From positions 1 to 50,263 of IMG/VR virus record IMGVR_UViG_3300029142_000003: a DNA stretch of 50,263 bases; one strand, 5' to 3'. The stretch is from a virus. Both the position numbers and the translations under genes were made by a program. The notes beneath the pieces were generated by a model that ran no database searches, had not been told where the DNA came from, and was given only the letters and a program-made list of their open reading frames with translations. Positions 1 through 50,263 of the stretch are shown here, piece by piece (position 1 is the stretch's first letter; each line of letters begins with the position of its first letter).

Positions 1-99
1 CAGCGGCTTCTGGTGTGGTATTTGTTACAGCGGTACCACCATCATCAAGAATATAGTATAGATTTACATCCACTGTCCCAGACAGGGACTCAATCGAAA
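1..99. repeat. terminal overlap, copy 1 (identical to 50165..50263); genome unit 50164 bp
   Basis: Read side by side, all 99 nt match exactly. The overlap lies inside an ORF. Confidence 0.95.
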
Positions 100-352
100 T
101 ACCTGCATCTGCATTTACAGGTAACTCGAATATATGTGTGAAATGCTCGTTTGCACCAAGCTCGACACTAATAGCCTTAGTAGTGTCCTGAGCATCAGTA
201 CCAATTGTGATATTGAAGCTAGCAGCAGAGGCTGAGCCAGCACTCTCTCTAGCATTGACCCCTACAAGGGACAGACCTTTCAGTGCCCCCACAGCGGCGT
301 TGATGTCTTCAGTGACACCAGTCACCGAGAGGACACTGACACGGTATGCCAT
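1..352 (-). CDS. small virion-module protein, 5' part of a 142-aa ORF that wraps the contig junction
   Basis: ATG at 352..350 directly follows the upstream stop, with GGAG 7 nt upstream. It is open to position 1, and the frame continues through the overlap to TAG at 50088..50090. Paralogous to 45407..45724. Confidence 0.7.
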   Translation of the reverse strand, partial: MAYRVSVLSVTGVTEDINAAVGALKGLSLVGVNARESAGSASAASFNITIGTDAQDTTKAISVELGANEHFTHIFELPVNADAGISIESLSGTVDVNLYYILDDGGTAVTNTTPEAA

Positions 353-670
353 CTATTTCTCCAGGGTTTTCTTCATCCGTGGTTTCTTTTTGACGGTGCT
401 TGTGATCTCTTCAATCCTAGCAGCGGCAGCATCGTCCAATGCCCGCGCTTCGTCAAACTCGGAGAAGTCACCACTCTCAGGGATGTTGGAATGGACTTCC
501 TCACTGACAACTTCATAAATGTTCTCAGGAATCTGTTTAACATATTCTTCAGAGAGCTCATGCTCTTCGCCTACTCGGAAGCGCCTGCCACTAGTGTGGT
601 AGATGTCGGAGTACTTATTCTTATCGACATCGCTGGGTCCGAAGTATTTACGTTTAAATCGAATTCTCAT
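353..670 (-). CDS. hypothetical protein (105 aa), head/tail module
   Basis: ORF tightly packed in the late operon. Its start overlaps the upstream stop. Confidence 0.55.
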   Translation of the reverse strand: MRIRFKRKYFGPSDVDKNKYSDIYHTSGRRFRVGEEHELSEEYVKQIPENIYEVVSEEVHSNIPESGDFSEFDEARALDDAAAARIEEITSTVKKKPRMKKTLEK

Positions 671-882
671 TAGTCGCTATTTCCTTCTGAGCCCTTTTTC
701 TTCTTCTTTTCGGCGTCCATTATTTTCTTTCTGACAGCCTCAATCAAGTTGCCAGCTGAGCCGGGGACAGGGACTGGGACCCCTTTCAGAATATCCAGAA
801 TCTTTTTCTGGGTCTCACCTTGCTTCTCTTTTGAAGGCATTTCATTCTCCATAGGAGAGGGAGGAGCCGAAGCCCCTCCCAT
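670..882 (-). CDS. hypothetical protein (70 aa), lysine-rich C-terminus
   Basis: ORF in operon context just downstream of the decoration-like gene. Confidence 0.45.
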   Translation of the reverse strand: MGGASAPPSPMENEMPSKEKQGETQKKILDILKGVPVPVPGSAGNLIEAVRKKIMDAEKKKKKGSEGNSD

Positions 883-888
883 AACCTA

Positions 889-1359
889 TTAGTTAGTTGC
901 GTCAGGAACCGCTTTCCATCCATACGGATCGAGCGAGAGCCAGCAACTGACATTACCAGCAGTCGTGGTAGTCGTGCCGATAATGGCCTGAATACCTAGG
1001 AACTGCTCATACTGTTCACCCTCAACCGGGAGAGTGATGTGCCAGGGAACCTGACCAGCCTTCAGTTCGGCGTCATTGGCGTCAGTACCGTCAGTGACGT
1101 ACTGAGGGCTAATGGCATGAACCGAGGCCGCAGTCGTGGAAATAGACGCACTGTCATCCGACACTAGGCGGAACTGGATAGTACCAGCCGCACCGCCAGT
1201 GATGATCTCGGTGTCAACGGTCATAATCAGATAGACCGGCTGACCTTGACCCAGATCACGAACGACAGAACTGTCGATCTGATTGCCCACGTTGATAGTC
1301 GCAGCGGCGTTAGCTACGCTAACAGCATCAGCGAATTCAGTGCGTGAATCGATAATCAT
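889..1359 (-). CDS. capsid decoration/cement-like protein (BPP-1 Bbp16-like pattern)
   Basis: Sits immediately downstream of the major capsid gene. N-terminal pattern FADAV..VGNQIDSSVVRDLGQGQPVYL resembles jelly-roll capsid accessory proteins. Assignment is from memory of the family. Confidence 0.45.
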   Translation of the reverse strand: MIIDSRTEFADAVSVANAAATINVGNQIDSSVVRDLGQGQPVYLIMTVDTEIITGGAAGTIQFRLVSDDSASISTTAASVHAISPQYVTDGTDANDAELKAGQVPWHITLPVEGEQYEQFLGIQAIIGTTTTTAGNVSCWLSLDPYGWKAVPDATN

Positions 1360-1381
1360 AGTTTACTTCTCCTCTGAGCTA

Positions 1382-2398
1382 TTAGCTAACCACCGTCTCG
1401 GTCGAGGCAAGCGCGTCCACCCGACGGATGGGAACACCGTGGTACATCTCAGTCATGATGCCACCAACCTGCTCAACCTGCAACGTGGAGTTCTGCACCT
1501 TGGCAGATACCTGCCTGCGCAGACCATTCAACATCGCTCGGCTCATATAGAAGACCGGACGACCGAAGTTCAGGTTCGGAACCTGGGTCATCGCCTGGAA
1601 CATCAGGTCCGGAAGGTCCGGGCCAGCCGAGAACGCACCAGCCGTATAGGTGGCACTAATCGCAGCAACATCGATATTCGCAATACGAACCACATAGCGC
1701 CAGTCGCGAACCGTCAGGCCAGCATCCCAGCGATAGTGAGTCCGATAGGCTTCCATACGGCCAGTATTAGAGCCGTCAGAAGCGTCTTCAATAGTCACCT
1801 GCCCCTTATCCGTAACTTGGAGACCGGCAGTAGAGCCCTTCGGAACAATACCATGCACCGTATTCGGACCCCACACAACTAGCCAGATAGACTGGTAGTC
1901 GGAGTCTCCGCCAGCGTTGATAATGTTCTCAGCGTTGTTCGCCGAAAGGTCGTTAAAGCGCGGAGACAGACCAGTGAAAGCCTCAGGCTCCGTACCTTCA
2001 TTACCGTAGAACAGCGTGTCCGCGATCTCCTGGTTCATGCCTTCAATGTGGGCACGATCCTCCTGGAGACGGAAAGCTGCGGTATTGCCGTTCAGGTCTG
2101 CCAGGGCCTTATCGACCTCAGCATACGCTTCCAGCATACCAGTGTTATCCGTGACCTGCACGTTCTCGGCTTTGTTCGGCTGGACACCGCCATACAACTT
2201 ACGCCACGTCGGCGCAGGAATACCTGCACGCAGGGTCGTACGATGACCAGTCGCGAGATTGCCCTCAATCCATGACATATCAGCCAGGATTTCGTTAGTC
2301 TCGTTCAAGATTTCTACAACGGTAGCAATCTTGTTATCCGGGTCCGTGACCTTAGCAAGGTCGAGCAGAGTCGGATTTTTGACACTCAAAGCTGCCAT
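1382..2398 (-). CDS. major capsid protein (HK97-fold type)
   Basis: 338 aa in the position after the scaffold gene. Motifs LLDLAKVTDPDNKIA..ILNETNEIL.DM.WIEGNL..GHRTT.R.G.P..TWRKLY.GV and LFYGNEG are typical of this podovirus capsid family. Confidence 0.8.
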   Translation of the reverse strand: MAALSVKNPTLLDLAKVTDPDNKIATVVEILNETNEILADMSWIEGNLATGHRTTLRAGIPAPTWRKLYGGVQPNKAENVQVTDNTGMLEAYAEVDKALADLNGNTAAFRLQEDRAHIEGMNQEIADTLFYGNEGTEPEAFTGLSPRFNDLSANNAENIINAGGDSDYQSIWLVVWGPNTVHGIVPKGSTAGLQVTDKGQVTIEDASDGSNTGRMEAYRTHYRWDAGLTVRDWRYVVRIANIDVAAISATYTAGAFSAGPDLPDLMFQAMTQVPNLNFGRPVFYMSRAMLNGLRRQVSAKVQNSTLQVEQVGGIMTEMYHGVPIRRVDALASTETVVS

Positions 2399-2410
2399 GA
2401 CTTATGCTCC

Positions 2411-3094
2411 TTAATTTTGATCAGGAAACAGGACTTTCGCAGGATCGGGCTGCGTACCTGCTGCCCCACCAACTGCAAAGTTGTCCTCGCTCATTGCTTT
2501 ACCAACATTGTAAAGCAGCCTAATAAACGCAGGATGGTTGCCAATCCCATAGCTGTCAGCAAGTTCAGATAGCTCATTGTCACCGAAATGGTTCAGAGCC
2601 CGTTTAGCAGTGGCTACGTTCTCTTTGAACTTAGCACCACCGAACTCTGGATCAGTCTCGGCTGCCTTACGCCATTCTGCTTGCGTGTCAGCCCAAAAGT
2701 CGGCCTGAGCTTGGGCTGTTTCTTTGACAGCCTCCGAGTAGAGATCAACAAGTTTCTGAGCGCCTTCTTGGTCCAGCTCTAGAGATTTGGCAACCTCGCC
2801 GAACTTCTCTGCTCGTTCCTTGTCAAACTCCATCCCTTCCGGGATTTTAAACTCTTCATACTCTTCAGGAGCACCGTCAGACTTTTCATCGTCAGCTTTG
2901 CTGTCCGCTTCCTTAGTCTCTTCGGTACCTTGGCCTTCCTCCTCTCCGGAGGCTTTACCCTCTTCAGTGACCTCTTCTGTGGTCTCTTCAGTGGGCGTGG
3001 TCGTTTCTTCTTCCTTGGTCTCTACCACTTCCTCAGTGGCTTCACCAATAATCGTCGTCTCTTCAGTTACGACGGTTGCATCACCATCAGGCAT
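2411..3094 (-). CDS. scaffolding protein
   Basis: 227 aa with a highly acidic, low-complexity N-terminus and a helical C-terminus. Lies between portal and capsid genes. Confidence 0.65.
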   Translation of the reverse strand: MPDGDATVVTEETTIIGEATEEVVETKEEETTTPTEETTEEVTEEGKASGEEEGQGTEETKEADSKADDEKSDGAPEEYEEFKIPEGMEFDKERAEKFGEVAKSLELDQEGAQKLVDLYSEAVKETAQAQADFWADTQAEWRKAAETDPEFGGAKFKENVATAKRALNHFGDNELSELADSYGIGNHPAFIRLLYNVGKAMSEDNFAVGGAAGTQPDPAKVLFPDQN

Positions 3095-3422
3095 TGTTTT
3101 CCTCTAATTCTGCTTGCCTATGTACTGCTTCGCTGGTCATCATCTCAAACATCTTAGTTCCATGAGATGGCCCTAGCTCTTCAAACATGAGGCGGATTTC
3201 AAGTCCGACTTTACGCTTACCTTCGTTGAAGAACGTATCTTCAGGGTTTCCGGTATAGCTTTGTTTAAATACACCACAGAGCTCCAGAATTCTCCAGATG
3301 ACTGCTCTGCCTTCTCGGGTGTCAAGTACGTGTCGGAATTCCTCGATGCTCTGTTCGTGATCGAGCTCGAATTTCCGCTTCTTTTTCCTAACAACCTGAG
3401 GGTCGCTAGTGTCGTAACTCAT
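3087..3422 (-). CDS. conserved head-module protein (111 aa)
   Basis: Overlaps the portal stop. The segment GRAVIWRILELCGV...FNEGKRKVGLEI resembles small proteins found next to portals in BPP-1-like phages. Confidence 0.5.
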   Translation of the reverse strand: MSYDTSDPQVVRKKKRKFELDHEQSIEEFRHVLDTREGRAVIWRILELCGVFKQSYTGNPEDTFFNEGKRKVGLEIRLMFEELGPSHGTKMFEMMTSEAVHRQAELEENNA

Positions 3423-5116
3423 TAGTTGTTGTTACCTTGTATTGTGTCTGCTACTTGCGAGACAATGTTGTTCTCATCCAGATTGACACTACCAGCGTCC
3501 TTCACAGCCCCAGCAGCCATCTCAGCTGCTTGTAGGGCTTGCTGTTGTGCCAGCTGTTGCTGACGTTGTTCCCGAATACCAGCGACAGTGTCGTCATCAT
3601 TGACCACAGTCGGAATAGCACCAGTGAGCTGGGCATATTCGTCAATGGCCTGATCGACGTTAAACTTATCTGGAGCATCCGGCCAAATCTCAGCAAGGCT
3701 AGATACAAACGCTGCTGTACGTTCAATCCCACCAGTGGCCACAGCACGCTGCGCCTGAGCCAGAGCTGACACATATCTGATCTTCAGCTCTTGTCCCTCC
3801 AACTCAGGGGGAGACTCAGGGAGAATGTTGGCTCTGGCTGCTTGATTGAATGTACGATCAATCACTTGGCTCAGGAACTCATTCTGTAGACGCTCTAGGA
3901 CAGGCCCAAGCTGCAACAGGCGTTCCTGGTTACGCTGGCTAAGCTCCAACTCATTACGAGGCTGGATGCCCTCCATGTTACTAATAGCTAGGAACAAGTC
4001 TACGAAGAAGGCCGTATCAATACGGTTCTCCACAGCAGCCATATCCTCACGGAGCTCAGTTAGCCGAGGATCAACTTGATAGATTGGTTCAAGTCCACGT
4101 TGATCGCCTCCGTCGTATATCGTGAGCCCACCCGCAAGCGATTGTACTGGGACGTTTCTAACACTAGCCGGTCCATGGAGAGGCGGCGATACCATCTTAT
4201 CAATCGCCTGAGCTTTCCGTCGTTCTTCAATTTGCAGTCCCTTAATGTCCCCCAGGGCTGTCATGCCAGGGCAGTCAGTACCATAGATGTCCTCAGCTGT
4301 GACAGACCACCTCGGGCAGAACACTGGGAATTCATCGAAGCCACCTTTGCTGAGGAACTTGCTCTTGGTAGCGTCTCCGTCTTCCCCAGGCTCCCAATAT
4401 CGGGACCTGAACTGCTTGAATTCTTTGTCCAGCTTAGTGGGATCAAAGTTGGGGTTGGGCTCAATCAACTGATTGACAGGTACCCAGTTGTGGTAGTTGC
4501 CCTTATCCCATTGGTCTTTCACATGGGCACTGACATTCTCCAGACCAAACTGCTCAACCATCTGGGAGATAGTCAGTTCAATCTCTCTAGCAAACCTATT
4601 GACCCTGAACTTGTCATCTTGGCCAATGAAGTAGGAGCCAGCTGTGTGAGTGTAGAATCTAGCTACGTCCTCAAAATCATCTACCTGGGACATAGCCCCG
4701 GTACCAAACAAGATCAACTCCCCGAACATAACAGGGGTCATGTTGTAGAAGTTGGACGAATTGAAGATGGACTGAAGCAACAGCTGCACCTGATGCAGAT
4801 ACACTTTCACCCCAGCGCTTTCCATAAGGCCGGGGTCTTCCGTCTCAATCGTGAACCACGGTCGGGAAGGACTGGCGACACCAGAGAACAACCCAGCCTG
4901 AGCTGTACGGTGTGCCTGGGTCGCCTTTGAATTGATAATACTGGAATGTCTGCGATCACCTTTGTTACGATCAGAGACAAACCAGCGACCCCTACGGGGC
5001 TGGACGAATTCAGCCAAGTCTCGATAGTGGGCAATGAAGCTTTGGCGTTCTTGCTTCATAGCAGCTATCTGCTTGTTGAAGAAGTCCTTCGAATTGATAT
5101 CAGTAGGATCAGCCAT
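3422..5116 (-). CDS. portal (head-to-tail connector) protein, podovirus type
   Basis: 564 aa downstream of terminase. N-terminal pattern ...QERQSFIAHYRDLAEFVQPRRGRWF...NSKATQAHRTAQAGLFSG..SPSRPWF is typical of T7 gp8-like connectors. Confidence 0.85.
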   Translation of the reverse strand: MADPTDINSKDFFNKQIAAMKQERQSFIAHYRDLAEFVQPRRGRWFVSDRNKGDRRHSSIINSKATQAHRTAQAGLFSGVASPSRPWFTIETEDPGLMESAGVKVYLHQVQLLLQSIFNSSNFYNMTPVMFGELILFGTGAMSQVDDFEDVARFYTHTAGSYFIGQDDKFRVNRFAREIELTISQMVEQFGLENVSAHVKDQWDKGNYHNWVPVNQLIEPNPNFDPTKLDKEFKQFRSRYWEPGEDGDATKSKFLSKGGFDEFPVFCPRWSVTAEDIYGTDCPGMTALGDIKGLQIEERRKAQAIDKMVSPPLHGPASVRNVPVQSLAGGLTIYDGGDQRGLEPIYQVDPRLTELREDMAAVENRIDTAFFVDLFLAISNMEGIQPRNELELSQRNQERLLQLGPVLERLQNEFLSQVIDRTFNQAARANILPESPPELEGQELKIRYVSALAQAQRAVATGGIERTAAFVSSLAEIWPDAPDKFNVDQAIDEYAQLTGAIPTVVNDDDTVAGIREQRQQQLAQQQALQAAEMAAGAVKDAGSVNLDENNIVSQVADTIQGNNN

Positions 5117-5117
5117 A

Positions 5118-5378
5118 CTATTCTCCTAGCAATGACTTCGTCCCAGCTTCAGAAGGCTTCCTGATGAGCGGAGACCTAGTTCGTTGCTGAGGAGTTCTGG
5201 CAATTGCTGCCTGCTGTTGTTTACGTTCTTTAGTTTCACCAATCTTGGCCAAGTTAGTTTGGAGCCCTGTACTCCTTTGGATCAACCTCTCCGGGGAAAT
5301 AATATCCCCGAATGGGCCACCAATCTTATCAGCCAAGGCCCGCTGGGGGTTGAGAAGAGTGCTAAGGCTTCCGCACAT
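5118..5378 (-). CDS. small protein (86 aa) starting MC.. and ending TKSLLGE; paralog of 5378..5596
   Basis: TAATG coupling to the upstream gene, with AGGTGA before the ATG. Confidence 0.55.
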   Translation of the reverse strand: MCGSLSTLLNPQRALADKIGGPFGDIISPERLIQRSTGLQTNLAKIGETKERKQQQAAIARTPQQRTRSPLIRKPSEAGTKSLLGE

Positions 5379-5596
5379 TATTCACCTAACAGAGATTTAG
5401 TTGCTGTCGAAGCCCTCCGAGTTACACCTAGCGGGCTACTGAGAATTGTACCCTGACGCCCCTCAGCCAACGCAGCTTGACTACGTGTACGCCTACGAGC
5501 TTCCCTAACCTCAGGATCAACCGGAGTGGGTGGGGGAGCGGGCTCTGGCGGAAGAGGGGGTGGTGTCGGAGTCGAAGGGCTGCTTCCTATGCACAT
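5378..5596 (-). CDS. small proline-rich protein (72 aa; alternative start 5644) ending TKSLLGE
   Basis: The internal ATG at 5596 has AAGGA 8 nt upstream and gives an N-terminus MCIGSS, parallel to MCGSLS of the next gene. Confidence 0.5.
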   Translation of the reverse strand: MCIGSSPSTPTPPPLPPEPAPPPTPVDPEVREARRRTRSQAALAEGRQGTILSSPLGVTRRASTATKSLLGE

Positions 5597-5695
5597 ATTA
5601 TTTTTCCTTATCCTTAGGGCCTCTGGACTTCTTGTGCCGTACACCCTTCTTACGAAACCGTCTACGTGGTTTTGTCCGCTTAACGTATTCAGCCA

Positions 5696-7252
5696 TTACC
5701 ACTTAGCCTCTAGGGGATTGTAGTCCCAATCAACACGAGGTTGGAACCCGAGCTTATCCATAACACTGTCTGGGCTAATCTCTGAATGATAGGTGAGAGC
5801 CAACGCATCAGCTATATCAGGACTCTGAACACCACGGTCCATCATGATCTGCTTGCTCTCCAGCTGAATCTTTCCTGTATCTGTCACGTTATATTCTCGT
5901 TGAGTGAGCTGTGCCTTGAGGTCCTGGTCCAGAGGAATAGCCGTCTTGTCCAGAGCTGCCCTCATCTTGCCCCACATCTCATCGCCTTTACGGCGATACT
6001 TGGGGTCCACAGCCTTGCTGCCGAAATTGACGTCGATGATGGGATAGCCCAGGCGTGTAAGAATATCCACGGGGCCTGCTCCCAGGCCACCACCATCAAT
6101 GAAGATACCATTCGGCTTGCGACCCAGAGCCGCGAATTCCTGTATGGTTTCGATAACCTTCTCCGCCACTCCAGGTCCGTCTAATCCATTGAACCTCTTG
6201 AAGGGGAAAGAACGAGCATCGTTGCCAATCCTAGGAAAGATAATGGTATCGTTATCACCAAATCTAGCCACGTCCACTCCAATAACCAAGGGATCAGCCT
6301 CTGAGTGGATGGCTGGCCTGACCATGGCGTCTTCCACCAGATCAGTGCCAATGAACTGAACAGAGCCAGCAGAAGGAAACACCCCCCTAACCTTAACCTT
6401 GAACAAGTCTGAGTCTTCCCCCCAGTCTTGCCTCCAGTCCTCCATCAGTCGTTTATTCGTGATTTCTACGTCACGACTGTCTATTTGTCTGACGTTGTAT
6501 CTGTGTCGGTACATTCCGATACAGTTTTCGTAGAAGTACCCTGATTTCCGGGTTGGGTTTCCGAAGTCGAAAGACATCGGTTCACCGTCCGTGGCACCAC
6601 CAAACCTCGATTCCCAAATGGCATTATCAATGCCGGACGCCTCATCAAAGATATAGAAGGGCGTACTGTTTGCTGCGTGGAGTCCTTGGAATGCTTCACT
6701 GTTCTCTGCCCTCGCTGTCATTGCGTCACAACGCCATTTCTGGCTTATCGCCTTGTCTCCCCTACGATACAATGACATGCTACCGCGACTGTTGCTATAC
6801 ACCCAGAGATGGCTAGTGAGGGCGATGTGATGCCACTTTGCAAGTTCAGCCCATGTCTTAGTTCGTAGCTGATCCCCAGTATTAGCTGTAACCACGCCCA
6901 TGCTAAAAGGACGAGTGTCAAGGATGAACAGTATAAGCCATGCGACGAGGGTTGATTTACCAATACCGTGACCGCTGCTAGTAGAAAAACGTATAGGATC
7001 AACAGCGTGCCGACCATTAAAGTTCCTCTTCCTAATCTCTTTCCCTAGATCATCCAAAAACTCACATGCCCAAGCATCAGGGCCATATTCGTATTCAGGA
7101 TAGCGGGTAGCCCAAGGCTCCTTCAGCTTAACCATCTGAATCGCTGGGTCAGACTTCCAGGGGAAGTTGAACATCACGTATCCCAAAGGATCGTAGAAGA
7201 ACTCCCCCATCTTCTGAGCCAGAAGCTTCTCAACGTTAGCTTGTTCAGCCAT
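5696..7252 (-). CDS. terL: terminase large subunit
   Basis: 518 aa. Walker A-like SSGHGIGKST, Walker B-like YIFDEASGI, and a C-terminal nuclease-type region. Follows the small subunit gene. Confidence 0.9.
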   Translation of the reverse strand: MAEQANVEKLLAQKMGEFFYDPLGYVMFNFPWKSDPAIQMVKLKEPWATRYPEYEYGPDAWACEFLDDLGKEIRKRNFNGRHAVDPIRFSTSSGHGIGKSTLVAWLILFILDTRPFSMGVVTANTGDQLRTKTWAELAKWHHIALTSHLWVYSNSRGSMSLYRRGDKAISQKWRCDAMTARAENSEAFQGLHAANSTPFYIFDEASGIDNAIWESRFGGATDGEPMSFDFGNPTRKSGYFYENCIGMYRHRYNVRQIDSRDVEITNKRLMEDWRQDWGEDSDLFKVKVRGVFPSAGSVQFIGTDLVEDAMVRPAIHSEADPLVIGVDVARFGDNDTIIFPRIGNDARSFPFKRFNGLDGPGVAEKVIETIQEFAALGRKPNGIFIDGGGLGAGPVDILTRLGYPIIDVNFGSKAVDPKYRRKGDEMWGKMRAALDKTAIPLDQDLKAQLTQREYNVTDTGKIQLESKQIMMDRGVQSPDIADALALTYHSEISPDSVMDKLGFQPRVDWDYNPLEAKW

Positions 7253-7740
7253 TAGTGAACAGTTTCCTCATCAGTCTCCACAGCCGGACGACTATTCCGA
7301 ATCTCCTCAATGATCTCTTCGTCTCTGGTGACATTGATATTGACGTTATTGTCAAAGGCAGCTACATCAGCCAGCTTACCAATCGTCTCCAAAATCTTTG
7401 TGATCTGTGCATAGTTCTTGGTGAATACAGGATTCCCATCATCATCTCTGATAGGCTTCCCTGTTTTACTGGACCGCTTAGGTTCAACCTGTTGATTGAG
7501 CTCCTGATATTGATCAACCAGCTGAGCCAACACCCAGTCCTTGTCAATACCAAGTCGCTTATTCCTCTCCTTACTTAATTCCAGCAAGAACTCCTTAACT
7601 CTCTCCCGTCTCAGAATCTTCCACCCATCAGCAGGGGACTTATAGCCAGCATCCTCAGCAGCCTTACAAGCAATCCTATGCTTAATGTATTCATGGCAGA
7701 AGGCTTCTTCTAAAACAGTAAGACCACTAACCTTAGCCAT
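7252..7740 (-). CDS. terS: terminase small subunit
   Basis: 162 aa. The N-terminal pattern LT.LEEAFCHEYIK....CKAAEDAGYKS resembles the Terminase_2 family. First gene of the late arm, with ATGA-type coupling to terL. Confidence 0.75.
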   Translation of the reverse strand: MAKVSGLTVLEEAFCHEYIKHRIACKAAEDAGYKSPADGWKILRRERVKEFLLELSKERNKRLGIDKDWVLAQLVDQYQELNQQVEPKRSSKTGKPIRDDDGNPVFTKNYAQITKILETIGKLADVAAFDNNVNINVTRDEEIIEEIRNSRPAVETDEETVH

Positions 7741-8342
7741 GAAGACCTCCTTGTCTATATATATAGAGATATATACTCTACAACTTATTATGTTGGATCA
7801 TTTATCATAATAAAATGATCCACATAATCATATATTATGGAATATATCGGCTCCTTATATAGAAGCCTCTATATATATAGACCAAAAAAAGAGCCAAAAA
7901 CGGACAAAAAAAGTAATGATTTTAAAAACTTTTTTTAAGAATGGCGGATTTCTGCGGTTTTTTATTTTTACCATGAGTTAGATAAGCTTAACGAACGGAG
8001 TGAGTTTAGCGGTTCTTGCCTCCCCTAAATAATTATCGTTGTCTAGTATAGAGGAAGAGAAGAGGAGAAGGAGGAATAATTTGAATCTTTAAAATACGGA
8101 GTAGCATTTTTCAGGGTGGGGGTATGAACCAGTAGGATGGGCACGTGAACCCCCGGGGGGTGCCCCCAACTTACTCCCCTGTAGGATATTATACATTTAT
8201 TTTGTGTGAATAGGACGGGATAGAAATTTGAGAATGTGCTTGGAGGGAAGGGAGAGCTACTCACCCCCTCAAACTGCCAAGCACACATAACAACTACTAT
8301 GCACGCTTATCACCCCCATGCTCATTAGATGACTTAGAATGC
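7741..8342. promoter_or_regulatory. divergent control region between late (minus) and early (plus) arms
   Basis: No credible ORF. The first about 250 nt are AT-rich. Contains an inverted pair of 16-mers (7753..7768 and 7867..7882), a 10-bp hairpin (7794..7803/7813..7822) and A/T tracts. Confidence 0.7.
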
Positions 8343-8417
8343 TTGACCTATCCCCTTGGCTATGCCATAAGGAGGGAGATAGCGCTTGGCTATCGACCTA
8401 ACCAATGGAGATTTGAT

Positions 8418-8600
8418 ATGACGCACGAATTCACCTCTTGGGACCTACTAGCTCTTGAAGAGTTGGTATCACGGCGAAAGGCTAAGTTGCTCAAAGATCA
8501 CCCCAGTTGTAGCACTGACGTTCGTAACCCTGCTTGGGTGCTGTATCGCAACATGACAGAGTTAGAAGGTAAGTTGAACAAGCTGGATGGAGTTGAGTGA
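8418..8600 (+). CDS. hypothetical early protein (60 aa; alternative TTG start 8343)
   Basis: ATG preceded by GGAG. First ORF of the plus arm. Confidence 0.5.
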   Translation: MTHEFTSWDLLALEELVSRRKAKLLKDHPSCSTDVRNPAWVLYRNMTELEGKLNKLDGVE

Positions 8601-8743
8601 TGGCTTGGTCACGTCTTATCGTTGGGAGTTTGGTTGCCTGGGCTTTGTGCCTGGGCTTGGCCTATGGATTGTCAATTGCCACGGTGAAACAACAGGTTAT
8701 CCGTGATCTACAATCAACCCAATACAGCGAGGTACAGCGATGA
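8600..8743 (+). CDS. small membrane protein (47 aa), below the ORF-track cutoff
   Basis: ATG overlaps the upstream TGA, and its own stop overlaps the next ATG (ATGA). Hydrophobic span LIVGSLVAWALCLGLAYGLSIA. Confidence 0.5.
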   Translation: MAWSRLIVGSLVAWALCLGLAYGLSIATVKQQVIRDLQSTQYSEVQR

Positions 8744-9183
8744 CACATGCCCTTAATCAGCGAGTTTTCGAGTATAATCAAGAGGTTATCGACGTTCTGG
8801 AAAGCCAGAACAGGGCCGACACCGAGTATCACAGGGACATCCCGATGCATGAGCCTCAGCCATTGCCGGTGTATGTGGCGTGGTATCATGACCTAGTGCT
8901 GACCCCTATTCCTCACCAGTTCAAGCGAGTGAGGGTGAGGGGCCGTGGTCGTGGTCGTGGTTACACCATTCTAGAGATTGAGGATAAGACGGTGTTGCCG
9001 GACCGCAAGGCCAAGGGCATAGCGCCTAGCGATTTGGACGTGAGGGGCAGAGGACTAACCGAGGCCGAGGCCGAGGGGCTTGACTGGTCCTCCGGGTGGT
9101 CTGTTGGGGACGGTGGCGCGTCTCTGGTTGCTATCGGTGCTGGTAAGCCCTCTGAAGAGATTACAGAGGATGATTTCAGCTAG
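8740..9183 (+). CDS. hypothetical early protein (147 aa) with an RVRVRGRGRGRG tract
   Basis: ORF coupled to the upstream gene and followed by a strong terminator. Confidence 0.6.
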   Translation: MTHALNQRVFEYNQEVIDVLESQNRADTEYHRDIPMHEPQPLPVYVAWYHDLVLTPIPHQFKRVRVRGRGRGRGYTILEIEDKTVLPDRKAKGIAPSDLDVRGRGLTEAEAEGLDWSSGWSVGDGGASLVAIGAGKPSEEITEDDFS

Positions 9184-9206
9184 ATAGCCCCTAGAAGGCG
9201 TTTTAA

Positions 9207-9235
9207 GGCCCGTAGAGCGATCTGCGGGCCTTTTT
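9207..9235 (+). terminator. rho-independent terminator
   Basis: GGCCCGTAGA / TCTGCGGGCC stem (10 bp, one G-U), GCGA loop, then TTTTT. Confidence 0.8.
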
Positions 9236-9844
9236 GCTGCCTACCCTACCTGATTTCTCCTAAAGCCCCTTGGTGACGTTCTGAGGGGCTTTCTGCTAGT
9301 TGAGAATGAGTCGCAACTAGACCTCTGGCGGTGAGTGAGAGGAACGAAAGGAAAGCAAATGAGGCCGGGAAAAAGAGAGAGGGCTTTGAAGCGAGCAAGA
9401 GCAGCGCGCAAGGACCGCACTCCCCACTCGGACGCTAGATTTCGGTCCGCTTGGGATAGCGACAATCCCCGCAGTTCAATGCGTGTGCCTTGGGGCGACC
9501 CTGATAGGCGCAAGGACAGCCGGATTGTAACTATCTGGTCATAACAATCGGGTTTCATGCGGTGGCGTCTGAAATGGCGTGTAAATCCGACCATAGGTGA
9601 ATTGTGCCTATGGGCAAATGCCTAGCGTTAATAGCGCCAAGGGTGAGTTGTAGTCACTGGGTGACGTGTAGACTTAAATAAGTCTGTGGGTTCATTGTGG
9701 CAACGGCAGTGATATGCCATAGCCACGGATAATGTACCTTAGCGCAAAGTCCTCACTATCAGCGCCTATACTACCGTGAAATCTGTATATATGCTTTATC
9801 AGCAAATGTAGGCTGTTGGGGATTCCACCGAAAGGAAACTCCGC

Positions 9845-10342
9845 ATGCCAGAAAAAACTCCCGAAAATAAGTTTCAGGTTGCTCTTGATGGGTTTATCAA
9901 GGCAACTCAGAACAGCAAGCAGTACGCAAAGGAATGCTCGCAATTGGCCTTTGAGCAGTTTGCCGAACATGGCAACCTGTCCATGGCCCAGCAATTCTTT
10001 GATGCCATGGCTACTCATGGTAATAACTATGTGCGCAAAGCCGCTTTTGCCAAATGGCTCATGTTCTATGCGCCAGTTGGGTTCGAGAAGGGTAAATTCT
10101 TCAAGGACAAAAAGCGCAAGGATCAAGAATGCCACACTGTTGAGGCGTTCAAAAAGGACTTTTGGGACTTTGCGCCCGATAAGGAAAAGATCGTGTTCGA
10201 TACCACGATGGTCTTGCAACAGCTTGACCGTCTGGTTAAGCGGTTTCGTAGTGACAACTACACAGCCGCTGACAAGAAGGATGCTGAGTTAGTCACAAAG
10301 ATTGGCGACTTCAGCGACATGCTGCACAAGAACGCAGCCTAA
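9845..10342 (+). CDS. hypothetical early protein (165 aa), flanked by a 25-nt inverted repeat
   Basis: ATG with AAGGA upstream. Helical, lysine-rich. No family recognised. Confidence 0.6.
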   Translation: MPEKTPENKFQVALDGFIKATQNSKQYAKECSQLAFEQFAEHGNLSMAQQFFDAMATHGNNYVRKAAFAKWLMFYAPVGFEKGKFFKDKKRKDQECHTVEAFKKDFWDFAPDKEKIVFDTTMVLQQLDRLVKRFRSDNYTAADKKDAELVTKIGDFSDMLHKNAA

Positions 10343-10872
10343 ACATTTTGGTCCACTCTCCAACAGCCTACACTTGCTGATAGGTAGTTGATATCGGCAA
10401 GGGGAGGTGTATCATGCGATAATCCGATCCTTAGCTAAAATTAGATAGATATTGAGTAGTTGTTATAGTGTGATTACGGTAGGTCATCGCCTCGACCGTC
10501 TAGCTAGCGGCTGCGGTGGCCTATCTTAACTACACTAGAGGGTGTGCTGGAATGAGCACAATCAGCCTTAAATGTAGGAAGTGTCAGCGTGTGCCAACAT
10601 CAAGCGGGTGAGTTTGGAAACGATCTCATCACAAGAGTACATGAAAAGCCTACAGCCCTAGTTTTATTTGCAAATAAGTCAGCATCAAGGGCTTAACCTT
10701 CACCAGCACTCCCTCCCACTCAGTGCTGCCCTTGGTGCTGTCTTATTTGCAATTGTCCACAAGCCTCTGTCTTCCCATTTGATTGGGTCATGCTCAAACT
10801 GGCACCTGAATAAACAGGTTAGCACCCATGGACGCATGGGAAAGGGGTTTTCTCTTAAAGTAGAGGTGAAGG

Positions 10873-11034
10873 ATGCAGTATTTCGTCCAAGTTAAGGTTG
10901 AAGAGCCTCACTACGACATCATCAATGTGTTTGACACTGAGTTCGAGGCTATTGCAAAAGCAAAAGAAATCAGTGAGTTGGACATTGCCACAGATGTTAA
11001 AGTGTTTGAAGCATACACTGTAGCGAAGTTCTAG
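10873..11034 (+). CDS. small acidic protein (53 aa), below the ORF-track cutoff
   Basis: GAGGTGAAGG directly before the ATG. TAG at 11032..11034 is followed by the GGAGG of the next gene. Confidence 0.55.
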   Translation: MQYFVQVKVEEPHYDIINVFDTEFEAIAKAKEISELDIATDVKVFEAYTVAKF

Positions 11035-11043
11035 GAGGTTACA

Positions 11044-11232
11044 ATGTACGCTGTCGTAAAGTCTGATAAATACCCCGATATAGCTGATATGGGGGAAGTT
11101 GTCGAGTTATATGAGTACGATGGCGGTCTTTATTGCGTTGGCGACGATGAATGGATTGATGAAGATGATCTATTCATAATCGAAGACGAAAAGGTCATTG
11201 AACTCCTATCTGACAAATACTCGCCTAAATAG
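11044..11232 (+). CDS. very acidic small protein (62 aa; 19 D/E versus 5 K)
   Basis: GGAGG 6 nt upstream of the ATG. Residue composition counted directly. Confidence 0.6.
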   Translation: MYAVVKSDKYPDIADMGEVVELYEYDGGLYCVGDDEWIDEDDLFIIEDEKVIELLSDKYSPK

Positions 11233-11573
11233 AAATAAGTTTTGCAGCGGTAGGTAGCGACAACAGTCTTGTGGTCGTGAGGAAGCAGCAGAGAGCCTCG
11301 GCTCGAACTCGGAAGGCGGAACCGCGCAAAAGGGAGGAATGGGCAGCCTAGGCGCTACGGTTACGGCTGTAGGTCCATTCCTCCCAACCAATTCCCGAAT
11401 ATCTCAGGAGTGCGCCCGCTAGCTAGCATGTTGGGCTATTAACACTCGGTGGTATTAGGGCGTACATGAGGCGTATTGCCGATGACGTTGTCCTTTTATC
11501 AAGGTAGCTATTGAGCTGATAGCGAGGACCGGGTTGGGAACCCCGGCTGAGGTTGCTTTTTTTGGAGGTAAAT

Positions 11574-12254
11574 ATGCTGATACAGGACAGGGCCAAGAAA
11601 ATATTGTCTCTGGACAACTACAGCCAAAGCAATTATGTAGCCCCAATCAGCAGACTTATTCTTGATCCACCCCATTTTCGTAAGAGTATTCTCAGGATGC
11701 CCATCCAAGAATATGATGGGGCAATTTTATTGCCAAGCGAGTTTAATTGGTGTAAGCCATTGATCAGGATGGCTTATGACAGCCAAAAGCATTTCATTGG
11801 TGTCAGCCATCCATTTGTCTATTTGACAATAAGGCACGGAGTTGGATGGAAAGACACTACTGATTGGCACGTTGATGGATTTTCTATGAGGTTTAACCAT
11901 CTTCCTGGGCAAAATTATATATGGTGCAATAAATATCCCACACAATTTGCGAGTGTCAGAGGTGACTTCCCGACAGATTTCGATCCAATGGAACACAACA
12001 TTCATAAATTCCTGTCCAATAGGATTACAGATTTTTGGGATAGTTCCCCACAGATGCTATATTGTATAGACCCGTATATATTGCATAGAACTCCTGATAT
12101 TTGGCCACAATTGGCTAAAGATAGAATATTTGTTAGAGTTTCCTTTGTACCTATTGAAATCAGGGATATAAATAACACTCAAAATCCCTATATACCAAAA
12201 CATCATTTAGGTGACGGTGTAGCTGATTTTCGAAACACCTTGAAGGAGTATTAA
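11574..12254 (+). CDS. 2OG-Fe(II) oxygenase-like (double-stranded beta-helix) protein
   Basis: GGAGG 7 nt before the ATG at 11574 (the track's TTG start at 11553 is less likely). Motifs HxD (WHVDG), distal His (YILHRTP) and RxS (RVS). Confidence 0.45.
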   Translation: MLIQDRAKKILSLDNYSQSNYVAPISRLILDPPHFRKSILRMPIQEYDGAILLPSEFNWCKPLIRMAYDSQKHFIGVSHPFVYLTIRHGVGWKDTTDWHVDGFSMRFNHLPGQNYIWCNKYPTQFASVRGDFPTDFDPMEHNIHKFLSNRITDFWDSSPQMLYCIDPYILHRTPDIWPQLAKDRIFVRVSFVPIEIRDINNTQNPYIPKHHLGDGVADFRNTLKEY

Positions 12255-12255
12255 C

Positions 12256-12774
12256 GTGCGAAAACTACTTATGATGTTGGCCCTTGTTGGTCTATTTGCC
12301 GGGGTTGCAGCTTGCAATCCTGCCGCTGCATCTGAAGACCTGCAACAATCCACCCTTGATGAGGCTTTGGCTAAAGCTGTCGGGGATGTGAGCGAGGGCG
12401 TGGCAAAGCTTTCAAGTAAGCTGGAATCTCTGGCCACTGAACATGGTCAGGTCGCTTGGGACTTGGCCTTGAATGTAGCTAGGGTTCAGGCTGCATCCGA
12501 AATCTTCGCAGGATTAGTCGCACTGATGATTTTTCTTATCTGTCTGAGATTCTTCCTCAAGGGTGTAAAAATGGGCGGAACTCCGGTTGAAGGGGAAAGT
12601 TCAATTCAGCAAGATGATCGGGAAGTGAAGGCTGCATTTATCGCTATACCAAGCGCAATTATCGGGCTTATATCGTTTGTCCCGACATTTTTGTATCTAA
12701 AGGACTTATGGTCCTGGATCGGTATCGTCTACCCAGAACTATATATCGCCCACCAAGTCATGGAGAAATTGTAA
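12256..12774 (+). CDS. predicted lipoprotein/membrane protein (172 aa)
   Basis: GTG start 1 nt after the upstream stop. Signal plus lipobox-like LFAGVAAC, then two further hydrophobic spans. Confidence 0.5.
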   Translation: MRKLLMMLALVGLFAGVAACNPAAASEDLQQSTLDEALAKAVGDVSEGVAKLSSKLESLATEHGQVAWDLALNVARVQAASEIFAGLVALMIFLICLRFFLKGVKMGGTPVEGESSIQQDDREVKAAFIAIPSAIIGLISFVPTFLYLKDLWSWIGIVYPELYIAHQVMEKL

Positions 12775-12775
12775 T

Positions 12776-13246
12776 ATGACAGGGTTTGCAATGGCTGAAG
12801 ATTTTATTCAGCGTCAAGCGGAAGAAGCCACAAATTGGCGGATTCCTGCGCGTCCTGAGCTGTGTAAAGGCCAGCTTATTGTTCTTTACGGCACTCTAAT
12901 GGGCTATAAAGGCGAACAATTGAAGTATAAGCGCGATTGCTTGCTTCATGGAAAGATTTTAAATATCGGCTCTTTCCCAGGGTTTGTGGAAAATGCCGAA
13001 GGGGAGTGCTACATCACTCATGGGGAATTGTACGAGATTGTCGATACCGACATTATCGACCAGTTCGACCCGTATGAGGGCTATGACCCCGAGCGCCACG
13101 ATGAAAGTTTCTATCGTCGCGAATATCGGTATCTAGCACGCCCCAACAACCTTAGTGCTTGGGTCTATGTCTGGAATGGAGATCAGGACTTTGATGTAGT
13201 TCCCAATGGCAATTGGAGAGACTTCAATGCTGTCCGTAACGACTGA
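12776..13246 (+). CDS. gamma-glutamylcyclotransferase (AIG2/GGACT-like)
   Basis: Motifs LYGTL, HGELYEI, FDPYEGY and YRREY are characteristic of the family. Confidence 0.7.
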   Translation: MTGFAMAEDFIQRQAEEATNWRIPARPELCKGQLIVLYGTLMGYKGEQLKYKRDCLLHGKILNIGSFPGFVENAEGECYITHGELYEIVDTDIIDQFDPYEGYDPERHDESFYRREYRYLARPNNLSAWVYVWNGDQDFDVVPNGNWRDFNAVRND

Positions 13247-13430
13247 CAAGACTAAGGACTACATCATCACAACAGCGAGAGGCCCCCATAAGGAGGTCGC
13301 TCGCTGGATGGTGAGGAATACGAATAACGGGGCTGAGTATGTATCAGCAGAGTATAACAGACTGGAAGATGGCGAGAGCCTTGCGATTATCACTAACGCG
13401 AATGAGAAACTCGATGAAAAAGAAAGCTAA
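13227..13430 (+). CDS. hypothetical protein (67 aa; alternative start 13206)
   Basis: GGAGAG upstream of the ATG at 13227. Overlaps both neighbouring genes by a few codons. Confidence 0.4.
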   Translation: MLSVTTDKTKDYIITTARGPHKEVARWMVRNTNNGAEYVSAEYNRLEDGESLAIITNANEKLDEKES

Positions 13431-14412
13431 GACCGGGGATATTCCCTCAGACGTCGAAATTATGAGCCATAGTCGTATTCATGATATTGTTGGTAACAGC
13501 TGTTATGGCTCATATAATGAGAAGGTGGTGACACCTGACATGAAAGGGGCCGAGAAGGTTGGTTTAGAAATTATGAAGCTCTCATGTGGATATGATGAGG
13601 ATATTAGCTTTGCTCTAATCGACTATGATGGTAAGGTTATCGAATATTTTGACCAAGCTTGTTGGGCTGCCCTTATTGATGGAATAACAGGTGTAAAATA
13701 CCTCGTATCTGATGCGTTTTCCTGGCGCAGAGCTAATTACGGGAATGAAATTGTTGACTATGAGAGAGATTATTTGAATTGGCTCATACACGATTCTTGG
13801 CTCTCTGATGTCTTCGAGAATCCAGATGCAGACCATATGTGGAAATATGGTGTAATCGTCAACACAAAGCACTCCCCCCAAATGATACATCACGCTAATT
13901 GCTGTGTGAGATATTTGAGCGAATATAGGTATACCCCCAGGGCTTGGGCTTTCTTGAAAGATTGTGACGGTATGACAGACAATCTTTTATATGTCATGAT
14001 GCATTTTTTCAAGAATAATGGCTCCCCTGAAGAAGGGATTAACGGTGTTACCCCGTGTTCTTCGTATAATGAACACAGGGCTGTGATTAGCGGAAGGTTC
14101 ACAAAGGATCATATACAGAATATAATTAGCGGCAGGATGGCAGAGGAAGGTAAACTCCCCCCGGCTTACAAATCCTTTGAATATTATGGGTTGGAAAAGG
14201 TGTTTGAGTTTAAACCCGAAAACCCCGGTAAGATGAACTACAGTTACGACAGATACTCTGACGGGTTCCAACCTAAAGAGTACCCGATGGGTAAGAAGAA
14301 AAAGGATAATTTTGGGAGAGATATTATATCTGATCCAGAATTCAATGGGAAGAAAGGGAAACAGACAGTGGTTAAGACTTTTCTTGATATACAAGGGCTG
14401 GAGGCAGCATAA
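13414..14412 (+). CDS. hypothetical cassette protein (332 aa; alternative starts 13339, 13402)
   Basis: Long ORF whose stop overlaps the next ATG (TAATG). Contains a Q-A-C-W-A segment reminiscent of papain-like thiol peptidases. No confident family assignment. Confidence 0.6.
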   Translation: MKKKAKTGDIPSDVEIMSHSRIHDIVGNSCYGSYNEKVVTPDMKGAEKVGLEIMKLSCGYDEDISFALIDYDGKVIEYFDQACWAALIDGITGVKYLVSDAFSWRRANYGNEIVDYERDYLNWLIHDSWLSDVFENPDADHMWKYGVIVNTKHSPQMIHHANCCVRYLSEYRYTPRAWAFLKDCDGMTDNLLYVMMHFFKNNGSPEEGINGVTPCSSYNEHRAVISGRFTKDHIQNIISGRMAEEGKLPPAYKSFEYYGLEKVFEFKPENPGKMNYSYDRYSDGFQPKEYPMGKKKKDNFGRDIISDPEFNGKKGKQTVVKTFLDIQGLEAA

Positions 14413-15086
14413 TGAAGGTTTTTATTGTGGAGAGCTACCCTGGTGCTGACCAGGAGTATGCTGATATGTATCGTCTCAAGGACTATACAATCGTTGATTG
14501 TTCCATGTCGGCTGACATCATTCAGTTCACTGGCGGTGAAGATGTCACCCCGTCGTTTTATGGGGAGTACAATCATCCGTCAACTTGCAACAATGAAATG
14601 AGGGACATTCGAGAACGTCTTATCTTCAACATTGGGTTAACATACAATATCCCAATGGTTGGGATTTGCCGTGGTGGGCAGTTTCTCAATGTTATGTGTG
14701 GTGGTAAACTGTGGCAAGACGTTAATTGTCATGCCATATATAGCGGTCATCCAATGGAAGACAAGTTGACCGGAAAGAGTGTATGGGTTAGCTCTACTCA
14801 TCACCAAATGATGCGACCTGGGGAAGGAGGGGAAGTTCTTGGCACTGCTAATGAGGCTTCGACGTTCGAAACATCCGCACGACCGAATAGTATACAAACT
14901 CATTACACTGCTCCTGCAAAGCAGCTTGGTGCTGATGTTGAAATCGTACTTTACAAGAAACAAAAGTGCCTGTGTTTCCAACCCCATCCAGAATACTTTG
15001 GGTTCCCGGAGTGCACAGAGTCGTTTTTCAGGCACGTAGACAATCTTTTGAAAGTAACTAAAGGAGAGAATACATGTGCGGCCTAG
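14412..15086 (+). CDS. class I glutamine amidotransferase / peptidase C26 (gamma-glutamyl hydrolase-like)
   Basis: Motifs FTGGEDVTPSFYG, GICRGGQFLNV (nucleophile Cys), HHQ and FQPHPE (His-Glu). Confidence 0.75.
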   Translation: MKVFIVESYPGADQEYADMYRLKDYTIVDCSMSADIIQFTGGEDVTPSFYGEYNHPSTCNNEMRDIRERLIFNIGLTYNIPMVGICRGGQFLNVMCGGKLWQDVNCHAIYSGHPMEDKLTGKSVWVSSTHHQMMRPGEGGEVLGTANEASTFETSARPNSIQTHYTAPAKQLGADVEIVLYKKQKCLCFQPHPEYFGFPECTESFFRHVDNLLKVTKGENTCAA

Positions 15087-16297
15087 TTGGCTTTATGGGG
15101 GACCCCTCCCAGAAGCATCAAGACGCATTCGAAGACATGTTGAATATGGATGTTATTCGTGGTCCTCATTCAACAGGCGTGGTTGCTGTTAGTCAAGACA
15201 GAGTATTTATGACTAAGAAGGCTGTACTTCCCCCCGATCTTATGTATAGCGAACGCTATATTGAAAACGTTGATCGGCGAACGTACAGCAATTTCTTGTT
15301 GATGGGGCACAATAGGTGGGCTACCACCGGCGCTGTTAACAATCGAAATGCTCATCCTTTTCAGCATGGCCACATCACTTTGATGCACAATGGAACCTTG
15401 CAATGGCCTATCGACTACAGGCAGAAATTTGAGACAGACAGCGAGGGCATTGCCTATTCGTTACAACAGAATGAAGACCCCCAAGACACTTGGTCTGAAC
15501 TGTTTGGTGCCGCTGCATTGGTGTGGTGGGATAGCCGAAAGAAAACTCTCAACGCCATACGCAACGATGAGCGACCTCTTTGGTTCTGTCCAACTAAGGA
15601 CAACAAGTCTCTGTTCTGGTCTTCAGAGCCGTGGATGTTGAAGGCAGCATGTGCTCGACGCAATGTCGAAATTGATGTAAACTCATGCTTTCAACCTTTG
15701 GAAGACGAGCTGTATTCTTTCTCTTGGAACAAGAAGGATTCGAAAGTAACCTTCGAAAATAAGAGGCTGAAGTCTTCAAGCCTCGGGAGGTCTCTTCAGT
15801 CCAAACGTTCGGACGTTTGTTCCTCGGCTGAAGACTGGTACGAAGACCAATTGTGGTACGAAACGTACGGATATGGGAAGTCCAAGCCAAAACGAAGTGG
15901 ACAGAGCGATAAACAATCTGAGGGAGTTCGCAGCGAGGGCGATGGACATTCCGATGGGACCTCTAAACCCTCCATACAGGTCGGAGAAACTACACTAGTT
16001 CTCAATCCAAAAACTCTTGTCTATGAAAAACAGGAGGATGGGGAAGAGGGAAACCTCTTGTTGGGCCAGGACATCCCTCCCAAAGAAAAATTACACATTC
16101 TCCGTCAGTACCAGAAACACTCTCTAACGGAGGAGGAGTTCAATCAGCAATACACATGTTGTCCTGGATGTGGAGAAACTTTGGAAGGCCAGTACGATGA
16201 GAGTGTCATCATAGACAAGAAAATAGCTGTCTGCCCAAGCTGTGTATCGTACTGCGAAGACGAGGGCTACAACGTGGACTTTGTATTTAAAAACTAG
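15074..16297 (+). CDS. Ntn-type class II glutamine amidotransferase with a C-terminal zinc ribbon
   Basis: N-terminal MCGLVG (Cys2 nucleophile), HNRWATTG, NAHPF, HNGTL and DSE. C-terminus has CCPGCGE...CPSC. Confidence 0.75.
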   Translation: MCGLVGFMGDPSQKHQDAFEDMLNMDVIRGPHSTGVVAVSQDRVFMTKKAVLPPDLMYSERYIENVDRRTYSNFLLMGHNRWATTGAVNNRNAHPFQHGHITLMHNGTLQWPIDYRQKFETDSEGIAYSLQQNEDPQDTWSELFGAAALVWWDSRKKTLNAIRNDERPLWFCPTKDNKSLFWSSEPWMLKAACARRNVEIDVNSCFQPLEDELYSFSWNKKDSKVTFENKRLKSSSLGRSLQSKRSDVCSSAEDWYEDQLWYETYGYGKSKPKRSGQSDKQSEGVRSEGDGHSDGTSKPSIQVGETTLVLNPKTLVYEKQEDGEEGNLLLGQDIPPKEKLHILRQYQKHSLTEEEFNQQYTCCPGCGETLEGQYDESVIIDKKIAVCPSCVSYCEDEGYNVDFVFKN

Positions 16298-16312
16298 AGA
16301 GAGATAGGAATA

Positions 16313-17122
16313 ATGGATGTTTTGATCGGAGCAGACCCTGAATTCTTCTTAAAGAAAGGGGGTAAAGACGTATCCGCTTACGGACTTGTGCCTGGGGACA
16401 AGCGGGACCCACACAAGGTTAAGGATGGGGCTGTTCAACGTGATGGACTTGCTGTTGAGTTCAATATTGATCCGGCTGAGAGCGAGGATCAGTTTGTCCA
16501 CAATATTGACAGTGTTATGGCTCAACTCAGGGATATGATTCCTAATGACGTTGAGTTTAATATCAATCCTCACGTTGAGTTCGACACGAAATATTACGAA
16601 GATCAGCCGGACGAGACTAAGGAGCTTGGGTGTGACCCAGACTACAACGCTTACACAATGCAGTCAAACAAGTCCCCTGAAGCAAGCCCATTACGGGCTG
16701 CCGGGGGGCATGTTCATATCGGATGGACTGAAGGACAAGATGTTTCCGATAGACACCATGTCGAATGCTGTGCCGACCTCGCCAAACAACTTGACTTCTA
16801 CTTGGGAGTGCCATCCGTATTGCTCGATGAGGACAAGACTCGTCGGTCACTGTACGGAATGGCTGGAGCGTTCAGGCCCAAGCCATATGGAATGGAGTAT
16901 CGAACCCTATCGAACTTCTGGCTCAAGGATGACAAACTGAAAAGGTTTGTTTATCGTGGTGCCACAATGGCCGTGAATAAGCTGGTCAATGAAAACTATC
17001 AAGCTATCCATAAGTATGGAGAAGATTATCGTAATCTGATAGATAACTCAGATACAGAACGTGCCAAAGTTTATTGTGGCAAAATTAAACCCCTTAAAAG
17101 GCTGGTAGAGGATGCAAAGTAA
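16313..17122 (+). CDS. phiEco32-type COOH-NH2 ligase (glutamine synthetase/GCS2-like fold)
   Basis: Motifs GADPEFFL, DGLAVEFNI, GCDPDYNAY, AGGHVHIGW and GMEYRTLSNFW match my recollection of Pfam COOH-NH2_lig. Confidence 0.65.
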   Translation: MDVLIGADPEFFLKKGGKDVSAYGLVPGDKRDPHKVKDGAVQRDGLAVEFNIDPAESEDQFVHNIDSVMAQLRDMIPNDVEFNINPHVEFDTKYYEDQPDETKELGCDPDYNAYTMQSNKSPEASPLRAAGGHVHIGWTEGQDVSDRHHVECCADLAKQLDFYLGVPSVLLDEDKTRRSLYGMAGAFRPKPYGMEYRTLSNFWLKDDKLKRFVYRGATMAVNKLVNENYQAIHKYGEDYRNLIDNSDTERAKVYCGKIKPLKRLVEDAK

Positions 17123-17762
17123 AGAGTTTTTCGACTTTGATCAGGCGGAATCCTACCTCAACAATAGCCTGATCAGGTATAAGGGCGAACCTTTGTTCGT
17201 TAGAAGGGTCTTCGATGAGGACTTCAACCGCTTCTTTATCCGTGGGGATAGAAGTGTTGATGGGGAACCCGTAACTGTCCCAACCACTAGCAAGGACGTA
17301 GATTACACACCTATGGAGCTGGGTTTCTTTAACTACACTAAGATTGGTATCCCAGGTATAGTCATTGCGTGCTATCGACGTCCTATTAGGGGGTGGAAAG
17401 TTGGCCTATCTAGTTGCAATGTCTCTTGGTCTTATCATGCTGATGAGAATTGCAACTCACTTGGGCCAAACTTTGGTGGTGATGACTATAATATCATCCC
17501 AAGTAAGCCACTCAGGGACTCCATTATGGGGGAATTTCCTTCATTTCAACAATGTCTGGATGACCTTAGTAGCGAGTCCAAGTTCTCACCAACATCTAGG
17601 GCTTGGTGTAAAGAATTCTCTGTTAACAATATTGGTCAGTTGCACACTCCTATAATTAAGTGGGAACCAGTGGGAAGTGTTAGTATGGATAATGGCGACA
17701 TCCATTTGGACAAAAGATACGAGTTTCTGGATGAGCTTGTTAAAGAAAGGAAGACGGCATGA
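17112..17762 (+). CDS. hypothetical cassette protein (216 aa)
   Basis: Overlaps the upstream gene by 11 nt and the downstream gene by ATGA. No family recognised. Confidence 0.6.
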   Translation: MQSKEFFDFDQAESYLNNSLIRYKGEPLFVRRVFDEDFNRFFIRGDRSVDGEPVTVPTTSKDVDYTPMELGFFNYTKIGIPGIVIACYRRPIRGWKVGLSSCNVSWSYHADENCNSLGPNFGGDDYNIIPSKPLRDSIMGEFPSFQQCLDDLSSESKFSPTSRAWCKEFSVNNIGQLHTPIIKWEPVGSVSMDNGDIHLDKRYEFLDELVKERKTA

Positions 17763-18793
17763 ATGTATCAGGCTATTTCGGAACCGGCAAACTTGATAAG
17801 AATAAAGAGGTCGGGATTGAGATCGAAATGGAAGGGCGGAACCTCGTAAACTACGATATGAACTATTGGAAATGCGAGGGGGATGGTTCATTAAGAGGGG
17901 AGTCGATTGAGTGGGTACTGAAATCCCCTGTCAACAGGAACAGGGTTGTGTCCCGAATCAAATATCTGATTGAAACTATGAAAGCTCAGAAAGCCGTGCT
18001 GAGACCGTCAGATAGATGCGGTGTCCATATTCATGTCAACTGTCAAACACTGGACTTCGAACAATTGTTTCGGTTCATCAGTTTGTACGCTGTATTTGAA
18101 GACGTACTGACCAACTGGTGCGGTGATGATAGGGAGGGAAATTTATTCTGTCTCAGAATGAAGGACGCTTCCCATCTATTGTCTATGTTGGCAGCCTGTA
18201 AGAAAGAGGGAGACATATATGCGGTATGTAACGATCATTACAGGTATGGAGCCTTGAACCTAGCTGCTCTGGCTAAGTATGGGTCTTTGGAATTCAGGCA
18301 GATGAGAACGCCTGACAATCTCATGGAGATTGATGTTTGGGCTGATGCCTTAATGAGAATTTTCGACTATGCCAAAGACAATAGCAATGAGCACGATTAC
18401 ATCCAAGCTGTGTCAATGAGAGGTGGGCTTGCTTTCGCCAAAGATGTGCTTGGGGACATGGTTAAGGTGTTTGTCAATAATAAGAACGCACATCTCATCA
18501 TGGACGGTGCTCGTAGGGCTCAATTCCTTGTTAACATCCCTCTAGCAGACAGTTTGAAAGATAATAAAGAGGACAGAAAGAAGAAACGACCTCAGGTTAA
18601 TCGGTTTGGTGGTGGCAGAATTGTCTTGGACAACGGACACGGTCGCCAACATGTAGAACCTGTCGATAACTTAGCTATTAACTGGATTGCCAATGAAATA
18701 AGGGAGGAATATGGTGGGGATATAGAGTTCGGTGGCGACTTTAATGTTAACTTAGGAGATGCACCTTTACCTGTACCGAGGCCAGGACGATAA
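17759..18793 (+). CDS. amidoligase (Amidoligase_2 family, GS-like)
   Basis: Motifs GIEIEMEG, EGDGSLRGESIEW, CGVHIHVN and GSLEFRQMRTP. Confidence 0.7.
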   Translation: MNVSGYFGTGKLDKNKEVGIEIEMEGRNLVNYDMNYWKCEGDGSLRGESIEWVLKSPVNRNRVVSRIKYLIETMKAQKAVLRPSDRCGVHIHVNCQTLDFEQLFRFISLYAVFEDVLTNWCGDDREGNLFCLRMKDASHLLSMLAACKKEGDIYAVCNDHYRYGALNLAALAKYGSLEFRQMRTPDNLMEIDVWADALMRIFDYAKDNSNEHDYIQAVSMRGGLAFAKDVLGDMVKVFVNNKNAHLIMDGARRAQFLVNIPLADSLKDNKEDRKKKRPQVNRFGGGRIVLDNGHGRQHVEPVDNLAINWIANEIREEYGGDIEFGGDFNVNLGDAPLPVPRPGR

Positions 18794-18796
18794 TAT

Positions 18797-19552
18797 ATGC
18801 TGATATACCCATATAAACCAGGAAGTAAAGGAGGCAAGGCTCTAGCTAAAAGCATAGGGGCTAAGAGAATAAAACATAAAGGCTCAAGGTTTAGAGGAGG
18901 ACCAAACAAAACAGTAATTAATTGGGGGGCAACTGAGCTGCCTGAACAGGTTACGAAGTGTAAAGTTATAAACCCCCCTGAAGCCGTTTTAAGGGCCGCT
19001 GACAAGCTTCAGTTCTTTAAGGCTATGGAGGGGCAGGACCTCACTCCAGCCTTCTGTACGGGCCTCCAAGAGGCTTCTGAGTGGGTGTCAGATGGAAAGA
19101 TAGTAGTGTGTCGTACAATGTTGCGTGCCAACAGTGGTAGAGGCATAGTTATAGCGGAGAAAGAAGACGAACTAGTACATGCCCCGCTGTATGTTGAGTA
19201 TATCAAAAAGAAAGAGGAGTACAGGGTACATGTGTACAAAGGAGACTGCTTCGACATCCAGCGCAAAGCAAGACGAGCTGATACGCCTGACGAGCAGGTT
19301 AACTGGCGAGTACGGAACCATGATAATGGATTTATCTTTGCCAGAGAGGGCGTTAACGAATCCCCATATGCCGAGAGACTTCATGAACTTGCAAGAAACT
19401 CTTGTTGCGTACTTGGTCTTGATTTTGGAGCGGTCGATATCATCTGGAACGAGAGACGAGAGAGAGGATACGTTCTCGAAGTTAACACTGCACCCGGATT
19501 GGAAGGAACTACTCTCGAAAAATATTTAGGGATGATAGGAGGTATAGAATAA
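18797..19552 (+). CDS. ATP-grasp ligase (RimK-like)
   Basis: Glycine-rich loop ANSGRGI, hinge YVEYI, and Mg/ATP site DFGAVDIIWN....YVLEVNTAPG. Confidence 0.75.
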   Translation: MLIYPYKPGSKGGKALAKSIGAKRIKHKGSRFRGGPNKTVINWGATELPEQVTKCKVINPPEAVLRAADKLQFFKAMEGQDLTPAFCTGLQEASEWVSDGKIVVCRTMLRANSGRGIVIAEKEDELVHAPLYVEYIKKKEEYRVHVYKGDCFDIQRKARRADTPDEQVNWRVRNHDNGFIFAREGVNESPYAERLHELARNSCCVLGLDFGAVDIIWNERRERGYVLEVNTAPGLEGTTLEKYLGMIGGIE

Positions 19553-19671
19553 AAATCTTTAAAAATTTTCTGGGACAAAAAAAATTAATATTTATTTTGT
19601 CAGTTTTTACCTCTAAATTTGGTCTATATATATAGGAACTATTTATACAGTACCAATCACTCAGGATTTAT
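19553..19671. promoter_or_regulatory. AT-rich spacer upstream of primase-helicase; candidate promoter and/or replication origin
   Basis: No ORF. Carries GGACAAAAAAA (19573..) and GTCTATATATATAG (19622..19635), both also found in 7741..7930. Inverted GACAAAA/TTTTGTC. Confidence 0.55.
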
Positions 19672-21318
19672 ATGGGATATATAGAACACATAGGACATAA
19701 GAAATGTGGATCAACAGATGGGTTGGCTACATACAAGGATGATGAAGGAGGTTTCAATGGTTTCTGTTGGGCTTGTGGTGAGTATGAAAGCAACCCATAT
19801 GGAGACAATCCTCCTAAGAAAGTTAAGATCAAACGCTCACCTGAAGAGATACAGGAAGAGCTTGATCTAATTGAATCCTGTCCCACTGTATCTGTAAATA
19901 CTAGGGGGTTGGATAGGGAAACACTATCTCATTTCAATGTTAAGGTTGGTCTGTCTGAGGCCGATGGAGCAACACCAGCGTTTATGTATTTCCCTTACAC
20001 AAAAGACTCCAAGTTCTCTGGCTATAGAGTGAAGCTACTTGACCCCAAGAAAGTGTGGTCAGTAGGGGAACTGAAGGGCGTTGACGCCTTCGGCTGGAAC
20101 CAAGCTCTTGCTACTGGTGCTAAGAGCTTGTTCATCACTGAAGGAGAGCCGGATACTCTGGCCCTGTTTCAGGCGCTGAAGAAGAGGTCTATGGGTAGCA
20201 AGTGGGAGTCTTATGACCCCGCTGTAATCAGCTTACCTCACGGAGCTAGTAGCGCAGGTAAGTTCCTCTCTGATAATCTGGAGAAGATAACTAAGTCTTT
20301 TGAGAAGGTCATACTGGTGTATGACCAAGACGAAGCCGGTCAACAAGCGATCAAAGATAGCATGGCTGTGTTGCCTACAGCTATGACGGTCCAGCTTCCA
20401 GAAAAGGATGCGAACGCTTGTATCTTGGCTGGTAAGACCAAGGCACTGGCCGATGCTGCACTGTTCAAAGCTTCCACACCTAAGAACACCAGCATCGTAT
20501 GGGGTGATGAGTTATTTGAAGCCGCAAGAGAGACACCAAAGTTTGGACTGTCTTGGCCGTGGCCAGCCATGACAGAACTAACAAGGGGCTTGCGCTTCGG
20601 TGAAACATACTACTTCGGAGCCGGAGTGAAGATGGGTAAGTCAGAGCTGGTGAACAGCTTGGCTGCCCATCTTATCACTAAGCACGACATGAAGGTGTTC
20701 CTCGCTAAGCCTGAGGAAGTTAATAAGAAAACAATTAAGATGGTAGCGTCCAAGGTAGTCGGGAAAATATTTCATGATCCAAATGTTGAGTTTGATTACG
20801 AGGCTTATGACGAAGCCACGGAGAAACTTAGAGGTAAGCTTGCCCTCCTCAATCTATACCAACACATGGGGTGGGATAGTTTACGATCAGATATTCTCAA
20901 CGCCTCAGCGCAAGGCTGTAAGGCGATATTCATCGACCCTATCACCAACCTTACCAACGGGGTCGATGCCGCTCATGCCAACACCAAGCTTCAAGAGGTA
21001 GCCCAAGAGCTGTCCTCGATGGCACTAGACCATCAGCTTATGGTGTTCATCTTCTGCCATCTTAAAGCACCCGATGGCGTCCCGCATGAACGCGGCGGTA
21101 AGGTGCTCTCCTCCCAGTTTGCAGGTAGCCGTGCCATGATGAGGTCTTGTAACTACATGTTTGGCATGGAAGGAAACAAAGACCCAGAGCTTGAGCTTGA
21201 GCGAAAGAACTTACGCAAGCTCATTGTCCTGGAAGACAGAGAGTTCGGTTCTAGTGGCACCATCCCATTGTACTGGGACTACAAGACTGGACTGTTCAAT
21301 GAAATGGAGGTGAGATGA
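19672..21318 (+). CDS. bifunctional DNA primase-helicase (T7 gp4-like)
   Basis: N-terminal Zn motif HKKC...CWAC, TOPRIM (ITEGEPD, VYDQDEAG), Walker A GAGVKMGKSE and Walker B-like IFIDPITN. Confidence 0.9.
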   Translation: MGYIEHIGHKKCGSTDGLATYKDDEGGFNGFCWACGEYESNPYGDNPPKKVKIKRSPEEIQEELDLIESCPTVSVNTRGLDRETLSHFNVKVGLSEADGATPAFMYFPYTKDSKFSGYRVKLLDPKKVWSVGELKGVDAFGWNQALATGAKSLFITEGEPDTLALFQALKKRSMGSKWESYDPAVISLPHGASSAGKFLSDNLEKITKSFEKVILVYDQDEAGQQAIKDSMAVLPTAMTVQLPEKDANACILAGKTKALADAALFKASTPKNTSIVWGDELFEAARETPKFGLSWPWPAMTELTRGLRFGETYYFGAGVKMGKSELVNSLAAHLITKHDMKVFLAKPEEVNKKTIKMVASKVVGKIFHDPNVEFDYEAYDEATEKLRGKLALLNLYQHMGWDSLRSDILNASAQGCKAIFIDPITNLTNGVDAAHANTKLQEVAQELSSMALDHQLMVFIFCHLKAPDGVPHERGGKVLSSQFAGSRAMMRSCNYMFGMEGNKDPELELERKNLRKLIVLEDREFGSSGTIPLYWDYKTGLFNEMEVR

Positions 21319-21482
21319 TGATATCCCAGGATTGCGAACGACCTTGTCTATTGAGAGGTCAGAAGGATGCCGGATGTTATTGCAACGGCATAGTTAGAAC
21401 AGGTCCTCCTTGGAAAGCTGATCCTGAAGAACAGTGGGAAGAGTACAGAAAGGTTCATGGAGATGGCGTGCAACAGACATGA
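21315..21482 (+). CDS. small Cys-rich protein (55 aa), below the ORF-track cutoff
   Basis: GGAGGTGAG directly before the ATG. Overlaps the primase stop. Four Cys in the first 23 residues. Confidence 0.55.
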   Translation: MMISQDCERPCLLRGQKDAGCYCNGIVRTGPPWKADPEEQWEEYRKVHGDGVQQT

Positions 21483-21690
21483 CGAGATGGCAGAGATCAT
21501 AGAGACACAAGAAGCAGAGATGCACATCCTGTCTGAAGACCTAAAGGCTAGGCAGAAAGACATCCAATACCTCACTAAGAGGTGTGTCGCTATGAGGTCC
21601 CAGTTGCAGAAGCTTGTTCTGAAAGACTGGGAAGTTGACAACGATATGAAAGAACGAATAAAGGAGATACTCGATGGGGTCAAGGATTAA
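21457..21690 (+). CDS. hypothetical coiled-coil protein (77 aa; start uncertain, alternative 21487)
   Basis: ORF in a packed same-strand array. Confidence 0.5.
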   Translation: MEMACNRHDEMAEIIETQEAEMHILSEDLKARQKDIQYLTKRCVAMRSQLQKLVLKDWEVDNDMKERIKEILDGVKD

Positions 21691-21868
21691 AATCAATGCC
21701 GATGACTTCGTCTCCGAAATTGAATTCGATGATGACAACATCTGTATCTGGACAGATCACGATAAAACTATGTGGATGCAAGCACAGTTGATGAGACGTG
21801 AAGACGTTGAGTATCTGTGTCGTGTATCAGGATGGGGGTGCCATGATGTACAGAGTGGAGGGCCCTAA
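21674..21868 (+). CDS. hypothetical protein (64 aa)
   Basis: AAGGAG 7 nt upstream of the ATG. Confidence 0.55.
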   Translation: MGSRIKINADDFVSEIEFDDDNICIWTDHDKTMWMQAQLMRREDVEYLCRVSGWGCHDVQSGGP

Positions 21869-22010
21869 TTTTGTAGTGGGGGTTGTAGTCCATGAAGGAG
21901 TTATTACCGAGACTGCCCCCTTGTTCAAGAAATTTATTGGACAACCTTGGCGTAATTTAAAACGTTGGTCTAATAAACAGAATTTCAAAATAACAAAGAT
22001 GTTGTCATGA
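21843..22010 (+). CDS. hypothetical protein (55 aa; the track's GTG start at 21798 is less likely)
   Basis: ATG preceded by GGGGGTG. Its stop overlaps the next ATG. Confidence 0.45.
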   Translation: MMYRVEGPNFVVGVVVHEGVITETAPLFKKFIGQPWRNLKRWSNKQNFKITKMLS

Positions 22011-22234
22011 AAAAGATAATTCATATTAACAAACAGGTGATAGCACAAAACAGAAAGAATGGTACCAACAATCCACCTATCACTGTGAAAACATATAAGT
22101 CTAACGACTACTGCCACGAGGTAGAAATCCTAGGTCCAAGCAAAGTCTGCCATAGCCCACACAAACCTCTGAAGTGTGGGGCTAGGGTTTGGATAGAAAC
22201 AGAGGCGGAGGTGTTAATGAATGAAAGCCAGTGA
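22007..22234 (+). CDS. hypothetical protein (75 aa)
   Basis: ATGA coupling. Sequence looks conserved (INKQVI.QN...PPITVKT...CGARVWIET). Confidence 0.55.
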   Translation: MKKIIHINKQVIAQNRKNGTNNPPITVKTYKSNDYCHEVEILGPSKVCHSPHKPLKCGARVWIETEAEVLMNESQ

Positions 22235-22775
22235 GAACAGAGCACGTATTGAAAAACTACAGAAACAGGAAGACACATCTGAACCTGTTGTTCCTATCCC
22301 AGATTGGTTTCGAGATAAGCTTGATAAACACTATCGTTTAAAGCGTAAGGAACTAGGGGAGGGGGACGACGGTGTCTTGAATTACCAAGACAAAGAAGAC
22401 GTCCTTCATAATGCATACCTAAAAGCTTGTGAACACTGGCAGTCATGCGAAAACTTTGATCCTTGGATGAACAGGATCATGTGGACACAAAAGCAACAGA
22501 TGGTTATGGACAAGCTGAAGGATCGTGGTCATAACGTATCTATCTATGACCCAGAAGCCTTCAACCAGCTATGTGTTGAGCCGTTTACTGACACTACAGA
22601 CTTAGCTAAGGAAGTTCTAGAGGATATTATATCTGTTAAAAACCCTGTACATAGACAGGTGCTAGAGCTTGTCTTGGTTCATGGTATGACACACAAAGAG
22701 GCTGGCGATACAGTTGGTCTTGTTAAGGATGCAGTGTCTAAAGTTATCTTGAGATTTAAAGAGAAATATAAATGA
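22221..22775 (+). CDS. ECF-like sigma-70 family factor
   Basis: Region 2-like DVLHNAYLKACEHW..FDPWMNRIMWTQ and region 4 HTH-like HRQVLELVLVHGMTHKEAGDTVGLVKDAVSKVILRFKE. Confidence 0.6.
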   Translation: MKASENRARIEKLQKQEDTSEPVVPIPDWFRDKLDKHYRLKRKELGEGDDGVLNYQDKEDVLHNAYLKACEHWQSCENFDPWMNRIMWTQKQQMVMDKLKDRGHNVSIYDPEAFNQLCVEPFTDTTDLAKEVLEDIISVKNPVHRQVLELVLVHGMTHKEAGDTVGLVKDAVSKVILRFKEKYK

Positions 22776-24652
22776 GAGTAGGAACCTTTGATATTGAAAC
22801 CGATGGGTTGCTACCCGAGGTATCGAAGGTTCACTGCGCAGTGGTGAAAGATCATGCAGATGGAAGTGCCAGAGAGTTTACTCCTGAAAATGTTCATCAG
22901 CTTTGTGATTATCTTGATACCTTCGATGTTCTTATTGGGCACAACTCCATTTTCTTCGACTTCCCGGTTCTTCGCAAAGTGTTCGGCTGGGATTTCAAAG
23001 GGACGAAGGTTGATACCCTACTTATGTCTCGCTTACAGCGTCCTAAACGCATCAGCCCTAAGGGCAGTACAGCAGGACCCCATAGCGTGGAAAGTTGGGG
23101 CGTCAGACTTGGACACCCCAAGGTAGAGAACGAGATATGGGATGAATGGTCACCACATATGCAGAAGCGTTGTCGTGAGGACGTTGAAATCCAGTACGAC
23201 ATCTACCATGCTCTGATTGAAGAGGGACGTGGGGAAGGGTGGGCTGATGCTCACAAGCTTAATCACAAGGTACACCATTACCTCCAGCTACAGGAGGAAT
23301 ACGGGTGGACGGTAGACGAAAAGCTTCTGGACTACAGTTTATATATGCTGCAACGGTGGATGGATAAGATAAGTGCAGCACTACAGTCGTACCTTCCTAT
23401 TGTAGTTGAGATCAAAGAAGCTAAGAAGGACGGTGAGTATGGATACCTTAAGAAACCTTTTAAGAAAAATGGAGAACTCTCCGTGGCTGCTGCCAATTAT
23501 ATTAGCGATAGCAGCACTTGGGATATCCCTAACGGTTACGTTGGTGGCCCGTTTAGTCGTGTCAGCTTTAGGCGTATAGACCTAGACAAGAACAAGGAAG
23601 TCAAAGAGTTTCTGCTTGAGCTAGGCTGGGAGCCTATGCAATGGAACTACAATAACGGCAAAAGAACCAGTGCTAAGCTAGACAAGGACGATCCTTTTCA
23701 CGGTATCCAGGGTAGCCTGGGCAAGCTCATAACTAGGAGGGTTCAGTGCAAGCAAAGACTTGGGACAATGAGGGGATGGAAAGACGCAGTCGTGGATGGA
23801 CGTATTCATGCATCTGTTGCGGGCATTGCTTCCACCGCCAGACTGAGGCACAAGCTGATAGTGAATGTCCCGAGTGTGGAAAGGCAGTCCTTCTTCTCCT
23901 CGTGGATGAGAAAGGTGTTCGTTGCAAGTCCAGGTATGGTTATGGTTGGGGTAGACTCCGCCGGGAACCAGATGAGACAACTAGCAGCGAGGATGCAGGA
24001 TGAGACGTTTACCAATGCAGTTCTACACGGTAACTCGGCTGACGGGACCGACCTCCACTCAGTCAATCAAAGACTGTCCGGTGCTAAGACAAGGGTTGAT
24101 GCCAAGAGCTTCTTCTACGGATTTATATTTGGGGCGCAGGCCCCCAAGATTGGGAAGATAATAAATGGAACAAAGGAAGAAGGTCAACGTCTTATCGACA
24201 ACATGCTCAGCAACCTACCCGGATTACGGCGACTTATTGATGAGCTTACAGATGAATGGAGAGGTACGGCCCAAAGATATTATGATCCTTCGAGGGGCCA
24301 AATGGTTTACCGAAACGGATACATTACGGGTATCGACGGCAGACCAGTCCTCGTGGAATCTGAGCACGCTGTTCTCTGCTATGTTCTCCAGTCCGATGAA
24401 GCTATTCAGATGGCTATCGCCTACGTCATGGTACATAAATGGGCTGAGCAAAAAGGATGGGTTCTTCACAAAGACTGGGCCATGCTCTGCTGGTACCACG
24501 ATGAATTCCAAATGGAATGTAGGCCCGGGCTTGCCGATGAACTCCAGGCGCTGGCAGAGAAAGCGATTGCTTGGGCTGGGGAGTTCTTAAACATTGACTG
24601 TCCCCATGAAGGGACAGGTAACCAAGGGATGAGTTGGTATGAGTGCCACTAG
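22772..24652 (+). CDS. DNA polymerase, family A, with 3'-5' exonuclease domain
   Basis: Exo motifs FDIETDGL and GHNSIFFDFPVL. Pol motif A VDSAGNQMRQLA, motif B KSFFYGFIFGAQ, motif C WYHDEFQ. Confidence 0.9.
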   Translation: MRVGTFDIETDGLLPEVSKVHCAVVKDHADGSAREFTPENVHQLCDYLDTFDVLIGHNSIFFDFPVLRKVFGWDFKGTKVDTLLMSRLQRPKRISPKGSTAGPHSVESWGVRLGHPKVENEIWDEWSPHMQKRCREDVEIQYDIYHALIEEGRGEGWADAHKLNHKVHHYLQLQEEYGWTVDEKLLDYSLYMLQRWMDKISAALQSYLPIVVEIKEAKKDGEYGYLKKPFKKNGELSVAAANYISDSSTWDIPNGYVGGPFSRVSFRRIDLDKNKEVKEFLLELGWEPMQWNYNNGKRTSAKLDKDDPFHGIQGSLGKLITRRVQCKQRLGTMRGWKDAVVDGRIHASVAGIASTARLRHKLIVNVPSVERQSFFSSWMRKVFVASPGMVMVGVDSAGNQMRQLAARMQDETFTNAVLHGNSADGTDLHSVNQRLSGAKTRVDAKSFFYGFIFGAQAPKIGKIINGTKEEGQRLIDNMLSNLPGLRRLIDELTDEWRGTAQRYYDPSRGQMVYRNGYITGIDGRPVLVESEHAVLCYVLQSDEAIQMAIAYVMVHKWAEQKGWVLHKDWAMLCWYHDEFQMECRPGLADELQALAEKAIAWAGEFLNIDCPHEGTGNQGMSWYECH

Positions 24653-24815
24653 AAACTTAACACCTGACCAAGCATGGAGGGTAGCCATCAGCCAGATGAC
24701 TGAGGGTGAACTGCTTGATCAGATTATGGAACAACCTGATCTATTAACCGATAACTATTACGATGTTATTGGTAACGCAATCTATGATAGATATAGGAGT
24801 CTAAGAGGTGAGTGA
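24639..24815 (+). CDS. hypothetical small protein (58 aa), below the ORF-track cutoff
   Basis: ATG overlaps the polymerase 3' end. Open frame translated by hand. Confidence 0.4.
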   Translation: MSATRNLTPDQAWRVAISQMTEGELLDQIMEQPDLLTDNYYDVIGNAIYDRYRSLRGE

Positions 24816-24960
24816 ACATCCTATTGAACGTAGACAGAATGATAAGATTGATGCCCTAACAGATTTGATAGAAGAGATGGGGACATTTATTTTCGACCTA
24901 GGGGAGGAGTATGAGAGTCGCTATTTTCTAGAAGAACTTGACAAAATTATGAGAACGTAG
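24808..24960 (+). CDS. hypothetical small protein (50 aa, GTG start), below the ORF-track cutoff
   Basis: AGGAG 8 nt upstream of the GTG. Overlaps the previous stop. Confidence 0.35.
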   Translation: MSEHPIERRQNDKIDALTDLIEEMGTFIFDLGEEYESRYFLEELDKIMRT

Positions 24961-25031
24961 CCTAGCGAGATAGGCTGAGTGGAGGACAGGGGTTAGCTCC
25001 ACTGACATAAACTAAAAGCCCCATTCTTTTT

Positions 25032-25108
25032 GGCTCTCTAGCTCAATTGCGAAGAGCACTTGCCTGATTAGCGAGAGGTTCCAGGTTCGAGTCCTGGGGG
25101 AGCCACCA
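25032..25108 (+). tRNA. tRNA, anticodon GAU (Ile), with encoded CCA
   Basis: Hand-folded cloverleaf. 7-bp acceptor (one G-U), D stem GCTC/GAGC, anticodon stem CTTGC/GCGAG with loop CTGATTA, 5-nt variable loop, T arm CCAGG-TTCGAGT-CCTGG, discriminator A. Atypical T at position 37 and only one G in the D loop. Confidence 0.65.
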
Positions 25109-25123
25109 TTCACGAGGTATGTA

Positions 25124-25318
25124 ATGGCAAAAAGAGGAAGACCTAGAATATACCCAGAGCTAGACGAAGTAAATCGTAGAGCACTGAGTATTATGTACCT
25201 TGAGGGCTGGTCTATCCGAGAGATAGCCAGTGCCCTCAACAGTGAGTACAGTTTGATCAGACGAACTCTGCTTGAGATGGGTGTACCATTGAGAGGCAGA
25301 GGTAAGTACAACCAGTAA
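25124..25318 (+). CDS. small HTH DNA-binding protein (64 aa)
   Basis: Basic N-terminus AKRGRPR, then a sigma region 4 / Hin-like HTH: YLEGWSIREIASALNSEYSLIRRTL. Confidence 0.55.
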   Translation: MAKRGRPRIYPELDEVNRRALSIMYLEGWSIREIASALNSEYSLIRRTLLEMGVPLRGRGKYNQ

Positions 25319-25328
25319 AGGATATTAT

Positions 25329-26009
25329 ATGCCATCATTAAAAGCTAACGACTCGAAGAATGCGACAGGTGGTCCTCCTATTGAACCGTTGGAGGCAGGA
25401 ACCTACCCTGCTCGTCTACTTCAGGTGCTTGATCTAGGGCTGCAAGAACAGCGTCCCTATATGGGTGAGGAGAAACCTCCCGCCTATGAAATCAATGTCA
25501 CCTATGAACTGTGTGATGAGTTCCTTAAGGATGAGGACGGAAACGATGACGAGGAGAAGCCTCGTGTTGTGTCCGAACGGTTCAAATTATATCCACTGAA
25601 CTCTGACCGTGCTATCTCTACTAAGAGGTACTTGGCTATTGACCCAGAGGTGAACCATGACAGTGATTGGTTTGCTCTACTCGGTATGCCTGTCAATGTA
25701 TCTATTGTTCAGAACCCTGGTAAAGGGGCTAACGCTGGTAAGGTGTACAACAATGTTGAAAGCACCAGTGTTATGCGAGCTAAGGATGCTGAACGGTACC
25801 CTGAGATGGTGAATGGGGCTAAGACATTCTTGTTGGATGAACCTGATATGGAAGTTTTCGACTCTCTTCCAGACTTCATGAAGAAGATTATCACTTCCAA
25901 TCTGGAGTTTGAGGGTAGCGAGCTACAACGTTTACTTGAAAACTCCCCCAATAAGGGGGAAGAGCCAGCTCCTAATAAGTCAGAGGACGAAGACGAGAAC
26001 CCCTACTAA
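25329..26009 (+). CDS. ssDNA-binding protein (T7 gp2.5-like)
   Basis: 226 aa with an acidic C-terminal tail ending in an aromatic residue (SEDEDENPY). Lies between polymerase and exonuclease genes. Confidence 0.55.
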   Translation: MPSLKANDSKNATGGPPIEPLEAGTYPARLLQVLDLGLQEQRPYMGEEKPPAYEINVTYELCDEFLKDEDGNDDEEKPRVVSERFKLYPLNSDRAISTKRYLAIDPEVNHDSDWFALLGMPVNVSIVQNPGKGANAGKVYNNVESTSVMRAKDAERYPEMVNGAKTFLLDEPDMEVFDSLPDFMKKIITSNLEFEGSELQRLLENSPNKGEEPAPNKSEDEDENPY

Positions 26010-26803
26010 TGAGAGCTTTGATCGATGGAGATATCCTTCGTTATGAAGTAGGTTTCGGTGCGGAGACAGGTTGGAGGGCTATCACGGAGGACCCGGAGGC
26101 CCTCCCTCCTTTCGATTACGTACGAGACATGCTGAACCAACGTATAGGATTTATTCGTGGAGCAACTAAAAGCTCTTTCGCAACAGTCTTTCTAACAGAA
26201 GGGAAAACATTTAGAGACGAGATTGCTTTCACTAAACCCTACAAAGGCACACGACCCGAGAAGAAGCCGTGGCACCACGACAATCTGTCGATGTACATGA
26301 AGGATATCCTGAATGCCGAGGTGATCACAGAGATTGAGGCGGACGATGCTATGGCTATCGAACACCTCAGTTCAGAAGACGAAACTGTCATCTGTTCTCG
26401 TGATAAAGACTTACGGCAAGTCCCAGGTCTATTCTATAGCTGGGAGCTAGGTCGTCAAGCCGAGTTCGGACCTGTTAATATAGATAAGTTCGGATGGATT
26501 GACTATATTAGCAACAAGATCGTAGGTACTGGGTATAAATTCTTTGCCTCTCAGGTTCTCACTGGTGACCCTGTGGACAACATCCCCGGACTGTATGGGT
26601 GTGGTCCTAAAGGAGCCTATGAGGCACTTGAGGAGTTAGAGAACCCGGAGGTAGTGGAAGACAAGCTCATTGATATGTACAAGGAGAAACATCCCGACGA
26701 TTGGGAGCCTTTGTTGACAGAGCAGGCTACTCTCTGTTGGCTGTGTCGTAGGTTTAACGATGAAGGTCATGCTGTAGCCTGGAAGATGGGTGTCTATGAG
26801 TAA
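26009..26803 (+). CDS. 5'-3' exonuclease / flap endonuclease (PIN-like, T7 gp6-type)
   Basis: Motifs LIDGDILRYE, KPYKGTR, EADDAMA, SRDKDLRQVPG and GDPVDNIPGL.GCGPK. Confidence 0.75.
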   Translation: MRALIDGDILRYEVGFGAETGWRAITEDPEALPPFDYVRDMLNQRIGFIRGATKSSFATVFLTEGKTFRDEIAFTKPYKGTRPEKKPWHHDNLSMYMKDILNAEVITEIEADDAMAIEHLSSEDETVICSRDKDLRQVPGLFYSWELGRQAEFGPVNIDKFGWIDYISNKIVGTGYKFFASQVLTGDPVDNIPGLYGCGPKGAYEALEELENPEVVEDKLIDMYKEKHPDDWEPLLTEQATLCWLCRRFNDEGHAVAWKMGVYE

Positions 26804-27266
26804 ACTATTGAATGTACTCAAACTATCTGTCCTGTTTTTTATGCTACTACTTGTCACTGACTGGTATGTCAAAAAGATTATCCCAGAACAAGTGACTGAG
26901 TACGCTCCAGTTCACATCTACTGTGATGATAAGTTTGACCTAGATCAATTGGTTAGATTTATGGAGAGGGATGACAGACCCGATGCTGTATTTGCTACTG
27001 AGTGTACAGTTAACGTAGCATATATGATGAACTATGGTATCGTCAAATATGTATGGGGCACACATGAACCGATCACAGGTGTGACATTCAGAACGTTGAC
27101 AGTAGAGCATCCATTAACCGGGGATATCAACTACGCCATATCCTTCGACCCTGAAAAATTGGAAAAGTTTATTGACGAACAAGAATCCAAAGACAAGGAA
27201 CAGCGGACAATGGACGGAGGCGAGATTCCGTTCCTTCATAAAGGGAGCCTTAAGGTCAGCCTCTAA
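26796..27266 (+). CDS. hypothetical protein with an N-terminal transmembrane helix (156 aa; alternative GTG start 26790)
   Basis: Hydrophobic LSVLFFMLLLVTDWYV. The 3' end overlaps the HNH gene by 95 nt. Confidence 0.5.
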   Translation: MSKLLNVLKLSVLFFMLLLVTDWYVKKIIPEQVTEYAPVHIYCDDKFDLDQLVRFMERDDRPDAVFATECTVNVAYMMNYGIVKYVWGTHEPITGVTFRTLTVEHPLTGDINYAISFDPEKLEKFIDEQESKDKEQRTMDGGEIPFLHKGSLKVSL

Positions 27267-27591
27267 TAGATGGGGTCCTAAGTTTGAAGTGAAGAAAGAG
27301 GCACGCATCAAGCGAGGGGTTTATATGTGTGCTGGCTATAATCGTAAGCCACATGAAACCCCTGCCTCTATGGCACCAAAGAAGGGCAATAAGAAACGAC
27401 GCCAAGTCGCTGTCGATCACATTGATCCAGTGATACCCCCAGAAGGGTTCTCCTCCTGGGATGATACAATCCAAAGAATGTTTTGTGAAAAGGATGGGCT
27501 ACAACTTCTCTGTCCTGATTGTCACGACGAGAAGACAGCCGACGAAAGAAAGGAAAGGAATGGCTCACGGAGAGAACTGGAAGAAAAATAA
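27172..27591 (+). CDS. HNH endonuclease
   Basis: VDHIDPV...LLCPDCHDEKT, plus the conserved N-terminal W..ARFRSFIKGALRSASNRWGPK. Only a TTG start is available upstream of that motif. Confidence 0.7.
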   Translation: MTNKNPKTRNSGQWTEARFRSFIKGALRSASNRWGPKFEVKKEARIKRGVYMCAGYNRKPHETPASMAPKKGNKKRRQVAVDHIDPVIPPEGFSSWDDTIQRMFCEKDGLQLLCPDCHDEKTADERKERNGSRRELEEK

Positions 27592-27826
27592 TCCTTTTAA
27601 GTTCGCTGCCTGGGAGATGGCTCAAGTGTTTGAGCACAACTCTGATGGCGAAGGTAGTGTGACTGAGGAGGGCATGGTCCTTTTGATCTCCCTCTTTGGT
27701 AACGTTGACCGAGAAGATAGGGCACTGGTATTCACCTTGTTCCTTGACGAACTTAATGAAAGAGGTCTCGACTATGACACCTCGAAGTTCTATATCAAAA
27801 GGGAAGACGTCCCTGTAATGCATTAA
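27560..27826 (+). CDS. hypothetical protein (88 aa; the track start at 27461 is less likely)
   Basis: ATG preceded by AAGGAAAGGA. Confidence 0.5.
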   Translation: MAHGENWKKNNPFKFAAWEMAQVFEHNSDGEGSVTEEGMVLLISLFGNVDREDRALVFTLFLDELNERGLDYDTSKFYIKREDVPVMH

Positions 27827-27834
27827 GGAATTGT

Positions 27835-28593
27835 ATGACAAAACATCTAGTTATTCCTGACGCCCATGCTCACCCAGATTTTCATAACGATAGGTTCGAA
27901 TGGCTGGGGGAGCTAGTGGCGGATGAAAAACCTGATGTCGTTATCTGTATAGGGGACTGGGCAGACATGCCCAGCCTCTGTACTTACGACAAAGGTTCAA
28001 AGGGGTATGAAGAGAGGCGATATGCGGATGATGTCGAAGCTTCGGTCGATGCTCAACAACGTTTTTTCAAGCCGATCAGACGTGCTAAACGAAAGCTTCC
28101 GAGATTCATTATACTGGAAGGTAACCACGAACACCGTATCAAACGAGCTATCTCTACGAACGCGGTTCAACTTGAAGGGGTTATCTCACCTGACGATCTC
28201 CTGTACCGCAAATTTGGGTGGGAATATGTGGAGTACGAAGGCTCAACGCCTGGAGTTATTGAAGTTGATGGCATTTCATATGCTCACTACTTCCCTTCGG
28301 GAGTCATGGGCAGGCCAATTGGAGGGGTCAACCCAGCTTATCAGCTTGTGGTCAAGTATGGAACATCCTGCACTCAAGGGCACATTCATACCTTTGCTTA
28401 TTACCATCGAGGAAACACCGTCAACGAATGCAGCGGATGTGTGGTCGGGGTTTACCAAGACTACGACTCGGACTATGCAGGCTTAGCTAATGATATGTGG
28501 TGGCGTGGTGTAGTTGTTAAAGACAACGTCCGTGATGGTTCATATGATCTACGACAGATCAGCTTAGATACAATTAGGAGTAAGTATGCCTGA
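27835..28593 (+). CDS. metallophosphoesterase (calcineurin-like)
   Basis: Motifs IPDAHAHP, GDWADM and EGNHEHR. Confidence 0.75.
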   Translation: MTKHLVIPDAHAHPDFHNDRFEWLGELVADEKPDVVICIGDWADMPSLCTYDKGSKGYEERRYADDVEASVDAQQRFFKPIRRAKRKLPRFIILEGNHEHRIKRAISTNAVQLEGVISPDDLLYRKFGWEYVEYEGSTPGVIEVDGISYAHYFPSGVMGRPIGGVNPAYQLVVKYGTSCTQGHIHTFAYYHRGNTVNECSGCVVGVYQDYDSDYAGLANDMWWRGVVVKDNVRDGSYDLRQISLDTIRSKYA

Positions 28594-28801
28594 CGATAAT
28601 GTAATTAATTTCTCTGATCATCAACCCCCTCAGCTTCCTTTACGTAAGTTCAATGTGATCACATCTAATGGTGTGGTAACTGTTGAAGCCCACATTGCTA
28701 CTCTACATGAAGGCCAGTTGATGTTTGTCAAGGACGATTTGCTGTCGTGTGGTTTCAGTGAAGGCAACTGGTCAGATTTTCAGCAGGTGAAAGATGACTG
28801 A
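28586..28801 (+). CDS. hypothetical protein (71 aa)
   Basis: Packed same-strand ORF overlapping its neighbours by a few nt. Confidence 0.5.
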   Translation: MPDDNVINFSDHQPPQLPLRKFNVITSNGVVTVEAHIATLHEGQLMFVKDDLLSCGFSEGNWSDFQQVKDD

Positions 28802-28982
28802 AGATCAAGCAGCAGCAATGACGTCTATGCTGCAACTGATCGCTAAGCAGCAACGGACAATTATACAAGGTCTGGATAAAATTTACAACAAACAACTTGA
28901 TACGGAGAAGCTATTAAATGAACCAGTTGGAATTATACCCGGACCTGGAGACTTCGAACCCCAAGGACAGACTGGGGGTTAA
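28794..28982 (+). CDS. hypothetical protein (62 aa)
   Basis: Packed same-strand ORF. Its 3' end overlaps the next gene by 65 nt, so one of the two boundaries is uncertain. Confidence 0.4.
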   Translation: MTEDQAAAMTSMLQLIAKQQRTIIQGLDKIYNKQLDTEKLLNEPVGIIPGPGDFEPQGQTGG

Positions 28983-29367
28983 GAAGGTATCTATGGCCTG
29001 TGTTCCAGCGCCAGTGTTGATGGAGATGTCCCTAGCCCTCATGGAGGGGGCTAGGAAATACGGTAGACATAATTACCGTAAGTCGCCTGTCTTAGCTAGT
29101 ATCTATTACGATGCAGCAATGCGTCATATCATGGCTTGGTGGGAAGGGGAAGAGTTCGCTAAAGATAGTGGTATGCATCACTTGGCCCACGCTATGGCAT
29201 GTCTTGCTATTATTCGTGACACTACATTACAAGGAACTTTTATTGATGACAGACCACCGACATCTCCAGACTATTGGATGACAATCATGAATGAACAGGT
29301 GGAGGACCTGTTAGAAAAGTATCCTGATTGCGAACCTCCTGTAACTAATAATAATAAGGACGACTAA
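28918..29367 (+). CDS. all-alpha dNTP pyrophosphohydrolase domain protein (dATP/dGTP diphosphohydrolase-like, DUF5664-type)
   Basis: SNPKD..G.KK.....VP......LALMEGARKYGRHNYR and HLAHAMACL match my recollection of this phage family. Confidence 0.55.
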   Translation: MNQLELYPDLETSNPKDRLGVKKVSMACVPAPVLMEMSLALMEGARKYGRHNYRKSPVLASIYYDAAMRHIMAWWEGEEFAKDSGMHHLAHAMACLAIIRDTTLQGTFIDDRPPTSPDYWMTIMNEQVEDLLEKYPDCEPPVTNNNKDD

Positions 29368-31052
29368 TGTACGGACCACAAACTGAGATAGGCCAATGGA
29401 TACATCAATGGAAGTATCGTGGTGAGGGAGAACTCTTTGGAGAATACGCTAACCGAGTTGCCAGCTCCTTGCAAGACAACCCTGACCACTTCAGACAGCT
29501 CAGGGAGATTCTCAGAGACCAACGCTTCCTACCAGGAGGGCGTATTCAGAGCGCAATGGGATCACCCCGTCAAGCTACACCATATAACTGTTTCGTTATG
29601 GACACGCTAGACGATAGTATCGAAAGTATACTCGATGTCTTTGCAGACAGCATCGAGACTATGCGGAGGGGAGGGGGAGTTGGTTATGACTTCTCCCCTC
29701 TCCGCCCTTTTGGGGACAGGATCAAGTCCCTAGACAGTATTGCCAGCGGACCAGTATCCTTCATGGGTATTTATGACGCTGGCTGTAAGACGGTGTCGTC
29801 GGCAGGTCATAGGCGTGGAGCACAGATGGCTGTTCTCAGGGTTGATCACCCGGATATTGAGAAGTTCATCAACTCTAAGCAAAACACCACTGACCTAACT
29901 GCTTTCAATATCTCCGTTGCAGTAACCGACGAATTTATGGAGGCAGTGGAGAAAGGTACAGAATACCAGCTACAGTTTAACGGGGAACCTCGTGGCAAGA
30001 TCGATGCCCGTAACCTATGGGATAAGATCATGAGGTCCACTTGGGATTGGGCTGAGCCTGGAGTGCTGTTCATCGACCAGATCAATCGCATGAACAATCT
30101 GTACTACTGTGAGTACATCGCAGCGACTAACCCTTGCGGTGAGCAGCCACTGCCTCCCAATGGAGCATGTCTGTTGGGGAGTTTCAACCTCGTTAAGTAT
30201 ATTACAGACAAGGGGTTCAGCTTCTCTGACTTTAAACATGACATAGAACCTGTTGTGAGGGCCATGGACAACGTTGTAGACCGAGCCCAGTACCCTCTTA
30301 GGGCACAAGAGGAAGAGGCTCTCAGCAAGCGTCGTATGGGCTTGGGAGTGACAGGTCTGGCTAACGCTGGGGAGGTGTTAGGTCATGAGTATGGCAGTAA
30401 AGAGTTCATCATGTTCACTAAAGAGGTGATGACCATACTCAGGAACGAGTGCTATATGTCTAGTGTTCGTATCGCTAAGAACAAAGGACCGTTCCCACTA
30501 TATGATAGGGATAAATATTGTGATGGAGAATTCTTCAAAACTTTGCCAAAGCGTATCAGAGATAGCATCTATGATTATGGTATCAGAAACTCTCATCTTA
30601 TTTCTATTGCTCCTACAGGCACTATCAGCATTGCTGCTGATAATGTCTCCAGTGGCATTGAGCCTGTATTTAGTCTACGCTATGATAGGACCATTCAAAC
30701 TGAAACGGGATCAAAGGTTGTCCCAGTTGAAGACTATGCCCACAGAGTATACGGAGTGGTAGGGAGAACATCAGGCGAATGCACAGCCGATGATCACCTC
30801 AATGTTCTCCTCGCTGTCCAACCGTTTGTAGATAGCGCATGTTCTAAGACTTGTAACGTATCCCCTGATATGCCATACCCAGACTTCAAAGAGATTTATA
30901 TGAAGGCTTGGAAAGGCGGAGCTAAGGGATGCACTACGTTTAACCCAGGTGGCAAGAGGTTCGGTGTCCTACAAGCACCAGTTGATAAGGCTGAAGAGGA
31001 ACCACTTGCTTGCTACGTTGACCCTGCTACAGGGGAAAGGAGTTGTGAATAA
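29367..31052 (+). CDS. nrdJ: ribonucleotide reductase, single-chain, probably class II (B12-dependent)
   Basis: Motifs RFLPGGR, NCFV, GGGVGYDFS.LRP, SGPVSFM, RRGAQMAVL, NPCGEQPL and IAPTGTIS. C-terminal Cys pair. No beta subunit gene in the genome. Confidence 0.75.
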   Translation: MYGPQTEIGQWIHQWKYRGEGELFGEYANRVASSLQDNPDHFRQLREILRDQRFLPGGRIQSAMGSPRQATPYNCFVMDTLDDSIESILDVFADSIETMRRGGGVGYDFSPLRPFGDRIKSLDSIASGPVSFMGIYDAGCKTVSSAGHRRGAQMAVLRVDHPDIEKFINSKQNTTDLTAFNISVAVTDEFMEAVEKGTEYQLQFNGEPRGKIDARNLWDKIMRSTWDWAEPGVLFIDQINRMNNLYYCEYIAATNPCGEQPLPPNGACLLGSFNLVKYITDKGFSFSDFKHDIEPVVRAMDNVVDRAQYPLRAQEEEALSKRRMGLGVTGLANAGEVLGHEYGSKEFIMFTKEVMTILRNECYMSSVRIAKNKGPFPLYDRDKYCDGEFFKTLPKRIRDSIYDYGIRNSHLISIAPTGTISIAADNVSSGIEPVFSLRYDRTIQTETGSKVVPVEDYAHRVYGVVGRTSGECTADDHLNVLLAVQPFVDSACSKTCNVSPDMPYPDFKEIYMKAWKGGAKGCTTFNPGGKRFGVLQAPVDKAEEEPLACYVDPATGERSCE

Positions 31053-31216
31053 TGAAAGGTTCACTAGGTACTGCTAAGTTCCTCGGGTATTTCTGGGGAG
31101 CTAAATACGATTTCTTCAGTTGGAAGATGGGCTTTGATGCCTGCCGGAACCCTACTAAATTTCGTATCCATCTGTTACCACTAATTCTATTTGTTGAGAA
31201 GGACCCTCTTGGATGA
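31052..31216 (+). CDS. hypothetical small protein (54 aa), below the ORF-track cutoff
   Basis: TAATG coupling to the RNR gene and ATGA coupling to the next gene. Confidence 0.45.
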   Translation: MKGSLGTAKFLGYFWGAKYDFFSWKMGFDACRNPTKFRIHLLPLILFVEKDPLG

Positions 31217-31422
31217 CACAGTCTTCATTCGGAGACTGGCGAATCCGACTAGGTATTGTTCTTGGCATATTAGTATTCTGCTTCTGGGTTGTAGCTGAGA
31301 ACATCCTCTACCCAGGAACTGAAGCCTCGGTACACGCACCAGAAGCTTGGTGGACCATCCGTCTCACGATGGTATGTATGCTTGGTGCTGCTGTATTGAG
31401 CGATAAATTGAAAGGACAGTAA
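31213..31422 (+). CDS. small membrane protein (69 aa, two hydrophobic helices)
   Basis: LGIVLGILVFCFWVVA and LTMVCMLGAAVL. Confidence 0.55.
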   Translation: MTQSSFGDWRIRLGIVLGILVFCFWVVAENILYPGTEASVHAPEAWWTIRLTMVCMLGAAVLSDKLKGQ

Positions 31423-31571
31423 TGAGTAGTAGACCGGAATGTAACTTTTGTTATGAACGCATATCTATGGGGACTTGTGCTTGCGGTAATCCCAGGTTTG
31501 GAGAACTGAGTAAAGAAGAAAAGAAAGCCCAGAAGAAGTGGTTCAAAGAACGTAACATTCGGTTTAAATAA
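31422..31571 (+). CDS. small Cys-rich basic protein (49 aa), below the ORF-track cutoff
   Basis: TAATG coupling. CNFC...CAC pattern followed by a lysine-rich tail. Last gene before the terminator. Confidence 0.45.
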   Translation: MSSRPECNFCYERISMGTCACGNPRFGELSKEEKKAQKKWFKERNIRFK

Positions 31572-31612
31572 AAAAGCCCCCTAGGGATTTCTCCTTAGGG
31601 GGCTTTAGTTTT
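31571..31612. terminator. bidirectional rho-independent terminator at the convergence of the two arms
   Basis: GCCCCCTAGGGA / TCCTTAGGGGGC stem (one mismatch), TTTC loop. AAAAA on the left and TTTAGTTTT on the right. Confidence 0.85.
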
Positions 31613-31628
31613 GTCTACCAGTTTCTTC

Positions 31629-32063
31629 TTATGCGTTCTTCACCATACTGGCACCGAAGTACAGTCCTACGATAGCACTGACTAGGTGAGTATCCAGAGG
31701 GGTGATAACTAAGCCAGAGGCTGGACGCCATTTAATGACATCTGCACCATCGGTGAATGGCCAGAACCCTGGGTTAAACTCTGTGTACCCTACAAGTACC
31801 AGAACTTCAGGGTTCCAAATAGCCACCAGCTTTGGCAAGACAATGATGGCAAACACTGAGGACAGGGCTATCAGCCTACGTGTAAACTGAAAGCCCTTGT
31901 CCTTGTATTCACGGGCTTCTTGAATGGCCTTTGATCTAGCGGCCAGCCCTTTGATCATCCACTCTTGCTGGGCCTGCTTGTACTTCATCTTCAATGACCA
32001 CAAGGTCATGAAGGCTGACAGTAGTCCAGACCCCACCATTGTTAACAGTTCAAGAGGGATCAC
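31629..32063 (-). CDS. membrane protein with about three transmembrane helices; holin candidate
   Basis: Last gene of the late arm. Hydrophobic spans at the N-terminus, middle and C-terminus. Function inferred from position only. Confidence 0.35.
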   Translation of the reverse strand: MIPLELLTMVGSGLLSAFMTLWSLKMKYKQAQQEWMIKGLAARSKAIQEAREYKDKGFQFTRRLIALSSVFAIIVLPKLVAIWNPEVLVLVGYTEFNPGFWPFTDGADVIKWRPASGLVITPLDTHLVSAIVGLYFGASMVKNA

Positions 32064-32073
32064 CGTCTACTCC

Positions 32074-32322
32074 TTATGCGTCGTCGCCATCCTCAGGCTG
32101 GCCATCAGCATCATCAGCCGTGTTGAAACACAGCGGATACTCAACGACCGAACCAGGATCACAGAACTTATCCATTTCAGCCTGATTGTAAGTCGTGTCA
32201 ACGTAACCTACAACCTTGCCCTTGTCATCAGTAACTTCGTACTGACCGGGAGCCAGCGGTTCAGGCACAAGCTGACCGAAGGCTACGAACAGCGCGATAA
32301 ACGCTGCACCAACTGCACTCAT
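32074..32322 (-). CDS. hypothetical protein (82 aa) with an N-terminal hydrophobic anchor and an acidic tail
   Basis: AVGAAFIALFVAFGQLV. Packed in the operon. Confidence 0.45.
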   Translation of the reverse strand: MSAVGAAFIALFVAFGQLVPEPLAPGQYEVTDDKGKVVGYVDTTYNQAEMDKFCDPGSVVEYPLCFNTADDADGQPEDGDDA

Positions 32323-32332
32323 AACAATACTC

Positions 32333-33667
32333 CTACTGTTTGATAATAAACCTCAAAGCCAACCAAGGTGGCAGGTTAGCGTCTGTAGCAGACGAACCTG
32401 TGCTTGCTGTTGCTCCTGAGATCGTGTGTGTATGAGACCCTCCAGAATTAGTGCCAGACGGAAAAGCTTGAGAGCTATCCGATGCTACACCAGCGCCAAG
32501 CGAACCTCCGCCTGATGCAATGTAAGAAGCTGAAGGGAATGTAATAGTATGGGTGTGTGCTCCACCTGAAGCAGCGGCTAGTGTACCAGGATCATGAGTG
32601 TGAGCCACTACGATAGCATCAGCGCTGCCGCCTGTGTCACCATGAGTCTCGGTACCAGTGCCTATCACAGCCCTCCTATTTGGGTCGGGCATTGTTATTG
32701 TTTTATTAGCTGCCCAGTCTGCTGCTGCATTTGCTCCACGGCCTCCTGATACAGGAGCCTCGCTGTCAGTCATACTGTCATAGATGAGAGTGAAGAGGGA
32801 TTCGTTGCTATCACTATTCTGTGTAGCAGCGGATGCAGCAGAACCAATCGTGTCACCGTTGAACAAGAGCCAGCCACTAGGAGCTGTGCTGCCTACATAT
32901 GGCATCACAACACCAGTGGGGAAGGAGTCACCTGAACTTAAACCTGTCAGGGCTGATCCATCCAGAGCTGGCAAGGCTCCACCGGATTGAACTTCAACGA
33001 CGTTACCAACGCTAGTACCAGTATCTTTAGTAGCAGACGTACCAGCGTCAGAGATATCACTCATAGTGAGCGTTTGAAAGTCAAACGTACCACTGTTAGC
33101 TTGAAGAACTTTACCATTGTCAGCCGGATCAGACACTGACAATGTATTAGTTAAGGTACTTACTTGCACGTTCTCCAGTGCTGTAGCAGCTGAGTTCCAT
33201 CTCACCATAGCAAGGGCTGATGGTGTGGGGAAATCAAAGCTGGCTGATCCAGTGTAGGACACAGGCACTTTGATGGCTCGATCAAGTTCCTCCTGCTGTT
33301 GCAGGTCAATCATGATGAACTTATCGAACTGACGTTCCTGTGTCTCGGGGTTATACTCCCCCTTATTGGTGAGGTCAGTCATCTGCTCGATGGTAAGCAG
33401 GCGTTTGACCGTGATAGTAGAGCCAGTAGCTAAGGCTGTGCCTAGCGTGGCTGGGTATGTAATCGACCCGCTACCTGGGTAAGAGGCAACGGTCACGCTG
33501 TAGTTGCTAGTGCCAGTACCCTTGGAGATAGTAGTCTCCACACCATTGGAGTCTGTCACTACAACAGATAGATCATCTTCGCTAGTGATCACAAACGAGA
33601 AAGGAAATGACGTAGTCGAGTCATTACCATTCGATACAACCTTTTGAAGCTGTGTTTCTACAGTCAT
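32333..33667 (-). CDS. tail fibre protein with a phage tail collar-type domain
   Basis: GVVMPYVGSTAPSGWLLFNGD, repeated H-T-H-containing Gly/Ser-rich segments, and C-terminal NLPPWLALRFII. Confidence 0.7.
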   Translation of the reverse strand: MTVETQLQKVVSNGNDSTTSFPFSFVITSEDDLSVVVTDSNGVETTISKGTGTSNYSVTVASYPGSGSITYPATLGTALATGSTITVKRLLTIEQMTDLTNKGEYNPETQERQFDKFIMIDLQQQEELDRAIKVPVSYTGSASFDFPTPSALAMVRWNSAATALENVQVSTLTNTLSVSDPADNGKVLQANSGTFDFQTLTMSDISDAGTSATKDTGTSVGNVVEVQSGGALPALDGSALTGLSSGDSFPTGVVMPYVGSTAPSGWLLFNGDTIGSAASAATQNSDSNESLFTLIYDSMTDSEAPVSGGRGANAAADWAANKTITMPDPNRRAVIGTGTETHGDTGGSADAIVVAHTHDPGTLAAASGGAHTHTITFPSASYIASGGGSLGAGVASDSSQAFPSGTNSGGSHTHTISGATASTGSSATDANLPPWLALRFIIKQ

Positions 33668-33675
33668 TTCACTTC

Positions 33676-36600
33676 CTATTTCTCATAAGTTGGACCAAGT
33701 ACCCACTCTAGTGGGGTTGGATCGTTACCACTGAGAGCGTCATCTATGTTAGTGGCCTGCTTGTTGATGAACCCTGACGGATATTTAAACAGGGCACCAA
33801 AGAAGTTGTTCAGCTTTTTACCATCGCGCAGTAGACTGAAGTCATCTTCTAGAATAGCACCGACCACTTCGAATGGCTCACCAAGCACAGCAGCCAAGGC
33901 CCCTTGGGACTCGAAGCCTTTAAGTGCCGAAGCACCTGTACGGATGAACGGGATACCGCCAAGTCCAGTAGCCAAGGTCTCCTGTAGCATCCAGCCAGGA
34001 AGCTCGCTCTCATCATCAGGCAGCTGGCCGCTGACTGTAGCAGCAACCATAGCCTCGAACCAGTACAACAATGCCATGTCAGCAATTAATTTAGACAGTG
34101 ACTTGGGGTCTTTGAAGTCTGTTGATCTAAACTTTTCACTAGCAACATTGGTCTTAGCGATGAAGTAGGACGACAGGGTAGAGAAGGACCTGACCAGTTC
34201 ATTCTGTCTAGCTGATCTAGAGATGGTACCACGTTCAAATGCAGATCGCTCTTGGAACACACCAGAACCTTGGGACCTGGATACTGTCCTGTCAGCCAAC
34301 TCGACAGCCTTCTCTTGGTTGTCGAACAGCTGCATACCTTTGTGGTAGCCAGCCAACCATGTGATGGTATCTACCATCTTCTGTGCTTTTCTGATGAACA
34401 GGAACAAGCTAGCCCTAGTAACATCCCCCACATTCTTAGGCAGGAACTTATTGATCACTGAATTTGAGAAAGCGTTTCTGGCATCCATGATGTCCTTATT
34501 GAAGGAGTCCTCACGGGAGGCCATGAACCCACTCTGCTCAGCAATAAAGTCATAGATGTTACCTTCACCAAACTGCTTAGCCCCCATGAAGGCACGGATA
34601 CCGTGAGCCATATTAGTGTGCCCAACCTGGACACTGGATTGCACAAGACCCAGGAACTGGACAGCAGCTACACCGAAGTTCCATCCTAGCTTACTGACAG
34701 TGAAGCCAGTACGTAGGTGTTTGATGACACGGCTGACAGCATCGTTATGAACGATCTCTTGGGAGATCACATCTCTCAACCACAGGTCTCCATACTCCCA
34801 GTAGTGCTTATAGCCTTGGTCAGTGAGGGCGTTACGAACATCCTCATGGAACCAAATCTTATATACATCGTTAACAGCGTCCCCCATCTCCAAGTCGTAG
34901 ATGACATTATCTAGATGGGAGTTGATAACGTGTGTACCGAGAGCTACATGACCAGCTCCTGGATTGGTACGAGCCTTGGTGTGACCACGAGCTGTGTGAC
35001 TCATGGCAAACTCACCACGCCTGACATTCATGATCAGCTCATCAATGTCCTGCTGATTGTACACGTCGGCTAGCGCCTGCTTATTGTCATACCTGATAGG
35101 AAAGTAACCACCTTTAAAGGTGCCGAACTTAGTGTCCACCTGCTGGGCTTCCACCTTGGCTACCTCGTTGTTGGTCCTCTCCCTGACTGTCTTTCTGATC
35201 TCAGGGAAGAATGAGTCCAGGTAGTCCCAAGTGTCTTGCACATATTGCCAGTCACGCTCTGATGCGAAATCCTTAATGGCATCGATCTCGGCCTGTGTGA
35301 CAGTACCGCTTTCAATCAGTGCGTCAATGTTCCCCTGGTTACCCAGGTTCAGCATCACACCAAGCATCCTATCCTTGGTCATCTTCTCGTCAATACCGGG
35401 GATAGCGATACGATCCTTCAGAGCATTACGCTCTTTGGTGGTGAAGTGCTTCTCATTGATGGCCTTCAGGTCCTTGGCTACCTGGAGCTGACGTCGGGTG
35501 TACCCCACCTGTCCCTCCTTATAGCCCTGGAAATTGGCCTTATCAATACGACCCTTCACCTCTTGCTGGGCAGGACCAAGATCAGCCTGACCATCCATGT
35601 TCTTCATGATAGAGTCCATGGTGAAGGCGATAGACGCAGCTGCCCTGCCTTGAGCTTTCCAAGTCTCCCACTTACTAGCATCTGCCTTAGCAGCACTAGT
35701 TTTAGGCTTCAGATTGTTGAAGATTTGTCGGGTGACATTGGCTACACTCAGCTTGACACTGGCTTGCTTCGCTCCCTCTCGGAGCTTGAAGACATCAGCA
35801 CCCTTCTTAGCCATCTCCTTCACCATCTCAGCAATCTCAGTATGCTGTTCTAAGGTGAGAGAGTCCATGCTTGTGGTACCGAACCTCTCCATGAGCTTCT
35901 CGTCCCTAGTTACAGGGTCGATCTCATGGTTGATGATCTTCTCAATACGATCAAAAGACTTCTGTGACAACCTGGGTTGGAAATTAAATCCATCAAGCAG
36001 ATCACGAATGGCATTGATATAGTCAATGTCCACGCTCTTGGTCTTCTTGTCATCAACCAAGAACTTTGACATGAAGTTCTTTTGACGGACCACCTTATCC
36101 TGGATAGCCTGAGACTCTTTGGCCATCTGGAAGTTAATCACCTGTTGGAACTTCAGTTGAGCAGCAAGCTGCCTGTCATTAGCTCTGACAGCCTTGCCCA
36201 CCTGTGGTCCAAGCCTCTTCATGTTGGCTAAGAACTTATTAACCTTGATGTCACCAACAGGGACAGTGGCCAATCGCTTCTTAGCAGCAGTCTTGATCAC
36301 CTTCTGAGACAGACGTCCAAGCCCCTGCTGTTCACGGAGGATATTGAGCTCCTGCTGTATTTGCTCCCCCTTAATCTCGTTGAGGGATACAGCACGAGCA
36401 GCCTCAAGGGAGGCAATCCTGTCATCGATATCAGGAAACTCCTTCTGGAGCTGCTCTCTGACACTGCTTTGCACAGCCTCCTTCAACGGAGGGGACGTAA
36501 TCATGTCCTCAACCATCTCTGTGGCATTGTCATACCCATGAATTTCAGCGAATAGCTCTAAATTCTGGGTCTCACCATCCTTCTTGGTCTCATAGATGGC

Positions 36601-38613
36601 TTTATTGCCATTCTTTGGGAGGGCCTGTAGGTCCGATTTAAGGCCCTTAAGGATTTTCTGGAGGTCCTCCCTAGGGAGACGTGCTGCATTGCCCTCCAGG
36701 GCCTTTACAGAGGCGTACACAGGCTGTTTAGAGAGGGTGTCAGTAGCCTCCGCTACAAGTTCCTTCTCTCTAGTCTTGAACTGCCCCTCGATAGCCCTCT
36801 TCTGACGCCTGAAGCTACGCTCTACATGGCCAGCAGCAGCCTTCTCTGAGGCTTTCTGAACAGTATCGAGGTAGGCTTCGAACTTCTTGGGATTGAGACC
36901 AGCCTCATCTGCTGTAGTGAACAGGGCTTTCAGCCCAAGCTCATGCTCAGCAAAGTCAACATCCTCATTGTGCTGGGCCACAGGCTGTTCAACCTCAACC
37001 CTCAACACCTCATCCTGGATACCAGAGGCAGCAAACTCCTGGGCTTCTGCTCCTGTGAACCCTTCCTCAGTCATACGGATGTTGTTAGCCAGTGACGGGA
37101 AGTTCTCGTTCTGCATCAAGGAACCAATCTCCTTGACACCAATGGTAACATCACCACCGAGTACCAGCTCCTCTTGAAGCTGCTCCCCAACACCTAGCTG
37201 ATCCAATGTCTGTTGAGGGTTCTCGGTTCTCTGAACCCAGTCACTTAGAGCCTCAGCTGGTACGAATACTTCAGTGATATCGTTCTCGTTGAACACACTT
37301 TCAAGATGTTCGTTGAGGATATCAGGCGCTCGGTCATTGATAGTGGATGCTTTGACAGCCTCATGAATGTCGAGCATACGTTGCTCAGCAGCCACAGCTT
37401 TACTGGCCTTGACCATACCAGTTGTGACAGCGTTGAAGCCAGGGCCAATCGGAGCCAACACACTCATGGCCTTGAGGGTCTCGATAGACACCTCTTTGAT
37501 ACGAGCGATTGCTTCCTCTTGGTTGAACTCCTCTGTCTCTCCTTCCTTGAAAGACTTGCCGAACTCTTCGCCAACAATCTGAACCACCTCTTGGAGGATT
37601 TCAGTCGTAACCTCAGCAGCAATACCTGAGCCAGTCTGTGCCACAAACCTAGCAGCCACATTTCTGGCTTCATCAGAGGACAGTGCTTCACGAACAGCCT
37701 TCTTGAAGATGTTCTTGCCAGCGTCCTTGAAGGGCTTCAAGATAACAGCAGCACTGCCAACTTCAAGCGTAGCATTGATGACACCCACAGCGTGGGACAG
37801 ATAGGCAGCTTCCTCTTTAGGAATGCCCTTCTCTGTCATTTCGAGATAGGCACCGCCACCTTCTACCTCATAGGCTGAGATAGCGAAGTGGCCAGTCACA
37901 CCGGCTAGGGTGCCAGCCGCAAAGCCAGCAGGGATAGTGGCTGGAGCCAAAGGACCGCCAGCCGCACCAAGGGTTGCACCAATACCAGCACCACCAGCAA
38001 TACGAACCACTGCCTGGGGCTCAGCAAAGATTTCAGCCTGCTGCCCAATCACCTTGGCAGCGCTAGTAAGATAGTTGACCCAGTCATCCCCTGTGTCAGT
38101 ACCACGTTTAGCTATACGAGCTCTGAACTTATCAACAGCAGCTTGTATAGCGGGGTTGTTGGGGTCAGCTCTCAGATCAGAGCCAGCCCTGTTAAGGGCC
38201 ACCTCGTCACGACCTGTATTGAAGGCGTTGACCAGTCTCTCGATAGCTGACAGGGACTCCACATCATCGTGAGCCACAGCAGCATTGTTGGGATTGGCGA
38301 TAAACCTACGAGTGACAGGAGTGTCAGATGTCTCCTGGTCAATCTGGTTGACCCTGTTGACAGCCTCCGCCTCTTCAGGCGCAGACCTAACAGTATCTTC
38401 CTCCAACCCAGTATCTCTTGAGAGATCACGAACTCTGGTCTCTTTCTCTGGGCTCTCCTTGACAACACTGTGCATAACATCAGTGTTAACCTTAGGAGTT
38501 CCTCTGTCGATTAAGAAACCAGAGCTACCAGCAGGTACGTCAGTGACACCACCTGGGGTAACCGGCTGTCCGTTCTCACCACCTTCAATCAAAAAGGGCA
38601 TATTAACCTTCAA
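33676..38613 (-). CDS. giant virion-associated protein (1645 aa), probable internal/ejection protein
   Basis: Follows the lysozyme-bearing internal protein. Has a Gly/Ala-rich hydrophobic block (GGAGIGATLGAAGGPLAPATIPAGFAAGTLAGVTG). No catalytic domain recognised. Confidence 0.45.
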   Translation of the reverse strand: MKVNMPFLIEGGENGQPVTPGGVTDVPAGSSGFLIDRGTPKVNTDVMHSVVKESPEKETRVRDLSRDTGLEEDTVRSAPEEAEAVNRVNQIDQETSDTPVTRRFIANPNNAAVAHDDVESLSAIERLVNAFNTGRDEVALNRAGSDLRADPNNPAIQAAVDKFRARIAKRGTDTGDDWVNYLTSAAKVIGQQAEIFAEPQAVVRIAGGAGIGATLGAAGGPLAPATIPAGFAAGTLAGVTGHFAISAYEVEGGGAYLEMTEKGIPKEEAAYLSHAVGVINATLEVGSAAVILKPFKDAGKNIFKKAVREALSSDEARNVAARFVAQTGSGIAAEVTTEILQEVVQIVGEEFGKSFKEGETEEFNQEEAIARIKEVSIETLKAMSVLAPIGPGFNAVTTGMVKASKAVAAEQRMLDIHEAVKASTINDRAPDILNEHLESVFNENDITEVFVPAEALSDWVQRTENPQQTLDQLGVGEQLQEELVLGGDVTIGVKEIGSLMQNENFPSLANNIRMTEEGFTGAEAQEFAASGIQDEVLRVEVEQPVAQHNEDVDFAEHELGLKALFTTADEAGLNPKKFEAYLDTVQKASEKAAAGHVERSFRRQKRAIEGQFKTREKELVAEATDTLSKQPVYASVKALEGNAARLPREDLQKILKGLKSDLQALPKNGNKAIYETKKDGETQNLELFAEIHGYDNATEMVEDMITSPPLKEAVQSSVREQLQKEFPDIDDRIASLEAARAVSLNEIKGEQIQQELNILREQQGLGRLSQKVIKTAAKKRLATVPVGDIKVNKFLANMKRLGPQVGKAVRANDRQLAAQLKFQQVINFQMAKESQAIQDKVVRQKNFMSKFLVDDKKTKSVDIDYINAIRDLLDGFNFQPRLSQKSFDRIEKIINHEIDPVTRDEKLMERFGTTSMDSLTLEQHTEIAEMVKEMAKKGADVFKLREGAKQASVKLSVANVTRQIFNNLKPKTSAAKADASKWETWKAQGRAAASIAFTMDSIMKNMDGQADLGPAQQEVKGRIDKANFQGYKEGQVGYTRRQLQVAKDLKAINEKHFTTKERNALKDRIAIPGIDEKMTKDRMLGVMLNLGNQGNIDALIESGTVTQAEIDAIKDFASERDWQYVQDTWDYLDSFFPEIRKTVRERTNNEVAKVEAQQVDTKFGTFKGGYFPIRYDNKQALADVYNQQDIDELIMNVRRGEFAMSHTARGHTKARTNPGAGHVALGTHVINSHLDNVIYDLEMGDAVNDVYKIWFHEDVRNALTDQGYKHYWEYGDLWLRDVISQEIVHNDAVSRVIKHLRTGFTVSKLGWNFGVAAVQFLGLVQSSVQVGHTNMAHGIRAFMGAKQFGEGNIYDFIAEQSGFMASREDSFNKDIMDARNAFSNSVINKFLPKNVGDVTRASLFLFIRKAQKMVDTITWLAGYHKGMQLFDNQEKAVELADRTVSRSQGSGVFQERSAFERGTISRSARQNELVRSFSTLSSYFIAKTNVASEKFRSTDFKDPKSLSKLIADMALLYWFEAMVAATVSGQLPDDESELPGWMLQETLATGLGGIPFIRTGASALKGFESQGALAAVLGEPFEVVGAILEDDFSLLRDGKKLNNFFGALFKYPSGFINKQATNIDDALSGNDPTPLEWVLGPTYEK

Positions 38614-40948
38614 TCATACGTTGGATCACCTTGTCTGCTCTGGTGCCAACTTGTTTCGCCCATTTGGATTTACGCATCTCCGACGCTGCAAGATTGTAAT
38701 TACCATTCTTGACTGCTCTGATCATTTTGGCGAAGTTCTTGAAGCCCTTGGGTCCAAGATTAAATGCCATGTCGATCAACGCCTGTTTGCGAGCACCGGA
38801 GAGGGCACTAAATCTATCTCCTACACTGCTACGAACAGCTTCCTCGGCTTCCTTCAAATCACGAGCAAAGAGCTGATCAGCTTGAGCTTGCGTGAGTTTG
38901 ACACTACCGTTTCTTACTGCTTCGAAATCAGCGCCCACAGACTGTAGACGTTCTTTAGCACCGGGTCGATCCAGATTAAATCCAATACCTACTGTCTTAT
39001 GGCCAAGAGAATCCAAATAGGTTTGAGCTCTAAACCCACCTTCGTTGGTGGATACGAATTGCTCAAGGTCAAGAGAATCCTGGGTGGCTAGTGCAGCGGC
39101 AGACTTCCTGGGCACAGGTACCGTCACTTTAGGGGATCGTCCAGGGAACTGGTCAACAACACCACGTCCACCGAGAGGACCACCATCAAAAATACGTTGC
39201 TGCCTCTCCCTGTCCCCTGTAGCCTGAGCCCCAAGGAACGCTTCGATAACCTCATCACTGGGAGTAGGCTTGCCCCTAGCTTCGAAGAAGTTGATGACCT
39301 CGTTCTTAGCTTCATCGGGGATATCGTCTAGGTCTATTCTAAATCCTGACCTCTCTTCTGCTGTCATACCTTGCAGCTGTGCTACAATTCTGTCTCGACC
39401 AAGACCACCAAAGATACCAGTAGTCTCAATCGGCAACATCAAACGACGTGCCTCGTTAGCAAGGTCAGAGTCTGTCAACACCCTGCCCTGGCTGGTTGCG
39501 TCTTGGATGAACGACAACATAGCAGACTTAGCAGCCTGTATCTGCTCCACCTTCGGGTTCTTATCCCCACGACGGAGACCAAACCCTTCAGGGGAGAAGT
39601 CAGCTAGGAAACGTTCAGCTCGTTTGAAGATACGGGAGGTCTCATTGTTCCCTCTCAGCACTTCTTGAGCAGCAGCAATAGCACTTTGCAATCTTCCGAA
39701 TTCAGACTCTGTAAGAGAGGCTTTGTAGTCATCAGCATTGAGGCGAGCTATCTGGGAGTTAGTTCCAGACGTCAGCTTCTGCAAGGTCTCACCATCAGAG
39801 ATGATGGCAAATGTACGACCTTCAGCAGTAGATACCACCCTACGACGCAAGGCTTCAAACTTAGTGGTATCTGATACAATGGTGTTATACAGGTCAGGGC
39901 GTTTCTGCCTGATAGTTTCAAGGGTTTCGCCATCATCGACCAAACGACCAGCTTCTTGGAATGCAGCATCAACAGCAGCAGCTTGAGCTGTAGCTCTACG
40001 CTTAGCCTCTACACTGATCTGTATCTCAGCTTCCTTACGTAGCTGGGCATCATCCCCAGATAGCTCCTTAGCTCTTTTGAGTTTCTTTTCAAAGGTGTCA
40101 AGAGTGGGATCACCGAAGACAGTGTCCTTGATATCAAACGCCATCTTCAGTCGAGAACTATCCTCTAGGGTTTCCACCATCTTATCCTTGACAGGAGCAT
40201 CAATAACAGCACCGAACTGATCAAGGATAGCCTTAGCGGCAGCTATATCACCGTTCTGTAAAGCAGAAGTGAAAGCTTGTGACACTACGAGAGATCGTGC
40301 CTCTTGCTGCTTACTGTTAGTTACCTCAGGAGCCCAGCCATTACGATCACCATCTTCAATGGCCAAGGCCGATGCCTCGTTCATGAACACACGGATCATA
40401 CTAGGGTTGTTAAAATTGGCGGCTGCCTGCTGAGCAGCCTCTCCCTTGGAGGTGTCGCTCAGCTCCTGAGCGTAGCTACGCTCTTGCCTACCACGGAACT
40501 GTTGTATCTGCCCAGCTGAGTTTGACTCTCTGGCAGACAGCTCGTTGAACAGGGCATTACCAACAGCAGCATCAGTTGCACCAAACTGCTGGATCACATC
40601 ATCCCTGATGGTCTCCATCTGTCTGACGATATTAGGCGTGGCATCAATAGCAGCCTTGCCACGAAGATTGAAGAAGCCCTGGTTCTGAGGTGTGCCATCA
40701 CCGTATAACAGAGAGTTGATACGATTGGTGTACTCCACACGACCAGCACTGATATCAAGCTTACGTTGCTTTTCCTGCTCTCTTGCCACAATATCTAGAC
40801 CAGTATCAGCCGCTTCAGTAATAGACTGACCAAGCTGCTGTAGTCCTGGCCCAGGCGAGAAAGCATCTCTGCTCACCGGACGTTGGAATACAGTAGGGTT
40901 GGCTGCCTGCTGAATACTCGGCTGGGTCCTAGTGGGTACTTGAGGCAT
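38603..40948 (-). CDS. internal virion protein with a C-terminal GH24 (T4-type) lysozyme domain (781 aa)
   Basis: Start moved to the ATG at 40948 (AAGGAGG 5 nt upstream, right after the upstream stop). C-terminal NEGGFRAQTYLDSLGHKTVGIGFNL... gives the E-D-T lysozyme signature. Confidence 0.7.
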   Translation of the reverse strand: MPQVPTRTQPSIQQAANPTVFQRPVSRDAFSPGPGLQQLGQSITEAADTGLDIVAREQEKQRKLDISAGRVEYTNRINSLLYGDGTPQNQGFFNLRGKAAIDATPNIVRQMETIRDDVIQQFGATDAAVGNALFNELSARESNSAGQIQQFRGRQERSYAQELSDTSKGEAAQQAAANFNNPSMIRVFMNEASALAIEDGDRNGWAPEVTNSKQQEARSLVVSQAFTSALQNGDIAAAKAILDQFGAVIDAPVKDKMVETLEDSSRLKMAFDIKDTVFGDPTLDTFEKKLKRAKELSGDDAQLRKEAEIQISVEAKRRATAQAAAVDAAFQEAGRLVDDGETLETIRQKRPDLYNTIVSDTTKFEALRRRVVSTAEGRTFAIISDGETLQKLTSGTNSQIARLNADDYKASLTESEFGRLQSAIAAAQEVLRGNNETSRIFKRAERFLADFSPEGFGLRRGDKNPKVEQIQAAKSAMLSFIQDATSQGRVLTDSDLANEARRLMLPIETTGIFGGLGRDRIVAQLQGMTAEERSGFRIDLDDIPDEAKNEVINFFEARGKPTPSDEVIEAFLGAQATGDRERQQRIFDGGPLGGRGVVDQFPGRSPKVTVPVPRKSAAALATQDSLDLEQFVSTNEGGFRAQTYLDSLGHKTVGIGFNLDRPGAKERLQSVGADFEAVRNGSVKLTQAQADQLFARDLKEAEEAVRSSVGDRFSALSGARKQALIDMAFNLGPKGFKNFAKMIRAVKNGNYNLAASEMRKSKWAKQVGTRADKVIQRMIEG

Positions 40949-40958
40949 TAGGCCCTCC

Positions 40959-41558
40959 TTAGAAGAAATTCCTGGTAGCAGGGTTAGCGATAACGTCAAA
41001 CCTAGCGTTAGCGCTAGCCAGCCCCCTGTTGAAAGAGGTAGTCTGGTTAAACTGCTGCCACCTCGACGCAACAGTTGAAGCCCCGCTGATAATAGACCCT
41101 GCTGTTGCGAAGTTTGCGGAGGTTCTTGCCTGCTGTCCCTGGAACTCTGATAGTTCTGCTTCAGCATCGAAGTTCATCCCTTGTGTTCTGAACCCTAAGG
41201 CTTCACGAGCCGCATTGTTCCGAGCACGAAGTTCGTCGAACTTACCTAGTTCAGCTGTGTCACCGACGATATCAAGGGCAGTTCCTTCGTCAACGACAAC
41301 ACCATTAGCTGCAAAGGCAACCCTTTGTCTGGCAGCCAACTGCTTAGCTTGTCGCTGAGCGAGGCTAGCTTCAACCTCTCCTCGTGCGATAGCGTCTTTA
41401 GCTTGGCGCTCTGCAATGATTGAATTGTTCCGTGCTACAGCAGCGTTGAAGTCGGAAGCCTTCTGCTGTGCTCTGGCAGCCTGTTGCTGCCCCACGACAG
41501 TGACGGCAGTACCAACGACTGCTAGCCCTATTAAGGCGATACTTGTCGGCTCACACAT
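40959..41558 (-). CDS. internal virion protein candidate (199 aa) with an N-terminal transmembrane helix and a coiled coil
   Basis: IALIGLAVVGTAVTVVG, then a Q/A/R-rich helix. Position is upstream of the ejection proteins. Confidence 0.4.
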   Translation of the reverse strand: MCEPTSIALIGLAVVGTAVTVVGQQQAARAQQKASDFNAAVARNNSIIAERQAKDAIARGEVEASLAQRQAKQLAARQRVAFAANGVVVDEGTALDIVGDTAELGKFDELRARNNAAREALGFRTQGMNFDAEAELSEFQGQQARTSANFATAGSIISGASTVASRWQQFNQTTSFNRGLASANARFDVIANPATRNFF

Positions 41559-42021
41559 TGGAAGACCTCATCTTGAATGGGTAGAAGGGCAGCCCGTCTG
41601 GCCCATATGCCTTAGGCTTCTCTATCTCAAAACCTAACCACTTAAGCCATTTAACTGCTTCTGTGTTTCTAGCATCCACTAAATTGAACACCATGATGTA
41701 TTGGGATTGGACGTGCTGGATGTAGCTACGATTTCTCCTGAGGAATGCACGAGCGTGCTTCTCTAACTCAGGCGTAGCTAACATCCAGATCACGCCGTAG
41801 CTACCGATGAAGGATAGTGGCACAACTCCGAATAGGCACACTACCCGACCGTCTGCTAAACCGGCCCAACATTCGTCGGACTCTTTCATGGACTTCATGA
41901 TACCCCTATGGGGGGTGGTTCTAGAAGCGGCCCACATTTCCCGGGCATCTGCTAATCGGAGATTCCTCGCGAGTTCTAGCCCATGTTCTTCGGTAGCGGA
42001 AACAATTTCATACTTAGTCAC
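41551..42021 (-). CDS. conserved podovirus tail/internal-module protein (DUF2833-like, possible GNAT-like fold)
   Basis: ECWAG..DGRVVCLFGV...GVIWMLATPE....FLRR....VQSQY....NLVDARNTEAVKWLKWLGFEI resembles a family seen after tubular protein B genes. Assignment is from memory. Confidence 0.4.
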   Translation of the reverse strand: MTKYEIVSATEEHGLELARNLRLADAREMWAASRTTPHRGIMKSMKESDECWAGLADGRVVCLFGVVPLSFIGSYGVIWMLATPELEKHARAFLRRNRSYIQHVQSQYIMVFNLVDARNTEAVKWLKWLGFEIEKPKAYGPDGLPFYPFKMRSSNV

Positions 42022-44800
42022 TTTGCTCGTATTCCATTACAAAGGCTAAGATCGTAAGCGGTAATGGATCGCGTTGCCTTATTGCAACCCGTCCATGTTC
42101 GGTCCAGTTTGGAGGCATCACCTCGACCTTATCGCCTGTGAACAGGCCAACAGGATCGCCCATCAGCTCATACTGACGCCACACCGACTCTTCCATGTCA
42201 GTGAAATCGTGTCCAAACCAGTACGCATTTGTACGCTCTAACCTTAGGGTTAATTCGCCAATCTTAATCTTGCGCCCTTGGATGGTTTCACGACCAACTT
42301 CTTCAGGGTCTAGTGTTTCAATGTCAGTTATGTACGGCAGACCAATATGTACACGAGAAGCTTTACTGTCCAGCGTCACTGTACCAGTAGAAGATACAGT
42401 CTTCCCATTGACAACAGCACCGTCTGCCAATATGGCTACTGACTCACCGGCAATATGTCGAAGGCCACTAATACTGTCAGTAGCAAGCCGAACAGTGCCA
42501 CCGGAAACATAGGCGTTGAAAGCAGAGCCATCTTCTCCTGAAAGTTCAAACGTGTTAGCAGTCGAGTTAGCAACTGTGAACCTCTTTGTGTTGAGTTGCG
42601 AAGGTTGTGTGTCATTACCAAACTCATCAGTGGTTGGTACCCACTCAATGTCGTAGATATCTACTTCATCTCCGTCAGAGAATCCGTGAGAGGTGGCTGT
42701 GATAACGACGGGGTTCGCAGCAGTGGCCCCAGTGATAGTGACAGGGGAGTCGAGAGAAAGACCTGAGTCAACGAAGAAGCAGTCTCTGACGTCGGTGAAA
42801 GAACGAGAATGCGTCCGCTCGATGTAACGTACTGTGTTACCATTGATCGTCCTCTTAACTACAAAGTAGGCTGGCTCATCTGTCTCATCAGTAGACGGTC
42901 GGATAGTCGTCACACTCTCAAACTCTCCGTCAGTCTCCCAATCAGTCCAGGCCACAACCTCTTGTTCTTGATCAAAGGTCATAGTCAGAACCTTGCCGTC
43001 ATCCCGAACCATATAAACAATAGGATCAGGATAACGAGAGAACGCCCAGCCAGTGACTGTATTGTTCCTAAGATAGTGCTCAGCAAGCAGTCCTAGGTTG
43101 GACCCAGTGTATCCATCAATCTGCAAAGAGTACCCAATGCTACGAACAAATGCATTGTTCTCTTGCAGGTACAATATCAACGAACCTAACTGAATAGGCT
43201 TAACATGAGAACTACCCCAATTAGACTGAGGCTTCTGCCTCAGAGTATCTCCTGCGAAACCAGTATCCGTAGCGGAATTGATGCGCCACTCACTCCCACT
43301 GGTGAAGACGATAAGATCGTTCCCAGCTACGTAATGCCGGATAGCATTGACCTCCTGAGCGTTCAGTGTAGCAGTAATCGCATCGTCAGCCTGAGTAGGA
43401 ATAGAACGGCTGAAGTTAGAATGGTTGCCAGTTACGCTGTACCTGGACGTGTCAGGCTCACTAGTGGAACCGCCAAAGACTCTGCGCTGTTCGAAATATC
43501 CCACAGCTCCGGGGTAGTCGGTGGCCTCCCTAAAAACCTCTACATAACGAGGAGGAGCGATAGCAATATCTGCAGCAATATTATCATCGGTAAAGGACGT
43601 AAGTTCGGTTTCACCGATAAGGCCGTAAAGGCCGTTCTCTCGATAGTAGACCGCATATTTAACCGCCCCAGTAACAGGGGTCCAAGTGATTAGATTGTCT
43701 CTAGTGGACCCACCACTAATAACCTGGAAGGTACGTCTAGCACTACCACCTGACACATAAGCTGTGAATGAGGTGGAGTCAATATCGTCTCCATCCACAT
43801 CTCTAAGCTCAAACGTGTTAACAGCAGTCGCCCCAACAATGAACCTACGACCATTCAGCTCAGTCATACCGACCACATCGTTAATCTCAATCTCGTCCCC
43901 CTCAGTAAGGGTATGAGCAGTTGAGGTTACAACGATAGGGTTGGCCTGGGTTGCACCAGAGATAACGTTATCAGTATTACTAGTTGCAGCTAGGCTCTCT
44001 TCACCATCATCAGCAATAGCTGTAACCTTATAATACGAATTCGTCCCTGTCCCAGATATGGCAGTGACACCAAGCTGCGCAGGATGGTCCTGCGTGGGAT
44101 TAAACTCGACAGCAGAGATGGTCCATTCATCGTGGTCCGTCCTGCTCAACTCTTGAACAGGATAAGAAGGATGAACAAGGGTCATTACATCAGCGGACTG
44201 AACATACTTCAGCTCATCAAGGTCTTCAATGGCATACGGCGTAGTCAGTGTGTAGATACGGGCCGACGTACCACCAGAAGTGTAGGCGGTGTATGCGGAG
44301 GAATCCTCGTTACCACCAGTTGCCTGATCGGTGAGCTCGAACGTATTGGCGGTCGAGTTGGCAACTACGAACCTGCGACTGTTAAGTTCAGTCATGCCCC
44401 CCACAGAGGCTATGAAGACCTCATCGCCATCACTATAACCGTGGCCGACACTAGTTACTACAGCTGGGTCTGCCTGAGTGATATCTGTGATGTTGACAGT
44501 GTCCTCGACGACATGGCCGTCGTTACGGATCACCCTGAGGTATTCGTCCCCGAATTCCAAGACATAGGTATCGGTCGTGGAGAATTTGAATGGGATGAGA
44601 ATGGGGCTACTGGCGTGGTCTTTAACAGGGCCTATAAATGATAGGCCAGGACGATTGCTCACGCCACCATAGGCATGGACAATAGCGTTCTTGCCAGACT
44701 TCAGACCGACATGGTAGGACGAGATATCAACCCGGCCATACAGCGTCGGGGACAATACGCCCTTGGCGAAGCTGGGCTGAATTCTGTACTTGACGGCCAT
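42014..44800 (-). CDS. tail tubular protein B-like (nozzle) with three inserted repeat domains
   Basis: 928 aa directly after the tubular protein A-like gene. The N-terminus YRIQPSFAKGVLSPTLYGRVD is typical of this family. The internal roughly 80-aa repeats are described in findings. Confidence 0.6.
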   Translation of the reverse strand: MAVKYRIQPSFAKGVLSPTLYGRVDISSYHVGLKSGKNAIVHAYGGVSNRPGLSFIGPVKDHASSPILIPFKFSTTDTYVLEFGDEYLRVIRNDGHVVEDTVNITDITQADPAVVTSVGHGYSDGDEVFIASVGGMTELNSRRFVVANSTANTFELTDQATGGNEDSSAYTAYTSGGTSARIYTLTTPYAIEDLDELKYVQSADVMTLVHPSYPVQELSRTDHDEWTISAVEFNPTQDHPAQLGVTAISGTGTNSYYKVTAIADDGEESLAATSNTDNVISGATQANPIVVTSTAHTLTEGDEIEINDVVGMTELNGRRFIVGATAVNTFELRDVDGDDIDSTSFTAYVSGGSARRTFQVISGGSTRDNLITWTPVTGAVKYAVYYRENGLYGLIGETELTSFTDDNIAADIAIAPPRYVEVFREATDYPGAVGYFEQRRVFGGSTSEPDTSRYSVTGNHSNFSRSIPTQADDAITATLNAQEVNAIRHYVAGNDLIVFTSGSEWRINSATDTGFAGDTLRQKPQSNWGSSHVKPIQLGSLILYLQENNAFVRSIGYSLQIDGYTGSNLGLLAEHYLRNNTVTGWAFSRYPDPIVYMVRDDGKVLTMTFDQEQEVVAWTDWETDGEFESVTTIRPSTDETDEPAYFVVKRTINGNTVRYIERTHSRSFTDVRDCFFVDSGLSLDSPVTITGATAANPVVITATSHGFSDGDEVDIYDIEWVPTTDEFGNDTQPSQLNTKRFTVANSTANTFELSGEDGSAFNAYVSGGTVRLATDSISGLRHIAGESVAILADGAVVNGKTVSSTGTVTLDSKASRVHIGLPYITDIETLDPEEVGRETIQGRKIKIGELTLRLERTNAYWFGHDFTDMEESVWRQYELMGDPVGLFTGDKVEVMPPNWTEHGRVAIRQRDPLPLTILAFVMEYEQSD

Positions 44801-44801
44801 G

Positions 44802-45407
44802 TTACCTCTCTCTGATCCACTCAGCGTCCCTTGGCCCTCGTTCTACACCCTCATTAGCATCCATAGCTGGAGCCAGTCGCTGTAATGTCAGAGCCTCGTC
44901 TCTCGCTGAGTCTCTGACAGACTGCTTGGCTGTCAACGGAAATGCTATAAAGGCACCTAGAGTGGCTGCCAGAGTTAGTACGAAGTGTGGACTGAACAGC
45001 GATGTGTCATCAACATTACGGGTGTAGACTAGGATAGCGTCTTCGGCGTCTGTGAGGATAGTCTTCTCGGTGCCGTCGTCGCTGGTCTCCACATGGAATG
45101 GAACAGCATTAGCAGTCCACCCAAGAGGGTTATCAATCTTCCTAGCCGCTATACAGTCAGATGGGTAGGCGTATCTGAACGCCCAATCTGTCTCTGGTGC
45201 GTCATCACCATGGACCGCCAAGGCTACCCGCTTACGAGCGAAAGACCAATCATGTGACTTAAGAGCCTGCTCCTTAGCAAACTCATACCACAGGCTGATC
45301 TCCTGAGCAGGGGCTGTGGGATCAGAGAACGACTCGATGGTTGACTTGACACCGATCATAGATAGCGCCAAGTTACCGATTTTTACTGCACTGACGCCAG
45401 TTGCCAT
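44802..45407 (-). CDS. tail tubular protein A-like (adaptor)
   Basis: The pattern KIGNLALSMIG..STIESF.D....AQEISLWYEFAKEQALKSHDWSFA is typical of podovirus gp11-like proteins. Confidence 0.6.
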   Translation of the reverse strand: MATGVSAVKIGNLALSMIGVKSTIESFSDPTAPAQEISLWYEFAKEQALKSHDWSFARKRVALAVHGDDAPETDWAFRYAYPSDCIAARKIDNPLGWTANAVPFHVETSDDGTEKTILTDAEDAILVYTRNVDDTSLFSPHFVLTLAATLGAFIAFPLTAKQSVRDSARDEALTLQRLAPAMDANEGVERGPRDAEWIRER

Positions 45408-45724
45408 TATTCGTCAATCCTATAGTGAAGGTAAACATCGACCTCGCCTGATACGTGATCGATAGAAATGCCAGCCTCGCAGTCAATAGGGTACCTGAAT
45501 GTGACAGTCTCACTGGCGTTAGCGGCTAGCTCCACAGCCACCACCTTATTGGCAGCAGCACCAGTAGCTCCGTTGACAATATTGAAGGAAGCCACAGCTG
45601 GGGCCCCAGCGCTCTCCCTACAGGAATAGCCTGTGAGGGTTAGTCCTTTCTGAGCTGATACAGCAGCATCGACATCGGCAGTTACGCCTGTATTGACATC
45701 TACTGTTGATCTATAAGAGGGCAT
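45407..45724 (-). CDS. small virion-module protein (105 aa), paralog of the junction-spanning ORF
   Basis: Hand alignment shows shared TGVT.D..AAV.A.KGL.L.G...RESAG....ASFNI, VEL.AN and AGISI...SG.VDV.L.Y. Confidence 0.6.
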   Translation of the reverse strand: MPSYRSTVDVNTGVTADVDAAVSAQKGLTLTGYSCRESAGAPAVASFNIVNGATGAAANKVVAVELAANASETVTFRYPIDCEAGISIDHVSGEVDVYLHYRIDE

Positions 45725-46006
45725 CTAATCCTCCTCCAAACTATCTTGTATGTTCTCCAGCAACCTGATGATACGCTCCTCTCTAACATCCCTGTACTTC
45801 TTATCAGCTTGAAGTTCAATTATAATAGCAAGGGCTTCATCATGAGCTGGCCTTTTCTCGTGCTTTGTCAGAGCTTCAGTATTATGTTTAACCTGCGAGT
45901 TAATCTCTGAAGCCCACCAAAACACACCTACCGTCTGTAGAAATATGGCAAATATCAACGTGAGCGGTACACGTTTATCTAAATGCCAAGAATTGTCGCC
46001 TGCCAT
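45725..46006 (-). CDS. small membrane protein (93 aa, one transmembrane helix)
   Basis: PLTLIFAIFLQTVGVFWWA followed by a charged helix. Confidence 0.5.
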   Translation of the reverse strand: MAGDNSWHLDKRVPLTLIFAIFLQTVGVFWWASEINSQVKHNTEALTKHEKRPAHDEALAIIIELQADKKYRDVREERIIRLLENIQDSLEED

Positions 46007-46018
46007 TGTGTCATCCCA

Positions 46019-48187
46019 CTAAGTTAGTGTTGTGTTAGTCCAGAATATTGACGAAACGTTGGCAGCCGCTCCACCGTTAGTTTTAGTAAGCGCTTGTACA
46101 GTTGCAAGTGTCGCTGATCCCGTACCAGTGACATCAAACAATTCGGTGGCTGCGCTTTCGCCACCCTTTAGTACAATTTCCATATCATCCGCATCGATCA
46201 CCCCAGACCCGGAAACCCAAGTTCCTGACCGCTCCCACCAAACGTTGTTAGAGTTATCGCCACGGATATGCTTACCGTTGCGCAATGTTGTATAGGAACC
46301 CCAGACCTTGGAATTCGCATCCGTGTAATTACGTTGCCCTCGAATATCCTGATTACAGTTCTCGATGATGTAATCGCGATAAGTGGTGTTCTGTTCGTTG
46401 TTCACGGTGAGGGCAATAGCATCGTTCTCATCAGCAACATTCGGAACCATATTTCTGATGTAGAAAAACTCTACAACGTTACCAGACTTATCGCCTGTCC
46501 CGTTATCAGCCAAGATACTGTCGTTATCGCCATTGATGGCAATTCCGTTTTGGCCAGCAGGATTGCCAAACTCCTGATTATTCCCGTCTATTAAGAACCA
46601 CGCAATCGTATTGTCACTTAAGTCCTGGGCAGTTCCAGTTGTCGGCATAGTCCCGGATGCCTTCGAATATAGATTTACTGCGGACCCAGCTCGGAAGATA
46701 CAGAAGCGTTGCAAATCCCAGTTAACACACCGTTGTCCCCCAATGGCGTGCATGTCATTGTCGCTAAGGTCCAACCCCTTAAAATTAGAGTCCCCTATAT
46801 CTTCAATGATGACCCCATCAATAACCATTTGAGAAAGAACATCAGTATTGAGGACAGAAAGGGCATAAGGTCCATTAGTAGAACGAACAATATGAGTCCA
46901 CCTATCCATGTCTGCAAACTTGGAGTCAACTACAGAGTCACCTGGATTACGAGGACTAGCTTTAGCATGAGCTCTCAAGTCTTGTATACGACTATCGTTT
47001 TTATTTGGTCTATCTGTAACATCCCATAGAACACGTCCGTCAGACGAAGCACCATAATGATGCAATGTCGCCTTGTTAAACGTTTGCATGTCATGCGGCA
47101 AGATAATTCGACAGCCAAGGAAATATATTGTATCCGGCGCTGTATTACCACTACCTATTCCACCAGAACCCCAACCAGCAAATGTCTCTTTACACTCAAA
47201 TAGTGTTAAGTTGATAAACTTGAAGTTACCTATCTGTGGGCTAGCGTTGACCAGAAAATCATATCCAAAAGCTGATTGCATAACCCTGTCAGTTGGGTCT
47301 GATCCATCTGGAGCATGGACATAAGCAATCTTTGGGGTGCCAGTAGTACCGACAGTGTCGGGAATATGAATACTGCCAGGAGTGTCACGACAATCTTGGA
47401 TGGTAGCTACATGTTCAAGAATGTAATCTTCCAAGGCAGTCTTGCTGAGCGTTGCATCTTCTGGTTTCAGTGTCCAGCCAGTAGTGGCAACCGTCCGCTG
47501 TATCGCATCTGACTGTGAATACATATTGGACGAACCGTCTTTGGTCCACGAGGCCACAGCCCTGCCGTCAACCCAGCCTCCACACACCATTCCAGGCATA
47601 AGAGGGTGATCGCCACGAATATCAGTGGAGGCACCACCAACAGCGTCTTCTAGAGTGATATCCCCTTGGGTTCCGAGAACAGGTGTCCCTGATTGGATAT
47701 GATGGTGGATATCACAGAAGTAGTACACAGTGCCAGCGTCTAATACACCAGCAGTTGAACCGATATCAGTATCTTGTGGGCCATCATAAGCTGTGCCTGG
47801 AGTTATCCCATCACCAGTTCCGTAGTTACTCCCTTTATTTGGTCTGATATACCTAACAGGTTTAGTTCCAAACGCACCAGTTAATCCGATAAGAGGTTTA
47901 CCACGTTCATCATAATCTTGGTCATCTACATATTCGTCTAAGAATACACCTGAACCAATATTGGACTGAGCCAGATCAGCCAGACTACCAGTTCTAGAAA
48001 TTGGCCTATTAGCAGTCACTAGCTTTACATTGGAGTCATCTACAGCGTCAACAGTACTGATTATATCTAAAGCACCAGTAACTGTTCCGTAGTTTGCATG
48101 TAACGAGTTAAGGGCGAACCTAACAACAAACGTATAGTTCCGCCTTCTAGTCGATACTGAATGAGTCACTAGAGCGTTATAAGACAT
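46019..48187 (-). CDS. tailspike-like protein (722 aa; alternative start 48223), possible beta-helix depolymerase
   Basis: Large Asn/Gly/Asp-rich ORF in the fibre module. No catalytic motif assigned. Start chosen to avoid a 16-nt overlap with the upstream gene. Confidence 0.4.
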   Translation of the reverse strand: MSYNALVTHSVSTRRRNYTFVVRFALNSLHANYGTVTGALDIISTVDAVDDSNVKLVTANRPISRTGSLADLAQSNIGSGVFLDEYVDDQDYDERGKPLIGLTGAFGTKPVRYIRPNKGSNYGTGDGITPGTAYDGPQDTDIGSTAGVLDAGTVYYFCDIHHHIQSGTPVLGTQGDITLEDAVGGASTDIRGDHPLMPGMVCGGWVDGRAVASWTKDGSSNMYSQSDAIQRTVATTGWTLKPEDATLSKTALEDYILEHVATIQDCRDTPGSIHIPDTVGTTGTPKIAYVHAPDGSDPTDRVMQSAFGYDFLVNASPQIGNFKFINLTLFECKETFAGWGSGGIGSGNTAPDTIYFLGCRIILPHDMQTFNKATLHHYGASSDGRVLWDVTDRPNKNDSRIQDLRAHAKASPRNPGDSVVDSKFADMDRWTHIVRSTNGPYALSVLNTDVLSQMVIDGVIIEDIGDSNFKGLDLSDNDMHAIGGQRCVNWDLQRFCIFRAGSAVNLYSKASGTMPTTGTAQDLSDNTIAWFLIDGNNQEFGNPAGQNGIAINGDNDSILADNGTGDKSGNVVEFFYIRNMVPNVADENDAIALTVNNEQNTTYRDYIIENCNQDIRGQRNYTDANSKVWGSYTTLRNGKHIRGDNSNNVWWERSGTWVSGSGVIDADDMEIVLKGGESAATELFDVTGTGSATLATVQALTKTNGGAAANVSSIFWTNTTLT

Positions 48188-48207
48188 ATGAGTACCTAAG
48201 AATAGAA

Positions 48208-48897
48208 TTACGCTGGTGCCCAATGAGCGAATGCAGCAGCATCAAACGCAGTTGACGTTGTGTAGGTGCATGTCAGAGCAGTGCTACCTCCAGCATCCTC
48301 AACGTCAGAAGCAACAGATACACGATTACGGCCTTCTCCGTCAGCAACGTCCACGCGTTCAGTGATTCCCGTCCAAGCAGCTGTTGCTGTGTTATCGTCA
48401 CAAGACGCAGCGCACAGCGTCACACCATCAGTTGTCGTGGTGAGGGTATCAGTCAATGGCTGCGCATTCTCACTAACACCACTGTCTGAAGCAGTGACGC
48501 CATCAATCCCAAGTATCCTATGAACTGTGACATAGCAAATGAAATGAGACTGAACCCAGTTAACAGCGACAGTTCCACTTGTTCCGGTGGGGACAGCTGC
48601 GATGGCAATAGCAGCCTCTTGTCTGAGGTTGCCATTGTTACCTGTGGCTGACGCCACAACTGTAGCACTCACTCCCCCAATAGTGCAACTACTTACACCG
48701 AATGTAGCACTGTTGGATGCAGCATGAATGGTGACAGCGATGTATCTCCCAGCATCAGCAGCCCCAAAATCCATAGAGGCAATACTATGCGCCGTGGTAT
48801 TGGCTAAGTCTTCCCCCTGATCAGTCAGTGTGATAGAAGTACTGGCAGCAGCTGCGGCTGGGAATACCAAGTCAGGGGCGAGTATAAAATTCGCCAT
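48208..48897 (-). CDS. hypothetical structural protein (229 aa), Ala/Thr/Ser-rich
   Basis: ATGA-type coupling to the fibre gene upstream. Confidence 0.5.
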   Translation of the reverse strand: MANFILAPDLVFPAAAAASTSITLTDQGEDLANTTAHSIASMDFGAADAGRYIAVTIHAASNSATFGVSSCTIGGVSATVVASATGNNGNLRQEAAIAIAAVPTGTSGTVAVNWVQSHFICYVTVHRILGIDGVTASDSGVSENAQPLTDTLTTTTDGVTLCAASCDDNTATAAWTGITERVDVADGEGRNRVSVASDVEDAGGSTALTCTYTTSTAFDAAAFAHWAPA

Positions 48898-50084
48898 TAT
48901 GTCTGTCGTCCTATAATTGTCACAACAGCTCCTTGTCCAGCAACAGTCGATCCGACCTGATCAATATCAATAGATATTTCAGCATCATCTGCAAAAGCTG
49001 TGTCTGTCAAAGTTGGAGCCGTAGCAGCAGTTTCAGTGGTCTTTTCAGTAGCATCAATGGTTAGTTTATTGGTGGTCATTATAGACGTACCACCGTCATT
49101 AACATCAATGATGATAGTTGAACCAGTAGGAGCTGTAGCAACCGAAGCTCTGATATCAGTTATAGTGAAAGCATACGGAGCTCTGAATGTGAACTTGGAA
49201 GTACCAGTAGTCAAATCTTCAGTTTGGTTAGAAATGGGGATAACCCAAGACTCCAACTGAGTGTCAGTAACCAGATCACCAGTGACAGTCCAAGTATCTG
49301 TTGCAGTTTTGCGAGCAACAGAGACAGCTCTTTGCCCATTAGTGACAGCAGACTGGTTACTTTTAGTGTTAATAGTTACACCAGCACCTTCTGTCCAAGT
49401 ACAAGCCCCAGCACCTATTTGTTCCAGAACCAATATCGTACCAGTAGGGAATGCTACCGAGCTATTAGGTGGTATGGTAGCAGTGGTAGCGCCAGCATTG
49501 TTTATAGTTGTATGCTTACCAGCATCTACTAGAGCGAAAGTAAAGCTAGCAGTCTCTGAATTGACATTGACAGCTCTGATCTGTCCTGAGCCAGCATCAA
49601 TGTCCCCAGAAATATCAATATCTCCAGTAGTGTTAATATTGCCAGTACCAGTAATATCGTTGCTGTTGAGATCCAGGTCACCCCCAAGTTGTGGAGTAGT
49701 GTCCTCAAGAACGTTATCAATCGCATTTGGGTTTGCCGTAGCAGAGGTGGCTATGCCACTGAGTTTGGTTTGCTCAGCATCAGTGAAGGCATTAGTATTA
49801 GCCTCACCTTCATATGCTACCTTAATCTCAGCACCAGTCTGATCAGCAGTGGCGGATGTTTCAATACCAGCAAGCTTGGTTACCGCAGCATCATCATATG
49901 CATTCGTATCAGCGTTACCTTCATAAAGGGTTTTGATCTGAGCAGCATCAAGTCCTTTAGTGAAGTTGGCAATGGTGGACTTCTGTGTCTCAGGAGTGCC
50001 ACCTGGGTCATCGACAACAGGCACCAGATCAGTAGAAACTGGCGTAGTGTTTTCTGTTAAACCTGTGATTTTTGTATCAGCCAT
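48897..50084 (-). CDS. tail fibre-like protein with tandem roughly 32-aa repeats
   Basis: N-terminus MADTKITGLTE....TDLVPVVDD is typical of fibre proteins. Repeat pair YEGNADTNAYDDAAVTKLAGIETSATA / YEGEANTNAFTDAEQTKLSGIATSATA. Confidence 0.6.
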   Translation of the reverse strand: MADTKITGLTENTTPVSTDLVPVVDDPGGTPETQKSTIANFTKGLDAAQIKTLYEGNADTNAYDDAAVTKLAGIETSATADQTGAEIKVAYEGEANTNAFTDAEQTKLSGIATSATANPNAIDNVLEDTTPQLGGDLDLNSNDITGTGNINTTGDIDISGDIDAGSGQIRAVNVNSETASFTFALVDAGKHTTINNAGATTATIPPNSSVAFPTGTILVLEQIGAGACTWTEGAGVTINTKSNQSAVTNGQRAVSVARKTATDTWTVTGDLVTDTQLESWVIPISNQTEDLTTGTSKFTFRAPYAFTITDIRASVATAPTGSTIIIDVNDGGTSIMTTNKLTIDATEKTTETAATAPTLTDTAFADDAEISIDIDQVGSTVAGQGAVVTIIGRQT

Positions 50085-50087
50085 TCT

Positions 50088-50263
50088 CTACTCCAATAGA
50101 AGTCTGTCACCACTTTCAAGAAGGATAGCGTCCCCAATTTCTAAGAGAAGGACATCCTCAGGACCAGCGGCTTCTGGTGTGGTATTTGTTACAGCGGTAC
50201 CACCATCATCAAGAATATAGTATAGATTTACATCCACTGTCCCAGACAGGGACTCAATCGAAA
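50088..50263 (-). CDS. 3' part of the 142-aa junction-spanning ORF (see 1..352)
   Basis: Codons traced by hand from the overlap to TAG at 50088..50090. C-terminus is ...PEDVLLLEIGDAILLESGDRLLLE. Confidence 0.7.
   Translation of the reverse strand, partial: SIESLSGTVDVNLYYILDDGGTAVTNTTPEAAGPEDVLLLEIGDAILLESGDRLLLE
50165..50263. repeat. terminal overlap, copy 2 (identical to 1..99)
   Basis: Exact 99-nt identity. Confidence 0.95.

Follow-up and report, generated by a model that had tools for sequence, protein, structure and literature searches.

The 11 tightly coupled ORFs at positions 11574-19552 of the window (the whole stretch of viral DNA analyzed, 50,263 nt) hold a new and divergent, Zobellviridae-type copy of an amidoligase cassette that is already known from many lytic phages. 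As judged from sequence, this cassette is a composite of five core and three accessory genes, preceded or interrupted by three ORFs (ORF1, ORF2, and a small ORF) that are particular to one phage. Its best explanation, to which we give a roughly even chance, is that it carries out amide chemistry on glutamate and glutamine, with a cell-wall precursor as the favored acceptor.

Architecture of the locus

The window ends in an exact 99-nt terminal overlap, and the genome is therefore taken to be a circle of 50,164 bp. The 11 ORFs, all on one strand, occupy 7,979 nt or 15.9% of it, close to the 16% given by an earlier, sequence-only reading of this DNA. Their coordinates and predicted products are as follows.

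ORF1, 11574..12254, + strand: 226 aa, lineage-specific, HxD...H...R pattern; outside the conserved cassette
ORF2, 12256..12774, + strand: 172 aa, predicted envelope protein, lineage-specific
CT, 12776..13246, + strand: AIG2/GGACT-type gamma-glutamyl(amine) cyclotransferase; accessory, 27/55 loci
Small ORF, 13227..13430, + strand: 67 aa (74 aa with a start at 13206), lineage-specific
U4 (ORF4), 13414..14412, + strand: 332 aa, phage-only family; frequent accessory, 36/55 loci
G1, 14412..15086, + strand: class I amidotransferase fold, Peptidase_C26/gamma-glutamyl-amide hydrolase type; accessory, 43/55 loci
G2, 15074..16297, + strand: Ntn (class II) glutaminase with a C4 zinc ribbon; core, 54/55 loci
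L1, 16313..17122, + strand: phiEco32-type COOH-NH2 ligase, GCS/glutamine-synthetase (GS)-like fold; core, 54/55 loci
U8, 17112..17762, + strand: 216 aa, always encoded between L1 and L2; core, 53/55 loci
L2, 17759..18793, + strand: Amidoligase_2, GS-like fold; core, 54/55 loci
AG, 18797..19552, + strand: ATP-grasp ligase of the RimK/MptN/CofF/LysX alpha-L-glutamate-ligase group; core

All of the ORFs, junctions, and motifs listed in the sequence-only reading were recovered. The genes are separated by 1-nt gaps at 12254/12256 and 12774/12776 and by a 3-nt gap before AG (18793/18797), overlap by 13 nt at 15074-15086 and by 11 nt at 17112-17122, or meet in stop/start contacts (TAATG at 14410-14414 and ATGA at 17759-17762). 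An independent gene caller predicted the same 11 genes on four other contigs with the same phage, with starts at 13227 for the small ORF (67 aa) and at 13414 for ORF4 (332 aa, not 357). Neither promoter-like sites (25 versus 17.3 ± 4.5 in shuffles) nor terminator-like sites (7 versus 7.6) are in excess inside the block, which is consistent with a single transcription unit. The spacer upstream, which had been described as structured, is no more so than shuffled sequence (z = -1.6), and its 3' end forms a terminator-like hairpin followed by a T-run. The gap between the cassette and the downstream primase/helicase is, as had been noted, AT-rich (22.7% GC).

Conservation of the cassette among phages

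Gene presence was counted over 55 related loci, within a wider set of 86 related cassette loci. Five genes, encoding the Ntn glutaminase, the COOH-NH2 ligase, U8, the Amidoligase_2, and the RimK-type ATP-grasp enzyme, form a near-invariant core (53-55/55 loci), and G1, U4, and CT are frequent accessories. Since none of the related cassettes has a homologue of ORF1, ORF2, or the small ORF (0/55; 0/86), the eleven-gene pathway proposed by the sequence-only reading was too broad, and that reading had also missed U8 and U4, the two conserved members outside Pfam. The order (CT)-U4-G1-G2-L1-U8-L2-AG is kept in 38 of the 55 loci, across which the L1-U8-L2 triplet is essentially unbroken; this conserved order, together with the co-occurrence of the core, argues for one functional unit. 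An equivalent gene set is found in Kuravirus, Bruynoghevirus, and Salinovirus, and the cassette lies directly upstream of the primase/helicase in every lineage examined. Synteny, whose loss in related phages would have spoken against a single pathway, is kept in three phage groups. The distribution is phage-only: all good matches in 185,579 species genomes were on phage-sized or short MAG contigs.

In the literature, this locus is a "putative peptidoglycan modification cassette" (Iyer 2009, Hardies 2013, Duhaime 2017; PMC5498523) that Zobellviridae, Kuravirus, and Bruynoghevirus carry immediately before the primase/helicase, with RIO-1, PSA-HP1, phiEco32, 7-11, PA11, tf, LUZ24, PaP3, and CW02 among its carriers (PMC5498523). 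The present copy shares with these its families (COOH-NH2_lig, Amidoligase_2, RimK-like ATP-grasp, class II and class I amidotransferases, and GGCT), its gene order, in which the L1-U8-L2 triplet is intact, and its site, but its proteins are at most 42-56% identical to those of sequenced relatives, it has no match at the DNA level, and it adds three coupled 5' ORFs absent from the 86 relatives. The cell-wall target is a published hypothesis only (PMC5498523, PMC11945000, PMC10580990). Our literature search found no experiment linking the cassette to peptidoglycan and, as the sequence-only reading had held, no experimentally assigned product; that reading knew of the co-occurrence of the families but overlooked the named cassette and its cell-wall hypothesis. 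Mass spectrometry of phage SU10 lysate detected the ATP-grasp, GATase, and GGACT-like proteins, which were classed as products of early genes (PMC4281155). To these descriptions, we add that G2 carries a C4 zinc ribbon but no synthase domain, that the fold of U4 is without a PDB neighbor, that both GS-fold ligase families are without a solved relative, and that the cassette is confined to phages.

Six enzymes and two conserved partners

Six of the seven enzymes named in the sequence-only reading were borne out by profile searches, five of them by Pfam matches above gathering score and the ATP-grasp enzyme through PHROG and NCBIfam. Conservation of the catalytic residues is 95% or higher (31-86 homologues per enzyme) and none of the six has a hydrophobic segment, which together indicate that the cassette encodes a predicted cytoplasmic set of catalytically intact enzymes.

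Among the glutamine and gamma-glutamyl enzymes, CT matches GGACT (3.5e-12), with Y38, G39, and E101 100% conserved (n = 31 homologues), and presumably acts in gamma-glutamyl(amine) chemistry as this family does. G1 matches Peptidase_C26 (5.6e-18), with C86 (98%), H192 (98%), and E194 (100%) conserved, and is nearest to gamma-glutamyl-amide hydrolases of the PuuD and Cj1417 types; its top NCBIfam matches, gamma-glutamyl-CDP-amidate hydrolase (6.5e-6) and PuuD (5.9e-5), are both far below cut-offs. G2 consists of a glutaminase (residues ~1-200; GATase_6, 1.6e-12), a variable low-complexity linker, and a conserved zinc ribbon (C363, C366, C387, and C390, 88-97%), and C2 (95%), R81 (98%), N106/G107 (98%), and D122 (100%) are conserved, including the Gln-binding Arg and Asp.

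As for the ligases, L1 matches COOH-NH2_lig (1.2e-13), with E10, H133, H135, E195, and R197 conserved at 98-100%, and L2 matches Amidoligase_2 (2.6e-10), with E21, E23, E25, H90, and H92 conserved at 95% and E178 and R180 at 100%. PDB searches, for L1 with profiles included, gave no relative of either. Both families lack any solved or characterized member, and the substrates of L1 and L2 therefore cannot be inferred. AG is the best-conserved protein of the cassette (phrog_2599, 8e-84), with E141, R143, H145, D214, and N230 100% and E228 98% conserved; it matches RimK in the PDB (5e-3), and MptN (8.6e-10) and the RimK family (9.5e-8) in NCBIfam, both far below curated cut-offs.

U8 (phrog_11055, 1.6e-18) has orthologues in all lineages and conserves G71, R89, P91, R93, G98, and G188. 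Its AF2 model has a pLDDT of 56 and gave no significant match in a fold search. U8 looks non-enzymatic and is possibly an adaptor, scaffold, or substrate. U4 has invariant Cys, Arg, Glu, and His residues. A search of 1.84 billion representatives gave 41 distant homologues, and the U4 profile matches the orthologues at the equivalent position in CVT22 (7e-52), Ty (5e-44), and Asterion (4e-35). The AF2 model of U4 is a confident predicted fold (pTM 0.78) without a neighbor in the PDB (Foldseek, best E 2.8), and its BFVD matches all come from cassette-carrying phages.

Proposed chemistry and candidate acceptors

The proximity of AG to alpha-L-glutamate ligases and of G1 to gamma-glutamyl-amide hydrolases, together with the Gln-binding residues of G2, points to glutamate/glutamine chemistry. 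Up to three ATP-dependent amide bonds, centered on glutamate or glutamine, would be made on one acceptor. L1 and L2, flanking U8 as an obligatory non-catalytic partner, may form gamma-glutamyl amides and/or amidate carboxylates in a glutamine-dependent manner with nitrogen from G2, whose zinc ribbon would be a docking module; AG would add an alpha-linked L-Glu, and G1 and CT would later trim or recycle gamma-glutamyl groups. Following the published hypothesis, the most favored candidate acceptor is the cytoplasmic murein stem-peptide precursor, and its modification early in infection would alter the wall, for superinfection exclusion or in preparation for lysis. MurT/GatD and AsnB/LtsA amidate stem-peptide carboxylates with glutamine, and the addition of an amino acid by Ddl or D-Asp ligase is an ATP-grasp reaction; it is on this shared logic, in which an ATP-dependent ligase works together with a glutamine amidotransferase, that the published hypothesis rests. 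Nevertheless, the cassette has neither a Mur-ligase nor an asparagine-synthetase domain, its ligases being of the GS/GCS fold, and no nucleotide-sugar- or lipid-binding domain or conserved membrane component was found in it. Moreover, murein has D-iso-glutamate, but derivatives of L-glutamate or L-glutamine are the substrates of characterized relatives of AG, CT, and G2, and the cell-wall reading does not account for U8 and U4.

Three other acceptors were weighed against the cell-wall precursor. A host or phage protein could receive glutamate or a short amide-linked tag, as ribosomal protein S6 does from RimK, with U8 as adaptor or substrate and the zinc ribbon of G2 docking to the target. The RimK-group membership of AG, the presence of U8 as a non-catalytic partner whose gene is always found between those of the ligases, a glutaminase with a conserved ribbon and no synthase domain, and the use of epsilon-(gamma-glutamyl)lysine by GGACT family enzymes all fit such tagging, and peptide tags were proposed for such ligase systems by Iyer et al. 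2009, at least as cited in PMC2938197. However, U8 conserves only Gly, Arg, and Pro, with no conserved acidic C terminus or Lys/Glu acceptor, the label "virion structural protein" on one of its orthologues applies to 1 of 25 cluster members, and three ligases plus two glutamine enzymes are much machinery for a simple tag. Overall, we consider protein tagging unlikely. A RimK/LysX-family enzyme encoded with a small C4 zinc-ribbon module also recalls the LysW/LysX amino-group carrier system, but membership was rejected because the ribbon is fused to the glutaminase and lacks the defining acidic tail ending in Glu (D or E in 2 of 69 homologues). No better placed is a small molecule, such as a gamma-glutamylated free amine (e.g., a polyamine) or a glutathione-like or other glutamyl amide metabolite, which would alter host physiology or counter a defense system. 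Gamma-glutamylation pathways for amines, such as PuuA/PuuD, and the butirosin BtrJ/BtrG system, in which gamma-glutamyl serves as a protecting group, add the group with a GS-fold or ATP-grasp ligase and remove it with a C26-type hydrolase or AIG2-type cyclotransferase, families present in the cassette; the curated matches of G1 point the same way, CT takes gamma-glutamyl off amines, and all the proteins are soluble, a single zinc ribbon being the only targeting-type domain. Yet those matches fall far below family cut-offs, the phage-only cassette has no conserved transporter, oxidase, dehydrogenase, carrier protein, or other tailoring enzyme, PADLOC and defense-related searches gave no matches, and no metabolite is reported in the literature.

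Amide-linked hypermodification of a DNA base or nucleotide would explain the constant site beside the replication genes, immediately upstream of the primase/helicase in all lineages examined, and amidoligase/amidotransferase Pfam domains do co-occur with thymidine-hypermodification genes on metagenomic contigs (Lee et al. 2021; PMC8989533). This is nonetheless very improbable. The genome ORFs that were scanned include no dUMP hydroxymethylase, 5-hmU kinase, aGPT-Pplase, TGT/DpdA, or glycosyltransferase, nor are these enzymes recurrent neighbors in the 86 loci. Of 16 restriction enzymes, 11 cleave the DNA of U17, a LUZ24-like phage that bears the cassette (PMC11945000), and the MazZ-like dATP/dGTP diphosphohydrolase of the present genome shows no co-occurrence with the cassette.

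ORFs particular to this phage

ORF1, ORF2, and the small ORF would be passengers of this phage, outside the pathway. ORF1 had been read as an oxygenase, for which Pfam and PDB profile searches gave no match; what stands is the HxD...H...R motif (H99, D101, H171, R184, and S190 are invariant), on which basis a Fe/2OG oxygenase is possible. It matches phrog_1843, of unknown function (7e-19), its homologues are confined to jumbo phages and Microbacterium phages, and one of these homologues has a weak HalD match (0.038). ORF2 has no family match in Pfam, PHROG, or NCBIfam, and displays a signal-like N terminus, a lipobox-like VAAC, and two more hydrophobic segments (windows 1-26, 76-107, and 123-148). 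The translational coupling of this putative envelope protein into the operon was counted for a cell-wall target, but says little about it because ORF2 is absent from all relatives. The small ORF was independently called on three contigs (L091-L093), and its own-frame coding score is positive and close to that of its neighbors.

An eleven-gene block on a closed circular phage genome

Eleven ORFs, all on the + strand, occupy positions 11574-19552, and the set of eleven together with every junction listed for it in an earlier, sequence-only reading of this DNA could be matched. Independent gene calling on four further contigs that carry this phage gave the same eleven genes, differing only in the starts of the small ORF (13227, 67 aa) and of ORF4 (13414, 332 aa), and the small ORF has a positive coding score in its own frame. 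Since window positions 1-99 are identical to 50165-50263, an exact 99-nt terminal overlap, we conclude that the genome is a closed circle of 50,164 bp, of which the block represents 15.9%. A megablast search revealed no near-identical sequenced phage, and none matches at the DNA level. In protein searches (42-56% identity), the genome groups with Zobellviridae, that is, Paundecimvirus PA11/O4/Ty/TC6, Citrovirus CVT22 and Salinovirus CW02, together with allied Klebsiella and oyster-metagenome phages.

Features outside the block
11233-11573: non-coding spacer, 341 nt, GC-rich (53%), upstream of ORF1
19553-19671: gap between cassette and primase/helicase gene, 119 nt, 22.7% GC
25032-25108, + strand: tRNA-Ile (GAT), single gene, between the DNA polymerase and exonuclease genes

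Within the upstream spacer there is one long local hairpin; a second hairpin, at its end, is followed by a T7 run directly before the ribosome-binding site of ORF1. The spacer had been described as structured, but we rejected it as a structured RNA because its folding z score against shuffles is -1.6 and it matches no Rfam family. The AT-rich region reported before the primase-helicase is indeed there, as the 119-nt gap, and is likely to be a promoter or regulatory region of the replication genes. Within the block, promoter-like and terminator-like matches show no excess over shuffled expectation. The genes downstream encode a primase/helicase, a sigma factor, PolA, an exonuclease, a metallophosphoesterase, a MazZ-like dATP/dGTP diphosphohydrolase and RNR.

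Enzymes encoded by the block

Five proteins score above the Pfam gathering thresholds: CT, an AIG2/GGACT-type cyclotransferase (GGACT); G1, which has a class I amidotransferase fold (Peptidase_C26/GATase); G2, an Ntn class II glutaminase (GATase_6); L1, a phiEco32-type COOH-NH2 ligase (COOH-NH2_lig); and L2, the second ligase (Amidoligase_2). L1 matches COOH-NH2_lig (PF14395) with 51.3 bits (cut-off 25, E = 1.2e-13) and is 49% identical to its PA11/O4 orthologues, while L2 matches Amidoligase_2 (PF12224) with 41 bits (cut-off 22) and phrog_7469 at 2.4e-67. As for AG, a RimK-type ATP-grasp protein, its Pfam matches are all below cut-off; it matches phrog_2599 (8e-84) and the NCBIfam alpha-L-glutamate ligase models MptN, RimK, CofF and LysX, and shares 51-56% identity with the ATP-grasp proteins of the Ty, CVT22 and CW02 cassettes. 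The ligase, amidotransferase and cyclotransferase functions proposed from the sequence for these six enzymes are thus supported, five by Pfam and AG by PHROG and NCBIfam, and the enzymology is largely as originally described.

In alignments of 31-86 homologues per enzyme, the catalytic residues are conserved at 95-100%. In G1 these are the class I Cys-His-Glu triad; in G2, the Ntn Cys2, the Arg and Asp that bind Gln, and the Asn-Gly of the oxyanion hole; in the GS-fold ligases L1 and L2, the residues that bind metal and phosphate; in AG, the ATP-grasp Mg ligands; and in CT, the GGACT Glu. No hydrophobic segments were found in the cassette enzymes, which are catalytically intact and cytoplasmic, and which are under strong purifying selection. 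Neither L1 nor L2 has a solved relative, profile searches included.

G2 lacks a synthase domain: its Ntn glutaminase domain leads, via a variable linker, into a C4 zinc ribbon that is 88-97% conserved.

Window 16160-16297: C4 zinc ribbon at the C-terminus of the Ntn glutaminase G2

This ribbon shows weak sequence matches to Kti11/Dph3 CSL zinc fingers (E ~0.06-0.14), which probably reflect a generic zinc-ribbon likeness. It was ruled out as a LysW-like carrier because it lacks an acidic C-terminus: LysW-type carriers are defined by an acidic C-terminal tail ending in Glu, whereas the tail of G2 homologues is not conserved (n = 69) and 2 of the 69 end in D/E.

A conserved core and three passenger genes

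The ligases are present in 319-326 isolated phage genomes, and relatives of AG are encoded in at least 520 IMG/VR stretches. Gene content was determined by iterative searches on 55 loci, each of which reaches 8 kb or more beyond the ATP-grasp gene on its upstream side.

Table. Occurrence of the cassette genes in 55 related loci
G2 (Ntn glutaminase): 54/55
L1 (COOH-NH2 ligase): 54/55
L2 (Amidoligase_2): 54/55
U8 (ORF8 family): 53/55
G1 (class I enzyme): 43/55
U4 (ORF4 family): 36/55
CT (GGACT): 27/55
ORF1, ORF2, small ORF: 0/55

The core form, with the gene order (CT)-U4-G1-G2-L1-U8-L2-AG, is found in 38 of these loci, and 10 loci have in common the exact order of the window, CT-U4-G1-G2-L1-U8-L2-AG. 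The L1-U8-L2 triplet is essentially never interrupted, and there are no further recurrent families inside the cassette. The recurrent downstream neighbors are the primase/helicase (66 loci), the sigma factor and the DNA polymerase; Kuravirus (Bas91), Bruynoghevirus (EPa83) and CW02 have the same gene set, directly upstream of the primase/helicase. The cassette enzymes co-occur and keep their order as a unit across phage lineages. The single eleven-gene pathway proposed in the sequence-only reading does not survive: ORF1, ORF2 and the small ORF, absent from all the loci in the table, are lineage-specific passenger genes. The block is a divergent copy of a known, named cassette joined by these three passengers, rather than a novel pathway of eleven genes.

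In Kuravirus and Bruynoghevirus cassettes, there is no recognizable G1 or U4, and the Ntn enzymes are much longer (510-676 aa).

L004 3319-5497 and L005 2663-4600 (Kuravirus, Bruynoghevirus): two other proteins, ~320-400 aa, at the G1/U4 position

These upstream proteins gave no hhalign (sequence-profile) signal with U4 or G1, and Foldseek returned one marginal match (EP335, E = 0.05). Across 185,579 species genomes, convincing relatives of the cassette were found only on phage-sized or short MAG contigs, with no cellular versions in isolate genomes. The cassette is restricted to phages. PADLOC returned no match linking it to defense or anti-defense.

Two orphan families, U4 and U8

U4 (ORF4) and U8 (ORF8) are conserved cassette proteins without a Pfam family, for which word-indexed searches returned only self-matches; their homologues were found by exhaustive HMMER searches and seed alignment. 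U8 has orthologues in every lineage, in which conservation is limited to Gly, Arg and Pro positions. Its predicted structure is poor (pLDDT 56) and has no significant fold match, generic SH3-like barrels (eIF5A/EF-P) appearing at E ~0.04. We rejected U8 as a virion protein since only one of the 25 members of its cluster carries this label, and the LUZ24 protein gp17 has the annotation "hypothetical." Among 1.84 billion representatives, 41 are distant relatives of U4, with invariant Cys, Arg, Glu and His, and the U4 profile finds positional orthologues in CVT22, Ty and Asterion. The U4 model, which is confident (pTM 0.78), has no PDB neighbor (best E = 2.8), and its neighbors in BFVD are exclusively proteins of cassette-bearing phages. 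Neither sequence nor profile searches revealed a solved homologue for U4, U8 or ORF1.

The 5' genes specific to the present phage

Window 11574-12254, and loci L087-L090: ORF1 family, invariant WHxDGF...H...R
Window 12256-12774, + strand: ORF2, signal-like N-terminus, lipobox-like VAAC at Cys20, two further hydrophobic segments

ORF1 had been called an oxygenase. The underlying HxD...H...R pattern, which in a 2OG/Fe(II) dioxygenase would be the facial triad and the 2OG-binding Arg, stands: five very divergent homologues all keep H99, D101, H171 and R184. No Pfam, NCBIfam or PDB profile match that would point to a double-stranded beta-helix family accompanies it. One homologue weakly matches the Fe/2OG halogenase family HalD (E = 0.038), and we consider the ORF1 family a candidate Fe/2OG enzyme family of phages. 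Members occur in jumbo phages (Serratia BF, Erwinia, Xanthomonas XbC2 and Ralstonia RSL1) and in Microbacterium phages, in the latter between helicase and polynucleotide kinase/RNA ligase genes; these gene contexts are unrelated. ORF2 encodes an envelope protein, lies between ORF1 and the GGACT gene in translational coupling, and has no counterpart in any of the 86 related loci; it may be a superinfection-exclusion-type moron.

Relation to the named cassette

The present copy is a divergent member of the named phage amidoligase, or putative peptidoglycan-modification, cassette. All three ligases of that cassette (COOH-NH2 ligase, Amidoligase_2 and RimK-like ATP-grasp) are present here, as are its glutamine amidotransferases and AIG2/GGCT protein, above gathering score, and its synteny and location upstream of replication genes. 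PMC2938197 and PMC10580990 cite Iyer et al. 2009 for the description of the cassette by comparative genomics. The name "peptidoglycan modification cassette," for seven genes, and the hypothesis that it alters the wall and prevents superinfection both appear in Duhaime 2017 (PMC5498523), which cites Hardies 2013 and gives as carriers RIO-1, PSA-HP1, phiEco32, 7-11, PA11, tf, MR299-2, LUZ24, PaP3 and CW02. A 2025 paper (PMC11945000) restates the wall hypothesis and adds preparation of the wall for lysis. Peptidoglycan modification by the cassette product is thus a literature hypothesis (PMC5498523, PMC10580990, PMC11945000), and we found no experimental product, substrate or phenotype of the cassette in the literature. 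Indirect evidence comes from Kuravirus SU10: mass spectrometry of a PEG-concentrated lysate picked up the ATP-grasp, amidotransferase and GGACT-like proteins, whose genes were classed as early (PMC4281155).

With respect to this literature, our analysis adds counts that separate core, accessory and lineage-specific genes, and it recognizes U8 and U4 as families belonging to the cassette. Also new are the architecture of G2, which has a zinc ribbon and no synthase, and the findings that L1, L2 and U4 have no solved relative and that the cassette is phage-restricted. The cassette, ~16% of the present genome, recurs in hundreds of isolated phages and at least 520 viral metagenome contigs, and its carriers include therapeutic Pseudomonas, E. 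coli and Klebsiella phages. To our knowledge, more than 15 years have passed without a product being assigned to it. Knowledge of this product would give a function to two uncharacterized ligase families and two orphan protein families, and would distinguish among rewriting of the host cell wall, protein tagging and synthesis of a new metabolite as the activity of these lytic phages. For this question, the culturable carriers (LUZ24, PA11/TC6 and phiEco32/Bas91) are better suited than the present copy, whose contribution is little more than a divergent sequence and a sharper distinction between core and accessory genes.

Possible products of the cassette

Family knowledge and the nearest curated models, which for G1 are PuuD and gamma-glutamyl-amidate hydrolase, suggest a chemistry of carboxylate activation and amide formation for L1 and L2, which would either make gamma-glutamyl amides or perform amidations that depend on glutamine and take their nitrogen from G2. 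AG would add alpha-linked L-glutamate, while G1 and CT would remove gamma-glutamyl groups.

Among possible acceptors we give most weight to a murein precursor, as in the published hypothesis, for which MurT/GatD, AsnB/LtsA, Ddl and D-Asp ligase are enzymological precedents and which fits the inclusion of an envelope protein in the operon of the present phage. We nevertheless find it less likely than not. Against it, the cassette contains no Mur-type or lipid/UDP-binding domains, characterized relatives use L-Glu or L-Gln whereas murein contains D-iso-glutamate, and the literature yielded no experiment in its favor. MurT/GatD itself pairs a Mur-ligase-fold synthetase with a GATase, whereas the cassette has no Mur_ligase domain and its ligases have a GS/GCS fold. 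Occurrence in an archaeal virus was set aside as an argument against a murein target because the host assignment in the source paper is uncertain, and the Klebsiella CfmP paper was discarded because it concerns an unrelated, TupA-like ATP-grasp. A protein acceptor, for which the cassette would make a tag, seems unlikely, and we would be similarly surprised by a free metabolite as the product. DNA or a nucleotide is a highly improbable target: there are no hallmark genes among the scanned window ORFs or as recurrent neighbors, the cassette and the MazZ-like enzyme show no linkage, and phage U17, a carrier of the cassette, has restriction-sensitive DNA, which 11 of 16 enzymes cut (PMC11945000). 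Thymidine hypermodification clusters encode a dUMP hydroxymethylase or TET/JBP, a 5-hmU DNA kinase and an aGPT-Pplase, none of which was found here in a scan of the window ORFs other than some small ones (<120 aa) outside the cassette.

It is quite conceivable, if short of probable, that the cassette is not a cell-wall module but a complete, phage-exclusive pathway to a glutamate- or glutamine-derived amide (a metabolite, protein tag or nucleotide adduct). Such a pathway would proceed via the two ligase families and a thiol-type U4 with a novel fold, U8 being an obligatory scaffold. We know of no characterized or solved member of the two ligase families or of U4.

A MazZ-like gene outside the cassette

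28918-29367, + strand: MazZ-like ORF, Pfam dGTP_diPhyd_N (9.3e-29)

The dGTP_diPhyd_N family is the DUF550/MazZ-type dATP/dGTP diphosphohydrolase of diaminopurine-genome phages; no PurZ-like gene was seen in the present genome. The homologues of this ORF are mostly from Mycobacterium, Ralstonia and Rhizobium phages, outside the cassette lineages, and this absence of overlap rules it out as a partner of the cassette. Its best PHROG label, "endolysin; inhibits RNA polymerase," is probably a propagated misannotation.
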